The notes under the pieces: generated by a model
What the model saw: only the letters and a program-made list of their open reading frames with translations
Told to the model about the DNA's origin: nothing
Database searches by the model: none
Assembly: GCA_965202585.1 (NCBI GenBank)
Contig: OZ241833.1
Span: 23,808,001-23,872,000, forward strand
Direction of reading: 5' to 3'
DNA from: Thalia democratica
Lineage: Eukaryota
Length of the DNA: 64,000 bases
Part shown: positions 1 through 64,000 of the stretch, one piece after another
How positions within the stretch are numbered: position 1 is the first letter of the stretch
Layout: every line of letters begins with the position of its first letter
Made by a program: the position numbers and the translations under genes

Positions 1-843
1 CCTTTGTGGTAATGTATTGCATAACAAAATAAATGAGTACAAATATTAGTTTTATGTGTAATTTTTGTTTCTATTTCAAGTTTAGTAGCTTTATGTGTTT
101 ATTTTTTAATATGATTATAAGTTGCTTTTGTTTATGAAGCATTTTTGTATGTAAGAAATTCTTTACTACAATTAAAGGTTTATTGATAGTAAAAATCTAA
201 ACTGTTTAAAAATTACTTTTTACTAAAATGTAAAAAAATGGTTTAGCTGCTTTAAAGTATTTTTATAACTTTAAAAAAAATTCAAACATAAGTTATAAAC
301 ATTATATTAAAACAAAAAAATTAAACTTAAAAATCTATTATCTAATAAAAGATACAAATACACAATTAAATGTATTTTAAAAGCTTGTTAAGTTTAATAT
401 AGGCAAACAAAACAGAAGTTTTGTAGCATAAGCGTTTTTAGTTTACTTAAATAGGTAAGTATTTTAATATGGCAACTTTGCTTTTGATATGTATTTATAT
501 GCATTAAACAAGTTGATATACATTTTTATGCAAAAATTTTCCTGTTAATAAGTGAATAAGAAACGTTTTATTTACAAAAAGTAATTAATACTACAGCCAA
601 GCTAAATGCTAACAAAAAATTTTTTTTTATGGTTCTAGTTGAATTTTTTTAACAAAAACAAACCCTTAACTAATATAGCAACAATAATAATTTTTTTTAT
701 TGTGATAACATAGTTTTTTTTATCAGAACATATAAACTTTTATATCATCAGAGTGTATGAAACCCAGCGAAACGTGAAGTTGTCAAAAAATCAACGCTTA
801 CTGTTTAATAATCAATTTCAAAATACTGCTACTGTTGCACAAC

Positions 844-3800
844 CTGCATGCTGTGATCATGGCCGCTCATGTAAGCCGAAACCCGATATCTTTCTAGTAA
901 GGGTTGCAACCGTTCCTGCAAGCACTTTGTACTTCCGTGCATGCCGCCAGAGTAGACTGGGTAGTGACCGGCTACTATCAGATAATCTGAACTGTTTGCC
1001 AAAAGTTAAAAAAAGTTGTTTATTTTTTAAAATAATACCACAAATTAAGTGAGTAAAAGTTATGAGAAGCATTGTTGTTATTGTTTATTGAACGAAAAAA
1101 AGCGCTCAAAAAGTTTGGTCTAAGGACCTAATGTACGAAAAAGTCTTTCGGTTATCGAGTCATACATCAGGATGCAGTTTAACGTTATTATTAAAGCTTA
1201 ATAGTTGTTATCTTGCATACAATTAACAATTTTTAGAAATATTTTTAGTTAATTTTTATAAAAAACATAAACAAATGGTATATTAACTTTTAGTTTGCTT
1301 ATTATATTATGAGTCTTATAACGGACCTAAAATAAAAATAATGTAATCATTTTCGCTGTATAGCTTTTAAAGTTAGCCATTGTAATTGATTTTAAAAGCA
1401 TACGCTTATTTTAGAAATAATTTTAATATTTATAATTTAAACAATTTCTTACTATAAACTAAGCGATTATATGCAAAATAGATAATTTATACAAACAAGG
1501 TTTCTTACAGTTAACTACAAAAGTTTTAAATTTACTATTTAAGAGCAAAGTTTAATATTAAAAAGTTTGTTGTACAATAATTTTTAGTTTAAATACCAGT
1601 TGGAAATTTTAAATAAAAATAATTTTGAAAAAGTTCTGAACAGTGTAAAAGTTTCATGTAAACAAATCGTTAACATGTGCGTGTTTTCTATTTTTAAATT
1701 ACTTTTTAATTTTATTTCAACACATGTTGTTGTTTAAGTATTGCTGACTTTATTTTAAAATAACAAGTGAAAACCTTCAACATAACATTAAGCTTTTGGC
1801 TTTGAATAAAACAACTGTAGTTTTAAATTTAAATAAAATTTAAAGAGATAAACTTTTAATCGAAGATACTAGGCGAAATAAAATATAACATTATCGCATA
1901 AGTGTGTGTGTGTACAAAAACAAACATCTTGTTTTCATCTTAATTTCACGGAAAGCGAAATGTCACATGAGCAGGCGCGCGCTTGAATGAAAACAGCGTT
2001 TCGTGTGTAAAAAAATCAAAATAAAAACACTTGGAGCAGGTACGAGATTGATATCACGTGCAGCAGTGCAACCCGCACGTCATTAAGAAAGTCCAAGTGG
2101 AAGAAAGTTCTTCAAAGTTGGACTTTGGATCAGAAAAGGAATTTGTTTTTGTCTGCCGCGCTCGCAAACATGAGTTCTAGCGGTTTTGCAGCGACATGTT
2201 TTTCCTAAGGAAATTCACTTTTTTGCACGCCCGAATGACTTTGTGATTTATGTCTGCAAACGAGGAGATCGAAGTCCAACAAACAAGCTGCTAAAAAATC
2301 AACGCAGCGAAATCATTTGAACTCAATACACACTTTTTTATTGGCCAATAATCATTCAAAGCAAAGTTTGAGGTTATCCAATAGAATCACTTGTTTGTTA
2401 CACAGCTTCAGCTTAATAATATTATGCAAACATATGTCAAATACGTTTTTTTTATCAGATAGTAAAAAAATCATACGGAAGTTTCATAGAATGTGTTTTT
2501 ATTTCTGTTCGAATATGTTGTAAAATAGTTTTTACGTATGCTAAAATAAAAAACAGATGACTTAATTAAATTTCATGCAAAAACAAAGCCATAGAAGAAA
2601 AGTAAATTTCGTAATTTTTATTCATGAATGTACTTTGTAAGCAATTATTATAAAACATGTAGATTTTTGATTAAACCTCGTTAAAACTCATAAAATTTCG
2701 GACTAACTTAGTTTATGACTAGCTGCTTAATTTTTACTTTTTAGAAAATTTGTTTAAATTTTATTCGCTGAAATGATTTTAACAGTATTTATTACAATAA
2801 ATTTTCTTTAGAACTTCAGTTTTAACGTTTATGATAGTTTTATTAAAACGTTGGCAAAAAAGTTGCTCAATACTTTATCTTATAACACTTTAAAGCTTCA
2901 ATTTTTCTAGCTATGTTCAAAGTAATATTTTATTATTAGAACTGCTCAGTTTTTTTTTAATCATTTTTATACAAAATATCCAAGAAAACAATTAAAACAA
3001 AATTTGATTTCTTGGAATTGTATCATTAAAAAACGTTAGTAATTATGAAAATAAAAAAGCTTAAATTTTAAAGAACGGTAAAAGCTAAGCAACTTTTACA
3101 GGTATTTTTAACATTAATAACATATCGCAGTAAACAGTAGTTTATCATCAAAAATAAAAATATTTTATTTTATTGTTTAACATTGCCTTTGAACTTATTG
3201 TCAAACGAAAACACTACTAAGAATAAATAGTTAAAATATAAGTACGCGTTTAAACTCTAGCAACAAACCAACTCGCTTGTACTTAGTTTTTTTTCAATCC
3301 ATTTCCAAATTTCTTCGGCTTCTGTAATATTTTCTGGACCTTGTGGTTTTAACCTGCCATCTAGTGACAATTTCCCACACAATTGAACTGTGTCTATCAT
3401 GACAATTTCTATTGTCAAGCCGTTATTACCGGGTAACTGTCCAGATAAGACATAGTTGGTTTTCGGAAAGTTCCACCGTCTAAAAATCGTATTACGCATT
3501 TGTTTTAAATTAAATTTATTTAATTTTTTAAAAAGAGATACATAATATTTTTTTATATGTCTAAAAATTAAAATAATAAATTCGTTTGTTTAATTTTATA
3601 GAAATTTAAGTTTTTATAGAAGTTAATTTATACAACGTTGATTATATACTTGTTTTGGATAAAACAGCTAGTTGCTTATTCAATACGTAATACAAAGTTA
3701 AATACCAAAAACCTCTTAAAACTTTGTTTTATAAACTAAATGCATGATTTTGAATTGTTGAAAGTTAAGTTGCACTTTAATTCTGTTGAATTTAATTTGA

Positions 3801-6800
3801 TATTTAAATGTTATACACACGTTAAAATTTTACGTTTAAAAACAAAATTTTGCTTTTAATTTAAATACTATGGTTAAGCAGTGATTTTCAAGTCCTTTTA
3901 CTGAAGTTAGATGTAACAAATTTACAAAGCTAAATTTAGCCGAAAGTATCATTTTTTAATTTAAATCTTGACGAATTACTTATTGAGTTTGTCAATTAAG
4001 CTTTTTTAATTTAATTAATTATGTGCATACATTTAGTAAAACAAAACTATACTTTACAAACACTTACTGTGAAACTTGGCTGTACTGCATTTCAGCCGAA
4101 ATGTTTCCTCTGTAGTCGTCATTGCCCGCCACAATGTACCATGGTACTTGCAACCCGGGCAACCCGAACGGGTCTTCAAATGTGTCCTTACAATACAAAA
4201 AAAAATACTAGTTGAGTAAATTTAAAAAAATTTTTACTTGAATACTTAGTATTAACAAAGCATAGGGTAGACCAGTGGCAAATCCTTAGTACAGCTTGAA
4301 TAGAAGTATTAATTGTGTAGAAATTACAAAAGAAAACTTAATATTAGAACATGGACTGACGATAGCTTGAAAAAACTTATATAACTATTATAAGTGTTAA
4401 ATATAATAATAAATAGTGATAATTTTTAACAAAAAACAAGTTCGTTGAACTGTTATACCAACAATTTTACAGTTACTTTTTTATAACAACTAAAAACGTT
4501 TATCTATGTTAATTAAACAAAACTATTCGAAGGGGTTCTAAAAGAGTAGATATTTATAAAGAAGTTATGTACAAATGTTTCTATAAGAATTATGAATAAA
4601 AAGATATAAGAGTTTAAAATACACAATATGAATAAGTAATTATAACCATACACTTTATGTAAAATGTTAAGGTAAAAAAAAATAAAAGTTCCGGGATCAA
4701 AACTGTTAAATATATTAATTTTTTTTTTGTGCATGATTAATCAATATAAATACAACAGAAATACAGCGCAATAAAAAATATTCAAACATCGCAGTAAATT
4801 AAAGTTTATTTTGACTATCAATATACTCTAGTATTAAAGTAAATTAAAAAATTTCAATTACTTTTTTTAATCCGTAAGTTTGTCATCTCACAAGTTTTTT
4901 TTAGTCAATCATTTATTTTTAAAGTAACCTATTTAATTTCTAGACGACAAAAACAATATTTATTTCAAAGTACAAAAGTATTTGATTAGTAAAACAAACA
5001 TTTAAGCTTTAAAACAACTTCTTCATTGTGCACAAGGTTCATTAGATTTAAATTTATTTTAAAAAGCTTGCAACCTTTTCTATATTCAAACTACATTCAA
5101 ATGTGTTATTTATTATGTTTGCTTCGTTGTTGTAAAATCGATAATCTACTTCTTATTTGGTTAAAAAAATGTTTTGTGAGACTAATGAATTATTAGTTAT
5201 ATTTAAGAGAAGAAAATATAAATGAATAACGGAAATTCAAATACTATTAAACACAAGTAATGCAATGTATTTATACAAAGTTTTTATTGTGTTCGCGTTG
5301 TCAATATTAGTAAGCTTAGCTTAATTTTTTTCGATTTTGATAAAAACATGACTTTGCTATTTAAGTATAATTATAATGAAAAATTTATTCTAAACACTGA
5401 CTATTCAAATTTGCTTTAATATGTTTCAAAAACTGGTAAAAAAGCTGAATAGTTGTTCTGTGAGACTTAAAGAATGTTTACAACAGTATAGGCACAATTT
5501 GAACATTTCTCATTGGTTTGCACAGAGGCAGTGAAGTTTGGTCAAAACCTGAGCATGTGATTTTGTTACTACATAAAATTAAATTGTATTTTACAAAAAC
5601 AGTTTTAATAAACCTCGAGCGATATTACGATTAAAACATTTTACTAAAGTGGTGCAGCTGCTAAAAAGTCATCATTTCTTCAAAGTTTTAATTAAAAGAT
5701 TTCTTAAAACCGAAGTTCATTTTGTAAACAGTATTGTTGAAATATTCTACTTTTTTATTATAGCATTGTGTTATTTGTTGTTGTACTCAAACATCTTGTT
5801 TTGACAATCGTTTATAAATTTGTTACTAATAACTTTAAAAAAAACTATCAAATTTGTTCTAGAGTAGTATTTTTAACAATAATGGCTATTAATCGTGCTT
5901 TAAAACCATGTTTATGTACGTTTTATGAAAACTTAGCAACTGTTTAATACTATTATTTCTTCAAAATGCAAAAATTTTGTTGAACTACGAAAAGTTATAA
6001 CTAAAATTCAAAAAGAAACAACGCATTAATTAATGTGGCTTTGTAGTAAGTTTAGGTAATGATAAACTTTTAATTTTTTTTATGTTTGGTATACATTTTA
6101 GAGGCTAAAACAAATACTTTTGCTTTTAAACTATTTTCATATTTATTAACGTCTTTTCTTTTAAAGCTCTCTAAACTACATGTTATAAAACATATAATAA
6201 ATTAGAACACCATATAATATATCGCTTTTAAAATGTTTTAAACTTAGTGTAGAAATTTGGATTCGTTTTTCATTTTTAATCTTAGAAAACAACTAATTAA
6301 GTTTTATTTTTAATATAATTGAAAGTTCTAGAGTTTTAAAACTTAAAGAAACATTTTAAAATATAAAATTTGATTTGTTTTAGTTTGTGAACATAAACGC
6401 TTCCTTATTAAAACGACTAAAGATTTTACTTAATGACTGTTTCAATATAAACTTTACTTTTTTTTGTATTCATTGGATAATTTAAAGGTTATTGAGCTAA
6501 TTTTTTCAAAACTTTTGAGACTTCTAATAGCCTTTGATAAAATAAAATAACTAACTACTAACGGATAGAATAAAGTAAATTTAACATATCATTCATTTTC
6601 AGTATATTTAACTTATCAAGTTTTTTCTTTTTTTTTAACTCTACTTTTTCTGTATTCTGGTTATTCTAAAAACTAGTTTAACTACTCCTTGAAAAAAAAT
6701 TATCGTCAAAACCACATAGTTTACAGCTAAAATAATACTAAAATTAATAACAAGATGTTTTACTTGTTTTCCAACATAAAAGCTTTAAGATTTAAGTGTA

Positions 6801-7772
6801 CAAGTTTATGTTTAAGCAGCTAAAATTTTAAAGAAGTGTCAAAAACAACTTACAACGAATCTCCTGTCGTTCAAGTCCGTAACTCCTGCCGGTGAGAAAT
6901 TGTCACCGAGGGAGAGAATGAAGCTGGAACCGGCTCGTTGCGAGTAGGCGTCCATTGCGCGTGCCAGCTTCATCTGAGCTTCCGTGTAGAACGGAGGAGT
7001 CGCAACTCCTCCGCAATCCGCGATCACCAAGAACCTCACTCCGTGCCCACCTTTGAACAAATTGTTTTGTTTTCGCAGTGTTTGAAGTTAATAGATTTGC
7101 ACACTTTAAATTTTTTTTATGTTCTTTAAAAACTGAATTTGAATAGTTATTTTTTTAAGTTGATACGTTTTGGTTTAAATACAAAAGTATAATTCAAAAG
7201 TGTATATGTATACATACTTAAAAGTTATTGCGGTTTTTTCTTTGAGTTTTTTTGATATTTAGTTGTTTTGCAATGAAATAAGTCTTAATCTAATGAATCT
7301 GTATAGGAATAAGGCTTCTTAAGTAAACTAGTTGAGCATAATAAATTAAAAAAAACAAAAACTACATTTTTCTTTTTATTTTAAGTATTGATCTTTAATT
7401 GCTGTACTATTAAGAAAAACTAAAGATTCATAAGTAAAACAAAAAAGGACAAACTTTACTATTTCCATTCAAATTATAACATATTTTTCAGTAAAAACTA
7501 CCTTTGTCGGAGATCTTTAACAAAATCTTGTCACCTGTGAGTTTGCCAGTGGAATCTTTTACATTCCCCACTTCTCCTATTTTCAAATCGTCAAACAAAC
7601 CAGGTTTATTTTCAACCTCGGGTATTTTACTAGTGCTTGCATCAGCCTCACTCTTTTTACTGAGACTGATAATCACAATTAACAAAACAAAAACGATTAA
7701 AACTATCAAAGCTTTTTTGTAAATACCTTTTCTATGTGGGTAACTTTTTTCGTAAGGAATCAAAAATTCCAT
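844..7772 (-). CDS. ACP5: ACP5/TRAP-like calcineurin-fold metallophosphoesterase (purple acid phosphatase family) with type II membrane anchor; 3' end incomplete
   Basis: Phase-consistent exons: 7772-7502, 7050-6854, 4186-4068, 3479-3273, 991-844 (314 codons). Translation contains [116 protein letters not shown], collinear with mammalian ACP5. Exon 1 carries the hydrophobic segment [18 protein letters not shown]. The symbol is a family-level match, not proven orthology. Confidence 0.92.
1075..1190 (-). repeat. Copy of the ~120-150 bp hairpin-forming interspersed repeat (SINE-like)
   Basis: Reverse complement reads ctgatgtatgactcgataaccgaaagactttttcgtacattaggtccttagaccaaactttttgagcgctttttttcgttcaataaacaataa, alignable to the copies at 11415, 22983, 23160, 42470 and 43612. 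Confidence 0.8.
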
Positions 7773-8891
7773 TTAGAATATACTGCTAAAATTGTTTAAA
7801 GTTATTGCTACGTTTGGATAAAATTTATCGCTATAATGTAAAAGTTGTTTGCTTTCAAGTGCTTTGAGGACGTTTCATGAGTAATGACGCTGTTTGTAAA
7901 TTCGAATATTTATTGATTTATAATTTTCGATTTTCTAATGCGCATGTTTTAATTGGTGAACAATATTTTAAAATAAAACTTAATTTTTACTATTTTCAAA
8001 TGTATAGAGTTTTTTATATAAGTTTTTTTTTTGATAATTCTCTTTAACTGGTTTAATACTATACTAAAATGCAAATTCTAAACGAATAGATTTATTAACT
8101 TTATTTTGAAATTAAAAACTAATGACTACAATTTGTTGCTCAATTTACTAGCTGTAAAGAACTGATTAGAAAACGAAAAAGATGCAAACTTGATACTGCT
8201 TAATTTTATTACTTAGTTTTAGTGGTGGGTTGAACCGACGTTTTTAAACAACAACAAGCAGTACAAGTAAAGTATCAAAACAATGAAACACTTTTATACT
8301 TATGACTAATTGGTTTTTTTTTTAAGTATTTTTACAAACCTTAAATGTTAAATGAATTTAACCAACAAGCTTTTGAGAAACCGAAGTATAAAATAATGTC
8401 TAAATTACATTTGAATACAAATAATTAATTGAAAATAAAAACTCTTACTTTTTTACTTGAAGCCTTTTGTTAACTTATTAATTAATAAAATGACATTGTG
8501 AAATATGCGAGTTTACATATAGTCAATAGCAGCATCATCATTACCTCACTTGAATTTATTCAACTTTCCTTATATCTTTTGTGATGAGTAGAGTAGTTTT
8601 ACGCTTTGTGCCTTATTGGTATTAGAATTTAAGGGTTTCGCTTGTACGCTGGTTGTTTCTGAGGATATAAACAAGCTTGATGTTTGTTGATCTGGTTTTT
8701 TTTTTTCTACAAAAATGTTGGAGTTGTAAAGCCATCACTTATAATTTAGAAACTATAATAAGACTAATTTCTTATAAATGATTTAGCAAGTTGTAATAAA
8801 AGATTTTTGTAAGCATAACACATAATTTATGACGATATTGTGAAGAGCATTTGCTAACAGAATAATCTTTTAGTATACTTTGCATAAAGAG

Positions 8892-9259
8892 CAGAGTTTT
8901 ACCAAGATTGCAATATCGCCTAGTTTTTGGCAATTTTATTAAACCAGAAGCAGTAGCTAATAAAGGGGGTGGAGCAATTTTGAAATTTTAGGCAGTCGTA
9001 TAACTTTTAGTTTCTTGCCTGTTATTTTACTAATTTTAGCTGGCTTTTCAATACTTTGTCCTTCGGTAAAATTTAAGCTAAAATTTTCTTAAAGTGGACG
9101 ATATCAAGGAGCAATAAGCAGTTAAGAAACAAAAAATAAACGGGTAACAAAGTAATAATGGGTAAATAAGTAATAATTGGGCGATTTCTAATAAACGGGA
9201 GCAATTAAATTAAATTTCTACCAAAAGGTTGTTTATGGAGATGAGTTTGGAAAACCCTG
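8892..9259. mobile_element. Possible degenerate hAT-type MITE remnant
   Basis: The right end agtttggaaaaccctg (reverse complement cagggttttccaaact) resembles hAT termini; the possible left end cagagttttaccaag is weak. No 8-bp TSD found. Confidence 0.3.
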
Positions 9260-11039
9260 ATATTAGGGCTTTACTAAAATCAACAAAAAAATTAGTAAGT
9301 TTTTGCATTTTTTTTAACTTTTGTAAATTAAAACATACATATTATTAGCTTTTAAAGACTACTATATTTTAAGTTAATTGTCTTTTAACATTGTATTTAT
9401 TTTATTAGTTAAAAGGACTACTAAAGTTAGATTTAAAAACTGAATTTTAATATTTTTGTTAAGTTTTAGCTGTTTATTATTTTACTAAATAAGGCATAAT
9501 GACAAAATTTAGAGTAGTTTTGGACAACAGACTTAAAGGCTTCGAATATAAACAAGAGTCAACGCTAAAGTAAAATTAATAAAAACTTTAGTACTTAAGT
9601 TTTTGTTTCGTAGGGTATAAATTGGATTTCGTGATATTAATCTATACATGACCGGTTTTACATAAATTGAGAAAAATTCTTTTATAACAGCTTGAAGTAT
9701 ATACGGATCGCTCTAAAAGTAAAGTAGCGATGTAAATTAAAAAAGTATTGAGTTATCGATAAAATTTAAATCTTTCTACTTATATTAGTAGTTCCACAAA
9801 GAAGTTTGTAAACTTTTTGCTAACATTGTGATATTTTGCTAACTGAGAACACTAGCTATCTTGTTTAATATACTACCTTTGGAAGCATTCGGTTTAAAAG
9901 TAGTTTTAATAAGCTTTAAGCATATTGTAAATTAAAACAAATTACAATTCAGTGTTAATATAACTAGTTAATCTTACTATAACTTTTACTGAGCTTCAGA
10001 CCTTTAAAAACAAATTTTGTAATCAAATTTTTAGTTATTCTCTTAGTATTTAAATATGCAAATTAAACATTTTAAGTTGAGTTTTAAAAATACGATCATA
10101 ACTATTATATAGTTGAATTTTTAATAACTTTTGTATGATGTTCTATAACATTAATTAGCTTATTAGTTTTTGATCATTTACTTTTTTCTTAACAGACATT
10201 TAAAGACAACAAGGTAGTAATTTTTTTAAAAACAAGGTAGTAACAATAGTTTAAAAAATTAAAGATCTCAACTTGCTTCTTTTTGAATAAGATATTTATT
10301 ATAACTGAGGATCTCATTAAAGTTATTTTTAGTTTAGCGGTACATTGTTAAACAATTTAAACCATAATTTTAATTACTTTTTTAATTATCTATTTTTAAA
10401 TAAAAAAAGATGATATTTCATGATTTTATTGAAATGATAAGTTTAAAAATAAAGAAAACAAAATTTAATATTAGTTTTTTCAAAAATATGTAAAAAATTT
10501 TAAAATTATTATTAATAAAAGACTCATCAAAATAATATATTGGCTTCTTACCGTGTGAAGGCAGTGAACTCTTTCCAAACTAGTACTTTAAATTCAACTT
10601 ATACTCAGAATTTTTTGCTTCAATTCTACTTATTGTCACATATAAGTTCTAATGAACCTTGTTTAGGCAAAACAATATTAACTGTGTGACATACAGATTA
10701 ATAAAATTCTATTTATCTAGCTCTCCGATATTATAATGACAACTTTACTTCATATAGTTTTTTAGTTTTCATTTACGCAAAAAAATCAAAACTAACTGTT
10801 AAAGTTGTTTAAAAAAATTCAAGAAGCTTAAGTAAACAGTTCAATAAAGAAAAGTTTATAAAAAAATCTTAGTAGATACCTGGTAAATTTTAATTCAAAA
10901 TATTAGACATTTCAAATACAAAGTCTCTATTTTTGTACTTTTTATTCGATGCTTTTAGCTTTTTATATGATTTTGTTTATTAAACTTAAATTTTATTTAA
11001 GTAACTTAAGTTTTAATATAAAAAACAAATGAAATCGTT

Positions 11040-11170
11040 TTTACAAAAGTCTCGAACAATACAAAATAATATCCTTAGAATTAATAAACTGTAATTTAAT
11101 GAACTAAAACTAAAGAACTTTGTATTTAAAACAAAAATGTTTTACATAGTATATGATAGTTTAAACCTTA
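11040..11170 (+). repeat. Dispersed AT-rich repeat, second copy near 19010-19085
   Basis: aaaagtctcgaacaatacaaa..atatcc is shared with 19017-19045, followed by similar ttttac.(ca)tag..atgata..ttaaa.ctta text. Confidence 0.5.
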
Positions 11171-11414
11171 TTTATTTGAAAACATGAACTAAGAAAAGTA
11201 ATATCTTATTTTACTTTTACACTTAAAATTTTTTATATTTTAAGTATTTTTATATTAATATTTGTAGTAAATTATTTAAATATTGTTAAGTGTTTCACAA
11301 CTTGTTAGAAGTTTTATAAAGCAAAAAAGAATATTTTTTTAACTTCAACAAACTTAGACCGGCTGTTTAACAACTTTCTTGCTATTTTTGTTTGGTAAAC
11401 AAATGCTGACCTGT

Positions 11415-11535
11415 TGTCCTTATCCTGGACAAGACGTTAAAAGGCATCCGTGGTGTTCGACTCAATAATCGAAAGGTTCTTCGTGCACCAGGTTTTAGAA
11501 CCAAGTATTTTAAGCGTTTTTTCGTTCAATAAAAA
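11415..11535 (+). repeat. Copy of the hairpin-forming interspersed repeat
   Basis: cctggacaagacgttaaa..tggtgttcgactcaataatcgaaaggttcttcgtgcaccaggttttagaacc..aagcgttttttcgttcaataaa. Confidence 0.8.
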
Positions 11536-13119
11536 ATGTATTTGCCGTCGTAGGCACTGAAAGTTTTCTACAAAAAACTACTACTGGTGTACCTAAATTG
11601 CAACTAAATCAGTTTTTTAACGTACTTTGCTACAGTAACAAGTATTAATTGTTAAAAGAATGATTTTTTGTTTGTGTAGTACTAAAATTACTTTTAACTA
11701 AAGTAACCATTTTGGTAACATTTATCAAAAACATATTTTTTAATGTTTTATTAATAACTTTGCTTTTTTTATTTATTTATTCTGTTATTAATTAAAAAAA
11801 CATCTTATGAAATCTTTTTTTTTTCAACTTAAAAATTTATTTTATTATATTTTACAATTTCAAAACTTTAATTTATAATTTTTCAATTATTTACGGGTAG
11901 ACTGTTTTCTTTTCTTCTATATAATTAGCTAAAAATTTAAAGTTTCAAAGCAACTTTTAAACTAAAAAAATATCAGTTTTAATACTTAAGACTAAAGAAT
12001 AATAAGTATAAATAAAAAAATATTTATAGTTGTAGTTTAAAAAACTCAACACCACATTTTAAATTTTATTTTTTAATGAAGAATGAAAATAATAACTCAA
12101 ACAATAAATTTTAGTTAAATTTTTTTCATGTTGTGGTATGTAGTATTTAATTTTGTTTTGCATTGAACTATGGCTATACTATTTAACTTAAAAAACAAGT
12201 AACTAAACAACTTTATTACATTTAATCTAACTGCATAAAAATATTCATATTACCATAATACTTTAACTGCTTAAAAAAAACCTATTAAAACAGTACACAA
12301 ACAGATATCATTAATAGTTTATTGAAAACAAATAAGTACACAGAAGTACAGCTCGTCCACTCAACTTTTGGTTAAAAATTGCTGTAATAAAATTAACTAG
12401 TGATTACTAAGAAATTTGAATCCTTCAAACAATAATAAATTGTTACGCAACTATAATGATAAACTGAATTGTAAAAACATTAAATTAGTGAAATAAAATG
12501 TAAAATAGCTATAATAATTAACTGTTCAAAATGTAGTTTTAATCGTTTGTTAACAAAAGATCCTAGTGTTATCTTTCCCATTTACAACCCAGTTGAAGTG
12601 TGTTGATTCGTTGACACACAGAAACATATGTTGGTAGAATAAAGGAAGATTACTGTATAATTTGTTTTTATAATAATTAACTAAATAGAGCACACAATTG
12701 GTTTATGTAAAATTGAAGAAATAAACAATACAGTCGAACAGAAAAATTTTATTTGGTTGCAGAGCAAAATAATTTCTCTGTTCAACCGTAATGCTTACTT
12801 CGTTAAATTTACACTGGCTAACTGTGTGCTTTTTAAAGGTTTTTTTTTACATTTGTGTTACATTTTCATTTCACTGATAAGGCGTTTGCTTTTTTAGTTA
12901 TATGTTGTAGTTGTGATATGTTTTGTTAAATCTAAAAGATTTAAATTCCTTAGTAATTACCACTTAATGTAATTATAGTTATTTTTAACGACGAGTTAAA
13001 TACTGATGGTTGTTGACTAAATGTTCATCTGTTTATCTGTTTATTTAACAAACCTTTAACTATCTGTATACCATTTGCAACTAAGTATGTAGAAGTTACT
13101 CATTTTGTTTTACTTCACA

Positions 13120-13530
13120 AACGTTTTCAAAACTATACTTCATTCTCAAGTGGTAAATTAATTAAAAAAATCTGGTTAGTAAAACAGTTTAAAAAATAAG
13201 TTGAAATTATGAAGCATGAAAAAATCAAAATAAGTTCAAACGTCATAATTTAGACTTATTTTTTAAACTGTTAACAAAGTTTAACCTACGCAAATAAAGA
13301 CTAATTTCTTGCTTGTTAACAAAGTCTGTGTTTACTTGCAATTAATATACTTTTTTAACTTTTTTATTTATTACTTTATATTTGAAACGTTTTAAATAGC
13401 ATTGACGACTTATCGATATTTTGAATATATAAATAGTTAAAATATTATCGGAAGGTTTTCAAAACTATACAAGCTTCATTCTCAAGTGGTAAATGTTAAT
13501 TGAAATTGAAAAAAAATTGGTTAGTAAAAA
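13120..13530 (+). repeat. Local direct duplication of ~65 bp (copies at ~13123 and ~13455)
   Basis: gttttcaaaactatac(aag)cttcattctcaagtggtaaat..aaaaaa..tggttagtaaaa occurs twice about 330 bp apart. Confidence 0.75.
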
Positions 13531-14532
13531 CTAGCTAAACTTAACAAACTTTATCTAATGCATCTAACTACTAACTTTTATACCTTAGTTATTATGTTTA
13601 ATGAGTTTATCTTTTTTTTTGATTAAATTGTTTAAATTTTAATTTAGAATTTTTTTTTGTTTTTAAGACGTAAAATGAAAATTACTTTGAGTTCTTTAAA
13701 AACAGTATGTTTTTCAAAGCCTATTAATTGCTGAAAACAGGTAGATGTATATTGATGTAACAAAATACAACATTTAGTCTTTTATAATTAGTCTAAAAAT
13801 AAGTTAGTTGTCCGTACAAAAAGTTCTATAAGCTAACTTAACTTATCTTTTAATGTAATCTCTGTTTACAGCGTAAAACATACACACAAATATATTCTTA
13901 TGGATAGAAGGAACAAAGTGGAGTGTTAAACTATTAAAAAGTTCAAAGGTTTTTCAATTTCTAATTAACTCAAAAAATGACACATCATAAATTTGGAAGT
14001 TTCGATTTGATTTTGTTTATAGGTTTGTTTTAAATTTGTTTATCGCTTGGTGTAAGTTTTATTTGTATAACAATTTAGCTTCTTGTTGTATAACTTTTTT
14101 TTTTTTCCGTGATAAACTTTTTAATGATTTCTTCAAAATTTTTAACTTTATAGCTATAAAGTTGTAAACTGTTTTTAATTAATGATATTGATTTTTTTCC
14201 AAGGTTTTTCTTAGTTAGCATGATATCGAAACCGCGTTTTTTTTTATTTTTACAAGCTTTAAAATTTACTGTAAGTAATAAAAACTTTTCACAGGTTCAC
14301 TTTTAGTTGCAATTATTGTTGGAATATATCATGGTTACGATGAAAGAAACAAACAAAACCTTGATAATTAGTTTTTTCAAAAGCAAGAAGATTTCACCTG
14401 TAAGCAAAATTTTTAGCTTAATATTTTGTATTCAAATTTATCATAGATTAGTTTTACATAAGTATGTATATGTATGTAGATGTATTTAGAAAAAGTGCAA
14501 AGTAGTAACACAAAAGTTAAGCTATTTTTTAT

Positions 14533-14664
14533 AAAGTGATCTACCGGATCCAAAAGATTCGGATACGGATCTTTATTTTTACATTAGATCAATCGGGATC
14601 CAGATCCAGACCTTCATTTCAAACTTAGACACTGCTAAGTCTGGAACCGTATCCAGCTGATCTA
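14533..14664. mobile_element. Degenerate MITE-like remnant rich in GGATCC/CGGATC motifs
   Basis: Clustered ccggatcc, cggatacggatc, cgggatccagatcc and cgtatccag in otherwise AT-rich DNA; only weak terminal symmetry. Confidence 0.4.
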
Positions 14665-15027
14665 AGTTTTAGTGATAAATTAAACTTCGATTTTTATTTG
14701 TTCGTCATTAAAGGACTTCTCAAAGAAGTCCATATAGACTTATTATTAGTAAGATTTGTAGATGCTTGATAGTTTTTTAGTAACTTTTCAGAGTTTAAAT
14801 GCATAACAGATATATGAAACACTCTCCCAAGTTTTTATGTGATAGTTTATACGTATTACACTACTTTTTGTCAGAACTTAACAGTATAACAAATTTAAAA
14901 TAATGAATAGTTTCTAAACAAAAACACAAAAAGTTAAAACTAACAAAGTAATAAGCGCAATAAATAATCAGTGTAAATTAATAAATAATTAAACTAAAAT
15001 ACTAGTAATGGAAAAATAATGGATAAT

Positions 15028-15459
15028 TTAACTAAATAAAGACTCTTTGTAATCGAATTCCTTTTGTTTGCACAATTCTGATTTCTCCTAAAGTATGGAG
15101 ATAGTCTCCAACTTCACGATATCAAATACACTATTGCATGATGGGTTATTCTAAATCTGGATATGTCATATTTCCTAGCACAATCTTTATCATTAATTAG
15201 ATCTTCTGCAACTGAAAATCTTTTTGCTGCGTTTTTTGTTGCTGTTGTCTTAATTTTAGGTTCTTTTTCAATGAATTTCAAAACACAAGCAGGTAGATGT
15301 TCTTTTATCCTGTTTTTTAAGTGCCTTGAAGTCTGACCGATATAGCTCTTTTCGCAAGAGCAATTAAACTTGTACACTATACAACTTTTGTCTTGGTCTG
15401 GTATCGGGTCCTTCAACTGTATTTTTTTGTTAAGTCTTTTACTTTGCTCTCAAATACAC
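15028..15459 (-). mobile_element. 5'-truncated Penelope-like retroelement fragment (GIY-YIG endonuclease and C-terminus)
   Basis: The ORF 15416-15114 reads KDPIPDQDKSCIVYKFNCSCEKSYIGQTSRHLKNRIKEHLP (VY...YIGQT..L..R..EH GIY-YIG pattern). After a frameshift it continues CNSVFDIVKLETISIL*EKSELCKQKEFDYKESLFS*, so it is decayed. Confidence 0.88.
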
Positions 15460-15592
15460 GTGTATTTGAGAGCCAAGTAAAATACTTAACAAAAACATCT
15501 TACAATCAAGTGTGTCCAAGAGTTGTATTTCTTTCAAAACCTTAACTAAAAGTACAGTTGAAGGACCTGATACCAGACCAAGACAAAAGTTA
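15460..15592 (+). mobile_element. Short inverted second copy of the same Penelope-like sequence
   Basis: 15553-15591 is the reverse complement of 15383-15421 (1 mismatch in 39). The plus frame reads ESQVKYLTKTSYNQVCPRVVFLSKP*LKVQLKDLIPDQDKS. Confidence 0.85.
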
Positions 15593-18500
15593 TATGTTTG
15601 TATTAATTTTTAAAGGAAACACACAAGTATTTTTTTCGTTGAACTATAACCATTTTTCAAAACACATCAAATTATGCTATGCGTATTACAGAGAAACGTT
15701 AGTTTTAATAGTTTGAGTAGTTTCCAAATTTATGGTTGTGATATAAATATTTTTTTATTTACAAAGAGTAGCTATTTAATTGTTCAAACTGGAAATATCG
15801 ATCATAATATTTATGTAACCTTTTTCTAGTAGTATTTTGTGTTTATTCACTTTAGCTTTTTCTTTCAAAAATGCTTTTATAATAAACATTATTGTTTAAA
15901 GGGCACCAAAAATCCAAAGATGCAAACGTCAGTCTTTTTGTTCTGATTATAAGCATTAAAAAGTTTTCCTCATCCGTAAGAAAGTTTTTCAGATTTGGAG
16001 TTTCTGAAAAGATTCAAACTGAAGAAGAAATATCGCATCATAAGTAACAAACAAATAGGGAAATAATATTCTAGTTTTTAAAGTTTGAGTTTTAACTTGA
16101 TATTAATATGTCCTAATAGTAGACTCTTAAAACAAATATAAATAGTTTTAATTTACGAAGTAATTTAGGTTAGTTTTGTAACTTAATTTTTTTTTTACTA
16201 CATAAAAAACACAAGCTATGTTTTTATCAATTCTGAAGTTGTATTAAAATAATGTTTTCGAAACCAAACATTTTAAATACTAAAGAATATTTTCTGTAAA
16301 ATTATTCAAGTACTAATTATGAATACTAAAATGTTTTTAAAAAGCGTGAAGTATATGTTTTTCTAAAATTTTAACGTTTTATATTTCTATATTTCTTTAT
16401 ACATTTATACAACACTTAATAACAACATATACAGATATACAGTCTACATGCAATCATTTCATTTTTACTTAGACGTTAAAAATCCATCAAATATAACTGA
16501 AGCAACATGACTTTCATTAGTTTTTAAATCTTAAATGTTGTCTATTTTAAAACTAATTATAATTCTGTGTTTTAGTATTTCAACAAGCAGTAACATTTAA
16601 AAATTATTTAACGTTATAATTAATTTTAAAACATTGTTGAATAGTATTTTATTTGTGTTTTTTTTTTGATATATACACAAGATCACAGACTTGTGTCAAA
16701 ATATTTTTACACACATAACCTAACAAAAATGATAGATAGTTTATGAGGTGTTTAGTGGTTTTATAACTAGTCTATTGTTATTAAACCTTTTAACATTCTA
16801 TGTAATCATTTCCGTTATTGCTAGACTTGTAGTGTATTACAGCTATGCCTTTTTATTTTTTAACTGTTTTCAGAAACATAATAGGTTTTGTTAGACTTTA
16901 TTACAATCCAGTTTTTTGTTTTAATCAATCTACGAATTACATTACTTTGGTGTTTAAAAAATGCATCTATTAGTATCTAAAATAAAAGTTTCCTAAATAT
17001 TCTTATAAAAACATTTCAAAATAAAGTTACACGTTTTATGCACAACTAATATTTACATTTTCTACAGCTTTAGTTTCACTTGGAATGAAACTAATTGTTT
17101 TAGAAACTTAGAAATTTTACAGTTGTTCCACCAGTTTTAGATTTAAAAGAAATACGTACTTTACACAAAATATTTTTACTTACATATGTATCATAAGTTA
17201 CAAATTAGTACTTACGGTTTTAATACAAAACATTAAACTTAATACTTAACAAAAGTTGAGAAGATTTACAAACCTCAGTACATTTATCAAGCTTGTATGC
17301 ATTACTTTCTGTAAAAATAAACAATAAACTGAGTAATTTTGAACGTATTCTAACTCTTGGTATGATTTTCAGTTTTCCAATCATTATTTTATGTGTGAAT
17401 GTAGTTGTTGTATACTTTATATATACTATTGTATAAAGACTGTTTTGTCTTTATTTAAAATTATCTGTACCTACTGAAACATGTAGTAAAAAAACATTTT
17501 ATTTGTATATAAATGTTTTCAAAAAATTATTTTGCAAAACAATAAAAGTAGGCTATTTTTCAACAAGATTCGGAAACATGCTAATAATTTTGTTTTTAGC
17601 AGACATTTACGGAGCTTACACGTTCCAAATTTTTGTAAATATGTAAGTAAATGGTTATAGTTTTGACGAATAAAGTGCAAAATTAACTATAACTTACTAC
17701 TAAAACCATAATCCTTTTAAACCCCTGATGGTATATTAAGATAGTAGTGCCTAATTAGTTAATATTTTGCTACTACTTTGGCCTTATTGTATTTACTATT
17801 AGTAAAATATTTCAAAACTGTCAAAGCCAGAAAAAGACATTTGCTACTTAAGTTAGTCCGATGTTTATTAAGGGTTACCGACCCCTGGCATATACAGATA
17901 GGTATGATATTTCTTGCAATAGTTAAAACCTAATCATATGTACTGTTTCACTAAAATTATAATCGAACGAAAACAGTTCAACATATAGCAAAATGGTATA
18001 TGATGTATGTTACAAAGTAAAATAAGTCTAAGACAAAACAAAACTTGATACTCTTGTTTAAATCTGCTTAAAAAAACGTTATTTGTAATTTTTTTAGATA
18101 AGTAAAAAGTATTAGTTCGTTTATGAAACTCTAGGTTTCAAGTAATTTTTGTAGATAATACAAAGATATTTTTTAAATAAGAATGGTAGTTTTAAAACAT
18201 ATTCTCCTAGATACCAAAAAAAATGATTAAGTATTAATTTAATATCATACTTTAAGTTTTTTATAAAAGTTTACATAGGCAGTAAAGAGCTTAAATTGTT
18301 AACAACTGGTGCAAGCATTTTAAAACTTTAAATTTTTATAAAGAATTATCAACCAAAGAGTAAATTAAAGGTTCTGATTCTATTGATACTTTTTTAAATT
18401 AGAGTTGATTTTTTTAAAATATAGTACACCCTTAGAAACAAAATAAAAATATGAATTCACACATATACATTTTCAAATAAATAAAATCTTGAAAAAGTTG

Positions 18501-20869
18501 ATTTAAGTATAAAAACTTGAATATTAATAGCTTTTGTTTTGTGGGCAAAAGTCTTTTTCACTTAAAATTTTAGCACTTAAATAACTTATGGCTTAACATC
18601 ATATACAACTTATTTAAGAACTCAACAATATCAATTTTTTACTTGCCTTACACTGAATTGAAATGGACTTATAATATAGTTTAACAATTAATTCAAATAT
18701 GTTCTGTCAATTTCTCCTGAGAAAAATGACAATAACAACGAGAAATAATAAAATAAAATTGTATTTTATACAAAATAAACTACTTGTTTTAGTATCATAA
18801 AAAAAAACATTACGTTAAAAAACGAACAGGTTTAAACTTATTTCCTGGTAAAATTTTTTTTTAATAATTTACGTCTAAAAACAAAGTTTAATTGAAAAAA
18901 GAATTGTAGTTTTTACAGAACTCTTGTTTTAACAATTACGTATGGAACAAACTTACTAAAGTTAAAGTTTGTTTAAATCATTTTAATACGATTATTTGAA
19001 AAAAATTGTTTATATAAAAGTCTCGAACAATACAAACTCATATCCAAAATGTTTTACGCAGTTATGATAATATTAAAACTTATATAAATAATATATATTA
19101 AAACTAATATTAATATGTATTAGTTAACAACATTTTAGATATTTTATGCAAATATTACTATAATTAAATAAGTATTTTACAACATATTCATTACTCACAT
19201 GGTGTTTTTAAATTAATAAACTATTCATTTTTTACGAGCTTCAGCATATGTTTTATAAAATCACTGTTTTCTTTACTTGGTTATGATTTTAAAAGTGTAT
19301 AGTATATATTTCACATTTAGCTTTTAAGTATTATACAACTGTATTTTATAAACTTACTGTAAGTAAACTCAAAAAGTTGTTTGAAGTTTTTGAAAAAAAA
19401 GTATTGAAAACTAGAGTGTACAAAAAAACACTACATACAAAATATATATATATTCTCAAAAATCGTATTGTTTCTGTCAAAAAAGTTAAAGCTGCTTAAG
19501 TTTGAATAAACATTTTTGCTTATCTGTAAAAAAGTTGAAATACAATGAAAAACAATCTATTAAATTAATGAGTTAATCACACTGCTCAGTTACCGTCAGG
19601 AAACAAAATTTTATTTTTTGTTGAAACTTTCAACTATTTTTTTATTGCTAATCATCTACTTTTAAACAAAATCAACAGAACTTTATTACATTTTTCGATT
19701 TTAAATAATAACTGGTTGTGGTTATCCATTAGTAATTGTTGCCAATAAGTTAGCAAAAGAATTCAATTACGACTTGCAATGTATATAAAATTTCCTGAAG
19801 CCGGATCATTGTTGAATTAAATCTTCTATGACTAAAAAAATCCTTATTTAAAAACTTACTATTCTGTGTGTTTAACGTTACTATACGTTCAACTACCATT
19901 AGTTCATAACTCATATAAACTACTTCTAAGCAAAAAAAATGTTTAATAAAATAAGGCCAAAGCATTATTATGCAAAGTTGTTAGAAAATTAACCTTGAGT
20001 AACTTTCTTCAGATAGTTTACGAAAATTTGGTAAGGTGCACAATAATTGATACTTGGCAACTGTTCTTGTTAATACCTTTCACGATTTAAAGTTTTTTGT
20101 TATGCTTTTTTCAATACTTTATAACTGTCAAACCAGTTGGTAGTAAACATAATATATTGAACATAATATGACAACTTCAGGTTCTCAGGAAAATTTATCT
20201 TTATCTATATAAGCATAATAGATTAGTTTTAGTTATCAAAGATTAATTAAAATCAAAGATTTGTATTTAAGCTTTAAAAAATACTACTTTTTATTTCATT
20301 ATATTAAATTTAAAACTAGATAACTTTATAGTATCGACATGACAAAAATTTATATAATAACTTCGGTAAATTCAGTTTAATATTTTTTAAACTAAAGATT
20401 TATGATTTTTTTTTCCCTTAATAAAAATTAATTACCAGGTATAAAAAACAACAATACGGATAAACCATTAAAAGAAAGTTTTTTTTAACGTTATGTTAAA
20501 TATACTTGTTTATGTTTTTTTTTATTGAATAATTTTTGTTTAGACTTTTTCTTAAAATTTTTTCAAAATTCGTGTTATAAAGTATTTGTTTCAAAAACCT
20601 CACGTTTTATAAGTTAATGTAAAGTTAAAACACCAGCATTAAAAAATTAGATTCAAATAAAGTTTTTCTTCGTATTGCATTTAGTTGTGTTCATGCTAAT
20701 TTAGTTTTTATAACACAATATATTATACAATATTTTGTTACTTTTTTATAAAATAAACTTTTTAGTCCAAATTTATGAAAAAGTTCACATTATGAGAAAG
20801 TAAAATAACCAAGTTAATATTTTCAATTTATTCAAGTTCAAATTTGTATTTTTTCAATAGAAAAAATTC

Positions 20870-21120
20870 TAGTCATTATTAAAGTTTGAAATATAAGCAA
20901 CGCCTTTTATAAACATTCACGAAGAAAATACAATAGAAATATTTTACTTAGTTTTAGAGCCACTACTGTATATTACAATAGCATTGTTTTTAAACACTGA
21001 ATAAAATCTGACCTTGTTAGAACTTGTTTGGCTGTAAATTCTAAAGCATACAATAAACAAAAACAACTTTTTTAATGTTTGACCTACCTTTTAACTTATA
21101 TGCATTAAATATGGGGTGAA
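20870..21120 (+). promoter_or_regulatory. Non-coding block upstream of SLC22 copy A, paralogous to 33865-34160 (probable promoter / 5'UTR region)
   Basis: gtcattat.aaagtttgaaat.taagcaacgcctttt.taaacattcacgaa...agcattgtttttaaacact.aa.aaaa.ctgaccttg is shared by both paralogues 0.5-0.9 kb upstream of the ATG. Confidence 0.6.
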
Positions 21121-21651
21121 AAAGAGTTTGGTAACTATTTAACTAACATATTGAGTTTAGTTGTTAAAAGTTTTTTTTAACTTATTTTTCTGGTTTGTGT
21201 TAATCTTATGTGAAAAAATAAACAAATTTTATAAAGTTCACATTTTAGAATTAGAACATATATTTGGTATTGTAAAGTTTTAAGCTGCTACTTTTTTGTT
21301 AGTTGTGCAAAATAAAAGAATACGGTAAGTCTTTTAAACAACTCAGCACATGGGTTTTCTTAATTTCTTAAACGAGCTTAAGAAAAATTAACAACGTTTA
21401 AAAAGTTTAACTTAATGTCTAGCACAATAACTTGAGGAACGTTTTTTTTTGCAAAGCATTATTATCGTAGCCTTTCTGGTTTTTTTTACTTTAGAAAATC
21501 GAAATTACATCTGATGTAAAATTAAACAGAGATGAAAAACTTTTTTTCATGTAATCGTTAATTATCAGAATTGTTTAAAAACTGAGTAATACTTATTTGT
21601 TATATGCATTAAGAACATTAGTAACTACTTAAAAGTGAAAAAAGGAATAAA

Positions 21652-24600
21652 ATGCAAAAAAATCAAGTCTCAGTAGAAGTTGATAAAACAGAAAAGAAAA
21701 ATGACAACAAATTTTACGATTTTGATGTCATTCTAAAAGAAATAGGTAGTTTAGAAAAGTACCAGTTGTTTTTATTTTTGGTCGTGTTTTGGATTTCAAT
21801 ACCATCAGGTAAGTCACAGTAAACCTTGCTTGTTAAATCAACCTTTTTTTTAACTATTATGTATGTATTTCAATTTTAGGATTCATTGCTGTTTCGCCAG
21901 TGTTCCTTCAAGCAACACCAAATTACAGGTTTTTTTCGTATTTCTATTACTACTTATAAGTCTTTATTCATCTAATCTTATTTTAATTTAATTTGTTTTA
22001 ATATATGTTCAGGTGTGATTTGTCACCTTTGGACAACCAAGAAGTTTATAATCTCACTGAAAACAATTTAAAAGAGAAGCTGTTACCTATGAACTCGATA
22101 ACTAAAGTTAGTTTTAATGTTGTGTGTGACTTAGATATTTAAGTTGAGTAATACTTATAACCAAATATACTTTTAAGACTTATTAGCAATAAACAGAAGA
22201 TTTTGGAGAAAAAAATCAGCAAAAGTTATTTATAAAATCTAGTTAAAAAATGTTGTATAATTTAGTTTGTCGTTTGTTTGTTCAAAAAGCACAACTGACG
22301 TAAATACCTTCTATGTGTAAAAAGCAAGAAAAAATAAAGTTAAAGTCTGAAACTGTACAAGAGAAGTTCTTACTAACACTTTTTTAAACTTAAAAGATAA
22401 TATATAAAAATAAAGCTTATTAGTGAAATAGCACGTATACTTATTTTATGAAATGTTTTAACCTGTTAAGAACAGTTTTTACTGGAAAAATACACTTATT
22501 TTTTTAAGCTTGAGTTTAAAAGCTGTATTTCTAGGTTAATCTTAAAAAAGAACGTAGCACTTGTTTGTTATAGAAAAATAAAAGGATATTTTAACTAAAT
22601 AAACAGGATTATGATAAATGTAGTAGATACAACTATGATTTATCATCTTGCGATGCTACACTCAGTTGCATTCAACCAACAAATGTTTCTTCTACTATTT
22701 CGTGCGATCAAGGAATATGGTTTGATGAGTCTGTATACCAAAGCACTGTTATTACTGAGGTAAGAGTTAGGGAGATTCGTTTATTACCTACTTTAATTTT
22801 TTGTACCTAGTCAACTCAAAAGAAGTTGCGAGTATTTACTTTAATTATAATAGCCAACCATGTTATAAAGAAACAATAAGAGTAATAAGTCAAACAGTTT
22901 AGCTTAATGTTTGAACAAATTAAGATTAACGTTTTTTTAAGTTGTTTAATGTATCTCTCATCAGTTATTTTACAAATTCAATCGATAATCGAAATGTTCT
23001 ATATGCACCAGGTCCTATGACCATAAATTTAAAAAGGTTTTTTTTTTGACGTTCAATAAACTATATTTTTTTTTATAAAATAATAATATATAAACTTTTA
23101 ATCAAACTGTTGAAAATAACACGTTTATTGAAGAACAAAAATATTTCTAAGACGGCTATGTACGGTGGTGTACGACTCAATAACCGAAAGTTTTTTTGTA
23201 CACCAGGTCCACAAACAAAACTTTTTGAGCGCTGTTTCTAAACTTTGATTTTTGTTAAGAATAAAAATTATATTTAAAATAGTTATACTTTTTACAAACA
23301 TGCATGTAGAAATTTTTTACAGTTTGGACTAGTATGTGATAAAACAACTATAGCTTCGTTACTTACCTCTTTGTTTTTTGTTGGAAAACTGGTCGGTTCG
23401 CTGTTTGGAGGAAACATAATTGATAGGTTAGATAATAAGTTTGTTTAGCTTTTAACCAGCTATGTAACTTTTTGTTTTAAACATAGTAATTCACAAAAAT
23501 TAAAAAAATAGATTAAGTAAGTATATAATTCAATAACACTTTTCGTCAATAGAATTTTTAACGTCAATGTCATTAATGAAAGTTTGTCAAAAGTTGTTTA
23601 GTAAAACACATACTTTAACACATAATTCAAATTTAATTAACTTCTACCCATTTTAAATATTTTTAAAATAATTACAAATTACGATTACAGAGTAAAATTC
23701 TTAAAACTAAAGTATATTTCTGAAAAACAAAAGACTAAAAGTCAAAATTATTTCAGAACCACATAGTTTATCTTTAAATCGTTCGATGTTTAAAATAATA
23801 TGACTTACTAACGACCTAAAAATTTTATGTAGACAAAAGTTTAAACAAATAAATTGAATTAGGTATTTAATATTTAAATCTTTTTAATAATTTTACTTTA
23901 CAAACTATTTGTTTAAAAAAGAGAAGTACAAAAAAAAACTGTTAAACCGGAAAATTTAAAACGAAATTTGTAGTAATCAAACTGTATTGTTACTATCTAA
24001 AATGCATTTAAGTTTTAACTTTTATTAAACTAACTATTGTAACAATAGAAAGTAAATACAAATAAATCAAAGCAATTTTATATATGTTACACAATTTTTT
24101 CTTTAGTTTTTATACATTTTCGTATCGTAAAGTTCTATAATAAATTAAAAGTATCATTATTTGTAAAAATCAATTTAGAATCAAGACTAAACTGTCGTAA
24201 ACAAGTTAAACTTTTATACTAGACTTAACAACAAAAGTAGTTTTGAAAGAATTTATTTTATTATAATTTTTATACTTCTAACTGCTTAGATTTTTTATTC
24301 AATTTAAAACTTGTAGGGTCGGAAGAAGTCCAGTTATGCTAGTTACTCAAATAGCATTAGTTGGGATATGTATTGGTACTTCGTATTCAACAAGTGTAAC
24401 CATGTATGCTGCATTGAGACTCGTCACAGCATTGTTTCAGACAACTGGTTACATTGCAGCTTTTGTTTTCGGTTAGAATTAAACTTTAATCGAAATTTTA
24501 TTGAGTTTCAAATACAGTTTGTAGTTATACACTTTTTAGAATAAGGTACTGTAGTTCATTATAATATAACTATAGTATTAAAATGTTTTTTTTCTATTCT

Positions 24601-27600
24601 TTTACTTCATAAAAGTTTTGGTTTTTACCTAGAACTCATCTTTATTTAAATTGAATTAGTTATAACTTTTTTAAGTGTTTTTTTACATTTATTTGGATAT
24701 AGAGAAATATATAAGTTTATGTAAACTTGTTTATAACTTTTTTTTTCAAGCTTAGAACAATTGTCGTCTCAAATGTACCAAAATTTTAGTGATTGAAATA
24801 TGTGGTGAGAAATGGAGGTCTGTCATGGGCATTATTTTCAACATGGGTTTTGCGATCGGATACAGCTGTTTAAGCGGATTCGCATACAAGTGGCGAAATT
24901 GGAGAAACCTGCAACTTGCAATCTCATTTGTACCAGTTCCTTTTATATTGATGTGGTATTTTGTTCCTGAATCACCAAGGTAAGGTTTTTTTATAAGGCT
25001 AGTTAAACTAACAAAATAATAAATAAAAACCTATTGGTAAACATAACTTTTTTTAACTTATAAACTAATGTACAAAAATTTTAATATTAGTATTAGATAA
25101 GCAATCTAGAATATATATGTATATAAGTTGAATAAAAATATATTATTTGATAGATTTAACTCTGAAACATATATGATTTTTTAGGTGGCTGTTTAGCAAG
25201 AGCAAGAATGGCAAAGCAATTAAAATTAGTAAGCAACTGGCATCGAAAAATGGAAAAGAATTTTCAAAATCTGTTTTTGAAAGAGCTGCTGATAGTGGTG
25301 AAAAGTTAAAAGTAAAAACTATTAGTTCAGTAAAATTAAAACTGAAGCATTCATTTGCTTTTTTTTTCTTTATGTAATTCTTTGTCATGTTGATTTACTA
25401 GAAATATGTTTTATAAAAATAGATTATACACTAGACAACTACATTTTAAAATAACTTAAGCTCTTTTTAAATTAATAGTCTACAGATTAAAAACGTTTAA
25501 TAAAACCTAGTTGAGCTAGTTAAATTTAGTTTTGCTTCATACTAGTTAAATAACATGTTTATACAATTAGAAAGTAAGAATTGTTTAAAATTATAAATTG
25601 TTGTAACTCGATTCCTTTTAATAAATGCATTAAGGCTAACATGCTTTGTGTTTAGTGAGTCATTAATTGACTTGTAACACAACTGTGTTCCAAAAAGTAA
25701 TGGCTTAATAAACTATATGCTTAACATTTACACACAACTTAAACAAAGCTTTTACTCCGTGTTAAGTAAACTGTTGAGTGTTTTCATTTTAAATCAAACC
25801 ATTTAATGTTAGGCATAACTTCCACAGGCTTCTTCGAACACATTCAAAAGCTATTCCCAATATGAGCTTTTCAAAAGACCGAAAATGAGGATGATTACAA
25901 TCAATTTGATGTTTAACTGGTTTGTAGTATCACTCGTTTATTACGGGCTGTCCCTCAATTCTGGCGCTCTTGCAGGTAGCTTTATGCAATAAGTACATGC
26001 TTAAACTGTTTAAAAATATGGTTAGCTATTTTATGAAGTTAAAGCATATACACATTTAAAAACCTATGTAGTATATTAACTTTACAAAAGTTTTTTTTTG
26101 TGACTTTATATTTTTAAGGTAAAACTTAAAACTGCACAATTTGGTATTTGTGAAGAATTATCAGCGCTTTAAACTTGATAAAAAATTACATTTCAGTAAG
26201 TTGTAACATTTCTAATCTCTTTACTTTTTATTAAAAAAAATTAAATTAAATTTCAGGCTCGACTTTTTTGAATAACTTTCTCGGAGGAGTAGTAGAGCTT
26301 GCAATCTACATTGTTCTAATTTTTACTATTGACAAGTTTAGTAGAAAACAGTCCCTAGGGTATAGTTTGCTTATTGGCGGAGTTGCTTGCTTGGCTTCGA
26401 CAGTCTGCAACCATTATTCTGACACCAACGAAAGTAAATTTATTAGTAGCTAAGAACACAGTTGATAACTCAACCGAAAAATTTTAGCCAGTCATACCAA
26501 CTAGCTATTTTAAAGCATACTTTATCTAAAGCTATTGAAATATTCTTGGTAGTAGTAATAAAAAACTATGTTGCTTGTTGAACAGTATTTTTAGTTATTG
26601 GAAGTAAATTTCTAAGCATTTTACTCAAACTTTAGTACTACTTTAGTATTGATAGAAACGTTGTTTTAGCTAGTTTTTGTTTAATAATATCTTTTGATTA
26701 AAAATAATCTAGTTATGTATGTAAAAGTTAAAAGATAACCTTTGTAGCTTAATGCTATTTTTAAATTACAAAAATTTTAAGTACGTTTATTAAGGTACTT
26801 ATCTTAAAATCCATATTTCATCATTACAAACTTGTAAAGTGAAACTTACTTAATTTTGTTAATATAGAATATAAATTAACCCTTTCTAAAAACTTTTAAT
26901 ATAACAAATATGTTAGATTATTACAAGTCAATATAGAAATTAGATTTTTGACAAAATTTTTATCAATAAACTTTTCTTCAGAACTCTCTACAGCAGCAAC
27001 AGTTTTTGCGTTGATGGGAAAAATGGCAATATCCGGTTCATTCGCAATAGTTTACAATTACAGTGCTGAAGTTTATCCAACTTGCGTCAGGTAATTTTTC
27101 CCACCTATTGCTGATGAGCTCGTTAGTACTGTTAAGTTGATTAGCGAAAGTTTTATTTTTGTTTATTCTGACTTTTTCAATTTTTCAACTTACCTTTTTT
27201 AAGATGGTAAAAAGTGTAATTAAGATATCAACTCTAAATGAAATGTGTTGAAGATATAAACATAGATGTCATTACTGTAATTGTCAGTTCAAAAGTTGAC
27301 AACTACTATATTTTTATATATAAAAGAAATCTAAACGGTACATGTAATTAAAACCGCACTTGTAGACCAACACTATATTTCGTTTTCAGTTTATCTCTCT
27401 TGATTAATTAAACTAACTTATAAAAAAATGTTGTACCAAAAATCAATTGAAGGTACTGTTTATTACCAATTTTTTAATTATTGTATCTATCTTTCGTGTA
27501 AATAAATAACAGAAGTACTGGTATGGGAGTGGTTTCAATGGCCTCAAGAATTGGAGGTATTGCTACCCCTTTCACCCTGCAACTCCAGTACAGCATACCC

Positions 27601-28380
27601 TGGCTTACTAGCGTTTGTTTATTAAATCTAAAATGTTTATCTGCGAAATTTTAATTTAATGCATCAGTACTTGAAAGTCTTGGGTTGAAAGTATGTTATA
27701 TGGTTAAATTTAAAAACGTTGTTAAATGAGAGTTCATCACAATAAAAACTTATAAAGATGTTTGAGTAGTTTTAAATAAAATAAATTATCTTTTAAGTAC
27801 TAAACTGATATATTTTGTTATTTCATTTAAAAACTTTAAAGTTTCTTTTTGTACTTATCAATAACTTATCAAGCTCGTCAAAAAAAAATTTAGGTAATAT
27901 TTGGAATATTTGCACTAGCAGCCGGCTTTCTTTCGTTTTTTCTTCCAGAAACAAAAGATAAAAAGATGCCAACCACTCTAGATGAAGCTGAAAAATTTTA
28001 TAGAGGAGAATTGTAAGTTATTATATAATTTGAAATTTTTTTTTTAAATATACTGACGAATAACATGACAAAGCTAAATTAGTGGTGTTTTACTTAAAAA
28101 TTTAACAGAGTAGAAATTTAAGTTGATAAAAAATTCTGAACAATAATGGTCAAGTAATACTGACTAATATAACAAAGCTAAACTAATGGTGTTTATTAAA
28201 GATGTATTTAAAACAAAGAGCTTTTTTAAACTAATTTTGAAAATTTATGAACCAACTTGATATAGTTAAAATGATAGCACAGAAACGCAATTGAACAATC
28301 ATGTTAAGTTATATTAATTCATATACATTAATTTTATTTTTAGACACGAACTTATTGAAGAAAAGGAAGTCAAACTTTAA
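21652..28380 (+). CDS. SLC22 family organic ion transporter (MFS), copy A, 572 aa
   Basis: 14 phase-consistent exons: 21652-21808, 21880-21928, 22013-22106, 22607-22759, 23323-23426, 24317-24471, 24790-24979, 25185-25311, 25828-25975, 26257-26433, 26982-27090, 27513-27612, 27894-28012, 28344-28380. SLC22 motifs: Cys-rich TM1-2 loop ending [63 protein letters not shown]. Confidence 0.95.
22983..23062 (+). repeat. Partial copy of the hairpin-forming repeat, in SLC22-A intron 4
   Basis: cgataatcgaaatgttctatatgcaccaggtcctatgacc..ttgacgttcaataaac. Confidence 0.7.
23160..23240 (+). repeat. Copy of the hairpin-forming repeat, in SLC22-A intron 4
   Basis: ggtggtgtacgactcaataaccgaaagttttttgtacaccaggtcc..aaactttttgagcgc. 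Confidence 0.8.
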
Positions 28381-28684
28381 AAAGACTTTATTTTTACTTG
28401 AGTTTTGTACGAATATGCAAAAGGTGTCTTCAAAATATCTAAAAGCGCATTTTACATGATTATTTTTCGTGATTCTTATTTTGTTGAAGTTTACTTTTTC
28501 TAATAAAGTTTTTAAAAAGCTATTAATTGTATATACTATATGACGTATAAATCATAGGAAAACTTAATTCATTAAAAAAGATAAAAAGCTTGAACGGTAT
28601 ATAGTTTAAAAAAAAATTAATAAAAAAGAACGATGTTTGAATTATGTATATTAATTATTTTATAGTTAATTAAACACAAAAAAG

Positions 28685-28770
28685 AAATCGACGCTCAAAA
28701 AAATGATCAAACAAAATGACGCACAAAAAGACCTCGCGGTAATCGAGCTGCATATTACTAATGTTAACTA
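28685..28770 (-). repeat. Degenerate copy of the hairpin-forming repeat
   Basis: cgctcaaaaa..gacct..cggtaatcgag matches the reverse complement of the family consensus only in patches. Confidence 0.45.
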
Positions 28771-30499
28771 ACACTAGTTAAATAAGCAGATTTCGTATGT
28801 TATGACTTACTGTTTATCCTCAGAAATGAATAAAACTCCTTATGCATTTATTTTACATCATTAACTAAATTCAACGCTTTTTTTAATTCTTAAAAGTTCA
28901 CAGTTTTACTTTATTAACATAAATATTGCTTTCATGCTGAATAAACAAAAATAAAAAAGTCTATAGTTGCTTAAGTACATAAGGAATGATACAAGTACAA
29001 AAATTGATTTTGTGCAAGTTTTACTTTGACTAATAATTTTAAAATATAATTTAAAGATCGTTTTTTTAATTTTGTAAGATAAAAAAATCTAGTTAAGTAT
29101 TTGTATTTTTTCTAAGTTTTAATTTGGTATAGTTTTAAAATTTCTACCTCTTTTCGCAATAAAAAAGTTACACTACAAAATGCTTTTTCTTCAGTTTAAG
29201 TTGTCCAAAATAAGCATTCTAGAATAACTGTTTTAACTATTTTTTTTAGTATTGTTTCTTTTAGAACTTTAGGGATATGTTTTATTTAGTTGAAATAACT
29301 AAAAGTGTTTGTTTTAAAGGGAAACCTAGTTCTAAAAATCTCCAAAAAAAACTAAATTTGTTAAATATCCTTTTATTTTGTATAGAACTCTATGACTACA
29401 AAATCTTTCAATATATTTCAAAAATTAGTTGTATCAAACTTTAAAAATAAAAAAGTTTTAACTGTTTATTTTTTTTAATAAAGATAGTTTCAATAAACTT
29501 TTTTTGAATCTAATTATGTAAAACTGAGGAAATTTATGTGTTTCACAAATATAAAAAGCATCTTATTTAAAAGTTTTAAAAGATTATAATTTTTAGTTTA
29601 CAAATAAAATCTCAAAAATTTCTATCAAAGTATATCTTAATAAAATGTGACTTATTAGTATTATTTTATCAAAACTAAATAATTTTTTTTATACACTAAA
29701 TAATATTTTTAAACTAAACTTGTTTGAGATCTATTCACGGCCAATAACAAAGCAAATATTGATAAATGTGATAACCTCGATTTTTTTAACCTTTCATGTT
29801 TTATTTTATTTAAAAATAATACTATTAGATTGCCTTTATTGATGTTAAAAATTTTTCTTTAAATTTTAAATAAAGGTTTATAAACATGTTAAAATTATAT
29901 TAAAAATTATTTTTACTGTGCTTTAATTGAACAACTGTAGTGTTTTTGTATGTACTACATCTTTTATTTTATATAAAACAAAAAAAAAAGTTTAAACTAA
30001 AGTTTTTTTTATTTAGTACTTGTGAAATAAGTTTATAATAAATTATTTGTAAATAAGAACATATAAATAAAATATTATAACCAATATGTACAAACTCTTT
30101 GAATTAAAACTTTAATTATTTTAGACACTTTCAAAATAGTTCAAAGTTATGTTGTTTCAAAGTATACATTTCCGTACTAAATTAAGTTTTTAGTTCTTAA
30201 ATTATCTACATGCTAACTTAATATTAGTTTATTATAAATTTCATAGACTTATACTTCTTCTAATAATCTTTATACTGTAAAAAAAAAATTCATTATAATC
30301 CTCCAAAGACTATTTAGCTAAGAATAATCTTTAAGCGGTCTGCAAGGAATTTAAATATCAAAACAACCCCCTTTATTACGCAAACTTGTACAGCCAATAA
30401 AACTTTAAATATTCGTTGCTTTGTAAGGTTTTTAAATTTATATGATATTTTTTAGATTAAAACATAAGTTTGTAAACAAGTTCCTCAATATAAATTGGC

Positions 30500-30625
30500 T
30501 TTCGATAAAGAATGTGTGGTGTTCATATATAGGCAAAAGTGCATCCTATTTACAGAAACTAAATTAATCAGTACAAATTTGTTTAGCGACAGACAAAGTA
30601 AACTTTGTAGAGTAATTTTGAAACG
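30500..30625. other. Non-coding block downstream of SLC22-A, paralogous to 44770-44890
   Basis: gtgtg..gtgtt.at.tata.gcaaaagt.ca.cct.tttacag.aa.t.aa.taatcagtacaaatttgtttagcg..aga.aaagta.a is shared by both positions. Confidence 0.75.
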
Positions 30626-32526
30626 TTTTTTATAAACAAATATTTTTTTCCGACTTGTAAAACATTACCTAACTATCTAACAAGTAATATTACTACTAAA
30701 TACTAAATTTTTTTAAATATGTTACTACAAAAGTGAATTTTTCATTAGTAAAATTTGTTTCTTCTAAAACATACACAACCTTTTTAAACTTATCATTTTG
30801 TTAGTAATTCTGTTTTAAGTTTGAGGAATTATAAAGTTGAATATAAATTCTAACTGATCCTGCTTATCTTTATATTTTTTATTTTATAAATTTAACTTCA
30901 AATTGACCTTTTAGTTGAATTCAAACATCTCTTGTAACTTGAAACATTTTTCAAGTTAAGTTCATTTAAGTTTTAAAAGTCTTTAAATTTTTATTGTTTG
31001 TTTTGATTTTTATAAGCGCAAAAAACGTTTCAACAAGAGCTTTTAACTTATTAATGGTTAAAAAGTAATAATAAATGTCACCTATAAAGTTTACCACAAA
31101 ACTTCAAAACCATAAAAACTTTTTACAAGCAATTAAGTCATCTCCAATGTTTTTTTCAATTAAAAACTTCATAGAAAACTTTTATTATTATGTTTTGTTA
31201 ACCTTGAAGAAATCTTGATGTTGTTGCCGTTAAAAATTAAGAAACTTATTTCCTAAATATTTTTAGCAATAAGTTTATACTTTCAAACAAAAAAAGTAAA
31301 CTCTATTTTTTTTATAACATAACTCGAACAACTAAAACAACATAATCTTTAAATACAATTATTAACATTTTAAATTATAAAATTATAAGTGAGTTAAGAT
31401 AAGTTGTAAAACACATTAAAACACTTGTTTCTTATATTTTTCCGAAAGTAAAACTAAAAATTAATCATGAAAAAAACTATAATAACGGTCAATTAAGTAG
31501 TTAACCGTAAGTTTTTTTTTTTGTTATCTGACTCTAATTTGTTCAACAAATATAAATAAATATAGCACACTAGGTTATAAAGACACATCTTGTTTTGAAT
31601 AAATAATTAATGACAGTTTAATTCTTATATTTTACTTGGTCGTAATCAACACTTTAAAAGTAGTATATAAGAAAACTTTACGTGTCATATTACTAAACTT
31701 AAATACTTGTAATTTACTATGTTTTAATTTTTCGTTTAAAGTCATACAAAGATGCAACAAGTTTTTAGCATTAATATATTTAATTTGATAACTAGGTAAA
31801 CTTATATGATATCTAAAAATTTTTTAAATATTAGAACAGACTTATTAAAAACATAGAAATACTTAGATTCCTCAAATATAAAACAAAATTAATGAAACAT
31901 AAAGATTTTATTAATTTGCAACTTTTTAAACATTGCTATTTCATGAAGCACAAAAACGTTTAGATATACGTACTTTTAAGGTTTTAATTATAGTTTGTTG
32001 AGCAAATTGACCTTATAGCAATCTTAATCAGGTTTTATTAACTGAATAAAAAAATTTCAAGTCTACTTTTTTAAGGACAAGTAATGTAGTACTTTTTAAT
32101 ATTAAACTATTGTTTTGTATATATAAACAAAATAAATAGTTGTTAGATTAATTAGCACTATTATTGCAATGAAAGTAAATATATTCTGTATAAAAAAATA
32201 TCAAAAATTAAAACTAAGTTTTATCAGAATTTTTACATGGAAATTAACATTGTTTCATGCAAACTAAACAGCAAAAATCGCAAATTCTCTTATTTTCTAG
32301 ATCATTTATAAAGAAATTATTGTCAAAATTCCTTCTTAAATATGTAAACAGTGTACGTATAGATTATTCTTTTCAAGTAGTTTAAAGTGTATCTGTTTCA
32401 AAAACATCTGTTTAAGTTACTTTTCAATCGTCAGTACACTTGAATTTACAAAATCATTACTAAAATGTTTACAGTTTTACAACATAAGATTACTTCAAAA
32501 ATTTATATAGAAATTACTTTTGTAGG

Positions 32527-32876
32527 TAGGTGTCAGAAATGCACAAAGGGACTTTTTTACACAGCGAAACTTTTGCATTAAGAGAGTTTTGCACGAGGGG
32601 TCACTTTTGCACCGCTGACAGTTTAGCACGGTTTGAATTGTTTGTCGTTTTTTTTTTTTGTTTCTTACTATCGCTGTTACCTTTACTTCTAATCAGTATT
32701 TTTTATTATTATTGTTTTTTTTACTATCACTCTTATTCCTAACCCTTACTCTTGGTCAGTATATTATCACTATCATTAACAGTTTAACCCTAGTGCAAAA
32801 GTTTCACTAGTGCAAAGTTGACCCTCCGTTCAAAATTGACTGTTCGTGCAAAAGTGTATTCATACAAAACTGACCA
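32527..32876. mobile_element. Non-autonomous foldback/MITE-like element with inverted arrays of ~17-bp subterminal repeats
   Basis: The left arm has repeats of ACTTTTGCAC-like units with a ~17-bp period. The right arm has inverted GTGCAAAAGT units. A low-complexity tattatc/aaccct spacer lies between them. Confidence 0.7.
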
Positions 32877-33864
32877 ATCTCGACTCTTATACTAATAGTT
32901 TTTCATTGATTATTATACAATATTAAAACGTTTAAATACTTTGCTGTAAAATAAAGACATACCGACTAATTATGATTGTTACAATAATCAAATTCTTATT
33001 TGATTTATAAAATCTTATCATTTAGACTAAAAAATTAAAATAACAATTTTAACATTTTTTTCTTAAATGTAACTTAATTAAGAGGATTATAAAAAACTAC
33101 TTACATAAATTATTAAAAGAGAGTTTGTTTTAAAAGTTAAACCTTAAACCTTTTTATCATTTTTATTATTTAAAGTTTATCTTTAGAGCTATAAAATTTA
33201 TAGGAATATGTAGAGCTATACTAGCAATATTTTAATTTAATTTAAATTTAACTTTAAATTTATATATCGTTTGATTGTTTTCAAACTAGTTAAATTGTTT
33301 TGAAAACGCGATACTATACAAAACTTTAATAAGTTTTTTACAAACTATGTTTTAAAATTTAGACTTATGCATATAGATGACATTTTTTACATTAAAGTAC
33401 AACAGCATTATTAAAACGATAAATTTGTAGATGTTTAAAGCTATTTATTTTGGGAGCACGACAATTCAAATTCTCAAAATTTTTCATAAATGGGTACAAC
33501 TTATTAGATAAATTTACTAAAAGTAATATAAAGTATGTAAAATGATTAACATATGTAGCCATAATTAACACCTACTCACCATTTTTTTTCTTTGCAAGTT
33601 TAAAAAAAATTTTTAGAGATATGGTTAAAATGAGTTTAAAAATATGCTAATTTTTTATAAATTTAAAATTTTTTTTTTAATAGTTTTTATTTTCAGTATA
33701 TCTTTTATTATCAAAAATTTAACTTTAACAGATGTACAACTGCTTTATTTATTTATTTAAATACGAATACTTTTAGAGATATGGTCTATTTTTTTTTTTT
33801 TAGTATTTGAGTTGTTAAAATTTGAATTGTCATGTAACCATTTATTTTCAATAAAAAATGTTTA

Positions 33865-34160
33865 AGTCATTATCAAAGTTTGAAATTTAAGCAACGCCTT
33901 TTTTAAACATTCACGAATCAAAAAACAAAGAAAATTTTTTTAATAGTTTTAGAACTACTGTAAATCACAAAAGCATTGTTTTTAAACACTAAACAAAAAC
34001 TGACCTTGATAAAATTGTTTAATCATAAACTTTAAAACATACAGTATACAAAAACAACTTTTTTTTTTTGATATCTATTGAACTTTGAATTTATATGCAT
34101 AAATTATTGGGTAGAAAAAATAGGTCTTCACTTAAACTTCGACATTGAGTTTAGCTGTTT
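33865..34160 (+). promoter_or_regulatory. Non-coding block upstream of SLC22 copy B, paralogous to 20870-21120
   Basis: Direct alignment by eye with the block upstream of copy A. Confidence 0.6.
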
Positions 34161-34730
34161 AAGCTTTTTTTTCAGTCTTACTCCTTTAAAGTTTAATTAT
34201 AAAGCATTAAGTTTACATGCTAATCTTAAAACGATTATACTGAAATTTAAAAATTTTTAAACTGCCTTTTTTTGTTAGTTTTTTAAAAGATTTCAATCTA
34301 CATTTTATATTTTTCTTATTATATATCTTAATAAAAGTTTAGTAAACGACATTTTATATTTTTTTAACAAAGCATAAAAACAAAAAGCAATAAAAGCAAA
34401 TAAGCTTAATTTTATACATAGTCAGAAACCATTTTTTAAAAAGAACAAAATAGATATTTTATTTTTGACAAAAAAGTAGTATTCTGAAAGTAATGAGTAG
34501 TTTTTTTATTAATTTTTATCATTTTAATTAAATAAAATTATTTTATATATAAAACTAAACTGAAAAAAAGTTTGCTTTTCTCAAACTCAATTATATGATA
34601 TAGATAGATCAGATTTTTTTAGAAATTAGTGTATAATTTATCTAGAACAGGTTGAGCCTATTAGTAACAGTATAAATTTAAAATAATTAAAAGAAAATAC
34701 TAACTACGTAGAAATCAAAAGCAAGCAGAA

Positions 34731-37700
34731 ATGAAAAGTGAAAACAAATTTTACGATTTTGATATCATTCTAAAAGAAATAGGTGGTTTAGAAAAGTACC
34801 AACTGTTTATATGTTTGGTTGTTTTTTGGATTTCAATACCATCAGGTCAGCTCCGTTACACCTTGTTAATTTAATCAAATTAGTTTTGCATTATTTTGTG
34901 TATATGTTTATAACATATTTAACTCTAGGATTCATTGAAGTTTCACCAGTTTTTCTTCAAGCTACACCACGTTACAGGTAGTTCGTAGTTTTCATTACTT
35001 ATATCAAACATATGTTCGTATAACGTTAATTAATTGTAATACTTATTCAGGTGTAATTTGTCACCTTTGGACGACAAAGAAGTTTATAATCTCACCGAAA
35101 ACAATTTAAAAGAGCAGTTGTTACCTATAAACTCAATAACTTATGTTAGTTTTAATGGTGTGTATGACTCACATAGTTAAATTGAGTTAACTATGATTAA
35201 ATTGATTTTTGTCTTCAAACACTTTGTCGAGTTATTAGCAGTAATAAAAAAATTTTTGAAAAAATATCATCTAAAAATGTTATAAAAAATGAACTTGAAA
35301 TTTTTTTTTAGTTTGTTGTATATTTTTGTTTCACAAGCATATTTGATGCTGCTGTTTTACAAAGGCACAGTTTGTTATTGAATATTATCGAACCAATTTT
35401 TTTCAAACTGATTTTACTTTTAATTTTTATAATATCACTTTTTATTAACTTAAAACCATTTACACAGAGATAAAATTTATAAATTTTATAGTATATAATC
35501 TTATATTATCAAAATTCTTAACCAATACAGAAAAACTATGATAATATTTTACAATAAAAATAATCATATGGTATACTTTTAACTCTATTTTTAACTCTAT
35601 TTTTAGAGTATAACAAAGCACAGATAAAAAAAAACAATATTTTTAACTTAATAAACAGGATTATGATAAATGTAGTAGATACAACTATGATTTATCATCT
35701 TGTGATACTACACTCAGTTGCATTCAACCAACAAATGTTTCTTCTACTATTTCGTGCGATCAAGGAATGTGGTTTGATGAGTCTGTATACCAAAGCACTG
35801 TTATTACTGAGGTAAAAACTATAAGATTTTGTTTATTTACCTCCTTTGAATTTTAATTTTTATGTTTACTCTACTGAAATGTACTTTCGAGTATTCAAAA
35901 TCTTTTTTGATTTTCAATATAGTAGCCAGTATATGTTATTACAAATCAGCTTAAAACATTAGCTTAAAAACACTTAAATTGGTATAAAGGTTTTTTTATA
36001 AAGTTTCTTAAAGTTTATTCTTGTCGTATTTTTAAAAAATAAACCATTCGAAAAGTTGTAACAAAAAAAATAATTGTATCACGCAAAATTAACTATGTTA
36101 AAACTTAACACGTTTAATAAAACCAAACGCTTTTTTCAGGAAGCTACTTATAATAAAATTTTAAAGTTATCAAGTAAATTTCTTTTATCCATAGTAAATA
36201 GAATCGTTTTACAGTTCGAACTAGTATGCGATAAAACAACTTTAGCTTCGTTACTAACATCTTTGTTTTTCGTTGGTGAATTGATTGGCGGCCTGATTGG
36301 AGGAAACATCATTGATAGGTTAATTATAACACTAGTTTACTTCTTAATTAGCTAAATAGCATTTTTCTGTTTAAGTGTGGTACTTTACTTCGCAATAAAA
36401 CAAACATTTAAATCAAAACTTTCCTTCAACTATTATTTTACGAAAACTTGTTGAAACTTGTTTAGTAAATCGTATATTTAAACGGATAGTTTAATTGTTA
36501 TCAAGTTTTATTCATTTGAACAATTCTTAGAAGTTTGTTATAAACTATTAAGGCAGAATAAATTTAAAAAAATTAAAAACAAAAGTAAAATAAAAAGCAA
36601 GAAATACATAATTATCTTACATAAATTAAAAAAAAAGTATTTAAAATATATTTATAATAAATAATAAATAAATAGTATAAGAATTACTATCAGAAACTTC
36701 TTATAATTTTCTTAATAACTACCTAAAACGTTTTAATCGACAAATTTTAGATAAATTAAGTAATTAATTAATTTAATTTATTTCTAATTAACATATCAAA
36801 TACGAAATAGCTTAATTTAATAGTTAAGTTTTAGTTAAGTTTTATTATTCTAATATTATTTGATACGAGTTAAAATTGTAATCATATATAAAACTTTGTA
36901 AGTTTTATAACGAAACACGAATTAATTAAAACAGTTTACAACATTTAACTCTTTTTATTCTTATTTGTGAAGATTTTTATGATGCATATCTAATTTAAGT
37001 TTCGAACACTAAAAAAATTGTTTTCTAAATTAATTTAAAAAAAATTAAACTAAACTTATGTAGCTACTAGAACTAAATTATCAATAAATAACACTTTTGT
37101 AATGTTTTTAAACTATTTACTGAGTAAATTCTTGTTCTCTTATCTCATTTAACTATTTTACCAAGAAAACTTAATATTTAAAATACACTTTTGGGATTCT
37201 TTTTCAACTCAAAAACTTGTAGGGTCGGAAGGAGTCCAGCTATGCTAGTCACTCAACTTGCATTAGTTGGGACATGCATTGGTACTTCTTATTCAACTAG
37301 TGTTGCCATGTATGCTGCGTTGAGACTCGTCACAGCATTGTTTCAGACAACTGGTTACATTGCAGCTTTTGTTTTCGGTAAGAATGTGAGTTTTGGCTGA
37401 AACTTATAGATAGTTTCAAATACGAGTTCAAATTACATATTTTTTAAAGAGCAAATTGTATATAGAAATAGTATGACCTACTTCGCTGTCATTAACTAAA
37501 CAACAATAGAGTCTTCGAAATTTATATAAATGTCTTTAAACTTTAAACCTTTGTTTTGTTTTTCGCGCCAAGTTTACAACAATTAAATTCTTATATGTGC
37601 ACTAATTTTAGTGATGGAAATATGTGGTGAAAAATGGAGGTCTGTCATGGGCATTATTTTCAACATGGGTTTCGCCATCGGGTACAGCTGTTTAAGCGGA

Positions 37701-40700
37701 TTTGCATACAAGTGGCGAAATTGGAGAAACCTGCAACTTGCAATCTCATTTGTACCAGTTCCTTTTATATTGATGTGGTATTTTGTTCCTGAATCACCAA
37801 GGTAAGGTTTTACATTTGAAATGAAAAAAAATCTTTTGAATTTTAATAAAACTCATATAAAACACAAACAAATTACAAGCTTTTTTGTTTTAACTTCTTA
37901 GCTAGAGTATGAAACTTCTTAATTATATATGAGCAATATAATTAATAAATCATAAATTATTAATGATTGACAATGTAATAAATTAAAGATTAAATTTTCT
38001 AGCACATATTTTACCATTTTAGATGGCTGTTTAGCAAGAGCAAGAATAGTAAAGCTATTAAAATTAGTAAGCAACTGGCATCGAAAAATGGAAAAGAATT
38101 TTCGAAATCAGTTTTTGAAAGATCTGCTGATAGTGGAGAAAAATTAAAAGTAACAATTTATAGCTAAAAAATACAAAGTCTTTTAACAAAAATTGGAGAA
38201 TTTGTATGCGCTGTTTTTTTATGAGATTAATTTTATACTAATATACCAAATCCTCAGTTTATAAAAAAATGAACTAAACGACTACATATTTACTTATATT
38301 GCACTTTAAATAATGTTTTTATCTCAATAGATATTGAGTACGACTACATATCAAAAATATATATATTCTTTCTATTTTTAGATACAACTTACTATTTTTG
38401 TACTAGCTAAATTTAGAGTTACTTTGTAGCTTTGCTTTATAAACTTTTCATACCTTTTGAAAAATGAGACACTTTCTGTTTTAGATTTTGTGTATTTCGT
38501 TTGACAAAAGTTTTCAAAACTATCATGTTTTCTGGTTGTTGAGCCATTAGAGTAATAAGGTTTAATTGACGTGATAACAACTATATTCGTATAATCAACA
38601 AACTATTAAAATATCAACTTAGTGTTTACTTACAACCTGTAGAAAGGTTTAATTAAATGTCCAGTAAAAATACATCTTAAGTTATATCAGTTGTTAATAT
38701 TATTTTCTTAAATAATAAAAGTAATTTGTAAAGGACTCTTCCGAAATTTTCAAAAGCTTCTCTCAATATGAGTTGTTTAAAAGGCCGAAAATGAGGATGA
38801 TTACAGTCAATTTGATGTTCAACTGGTTTGTAGTATCACTTGTTTATTACGGGCTGTCCCTCAATTCTGGCGCTCTTGCAGGTAATTTTGTGAAATGCAC
38901 AAGCTATTTAATAATACTTTAGTGAAATTTTCGTGTTACCCCATGCGCATTTAAAACTTTTCTCAAGATTTATAACTTTACAAATGTTTCTACTAGTAAT
39001 GTTCTCTATATTTAAGTAAAACTTTAAAACCGCATAATTTGGTACTTTTATAGAAACATCATCGCTTAAAACTTTAAAAGGTTCAATTTGAAACTAATCT
39101 AAATTATACTTTCAATGTATCATCTTATAATATATATAACCTTATTTTTAGGCTCGACCTTTTTAAACAACTTTCTCGGAGGATTAGTAGAGCTTGCAAT
39201 CTACATCGTTCTAATTTTTACTATTGACAAAATCAGTAGAAAAAAGGTCTTAGGATACAGCTTGCTCATTGGCGGAGTCGCATGCCTGGTTTCGACAGTT
39301 TTCAATCATTATTCTGACACCAACGGAAGTAGATTTATTAGTAGCTAAGTGTACAATTGATGATATATTCAAAAAATACATTTTAGCTAGTTAAAACCTA
39401 ACAAAATTAAAACAAGCTTTGTCTAAATTAATAGAAATTTATATTGATGATAGTAATAATAAGTTGCGTTTCTGATCGAAAAACAGTGTAGCTAGTAAAA
39501 AAGAGTGTCTAAGCAGTTTACGCTTTTTTTAAGGGTTTTCAATTTTGGTTTTTGAAACTTTCAAATATATAAAATATATTGTATGTTGAAACTCATTGCT
39601 TTTGGTTATAGATTAATAGCTAATTTTCAAAGACAGATATATTTTTAATTTGTAAAATTATTTAATGTTTGTACTATTAAAACTTTTATACGACGTGTTG
39701 TTTTTTTTGTTAAAAGAACAATTGTCAAAGAAAAGTAAATTTTCCATATAACTTGTTTAAATAAAAATATCAATTTTTTGAACACTGACTTTTTTGTGAT
39801 TTATGTTTCATTTATCATTTTTAAAACAAATAAGTTTAAAGATTTGAAAGTATGTTTATTGTTCAGACTAATCACTTTAATAAAACATTTTAGTGGATTT
39901 CATATTAAAACTCGAAGTATACGGGTTAATAATATTATTCTAAAAAACTAAAAAAACACAACTTTTTTTTTTGCAAAGTTATTAAACATTATAGATAAAT
40001 ATGTAGTTTTGATCAAACCTATTCCATTATCAGACAACATGATTTTGGTAGACTGACATCCGAGTTTCGTTTTTACATGATAAAACATGGTAAAATATGA
40101 TAAATCATTTGTAAATCTATGTCCGCCAGTTTTTTGATTACGACTAAATGCAAGATTCAATAAAACGAAGCCCGGGTCTCAGTCTACAAAAAAGCTTGTG
40201 GTCTGATGATCGAAGTGGTATGATCAAAACTTTTTGTTAACTTGACCTTGTCTCAAGGCACATGAAATTCCTGGCTTTGGCTCTGATAAAATTTCGTCGA
40301 TGGTTTCTTAAATATAGACAATAAATTGATTTATTTAACACTTCATCAACTTGTACATTGTAAACGTTTTGTTTTTCTGAAGCAATGTAAAAAACTATTA
40401 TTTAATAAATAAAGTCAATAAAATCAAATCTTAAAGAAAGAAATATTTTTTTATATAATAAATGTTTTTAAATTTTATTAAACATGACCAAAGAGTTTAA
40501 ATTAAACTAAAAAATAAACTTTGTCTTTTAAAATGAAAAAGTTTTTCACATAATTTTTTGAATCAAATACATTTATTTTTAAACAATAATCAAGTTATGA
40601 GTATGAAATTTAAATTAAAATCTCTACAAACTAAAACATTTTTTTAAATTACTGAGTTTTCGACCATACTTATTCAAAGTACTTATCTCACAATGCATAT

Positions 40701-42145
40701 TCAACAAACCAAACTGGTTAAGTAAAAAGTATATAAGCGTTCTAATATCTCCAAACTCTTTTTTTTTAATTTGTCTCATTTAAACTATGTAAAAATATTA
40801 AAAATTAATTTTAAACAGTGCTTTTAAAGTTGAACTTTATCAATAAACTTTTCTTCAGAACTCTCTACAGCAGCAACAGTATTTGCGTTGTTGGGCAAAA
40901 TGGCAATATCCGGTTCATTTGCAATAGTTTACAATTACAGTGCTGAAGTTTATCCAACTTGCGTCAGGTAATTTTTCCCACATATTGCTGATGAGCTCGT
41001 TAGTACTGTTAAGTTGATTGGCTAAAGATTAACTTCTGTTTATTCTGACTTTTTCAAAAGTTATTCTTATCAAAGTGATTAAGGAGTAAGGGTTTAGATT
41101 TCATTCTGAGTACATTGTGTTAGATATTTATATTTTATATACTTTAAAGTTACTGTAATCGTTCAAACATCTCTTTTTTATTTTTAATGTTTATCGATTA
41201 CATTTTACGCTTTTTTGAAACCGTATTTATAAATCAAACCCTGAATTTTGTGCGTAACTAATCTTTTTTGGTTTGTAAACAAAAAAAAAATTTTGTGATT
41301 GGAAAACTCAATTTAATACTATATAGTTCAAAAAAATAATAAAATAATATTCTAAATAAATCTATATATAACTAGTCTATAAAACAATCAGAAGTACTGG
41401 TATGGGAATGGTTTCAATGGCCTCAAAAATAGGAGGAGTTACCACACCTTTCACTCTGCAACTCCAGTACAGCATACCCTGGCTTACTAGCGTTTGTTTG
41501 AAAATTTAAAGTGTTAATCTGCGACGTTTTAATTAAATGATTTAGTATTTGGCTGTCTTAAAATAAAAGCTAGTAAAAAAAAAATTTGATAAAAAGTTTT
41601 AAGATACCAGTTATTTTTCATAACTAAATTCAGAGAAATCTTGAGTTTTTTAAAGTTATAAATTCTCCTTATTTTTCTCAACATACATGTATTTTTATTC
41701 TCCTTTTTTTTATTAAAAAACTCAAATAGAATCTTCAAATAAAAATAATAACTTTTAGGTAATATTTGGAATATTTGCACTTGCAGCCGGCTTTCTTTCG
41801 TTTTTTCTTCCAGAAACAAAAGATAAAAAGTTGCCGACCACTCTTAATGAAGCTGAAAAATTTTACAGAGGAGAATTGTAAGTTATTAAAAATTTTTGAA
41901 CAGTCTTAGTGTAACTTAATGATACTAACTAATCATTACAAAGCTAAATTTATGATGAGTAGCATAGATACTAAGTAACATCAAGATTTTTTTACTACTA
42001 GTTTTTGATATTTTCTCAATCAAAAATAAATGATAAAAGTATGTTTTTTGTAGTTAAACAATTTTACTAAACTGTGTTACTTAGTGTAAAGTATTCTTTT
42101 TTTTACAGAAGCGAAGTTATTGAAGAAAAGGATGTCAAAACTTGA
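34731..42145 (+). CDS. SLC22 family organic ion transporter (MFS), copy B, 558 aa
   Basis: 14 exons: 34731-34845, 34929-34977, 35051-35144, 35659-35811, 36215-36318, 37223-37377, 37612-37801, 38023-38149, 38734-38881, 39152-39328, 40859-40967, 41392-41491, 41759-41877, 42109-42145. Exons 2-14 are identical in length and phase to copy A, and the same SLC22 motifs are present. Confidence 0.95.
40005..40231. mobile_element. MITE-like element with 31-bp imperfect terminal inverted repeats, in SLC22-B intron 10
   Basis: 40005-40035 (agttttgatcaaacctattccattatcagac) matches the reverse complement of 40201-40231 (agttttgatcataccacttcgatcatcagac) at 26/31. No clear TSD. Confidence 0.65.
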
Positions 42146-42469
42146 AACAACTGACAAACTCATATTTTATTTTACATGAGCTTTGTACATATTATGAAAA
42201 AGGAGTATACACATTTTCTAAAGCGCAAATTACATGATTTTTTTTGTAGTTTTTATATAATTTGTTTTATTAGTTCCGTCAAGTGTAAACGTATTTATTA
42301 TAAAAACTTTAAAATTTTTAAATTGCATATCTTACAAGACAGACGATGTGTAAAGAAATTAAGTTTATTTCTTTTTTAAATGTTTGAACATAAATTTGTT
42401 AAAAATTACTCTGGTAAAAAAAATACTATACTTGAACTATTTTATATTATAGTTTGTAGTTTATTGTAC

Positions 42470-42590
42470 TGTCCTGGACATGACATTAAACTTTATCCTG
42501 GTGTATGACTAAATAACCGAAAGTTTTGTTGTGCACCAGGTCCTTGGGTCAAACTTTTGAGCGCTTTTTTTTTCGTTTAATAAACAATAA
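42470..42590 (+). repeat. Copy of the hairpin-forming repeat
   Basis: ctgtcctggacatgacattaaa..ctggtgtatgactaaataaccgaaagttttgttgtgcaccaggtccttgggtcaaacttttgagcgcttttttttcgtttaataaacaataa. Confidence 0.85.
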
Positions 42591-42619
42591 TTATAAATAT
42601 ATACATATTGAAAACGAAA

Positions 42620-42700
42620 AAACAAAAAGAAAACCGACACTAAAAAATTTTTTTTACATAACCTGATGTATAAAAAAACCTCTTGGTCATACATACCACT
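42620..42700 (-). repeat. Degenerate inverted copy of the hairpin-forming repeat, next to the 42470 copy
   Basis: acctgatgtataaaaaaacctcttggtcat resembles the reverse complement of the consensus (gacctggtgtacgaaaaaactttcggttat). Confidence 0.4.
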
Positions 42701-43611
42701 AAATACAAACGAATGCTAGTTACAAAAATTGTTTATATCTTTTATGATTTACGTAAAGTTCTTCAATAAAATTAATAACTTTCTTAACAGATCATAGTTA
42801 AAACTGTTATTTGTTGTTTTAAATTGCAAAAATGTCAAAATGGTTAAATTCATACAATTAACATTGAAACTTGTTTACATCATTTACTAAATGCAATTAT
42901 TTCTTTAACTTAAGTTAAATATTTTACTTTACCAACTTAAAAACAGCTGTCTTGTTGGATAAACAAAAAGTTAAGTTTTAGTTTTAAACAAAACAAAGGC
43001 TGTTTAAAAAAAAACTTCTAACTAACTTTACAAAATAAATAAAGAAAACCAAACATGCTCGGTACTAAAACACTAATTCAAACAAAGTTCTACATTTCCA
43101 AAATACACGGTTTTTAAGCAATCTATAGTAAATTATAACCAAATGTAGTCTCATTTTTTTTATAAAGTACTACGAAAGTAAAGCATGTTTTAGGTAAACT
43201 TTATGTTATAAAGCTCAAAGAATTTTTTTTTACTTCGAAAGAACAAAGTTAAATATATTTATACTTTAACGGAGCATCGTTTACGTTCTAGAATCATAAT
43301 AAATTAGTGGTGATGTATTTTAATGTTATAACTAATATTTATTAACAGCGATTAAATAATGTTTCTTGCTTTGTGTTTCTCAAGATTGAGTAATAATTTA
43401 TGTTATAATGGCATAACGGATAAAAATAATTAAGTCTTTTATAGTCCCTAGTAACACAAGTAAGTGCTATTATATGAAAAACTAAAATATTACTGTAGTT
43501 ACTGCTTTTTGTAAATTTAATTGAATAATTCATCGCTCTTAAGATTAAATTTCTTATAAAACTTTTTTACTTGAAACTAACGTTTCAAATAATAAGAAAA
43601 AATAATTTTTA

Positions 43612-43725
43612 TCTGTCCTGGAAATAACATTAAACTGTTCTGGTGCACGACTCGATTATTTTTCGTACACCAGATCCTTGGACAAAACTTTTTGAGCGTA
43701 ATTTTTATTATCCAATAAACAACAC
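43612..43725 (+). repeat. Copy of the hairpin-forming repeat
   Basis: ctgtcctggaaataacattaaactgttctggtgcacgactcgattatttttcgtacaccagatccttggacaaaactttttgagcg..ccaataaacaac. Confidence 0.8.
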
Positions 43726-44769
43726 TATTTAAGTATTAAAAGATTGTAAATATTACTAAAAAATATTTGGTATAAGTTTCACTATGACAAAAAAAAATAA
43801 TCAAAAAATTAACTCTAATATTTTAACATTTTAATAGTCAAAAATAGACCAAAGTACGTCTTGATAATTAAATATAAAAATATCGAAGTTATATTAATCT
43901 TCTTAATTGTCTATAAACTAACAACTATAAGTGTGATCTTTAAACTAAAAAGTATAATAAACATAAAATGTGATTATCACTAAGTTTAAAAACTAGTTTT
44001 TAAGTTGAAATGGTTTTAAAATTTCTTCATCATATGTAGTCTAAATAAAGACAATCAATATTTCTACTCGATTATTATATTTTTCAGTTTAAGTGCATAT
44101 AGTTGTCTAGAAACATTAGGCTTTTTGTATTTTTATTTAACATTTTAATATAAATATTTTTTAAATATTTTAATTAAAATAAATACTGATAGTAATCTGA
44201 TTGTAAAAAATATTTAATTAAACAAACAACCCAAGCTCTTTTTCATTTTGGAAAATACTTTGGTTAGAACTGTAACAATTAGTTTTAAGTAGTCTCTCTG
44301 AGTTTTTTTTTATTACTTTTAAAATTTTACTGCCAAAAGTGTTTTACTTAATTGATTGGCTAGATCGATTTTTGTTTTCAAGAAAAAACCAAGTTAAAAG
44401 AATCTAAAAAGAAGACATTTCGTTATCTTTTAAAAAACTTCGTAAAACACAATCTACCCATACATTAAACGCAAAAACTAGTTGTATTGAAATTTAAAAT
44501 CAGTTACTTCAAAAACTATTTAGACTACCTATTGGGATAATCAAAGTCAAAAGCATCTATTTATTACGGCTAACATGTAAATCCAACAAAAGCTATAAAT
44601 ATGCATTGCTGTATTAGTTATATTTAATTGTAGGATGTCTGTTAACGTTAAAAACTAAAATAGGAAGGAAATTGCTTATTTAAAACTTAGTTTGCAAAAA
44701 AAAGTATTCGAACTAAATGAATCTGTCAAACAAGTTAATTTTTAATTATTTTCATGCGCCAGACAAAAC

Positions 44770-44890
44770 GTGTGTAGTGTTAATGTATAAGCAAAAGTTC
44801 AACCTTTTTACAGGAAATTAACTAATCAGTACAAATTTGTTTAGCGTTAGATAAAGTAGATCTTGTTAAGCAATTTCGAAATATTTTTTC
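44770..44890. other. Non-coding block downstream of SLC22-B, paralogous to 30500-30625
   Basis: Shares the core taatcagtacaaatttgtttagcg and alignable flanks. Confidence 0.75.
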
Positions 44891-46511
44891 AAACAAACTA
44901 TTAATCATTTGCTTAACAAATACTACAGTATTAGTGACATTACCTCCTGTTTATATTTTTAAATCAAATTAAAACAACAAAAGTTGTAAAATTTTAAATG
45001 AAAACTGTTTTTATTACTGTAAATAAAATATATTAAAACTTGCAAGCTTTTGGAGTAGAAAAAGGATGATAACTGATCTTGTTTATCTTATCCATTATAA
45101 TGTATAAGTTTATTTTCAAAATGTGTTAAAAACACATAAATCCTTAACTTATTATCTGAATTAATATTTTATTTCTCGTAGTCAAAACAAAAAGCAAACT
45201 TCACTTTCGTCATTATGTACAGCAGCTTTTCCTAGGCTCTATATTTATATTTGTCGTATAAGGTAGTTACAACATTACAAAATAGTCATTGTTAATTTAA
45301 ATTTAAAGCTCGGTGATCGACCCTTAATCAAACCGTTGTTAGCTTGTTTCTTTTGAAAGGGTTGTAAAGCTGTTATTTTAAATTACAATTTAGTATAATG
45401 TTTTTTTTTGTGTTTTGTTTTTTTTTTACTTTAATTTTTTAGTAGTTTGAGTATTTACTTAATGTAAGATTCTCTTTAGATTATAAAGAAACAACTTTAT
45501 CGAGACTTATTTTAGTTTTTTTAACTTTACCAATTATTTTGCGATAATCTTATAAAAACAAATGGATTCAAGTAATTATACAAACTGTTATTCGGAAGCA
45601 TTACTAATTTTTCGTTTAGTACTTAAACTTTATTAAATAAAATGACCAATTTTTTAAACTAGATTTAAAAAAAAAACTTAACATTTTAAAAAGTGTTAGG
45701 TTTTACGTTTAACTTTTTTCAAACTTCTTTTTGTAACCTTGATCATCACTAATATAAGTATGTAAAAGTTCATATCCATTAAAAGCAAACAAACTGTTAA
45801 ATGTTGGTTTGAATTGCAGCAGACAATGTAAACATTTAAAATCTTTAATGTTTTAACTTATCGGTTTTACAAATATAACTTTGATTTATTGTTAAAACAA
45901 ATATTAAAAACATACAGACTAACTCTGATTTTTCACCTACTAACCTAAAACCTAATAATGTATAACATTTACAGTTATCGCAACCTATCTGCAAACGTTT
46001 AAAAAAAAATTCAGTCATAAAAAAAAAAAATTTTTTTTGAGCTTTGAAACGTAGTACTTAAATTAAAACGGCCTTATTTTGAATTTTTTCTAATTGTATT
46101 CAATGCTTTAGTAGTAAAAAGACTTTCTATATTCACGTTTCTATATATTACATTTTTGTCTAATTATATATAGCTATTTAGTTATGTTTAGTTAAGCTTA
46201 TTAATGGTAATCTATAAAAGACATTCAAAGATTAAGTTCTATTAAAATGTTTCCAGTTCGTAATTTGGTAATGAAGAGTTCCTAAAAACAACATTAATAG
46301 CTGTAATAGATGTAAGATCAAAACCTAATGATTCTTGAGGCGTATTTTTTTGAAAAATATTATTTTGAAGTTTTATATTTCAATTCAAAGTAATTGTTAC
46401 ACCTAAGTTTCTCTAATGACACCCTTGAGACTATTTATTAGTAATACAATAAAAAGTCTCACAGACAGTTTACATAACTTTTGCTACGCATTTCTTGTTA
46501 AACCAACAGCC

Positions 46512-46600
46512 GATAAGTTACAGCTTTTTTTATTTGTGTTTGGTATCAAAGTTCATTTTTATCGTATATAAGGAACAAAGTGTTTTTGTGAGCACCAGTT
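46512..46600 (+). promoter_or_regulatory. Putative core promoter of the lipid transfer protein gene (GATA site, TATA box, Inr)
   Basis: GATAAG at 46512, TATATAA at 46565, and an Inr-like CCAGTT at 46595-46600, about 30 nt after the TATA and about 70 nt upstream of the ATG at 46670. Confidence 0.55.
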
Positions 46601-46669
46601 GCTATTAGCTTTCATAAGATTGAGCTTGCTAAAACGTATACTCGGTTCAAAATAAAATAATCTAAAAGA

Positions 46670-49600
46670 ATGAGAATATACGCCTTGACTATAAGCCTGC
46701 TCCTTTTGGAAGCGTTAGTACGTAAAGGACAAACAAGTAAGTGTTACAGTAAACTAAGACATAACTAAACTAAGATAGTCTAAGTCACCTAATTAATGTA
46801 TATTCTTACAAATTTAAAATAAAAAAAATAAAAAAAGTTTGTAAATTTTAAGCTAGAATTATAAGGAACTTAAGTGTATACACATTAGCCTTGGTAAAAT
46901 TAGAAGCAAAATATGTTTTTTACATGCTTGTCAAAAGTTTTAAGATAGTTTAACTAATTTTTAAAATACTTCTTTCTAACTATCTACTAAACTTAATTCT
47001 AGTTTTTTTATGTTTTCAAAATACCGTATATAAGCCAAGCCAAACATTTAAAATATCCGTTATCCGTTAGAATTTAAACTTAAAAAGGTATAAAGATAAA
47101 AATTTGATTAGACTACTGAATATAAAATTTAAAAAAAGTACTTTTTTACTAAATGTTACTTGACTTTTAGTACTATTTGCGTGTGATTAATATTAGCTTA
47201 TAGTTAAGTTCTTTGCATAGATTTGAGAAAAATTACAATTAATGTAGATAACACTTATTCGAAGTATATTGCAAAGATTTGAAAAACTACAATTGATATA
47301 GATATCTTTTATTCGATATATTTTGCTTTAGTTTTTTTTTGTGTTTGCTAAATTTAAGTATTTTTTAATTTCCTTTGAAAATAATTATACTTTTAAAAGT
47401 CAGAGCTTTATAGAAACTTTACCAACGCAGATTTTAATGAAACATTTTTTTTTATTGTAAAGTTTTGTTTAACTTTGCTCCTCTATTTTTAAAAATCGTA
47501 TTTGTACATTTACTTTTAGTTTTAAGCTAAAATATTTTTTGATTTGAGACTAATGTTAAATATTTTTTTATGTTTTCAAAATAACAAACAAACAACAGAG
47601 TCACTGGACAAAACGTGCGAAATTACTTGTCCAGGTTAGTTTTTAATTTCTTTTTAAATCATATCCACAAATATATACACTACAAAAAAAAGTCACCTAA
47701 ATATCACTGCTTATCAGAGTTATGAAAAAGATTAAAAATGATGAAAATAAACAAGGTTTACACGTAAATTATTTATACTAATTTGAATAAAAAATCTATA
47801 TTAGAAAATAGTTGATAACAAACGACTTTAGTGTGAGTGACTTTATCCAATAGTTGTCAAGTTTCTAGTTTTTTTTATGTTTGAACTTCCAAGCTGATAA
47901 ACTTGAAATCAAAAGAGTTTGATAGTGATTTTAAAGGTTTGGAGTTCAAAATGCATTTATGCAGCTAAATTGTTGCAGTGAGTAAATACTTAAAAAACAC
48001 TGCTTGCAAAGATTAATAAATAAGTACATACTTATTATTGAAAAAACTACAGACAAAATTATCATAAGTGTGATGAAATAAAATGAAAAATGAGCACGAA
48101 GAAATAAGTTTTATCTAAAATGTAAATAAAACATAAATCTAAGGTGTTTTCTAAATATTTAAGTGTGTATGCCACTAATAATATTATTAATAATGTTTTA
48201 ACTACACACATATTTATATCATTACATAACACTCATATACTATTTCATATACTATTTTAACCGTGTATATACTTTACACTCCAATCAACCAAACACTTCT
48301 AGAAACATTGAGTTCAAACTTTAACTACGAAGTTGGCTACACCTACAACTACAACTACAGAGCAAATGTTCAATCATCGTTTTTTCAATCAAAAGAAAAT
48401 TTCAATGAACTCAGTGAAGTAACAATCCAAGCCAAGTGTGCGTTGGACATAATAAGTCCTTGTGAGCATACATTGCGCGTAAGTTAATAAATATATATTT
48501 AAAAGACTGTTGGAATCAAGATGTTCAAACTTTACATTTTTCATAGATAACGCAAATAAACATGACCAATCCAGATCAGCAATATTTGGACTATAGAGAT
48601 TGGGCGACGACATTGATGTCTGAGTCTCTAAACTATGCTTTCAATGATGGCAAAATTGGTAAGCTTTGTGCGTCCAACGAGGACCCAGAGTGGGCACTGA
48701 ACATTAAGAAGGGTATCTTGTCCTCCTTACAGAGTTCTTCGTCCCATGATTCTGGAATGTACAAAGAAGTGAGTTTACAATTAAAAGTACTTAGTTTTAT
48801 TTTAGACTTTTTTTGTTTTCCATATTTTTGTATTTACTTATTAGAAAGTAATGTAAAGCAAAGTACGCGATTTAACATAAAATCATTATTTTGATAAATC
48901 ATTTTAAATTTACTGATGTTAAAGAACTTTGTAAGCATCTAAAAATCACAATTGAAAAATGATAGAATGAAACTTTTTACATAAAAATTAAAGACAGTAA
49001 AGTAGTACTTTTATACATTAATGACAAATTAAAAATTCAGACTGATATCATTGGTGAATGTTTGACTAGTTATGATGTTAGCTATTTGGATTCCAACACA
49101 AGGGAAGTAACTAAAACTAAACAATTTGAAACTTGCCAAGAACAGAGTAAAATGCTGCTATTTTCTCAATTTACTTCCTACGACAGCGATTCAGTATGCT
49201 TTTTTATAATTTTTCTAAATTTAAAATTAAACAGTTTATTTTTGAGCGTTATCAGTAAAATAAAAGTTTTATAGCTTTGTTAAAATTTTAAAGTAAAAAT
49301 TAAGCAATTATTTTTTGTAACTTGTTTTAAATTTTCTTTGTAACGCCATTAACTTAAATACTGTTTATAAATTTATCAATGTTCATCAAAATCGATATAT
49401 TTTTAGGAACGTCAGCGTCTCATGCACCAAGAACAAAGGTGTGTTCAAACAATCAAGAATGACGTCATTACTGAAGTAAACTGTCATGAAGAGCACATGT
49501 TCCGTCCTTTTAGCTCAGAACAAAACGGAGCTAGAACTAGTGCTACTAAAACAGTTGAATTTGTTGATAGAGAACCAATCATGTCTAACAATAGTTTGTA

Positions 49601-52600
49601 AAACTTTTATCTTTTAACATTTTTTTTCTTACTTAAGACTGTTAAGATTTTCAAATTATTAAGTATAAAAAGTTTTTTTTTTTTGTTCTAAGCTGCTAGA
49701 AAATTCGATTTATAATCTATGTCTAAACAATTTTAACTTCAATTTATTTTCAATACTACAGCCAATGGGTATAAAACGCGTCAAAGTAATTTGGTTTTCA
49801 ATAAAGAATCTACATCTGAAAGGCTCAGTGACATTTCTCAAATAAGGCACTATCTCTCTGAAATGTGCGATTACATGAATGATACCTACCACGATTACAC
49901 CATGATGAGTAGAAGCTTCAGTCAGATGGTACACCACTTGAGACAATTGGATGTCGCGGCAGTCACTCAAGCGTACGAATCACTGGAAGGAGTGTGTCCA
50001 ACTAACAATGATGAAATTAAGTTTGAGTTTATTTGTTAACTTTGAAAGTTTTTATTTTATTTTATTTACTTGTAAACCCATTTAGAAATTATTTAAAATT
50101 TAAAACCTATTTTAATAAACATATTTTAGCTAGTTTTTTTTATAGTAGCTGCTTTATTCAATTTGCAGTAATTATCTTTTTTATAACGAATTAAGTATAC
50201 ATATATATAAAAGTTTATGCTGTAATAAGTTGTTAGTAATTTTTTTAAGGTTTTTGTTCTTATTAGCCTTGACTATTTCACACTTGTCAGGATTTCGTAA
50301 AATTTTAAAATGTGCACACAAAAAACATTTACACATATTCTAAGATACGCTAGCTTAATTAAAAACACAAACTAGAGCTAGTTATACAATTAAAGAAAAC
50401 ACAATTTAAAAGAGTTTTGTTTTCATCAGGAACGTATTCACGGATGCACTCAAGTACTGCGGCGAAGAAGGATGTGTGCAGTTTGGTGCGAAACTGATTG
50501 CTCAAGGCGTATTGGACGATTCAGCTTCCCTTGACTGGCTTATTAGCATCAACTTGGTTTCAAACCCAACACCTAAAATGTTGGAAGGACTCGTAGTTAG
50601 TCATTGCACTTTTAAAGCGATTTCTGATCTTTATAAAACTTGCTAATTCTATTTGAATTTAAAAATAAGTTTACTATAGTAAGTAATTATCTTTCAAGAA
50701 ATTTTAAACATACATAACATATTTAATGAATTATTTTTTAAATTTAGGACGTGTTGAAATCTGGTAGATTGAAGGAAGAATCATACTTGACAACTGGATC
50801 AGTTATTTACGGAATCTGCAACTCACAAAAAAGTTGTATTAGACAAACCTCAGTAAACGATGCCCTGAGCTTTTTTGAAAAGAAGCTGGGTAACAACTGC
50901 TTCACACCTAACGACCAACGAAAGCAAGAAATAATCCTTGCATTGAGAGCTATTGGTAACGCTGGTACCGCAAACTCTGTCAGTACTGTTGCATCCTGTG
51001 CAACCGAAGACCGTAACGACGTCGAAACAAGGGTTGCTGCCATCCAAGCTCTGAGAAGAATGCCTTGTGGATCCACTAAGTTTTTTGAAAATCTCGTTTT
51101 TGATTCTAACCAAGATTCAGAGATCCGCATAAACGCATACTTAACCAGCATGAAGTGCCCGACTGCAAACTTTATGTCAAATCTCATTGTAATGATGGAT
51201 GATGAGCCTAGCTTGCAAATGTCTAGTTTTGTATCAACCCACATAAGAAATCTTATCTCTTCAAGCGATCCACTTAAAAATTATCTTAAACCGTATCTAG
51301 TTGAAGCTGAGTTTATGAAACTTAATTATCTTGATCCAACAAAATACTCTCACAATTATGAAGTGTCTTACTTTTCGGAAGTACTCAATGCTGGTGTTAA
51401 TGGTGATGCCAACATAGTTTTTTCACCAAAGTCATTTGTTCCAAGAGCCGCGTCCCTAAACCTAACTCTTGAACTGTTCGGGCAAGCTGTGAACATTTTC
51501 GAATTCGGAGGTCGTGTTGAAGGAGTGGAGAACATTCTACAAGATATTATGAAAGAAAAAATTTTGCAACCAGACACTGGAATCGGTAAAATATTCGGCT
51601 CCAGCGAGCCTGAGGAAGAAGATGAGAATGCCGAAGCAGATGACGAAATAAAGAGTCTTGCTTCTGACTCGAACATTGCTGCAACCAACAAAAAATACAA
51701 GTCAAACGTACAAAAGGATCAGTTCAGCGCTTCCTGGTACATGAGAATGTTTGGAAATGAAATGAAGTACGGAAACACTAAAAATCCTAACTTTTATCAA
51801 CAAACAAATTTCGAGTTTAATCCTTTTGATTCTTTCCTAAAACTTGAGCATCTCATTCACGGCCGTGAGTTTGGATACCATAAAAATATGATGTTAGTCA
51901 CCACAGATGTTACTTTACCAACAATGGTCGGTCTGCCATTAAGAATGGCAGTTAATGGAACGGCCAACCTTTCTTTTCATGGAACTGGTAAAGTAGACTT
52001 CGCTGCTTTATCTGATGGCAAGCTATCATTCGGCGCAGAGTTCTATCCGAGAGCATCAGTCGTTTTCAATGCGGAAATGACGGTTGATTCTCATATCACA
52101 ACCACAGGAGTTCAAACCGAATCTAGCGCTCTCAACTCGTGGAAGCTTTCTGGAGTCACTGAAATGACGAGTTCGAAATTTTCCGTGAAACTAGGAGTGC
52201 CCGAACACCACGAGCCTGTTTTTAAGAGATCCCACAAGCTAAAGACAGTCCAAAAGCACTTTGATGACGTGAAACAAGACGGCGTGGAACGAAACTGCTT
52301 CAATCTTTTCCTCGGTCAAGAAATTTGTGAGTTGAAATCTTCAGAAAGCTCATTATTTCCCCAAAGCGGTGTGGCTTTTTACGAAGCGTTTTTTAATACC
52401 GCACCTGATCGCGAATACTACTCTTTGGACATGAGCTACGACTACGTCGCTGACGAAGACAGCGTCGTGCCCGCCTACTTGATGGGAGGCATCGTGTTTG
52501 ATACGTCAGACGAGTACAGTAACTTACGTCATCAGATGAGGTTTGAGATGAACAAAGACGAAGGAATACTTACGTCATCTATCACGTATCCGCGGGAAAG

Positions 52601-55600
52601 AAGAGAAACTTTCAGCCAGGAGCTTAGCGCGCAGTACAACAAAGTTGGAAACAGTCATGAAGTTGTCGTTAACATGAACAACAATGGAACTAAGCAACAG
52701 TTAATGAGAGTTAGTTAACTTAATGTTATATTTAAATTTAGTTGGAAATAATTTAGTGCAGTATATACTTATTTTTTTGTTATTAATAAAACAAGTTTAT
52801 TAAAATTATTTTAAACCAATGCAAATTAAATTATTTAGACTACTTTTGACGATGGTAAACTCGATGAAATACCAAGTTTTAGATTAAATTCGACTATTTC
52901 AACATGGTCCGGTAAAAGTATTAAAGTTTGTTTTGAAAGATTTTACAAGAAATCGCAAAAAATATTACTTGAATCATCTTTCGTTGGTTTCTTGGACGAA
53001 CCTATTGAATTTAAATGTTTGTCAAGCAATAGTTGTTGTTAAGTAAACGTCAAACTTTTCTTCTCATCTTTTTTATACGATATATTTGGTTGTTTTAAAA
53101 ACATTTTCAGATCATTTCACTGATTTGTCATACATAAGAAGAGCTAACCAATTTCACGTAAAAGGAGATGTATTAGTTTTAATTCCAAAAGTCTACAAAA
53201 ATAATGCGTCTGTTAGTATTTATGGTACGAATGATCCAGACAACTGGAAGACTACTATTGACTACTCAACAATGGGAAATAAGGAAGAAAGGTTTTATAT
53301 TAATAAAATTTATGATGCAAAGTTTTAATTTTGGAAGATGCTTTAATTTTAAAACATTAACTTTAACTTTTTTTTCAGTATAAAATATGTGCTAAGAAGA
53401 AGCATTACTGATGAACAACAAGCATTTTTTATGAAATTTTATTCTTCTCAGTATCCAAGCATTAACGCCGTTTTTGATAATAGCTGCACAAGCACAAACG
53501 AAACTAGTCAATTTGAAATATCTTTTGCGTACGGAGAAAATGCGTTGGAAAAGAACAACGATAAGTATGTAAAACTCCGAAATGTTTATACTACTAAAGG
53601 ATCCTCAAACTCGCAGACATCGTCAAGCGGTGAACTTCAACTGCAAATAAGTGAGCTGAAGTTTGAAAAACTGTTTAGTTGGAAGTTCGCTTTCGACCCG
53701 ATGAAAGTGCTGGTGAGTCTCTCAGTCGACAACGACGATTACTTGAAAGTGTTGTTCCAAGATAGCACCGAGGAAAACGGCCTGCTGCACAAGTCGATGG
53801 TTCTTCTCATCCCGACGCCCTGGTTGAAGCTGAAGCTCATCAACGACATTCAGCAGACGGCTGCAGGCGTGTACAGAGTTTCGGGTAAACTGGATGGCGG
53901 TCGCGGCATGCAGTTTGACACCAACGCCCAAATACAAAACCTTGTCAGCAAAAAAGCCGTTGAAATTCGAGTGAAAGGAGGTAACGAAACCGTTTTTTAC
54001 TTTCGTTCAGTACAAGCAATTTCGTTCATCTATAGCAACATTTCAAGTACAAATGAATTGAGGTCTAAATTTTTAAAACATCCAGTTATATTAAATTTTA
54101 TTTTAAAAGAAACAGTTCCGTATTTAACAATTGGAAGTGAAATAGTTTTTATGGCTTTAGGTAATACTTACTCAGCTAATTTTGAGGTAGAAATTTTACC
54201 AAAAAGCATTCGCTTTAAAACAAAGGTTGAGTTTGCCGATCAATGGAACAAAAGTAAGTTTTTTGAACTAGTCACTTCCCACAGCAAAAACTTCAAAGAT
54301 AATAAAAACTTAAATTTTGAAACTGGCCTTTCAATTAATACTAATGCATCACCCTTCTTTCGAAATATTCATGCTAAGATAGTTTACAGTAAGAAGGATT
54401 CGAATATGAGCTTCGACTCCTTTTACGAGCAGGACAGTCAAAATATTATTCAAGTTTCACTTTTATATGATGAAAATAATGACAACATTGACAAAAAAAT
54501 GGTGTTTTTTCTAAATCAAATGTTAACTGTCCTCATAACCAAAGAAAACAGTATTATTCTTTCAATAAATGATAACATGTACACGGTTGATGATGGAGAC
54601 TATTTAATTCAAATTACAAATACACCGGGCCAAATTAAGGTTTCTTATAAAATTCGTGCGACTAAAGAACTTTTTTTTTTCATGTTTTCGAAAACTTCTA
54701 GTGGAGTCCAAAGCGAAATGAGTTACGATAAAAAAAAGATTTCAGCAATAATTGAAGTAAGTGATAACAAGTTTGTTGCTACTCTAAGCAATGACTTTTA
54801 CATACCAATACCTTTTATACTTCCCGTTGTTCCAAAAACAGCTTCATTAAGTGCTGCATTAGAAACTGAAACACTTAAAGACTTGCACCAGAAGAAGTTT
54901 TCATCTTATTTGGAAATAAACAATGAAACAGTTTTGTTTGAAACAAATTGTAAAAACCAACGCGGTATTCGTGATTGTGAAGCTACACTTAAGGGAGACA
55001 AACTAGCCGGTGCAGATATACCTCAATCTAAAATAGCCATAAAGGTAGACCAAAAAAATACTGTAAACTTCCAAGTCATTGCAGGCATTGACGTTGATAT
55101 CAGCCAAATTGCGTTGGAAAACGCAGATGGATGTTTCGGTTTGTTTAATTTTAAAGTGCAGTATCAGGACCAAACTTACCAACTTTTCGCAAAAATTGAT
55201 GAACTTTTTATAAGCTCAAAACTCATGTTGAACAAAGCAAAAACCTCGGTTCACTTTCACTACATTGATAAATATACTTATGGTAAATTTCCTAGCTATG
55301 TTAAAGTAGTGGGTGAATTTTTTTCTGATTGGAAAGTGATGAACGTTCAAAAAAATGTCAGCTTTAGTTTGATATATTCTTTTGACGATTCCACTTTCAA
55401 CATCAACTCATCACTACAGTTGGATCATGTTACACTGGTTTTACATTTATTTCTTAAAAGTAAATCAACAAGTGGTATAACAATTAAAAATGAGCTTATA
55501 GCGTATTCGTTCAATGAACAAGCATTTTATTTTAGCAGTGAACTTGTTTCAAACGAAATTGCAAAAGTTACTGGGTTTTTAAAAAGAATTGGTTCAAAAA

Positions 55601-58600
55601 CGTTTACATTTTCACTTAAAATAGTACCAGAGGTGTATGATGATAACCGCAAACTTATTATAACTTTAGAAAACGATCTTAATAATCCAGCAACTTCAAC
55701 GTTTTCGATGATTCCGTCATTTGTCCAAATTGAGTTAGAGTTCTTGGTTAAACACTACTTTTATGACTTTTCAAGTCTAGCGAAAATCGTAACGACTGTT
55801 AAAAGAAGATATCCTGGGATGATAAATTTTACATATGTTAACAATGCTGAAGCTTTTCTCTTGTATAAGTTAATTGGGCCGAGCTTTCAGTTCGGGGAAA
55901 TGCATAACTTTGAACTTGACTGGCTACCACAGAATTTTAATCTCAGCATAGATATTTCAAGCTCTGATTCCCAAGCTAAGCTTATTTATAAATCAGTAAG
56001 TATCAATTGGACAGACGGAAACGAAAACCAGCATATTGTTTTTTCATATACGATAAGTCCAATCGAAATTTCTTTCTACTCTTTTTTCGAACATAAAGCT
56101 TCTTTCCTACAATATTTCTACGTTCCTGAAAGTTTTTCTGTCGAATTTTCGCAAACTAGTTTCGTTTTTGATACTATATTACAAAACAAAGAAAGAAAGA
56201 GTTTTTATCTAACTTTTGACTTCATAACTGCTTCCAAAAAGCTTGTTTTAAAAGCTGAACATAACTTTTTTATCTTAGAGTATTACGGAATCCCTACTGT
56301 AATGGGAATTGAAGGAAAACTTCAGTTATCACCATGGGAAATTTACCTTGTTGCAACTGGTGTATGGGGTGAGAGAAAAGAAAATATTGAAGTCGAACTC
56401 AGCTATGAAGGAAATTCTGTTTTTCAATTTACTGAAATTGTATATAAGCACAAACAGACGTTGTTTACAGATTATGTTCCTGAAAAGATGGTTGTGAACT
56501 TGTTTAAAGATTTAGATTTTTACGAAGCCGGTATTTACCTCAACGCAGATGGCAGAGATTTTAAAATCGAGTATCAAACTGAAAATGACGATGGTGAGCT
56601 TAAAATTGAATTTTCACTGTCTCAAAACTTTTTCCAAGATTCATCAAAACTTCCGTCGAAACTAAAACTAGTTTATAAACATAAAGTTCTCGATCCAGGC
56701 CGTTTAACTTTTGATAGCTCAGTTTTTTTATCAACAGACAGATTTACTTTATCTTCATCGCTTTTAATGTCATCATCAAAAATATTAATCGTTTTCAACA
56801 TAAACAAAACGGAAATTTTCAAGTTTGAGACTTTCCAGCTTGAACGAAGAATACACTGCATGTTTAATCTCCCTAAAATGGTGAGCATTGAAGTAGCGGT
56901 ATCCTATCTTAAAAAGTTAAAATTTCAGGCAATAATCAACAGCAAACTGAAGTATGAAGTAGTTGTAGAAAATTTTCGTTTGTCCAGTGTAGATGTTGAT
57001 CTTAAAGTCAAGTACACCGACTATGAACCTTTTTCTACGAATGAAGTAAGAAACCAAGCTGAATTCAGTTTTGCTATGTTTATTTCCAAGTACGATTTTT
57101 TTGCTGTAAATGCATCTTTAGAAATTAACGGACAGATTTCTTTAATTGAAATGATTGTTACACCACCAAGCATAAAGTTACTAGCTAAGAACTCATTAGG
57201 CTTACCGTTCCTAAAAACTTTTGACTTCATATTTGATTTAACACCAGGGAATGTTTTTGTTAACTTGGACTTTAATGGAAACACTCTTTTTAAACTCGAG
57301 CCCGTTAAATATCGGGGCTTACTTTGCATTTTAAAAGTTCCAGGAACTTTAAATTTTGAAGTTTTATTGTCCACAATCGACCATGGTTATAAAGCTGTTG
57401 GGTCAATTAACCGAGCTGATTTCGAAGCTCGTTTAGTTAAAAAGATAAATGTAAACGGTTATGAATTATTTTGCAAAATTGATGCTTTTTCTGAAGATTT
57501 TCTAAAAGTAAATATAAATTATTCTAACATGTTTGATGGTTTTGCTGGAAACGCAGATTTTGAAATATTTGGAAGGGTTTTATCCTCTAGTATTGAGATT
57601 ACAAATAGTATAATTGAAGTTGTTGTGAAAAATCCTGATTTTATCGCAGACTTACGTTTACCAGAAATAATACAATTCAAGTATAACGACGCTCCTCGTT
57701 CGACATTGATACTGTTAAATATAAATGAAAAAATAGTAACTGAAATTAGTATTTTTTCCACTAAACCATACTGCATATTGGACGTAAGAGACTATTTTTA
57801 TTTTGAGATACATCAGGTTGATTATCAAATTTTTGGAAGAATAAACAGGAACTTAAATTTCAACTTATTATTAGAACATCATGATCCTAACATTTTTTCC
57901 TTGTCAGCTAGCGCCAACGGGTCAATTAACATTTACAAAGATGTTTACAATTTCGATGAATCAATTTTACTTTCAGTCGGGTTCTCCGAATCTGATTTAA
58001 ACGATTTATGTTCTATTTTTGTTAATATAACAACTAAAATTTTAAGTTTTGAGCTTTTTTTTACTGATAATTCATCTGTAGTAATTATAGAAACAAAGTT
58101 TTGCGGTATTGATCTAGAAATGTACTTACATCCTAGTAGAATTATGTTTAGTTACGGTGGCGCTGTATCTTTGTTCTCGATGGAAATTGAAAATGGAAGC
58201 GAAGTTGCAATCAATTTTGGAATACTAAACGAAACGTACACTGCAAGTATTAAATCTACAGAAAAAAGTTTGAAGTTTATAGTTAACAATGAAATTGACG
58301 GAACTTTAAACAATAAGTTTCATCTCAGTTTTAGTGTAGAAGACGATAACAAAAATAAACTAAATATTCATTACCACAAACTTGGTTCTATTTCTTATAA
58401 CTTTGACTACGTAGGTAACTCAAGTGAAATTAATTCTAAATTTGAAATAAAAGATAAACATTACTTTAACCACTTGATTTCCTTTAACACTACTTTCGTA
58501 TCAGAAAACTGTGAAGTAAAACTTTTACTCGAGAACTTTGAATTATTCGGTCATAAAGCTGAAGGTTTGTTTAACTTGGAACAAAACAGTGAAGGATACA

Positions 58601-61600
58601 AAACAAACTTTGACTTCACCCGATTATCGAGAGAAAACGATAGGGAACCATTTCACATGAGCTTTGAGAATACATTTGCATACAATGAAGACCTATGGGA
58701 GACTAAAACATCTCTACACCTAAATCGCATTCCAGCTCTAGTATTTGTTATGAAAAGTGACAGTTACAACTACACGATCAGTCTGATTAGTCAAACGGGG
58801 CTGCTGCCGAGAACTTTTAATTGCAGTTCTTTTTCATTGAAACTATCAACACGGTATTTAGAGCCGAACGAGTTTATTCTAACTGTAGACGAGCAGGATT
58901 TATACAAACTCGTTTACAACGACAGTTATGACTCTCGTGGCCGTGAATATTTCCAAACAGTTGAGCTCACGCACCCGCACAACGTAAAAGTTTTCGGTTT
59001 TCAAGTGCCAAGACGTAACGTAGTAAAGTCGGTTTGGACGAAAAGCGCGGTGGTGGTCGCTTTTACCAACGAGCTCGTTCAAGAGCCTTGTAATGTAACG
59101 TTTGATTTGACAGAAGGTTCTGTTAACTTTTCGTTTGTTGCCGATAGCCCTTCCAGCGAGTATTCTTCTTTGAAAGTGTCGTGCAGCATCGATAGCACTA
59201 CATTTCACGTAAGAGTAAGCATTCCCAAGACTAAAACTGAGCTTGAGCTCTTTTTTACAGTTGTGAACGACGAACAAGAAAAGGGGTTTAAAACTTCACT
59301 GGCAATGTTGCATCAACTAGGGATTGAAAATTGGCAATTAAACGCTGTTTACAACAATGAAAACCGAACGGTTTCAATAGGTTTTGGAAGACACCAACTG
59401 TCTATTTCATTTGATATAGTTGTGCTTAAAAACAAAGTTATATTTAATCTAATTAATACTTCAACAAGTGACAAATTTTTAATCGCCGGAATGAATATTA
59501 GCTTTAAAAAAAACGAGATTCTGAACATTGAATTTAAATTAGAACCTGGTTTTTTAAATTTTTCTAAATTGTTCATAAGAAAACTTTACAATTTTTCTTT
59601 GAATATGTATGTTAACTTTCAGTATTTTGCAAGCTTTGTCTCTGAAAGTGATGAGATTAACGAAGGTGTTCTTATATTTTTGAAAAAAATTATTTTGTTA
59701 TGGGAAAATATTATATATCAAATCGACAAATGCTTTAATTTTATAAATAGTTTTAAAGAATCAGAATCTGGTTTTACCGAACTTAAAAAGAAAAATATCA
59801 TTGATGCTATAAGTTACACCAAGGCTATTAATAGTTATGTTGAGAAACCTTTGGATAGTTATCTTCAACAATACAAAGTTCAATTTGTTACTAGCATTTT
59901 GAAAGTTGTTAAAGAAAAGCTAAAAGCGTTTAAATTGGCTTTTGATTACTTAGATTCTGGTGATGCATTTAATCAAATACTTGAAGACAGATTATTAACG
60001 TTAAGTGATTATGTAACAAGTTCAATCAGCAATGAATTTGAATTAATTGTTAAATCACTGGAAGACTTGGTGGTTGTAACAGATGACGATGTTTTTATAA
60101 CAATTTCACTTTTTATGAAAGTAAGATTGTTTTATTTTTTTCCATAGTTAATTTTTAATTGAATACTTATTTTAAATTTTATTAAAATATGAATCGATTT
60201 ATAAAAATTTTGCAAAAAAATTAAATTCTTGCTATAATAAGTTTCATTAATCTTTTTTTTCAAACTGTCTGTACCGATAATAAAAAAGTCTGATCTCAAC
60301 ACAGATAACAAACATCGAACTTTTGAGTCGTCCTAGTCCTTCGGATTCAAACTTGAAATATTGGACACAAGACAAAACAATAAGCAGTCAATTCAACAAG
60401 TTGTTTTCTTATGCACAGTTTTTCTCTGACAGCTACTACAAAGCTAAAGCTTTCTTAAGCTTGCCAATTACTGACCATATTCCTCCGAAAAAGGTTCATT
60501 TTTTCTTTTAAATCTCAAGAATAAATCAAAATTAACTTACAAAACTTAAGCTTTTTCATACTAATTTTATATTTTATTAGGGACGAGCATTTGTATCGGA
60601 CTTCAAGAACTTCCGTACTTTCGATGGTTGTCACTTTTATTTTAAAAGTGATTGTGAAAGTAGCCACATACTAGCAACTGATGGTAGTAATGGACTTTTT
60701 ACCATCCTTATTAACTACAAAAAAGATACACCGTCCTACGATGTTAGAATTGGAAGTGAAAGTGTTATTATTACCTCTGATGGAAATGTAGCGTACAACA
60801 ACCAAAACATTGTTCTTCCCTTTGTTTTAAGTAATGGACTCGTAAGTAATTCAAACAAATTGACAAAAATATCTATTTTATTTGAATATGAAACGCAAAC
60901 ATATACTTAAATATATTTTTTAAGATTAAGCTTTGATTTAAGCAAAAATAAATAGAATTTACAACATTTTTTTTAATTACACTTTTACACCAAAATTGCT
61001 TAAACTTTATATTAATAATGACTTATAAAGAAATATTTAATCTTTCAGATCGTTGTACAAAGTGATAGCATAATCAAAGTATCTTTCCATTATTATATAA
61101 ACGTAAAGTACGATATACAAACTAGTTTGCTTTCTCTTGAAATCGATCCGTTTTACTTTGCTTCAACTGGAGGTCTTCTTGGTGTCTTCGATAACGAGCC
61201 AGCTTTTGATTTTATTAGTCCTGTCGGTGAACTAAAGACAAATGCAGAAGACTTTGCAAAATCTTGGGAGGTAAAATAATACGTTTTTTTTTTATATTAA
61301 AACTTATTTTTCTATTAGAACAGGGATCGCAAGACACTTAGTGGTCGCGAAACACATTTGTAGTTTTAGTTTTTACTCTTCATAAAATACCAAAAACATC
61401 TAATGTACCAAAAATGTCTAATGTACGTAGTTTTGAGTTTCCCGTGAAACATTTCATTTGCCCTCATTTAAAAACTCAAAACATCTATTGAAAGTTTAAA
61501 AGTTTTCCTTGTCAGGCAAAATTTGCATGTTCATAAGCCGCAGTTTTACCTTTTATGGACAACATCCAATTTAAAACAAAAGCATTTTTGTGGGCCGTAA

Positions 61601-63871
61601 TTTATCGACTCCTGTATGAGAAAGAGCAGCAAAAACTTTGAAAATTTATAGACACTTATAATTTTTTTTTTAAATAAGTAGTTAAAACGTGTAAGAATTA
61701 CATATACGTATATATACTTCCAAAATTATGTAAATATTTACTAACAAAAAACTAAAATACTACAACGTAAACAGGTTACATCGTCAATGTGCATGTCTGC
61801 TAGCACGGTGAGGTACACTTCGGAACCATCAAGTGCTTGCTCATCACTCTTTACTTCTATGACATCTCCATTTGTGTCTTGCTTCCCTGTTGTTTCTGCA
61901 GCTGCCTTTGAAGAAATGTGCCATGTCGAAGCTGCCCAGATGTGCAACGTTGCTAAGGCCTACCAGCTCACTTGTAAGTTGCAAGGCGTGGATATTGCTG
62001 TGCCAAACGACTGCTTGAGGTGTATTGATGAATCTACAGGAATGTCGCTTGCAGTTGGAGAATCAACTAAGGCCGAAACTGGATCAGTTGACGTTGTACT
62101 TGTCCTTCAAGAAGCCAGCTGTCTAAAGTTTTTTTTTTAAATTATAAAATTATTAACAGTTTTACTGTTGACTTTTTTATAAGTTTTGAAAATTTATAAT
62201 TAAGTTATTTTGTTTGTAAATGAGTACACTTTAAAATTGTAAACTAAATTACATAAATTTATAAAATTCTGTGTGTAGTAAATATTGAATCATTTAAAAA
62301 TATATTTTCAAGCTTTTAGAGAGTAGCTTTAAATAGTATATAAGAAAGTGTAAGTTTTAATGGAGTTGTTAGGTACCGTCATAACTTTTTTTATGTTTTT
62401 GTTACCAATTAAACTTTAACCATACATAATTTCTTTATTTGTTAAAAAGAACTTTTTACAAGTTTATCTTATGTTTTTGCTCTCTTATATCTGAAAGAAA
62501 ACTAAAAAAAAAGGTCTTAATTGTCATTTTATCATATAAACTTTAATTAGAATTTATTTAATTAAAATTAAAACTTTTAAACATGTTATAAAAATTAATA
62601 AGTTTTTATATTTGTAACTCGTTTATTAGAAACAACTCTCGCTCTTTGAGCACGTTCGTGAGAAAATTCTTGAAGCAGTCATCACAGTCTTTCTCATCTG
62701 TGGAATTACCAAACACTAGATATTATGTTGTTGGATATGGAGGTCCAGGTGCCAACAATGAGCCTCATTCATTCACTATGAGAGGAAAGATTTCATCTAG
62801 CAGAAGAGTACGTTTAATATATAAATTAAAAGAAATATTTTTGATGCTACTTTTAATCTGTAAATTACAATGAGTATAAAGATTTACTTTTTATATAATT
62901 GTTGGATTTTTTAAAAGTTTATTCACGCCAATTAAAAAAACTATTTGAATTAAAAATTTGTAAATAAATAAAATTAATACTTTTTAGTTAAAATTCTAAA
63001 CTTTGAAATTAAGCAAGTGCAATGTATAAACTTAAACAGGGTGACATATATAAAGTGATCAAAAGTATAGACTTGAGTTCAAACGATGTTTCAGCCAATG
63101 GAACGGATGCAATAAACTTTGCAAGCAAGCTTCCTTTCAGAGCCGGATCTCAGCAAGTAATCCTCCATTTGTCCTGTGACATATGCGGATCTAACCCAAT
63201 GGTCAGTCTTATTAAGTATATATTTTTATGTGGTTTATACTTTTTAGTTTTATAAACATGGTGAGAAACAATGGTGAGTCTTAACAAGTAATTACCTTTT
63301 CAACATAAACACTTTTCTTTCAAAGATCGGGTTTACGTTCTTTAGGGTTATTTGTTTGCAAACTTATTTCTTTTTAAATAGCTGTTAGTTATCATAAGGT
63401 ATGTACAGTACATAATACATAAACTTCTTTCAATAGTTGAACCAAGTTCAAAACGATCTTCTGAGCAAAAAAGTTCAGTTTCATCATATGCCTATTCGAT
63501 CAATCGAAACTGCATCTGGATATATAGTAAGCTTTGTAAAGTTTAACTTTATAGTCGTACTCTTTTATTTGTTTTTCAACGTTTCTTTTTTTTAAACATT
63601 CTTGTTTTTAAATACCAATTAAATTTTAAGTTTGGATATATAGCAATAGTAATTAACGACATTTAACTACAAGCGCAAACTTTTAACGAGCAAACTATGA
63701 TGCTTTACTTTTTTTTTATTCACAATTTTGATTTAGGTTCATGGTTATAGTAACAAATATGCATTTACTGAAGATCCTGATGACCAGGTTTCAATTGGCA
63801 TTGAAGCCGCGGATAAATGCGTAGAAATGGCTTCAAAGTTAAACGGTTATGTTTGGAACGGTAAAGACATG
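46670..63871 (+). CDS. Large lipid transfer protein (apolipophorin / apoLTP / vitellogenin superfamily), >=~3970 aa; continues past the window end
   Basis: Phase-consistent exons: 46670-46736 (signal peptide MRIYALTISLLLLEALVRKGQT), 47599-47634, 48303-48478, 48547-48768, 49041-49193, 49407-49593, 49762-50020, 50430-50595, 50748-52709, 52839-53016, 53111-53291, 53379-60120, 60305-60493, 60581-60841, 61049-61270, 61775-62127, 62630-62807, 63040-63201, 63437-63526, 63737-~63871. Vitellogenin-N motifs: YTYNYNY, EDPEWALNIKKGILSSLQ, ETDIIGEC.TSY, LRAIGNAG, RVAAIQALRRMPC, DSEIRINAY, FVPRAASLNLT.ELFGQAVN.FE.GGR.EG.E, LPTMVGLPL. The vWD region has RTFDGCHFYF and GGLLGVFDNEPAFDF..P.GE...FAKSW, followed by a Cys-rich C8 region and a vWA-like DVVLVLQE..C segment. 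Confidence 0.92.
47215..47326 (+). repeat. Two-unit ~56-bp tandem repeat in intron 1 of the lipid transfer protein gene
   Basis: gca.agatttga.aaaa.tacaatt.at.tagata....tattcga..tat.tt occurs twice in tandem. Confidence 0.75.
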
Positions 63872-64000
63872 GTTAGAATTTGTATTTTTAAATCAGTTAG
63901 ATTATTATAAAGTATTAACAAACTATTGAAGAACAACGAACATTAGTAATTTAAAAAAAGAAGATCGACAGCCTTTTAAATGTAAGAAGGCTGGTTTAAC

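Follow-up and report, generated by a model that had tools for sequence, protein, structure and literature searches.

A membrane-anchored ACP5/TRAP relative of tunicates in which the Fe(III)-ligand tyrosine and the catalytic histidine are replaced

Purple acid phosphatases (PAPs) are defined by seven invariant metal ligands on the motifs DxG, GDxxY, GNH(D/E), VxxH and GHxH, and the tyrosine of this set gives the charge-transfer band that is tied to Fe(III) (PMC2553084). His92 and His195 have been proposed as substrate binders before catalysis (PMC2267794). In a stretch of 64,000 nucleotides of the Thalia democratica genome, hereafter the window, a gene of this family encodes serine at the position of the ligand tyrosine and aspartate at that of His92. 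An earlier note, made from the letters of the window, had proposed a repurposed protein rather than random decay, and had offered three options for it: a different metal pair, a different reaction, or a metal- or phosphate-binding pseudoenzyme.

The gene lies on the minus strand and has six coding exons (E0 to E5), joined across GT-AG introns into an open frame of 395 codons, rather than the five exons counted in the earlier note; an anchor-encoding E0 has been added and E5 lies outside the window. E0 (7772-7502) begins with a start codon at 7772-7770, just 5' of which there is an in-frame TAA, and encodes a cytosolic tail of about 20 amino acids with a conserved Tyr, a hydrophobic signal-anchor (17 residues) and a stalk with a conserved IGEV motif. 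The ectodomain implied by the earlier note is borne out by this type II anchor exon, whose donor (G/gtagtt) leads into E1 in phase 1. E1 (7050-6854) contains motif I (ADCGG) and motif II (GDNFS), E2 (4186-4068) contains motif III (GNDDY), and E3 (3479-3273) carries a loop matching the repression loop and a 14-residue stretch with Cys230, which corresponds to the disulfide Cys142 of mammalian TRAP. E4 (991-844) encodes AGHYP, GGMHGST, Cys288 and GHDH. The last coding exon, E5, with 82 codons including the stop, is located about 170 bases past the window start (G000:C9:23807589-23807834, which is L003:9834-9589). The span 4068-7050 originally given for the gene includes E1, intron 2 and E2, and the remaining coding exons fall outside it. 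When single exons were searched against Pfam, a Metallophos match was obtained for E4 alone (E 1e-5), the other exons being too short, and a phmmer search of solved structures with E1 alone returned human, pig and rat TRAP (E 7e-12), with the serine facing the Y of GDNFY. The gene product is a membrane-anchored ACP5/TRAP relative, and the gene is expressed and strongly conserved.

Both substituted codons were confirmed by reading the minus strand. Ser143 (TCA, 6895-6893), in the context GDNFS, stands at mammalian Tyr55, the Fe(III)-ligand tyrosinate; its codon is two changes away from a Tyr codon, as had been noted before, and the substitution also makes an N-F-S sequon. Asp179 (GAC, 4120-4118), in the context AGNDDY, stands at the second-sphere catalytic His92, and its codon is one change away from CAC. 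The ADCGG at motif I and the intact AGHYP, MHG and GHDH described earlier are likewise present. Motif I (IADCGG) provides Asp102, equivalent to mammalian Asp14, with Cys103 in place of Trp; motif II provides Asp140 (Asp52); motif III retains Asn178 (Asn91) and has Tyr181 in place of the second His of GNHDH; and E4 provides His274 (His186), His283 (His195), and His309 and His311 (His221 and His223). The protein falls outside the seven-ligand definition of the small PAPs, with six of the seven ligands present, Ser at the Tyr of GDxxY, and GNDD rather than GNH(D/E) at motif III. From a sequence without the ligand Tyr, it is predicted that the canonical Fe(III)-tyrosinate chromophore cannot form.

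That the substitutions are not an assembly slip was judged from a second haplotype contig, a spliced transcript contig and an independent mRNA. The E1-E5 protein encoded on the haplotype contig, C941, is identical except for three amino-acid changes elsewhere. The spliced contig from the public run X4 (1205 nt) joins E0, E1, E2 and E3 exactly at the predicted junctions (7502/7050, 6854/4186 and 4068/3479) and continues from the 3273 end directly into E4; it has no differences from the genome in E2 and three in E1, whose positions within E1 were not located, and this region is covered by the C941 haplotig and by P0001. The latter, an environmental mRNA contig (P0001/L014), has both substitutions and the same N-terminus as E0. 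Environmental mRNA contigs encode the same 395-aa protein, with P0001, P0151, P0152 and P0153 as full-length orthologues, and P0001 (97-98% identical) was used as the proxy for the spliced protein of the window in the homology search, the alignments and the fold analysis. When the gene was compared with the haplotig, P0001 and P0151, the dN/dS ratio was 0.059, 0.075 and 0.072, respectively, and comparison of two further ascidian orthologues gave a pN of 0.16 versus a pS of 0.83. The checks suggested in the earlier note thus found a substituted gene that is transcribed and correctly spliced, as the X4 contig demonstrates, and that is under strong purifying selection as opposed to neutral evolution.

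These results bear directly on whether the locus could be a pseudogene in decay or have arisen as an artefact of assembly or annotation. Such a reading could draw on C941, in whose exon 0 a 1-bp insertion within a T run would shift the frame, and on the environmental transcript P0157, which is mis-spliced and out of frame. However, the insertion, which falls within a homopolymer of the small unplaced C941, may reflect a sequencing error, and the open six-exon frame, the correctly spliced transcript, the four full-length orthologous mRNAs, the dN/dS of 0.06-0.08 and the intact orthologues in five ascidian genomes all speak against decay or artefact, which we consider very improbable; a pseudogene was rejected on the basis of transcription and dN/dS. 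The exons are GC-rich, with a GC3 of up to 0.90 in a genome of 26% GC. Horizontal transfer, which this composition raised, was rejected since the gene nests among animal ACP5 and shares intron positions with its canonical paralogue, and it is also countered by the GC3 of the orthologues, which ranges from 0.22 to 0.71.

The membership of the protein in the ACP5 family is supported by homology and by its placement in the tree. A search with full-length P0001 returned ACP5 of fishes, tetrapods and molluscs (E 1e-64 to 1e-75). The AF2 model of P0001 (pLDDT 92.8) has the small-PAP fold, with pig, human and rat PAP occupying Foldseek ranks 1-8 (TM 0.85-0.92). Mammalian ACP5/TRAP/uteroferrin (PDB 1ute, 1war, 2bq8, 1qhw) has this fold in common with the tunicate protein (TM 0.92, rmsd 1.5 A, 38% identity), and sequence identity across the catalytic domain is 40-44%. 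Also common to both are motifs I, IV and V, the residues Asp52, Asn91, His186, His195, His221 and His223, the Cys142-Cys200 pair and the GN(V/I)S glycosylation site. In contrast, the tunicate protein has Ser for Tyr55, Asp for His92, Tyr for the second His of GNHDH, Cys for the Trp of DWGG, and GMHGST where mammalian ACP5 has AEHGPT; it has a type II anchor and a stalk of about 70 amino acids instead of a cleaved signal peptide, and it belongs to a separate, tunicate-only clade. The same genome contains a canonical ACP5 (G000:C8:56609273-56616462, minus strand) with the motifs GDWGG, GDNFY, GNHD (GNHDH), AEHGPT and GHDH. This paralogue is 39-56% identical to the divergent gene in the exons compared and has two intron positions that are common or adjacent, after RRF(K/V) and after GHDHxxQ; in a search that was not thorough no anchor exon was identified for it, whereas the divergent gene has one.

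In the tree, the divergent copy falls in a tunicate clade with 100/100 support, whose internal order agrees with tunicate phylogeny and whose members come from four pelagic species, Ciona, Styela, Clavelina and two further ascidian genomes. Two environmental sequences, P0208 and P0209, were chosen as the outgroup, relative to which the clade nests in the metazoan ACP5 group. An N-terminal hydrophobic anchor is found in every member and Tyr55 in none. Database searches, in which larvaceans and other deuterostomes were not specifically covered, returned no anchored, Tyr-less relatives outside tunicates, and literature searches on TRAP in Ciona and on purple acid phosphatase pseudoenzymes found no paper on the clade. 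As judged from the tree, the paralogue lineage is older than the split of the sampled thaliaceans and ascidians. In the alignment of canonical ACP5, Tyr55 is present in 63 of 63 sequences and His92 in 64 of 64, and Asn91 is likewise always kept. No aligned canonical sequence lacks the Tyr or the His, and every member of the tunicate clade has both replaced; this comparison excludes chance as the origin of the two substitutions.

The replacements themselves are not uniform. The Tyr55 position is occupied by S, C, L, R or K across the clade and the His92 position by D, K, L or V; with four states each among nine species, both belong to the more variable positions in the domain. Asp52, Asp93, His186, His221, Asp222 and His223 are invariant in the clade, compared with 29% invariant columns overall. 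The position of Asn91 is N or D (Asp in four ascidians), His195 is kept in eight of the nine species and is Gln in Ciona, and Asp14 is Gly in one ascidian. At positions 178/179 there is exactly one extra carboxylate in every member (N-D or D-x). Tyr181 and Ser285 are invariant throughout, as are clade-specific motifs near the C-terminus (QHIK, GVHYFV and YFWTN). By this alignment Ser and Asp are neither conserved nor specific replacements, and the statement of the earlier note that the other ligands are intact is true of T. democratica and fails for the clade, owing to the changes at Asn91, His195 and Asp14. Because of these three changes and the S/C/L/R/K and D/K/L/V variation, the pattern speaks for constraint having been lost at the Fe(III) site and against a redesigned metal pair.

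It could be proposed instead that Ser143 and Asp179 are specific adaptive replacements in the pelagic lineage, with a new metal pair or reaction not shared by the ascidians. The search of orthologues for the GDNFS/GNDD pair did recover it in the four pelagic species, in which DCGG, GDNFS and GNDDY are identical in proteins only 55-78% identical overall; a fifth sequence, the fragment P0002, also has DCGG and GDNFS. Styela shares GNDD. However, Ser is a poor Fe(III) ligand, both positions vary freely in the sister lineages of this orthologous clade, and conservation within a shallow subclade is possible by inheritance alone, which makes adaptation of this kind improbable.

Because the gene is transcribed and spliced under strong constraint and the loss of Tyr55 and His92 is common to an old tunicate clade, the comparisons indicate a repurposed functional protein and not random decay, as was first supposed. 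The tunicate protein has probably ceased to be a classical purple acid phosphatase. As a working model, in which we place about even confidence, it would be a membrane-anchored, metal-binding pseudo-phosphatase with the ACP5 fold; among the three options listed at the outset, the metal- or phosphate-binding pseudoenzyme is thus favoured and the redesigned metal pair is argued against. According to this model, canonical ACP5 would have been duplicated and one copy would then have gained an N-terminal anchor. The resulting type II membrane protein of 395 aa has a domain of the small (35 kDa type) ACP5/TRAP fold on the lumenal or extracellular side, and this domain may be held at the membrane surface on its stalk. 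Constraint on the Fe(III) half of the dinuclear site would also have been lost in the lineage (Tyr55 and His92 everywhere, Asp14 once), and the protein would be non-purple and redox-inert, with catalysis abolished or strongly impaired. The M2 side may have kept a pocket for a divalent metal and an anion, and the old active-site groove would serve in binding instead of in phosphomonoester hydrolysis driven by Fe(III)-hydroxide. Whereas the structure of the gene, its transcription, purifying selection, its place in the clade and the pattern of residues lost and kept are established by the data, bound metals, loss of catalysis and a binding role are what we infer for the protein.

Several observations do not sit easily with a pseudo-phosphatase. 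Five or six of the seven metal ligands, and His195 except in Ciona, have long been invariant, which would not be expected of a pure scaffold. The lone extra carboxylate at 178/179 looks like ongoing selection on the electrostatics of the site, and QHIK, GVHYFV and YFWTN may line the groove, which would fit a live active site equally well. In addition, LpxH (GNRD) and YfcE (GNCD) are active metallophosphoesterases that lack the motif III His.

In Plasmodium and Toxoplasma, GAP50 is a membrane-anchored, PAP-like protein of the glideosome that sits in the inner membrane complex by a C-terminal anchor. It is regarded as a structural anchor with a degenerate phosphatase site, is not known to act as a phosphatase, and may be seen as the clearest precedent for a PAP fold as a membrane-bound non-enzyme. 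It also has the small-PAP fold (PDB 3tgh, TM 0.82, Foldseek rank 9 after the TRAP entries), and by analogy the tunicate protein combines the fold, a membrane anchor and the loss of residues needed for catalysis while it stays under selection, with a presumed loss of activity. Different residues have been lost in the two, and identity is only 23%, versus 38% for mammalian TRAP; the low identity therefore points to an independent origin, and common descent was ruled out by it and by the nesting of the clade among animal ACP5.

The analogy on the side of catalysis is the 'alternative' non-purple TRAcP (human NP_060810, now CPPED1), a PAP-related metallophosphoesterase that is conserved across animals and retains six of the seven ligands, with a replacement at the chromophoric Tyr alone (PMC2553084; Hadler et al. 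2008). Identity of the tunicate protein with CPPED1 was ruled out: CPPED1 has at the Tyr position a His, which is a competent ligand as in Ser/Thr phosphatases, whereas the clade has non-ligand or variable residues (Ser here, C/L/R/K in relatives), and CPPED1 is cytosolic, whereas the tunicate protein has a signal-anchor and conserved disulfide cysteines. CPPED1 is akin to the large plant-type PAPs and 15% identical to ACP5, hence no ACP5 paralogue. However, it was proposed as a probable phosphatase in spite of lacking the Tyr (PMC2553084), and the tunicate protein may by the same token still be an enzyme, namely a colourless, membrane-anchored metallophosphoesterase with a different substrate or pH. 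The enzyme would rely on a di-divalent centre of Zn, Mn or Fe(II), or on M2 as a mononuclear centre, and the charge lost with the tyrosinate would be offset by the additional Asp at 178/179. Diesters, nucleotides or phosphoproteins, whether at the cell surface or in an endolysosomal lumen, are examples of possible substrates. The strong purifying selection, the fold superposable on active PAPs, the constancy of the extra Asp, and the retention of Asp52, His186, His221 and His223, with Asn91 as N or D and His195 in all species except Ciona, are all consistent with such an enzyme. On the other hand, Leu, Arg and Lys at the Tyr55 position cannot ligate a metal, and Arg or Lys would repel one; an orthologue that is intact and constrained has neither Asp14 nor Tyr55, so that M1 is left with two protein ligands; the His92 position varies freely among D, K, L and V; and Ciona has Gln for His195. 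Therefore, the function of the clade as a whole cannot depend on the canonical dinuclear mechanism, and we regard a retained enzyme as a serious alternative that is less probable than the pseudo-phosphatase. We consider it somewhat unlikely that the clade is a functioning enzyme or sensor in which the ACP5 scaffold carries a metal site not described before. Such a protein could have, for instance, an M2-only or di-divalent centre with its charge balanced by the obligatory extra Asp at 178/179, and at the cell surface it would process a substrate outside the range of TRAP, or else bind phosphate-like oxyanions.

A site of seven ligands, among them the Fe(III)-bound tyrosinate, has been treated as an invariant, defining feature of PAPs (PMC2553084). 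A whole chordate subphylum nevertheless has a second ACP5 gene, anchored, expressed and tightly conserved, that has been without Tyr55 and His92 since before the divergence of thaliaceans and ascidians, and the public annotation 'tartrate-resistant acid phosphatase type 5-like' probably overstates the role of these proteins. The clade constitutes a natural variant series, with S/C/L/R/K at Tyr55, D/K/L/V at His92, N/D at Asn91 and D/G at Asp14, which can be used to test which parts of the PAP site are required for metal binding, colour and catalysis. Since one orthologue is that of Ciona, an experimental model, direct functional tests should be possible. The tunicate protein would be the second independent case of the PAP fold being used at the membrane, after apicomplexan GAP50, and, if the enzyme or sensor reading were true, it would represent a natural experiment in the conversion of a PAP to a different metallohydrolase or receptor.

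The window corresponds to G000:C9:23808001-23872000, and the gene lies on its minus strand; a model traced along reading frames between GT-AG splice sites has six coding exons and a product of 395 amino acids: E0 (7772-7502), E1 (7050-6854, ending at a gtaagt donor), E2 (4186-4068, whose translation opens DTFEDPF), E3 (3479-3273), E4 (991-844) and E5, which lies outside the window on the same contig (L003:9834-9589), 166-411 bases past the window's first base. The earlier note, which counted five exons, had missed one, and its coordinates of 4068-7050 span only E1 and E2, which are separated by an AT-rich intron of 2.7 kb. Its two substituted codons, both re-read here, are exact: TCA (Ser143) at 6895-6893 and GAC (Asp179) at 4120-4118, minus strand. 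When E1 alone was searched with phmmer, human, pig and rat TRAP were matched at E 7e-12, with the Ser aligned to the Tyr of GDNFY. The change from Tyr to Ser also creates a predicted N-X-S sequon, NFS (N141-F142-S143, window 6901-6893), which adjoins the bridging Asp and whose Asn is buried; Ciona and Styela read NFC at this place.

The ATG of E0 is preceded by an in-frame stop, and the exon codes for a short basic tail followed by 17 hydrophobic residues and then a stalk, which together form a type II signal-anchor. Mammalian TRAP's disulfide cysteines and its glycosylation site, GN(V/I)S, are retained, which fits a lumenal or extracellular domain. GC3 is 0.34, 0.64, 0.59, 0.35, 0.54 and 0.90 from E0 to E5 in a genome of 802 Mb and 26% GC, while that of orthologous mRNAs from related species spans 0.22-0.71; the sharp contrast among exons suggests local GC-rich islands, perhaps due to biased gene conversion, and not transfer. 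Elsewhere in the window, a 100-aa minus-strand ORF at 15114-15416 with a GIY-YIG-like motif (IVYKF...KSYIGQTSRHLKNRIKEH) is probably an intergenic piece of a mobile element, Penelope-like or another that carries GIY-YIG. Outside the window, about 9 kb beyond its start and on the downstream side of the phosphatase gene (L003:551-1096, minus strand), lie exons that look like the N-terminal domain found in large lipid transfer proteins of the vitellogenin or apolipophorin type.

The window's gene is not a pseudogene. In the public sequencing run X4, a 1205-nt contig of depth 106 joins 7502|7050, 6854|4186 and 4068|3479 at GT..AG ends on the minus strand, covers E2 with 0 differences and continues from its loose end at 3273 into E4, and so represents a spliced transcript. 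Orthologous mRNAs were present as four full-length contigs in marine metatranscriptomes and a Logan assembly: P0001, which over its 395 codons has 10 nonsynonymous differences, P0151 (78% identity), P0153 (64%) and P0152 (55%). Nei-Gojobori dN/dS was 0.059 against the haplotig, 0.075 against P0001 and 0.072 against P0151, synonymous sites being saturated in deeper pairs. Another environmental transcript of this gene, P0157, has a 300-aa product in which E0-E1 and four intron-derived residues (VSCF) are followed by E4-E5 out of frame; it is an aberrant splice form without E2 and E3. The haplotig, C941, is 94% identical to the window over the first 1.1 kb, mostly intron; the DNA of its E1 and the protein sequence of its E4 match exactly, and three amino acids differ across E1-E5. 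Its E0 equivalent (L018/L004 join; window ~7690) carries a 1-bp insertion in a T run within the membrane-anchor codons (GTTTTTGTTTTG to GTTTTTGTTTTTG), which would frameshift that allele and could reflect either a genuine null allele or a homopolymer error, the 33.6-kb contig being unpolished. An untranscribed or neutrally evolving gene would have spoken against the repurposing proposed in the earlier note, and the opposite was found; with the spliced transcript, dN/dS of 0.059-0.075 and intact orthologues, repurposing is supported, and decay or artefact is very improbable.

Sequence, tree and fold all identify the protein as an ACP5 homologue, despite its falling outside the family's seven-ligand definition. 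An AF2 model of residues 85-395 of P0001, from a 71-sequence alignment, had a pLDDT of 92.8 and superposed on pig, human and rat PAP (TM 0.92, rmsd 1.5 A). The next distinct structure matched was GAP50 (3tgh), a PAP-like protein that serves as membrane anchor in the inner membrane complex of Plasmodium; it is a precedent, of independent origin, for part of the picture, a PAP fold put to use as membrane anchor. This genome contains one further ACP5 gene (G000:C8:56609273-56616462, minus strand; L007, L010, L019, L020) with all hallmark motifs (GDWGG, GDNFY, GNHDH, AEHGPT, GHDH), in which the short exon linking GHDHNLQ with DSIPDG was not found. The genome therefore carries the divergent copy as a second gene, in addition to a canonical one.

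Among the matches listed, the nearest named relatives of P0001 were from Ciona intestinalis (54%), Styela clava (49%) and Clavelina lepadiformis (49%), all annotated as 'tartrate-resistant acid phosphatase type 5-like' and all bearing a hydrophobic N-terminal anchor and a stalk in which an IGE motif is conserved. Intact six-exon orthologues were also present on two ascidian genome contigs from ENA assemblies, L021 and L022, and the gene has matches in marine metagenomes; among the matches listed in database searches, no clade member came from outside tunicates, of which the species sample is small. In a maximum-likelihood tree of 30 sequences, built without L021 and L022, eight anchored proteins sat behind a single 100/100 branch of length 0.93, with Styela diverging first, then Ciona plus Clavelina beside the pelagic group. 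The accepted tunicate order is Stolidobranchia, then Phlebobranchia plus Aplousobranchia, then Thaliacea; the agreement indicates that the paralogue is older than the split of these lineages. Its position in the tree, together with the marine metagenome matches, suggests that the window comes from a pelagic tunicate. No description of this clade was found in full-text literature.

Comparison across the clade showed that Tyr and His are replaced throughout, but that the GDNFS/GNDD pair of the earlier note is not shared by all members. At the Tyr55 position (Y in 63/63 canonical ACP5), the clade has S (four pelagic species, Clavelina), C (Ciona, Styela, fragment P0008), L (L021), R (L022/P0004) or K (P0006), and at the His92 position (H in 64/64) it has D, K, L or V. 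The Asn91 position (N in 64/64) is N in the pelagic species and Styela and D in Ciona, Clavelina, L021 and L022; positions 178/179 hold exactly one extra Asp in every member, as N-D or D-x. His195, mostly H in canonical ACP5, is Q in Ciona; Asp14, D in canonical ACP5, is G in L021; and the second His of GNHDH, mostly H in canonical ACP5, is an invariant Tyr. In contrast, Asp52, Asp93, His186, His221, Asp222 and His223 are invariant in both groups. While 29% of catalytic-domain columns are invariant within the clade, the positions of Tyr55 and His92 each show four states and rank within the 28% most variable. That Ser and Asp have an adaptive role particular to one lineage is unlikely, and the idea that these residues themselves make a new metal pair is unsupported, since both positions vary. 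In an unrelated ACP5-like group of JGI/ENA environmental proteins (P0259-P0266: SDWGW, GDNFQ, GNHDY, GHDH), Tyr has independently given way to Gln, with His92 kept and the GNHD intact, and therefore Tyr was lost more than once.

The charge-transfer band arises from the Tyr, which is linked to the Fe(III) state (PMC2553084, PMC2267794), and His92 and His195 have been proposed to hold the substrate ahead of catalysis (PMC2267794). CPPED1, in which Tyr is also replaced, is a partial precedent, but there the replacement is His, in a distantly related, cytosolic protein (PMC2553084). In the tunicate clade, both hallmark positions have been freed to vary, with even Leu, Arg and Lys accepted, and one member, L021, lacks a second M1 ligand, Asp14, as well as Tyr55, while it is conserved elsewhere (pN 0.16 vs pS 0.83 against L022). 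Because of this variation and this loss, the canonical Fe(III)-M(II) mechanism cannot be the basis of the conserved function. A non-purple hydrolase that is still active is predicted by a second reading, which we consider a tentative but appreciable possibility. With moderate confidence, we prefer a colourless pseudo-phosphatase or binding module that is anchored in the membrane and binds metal; the frozen M2-side ligands and bridging Asp indicate that metal binding at the M2 side is probably still needed.
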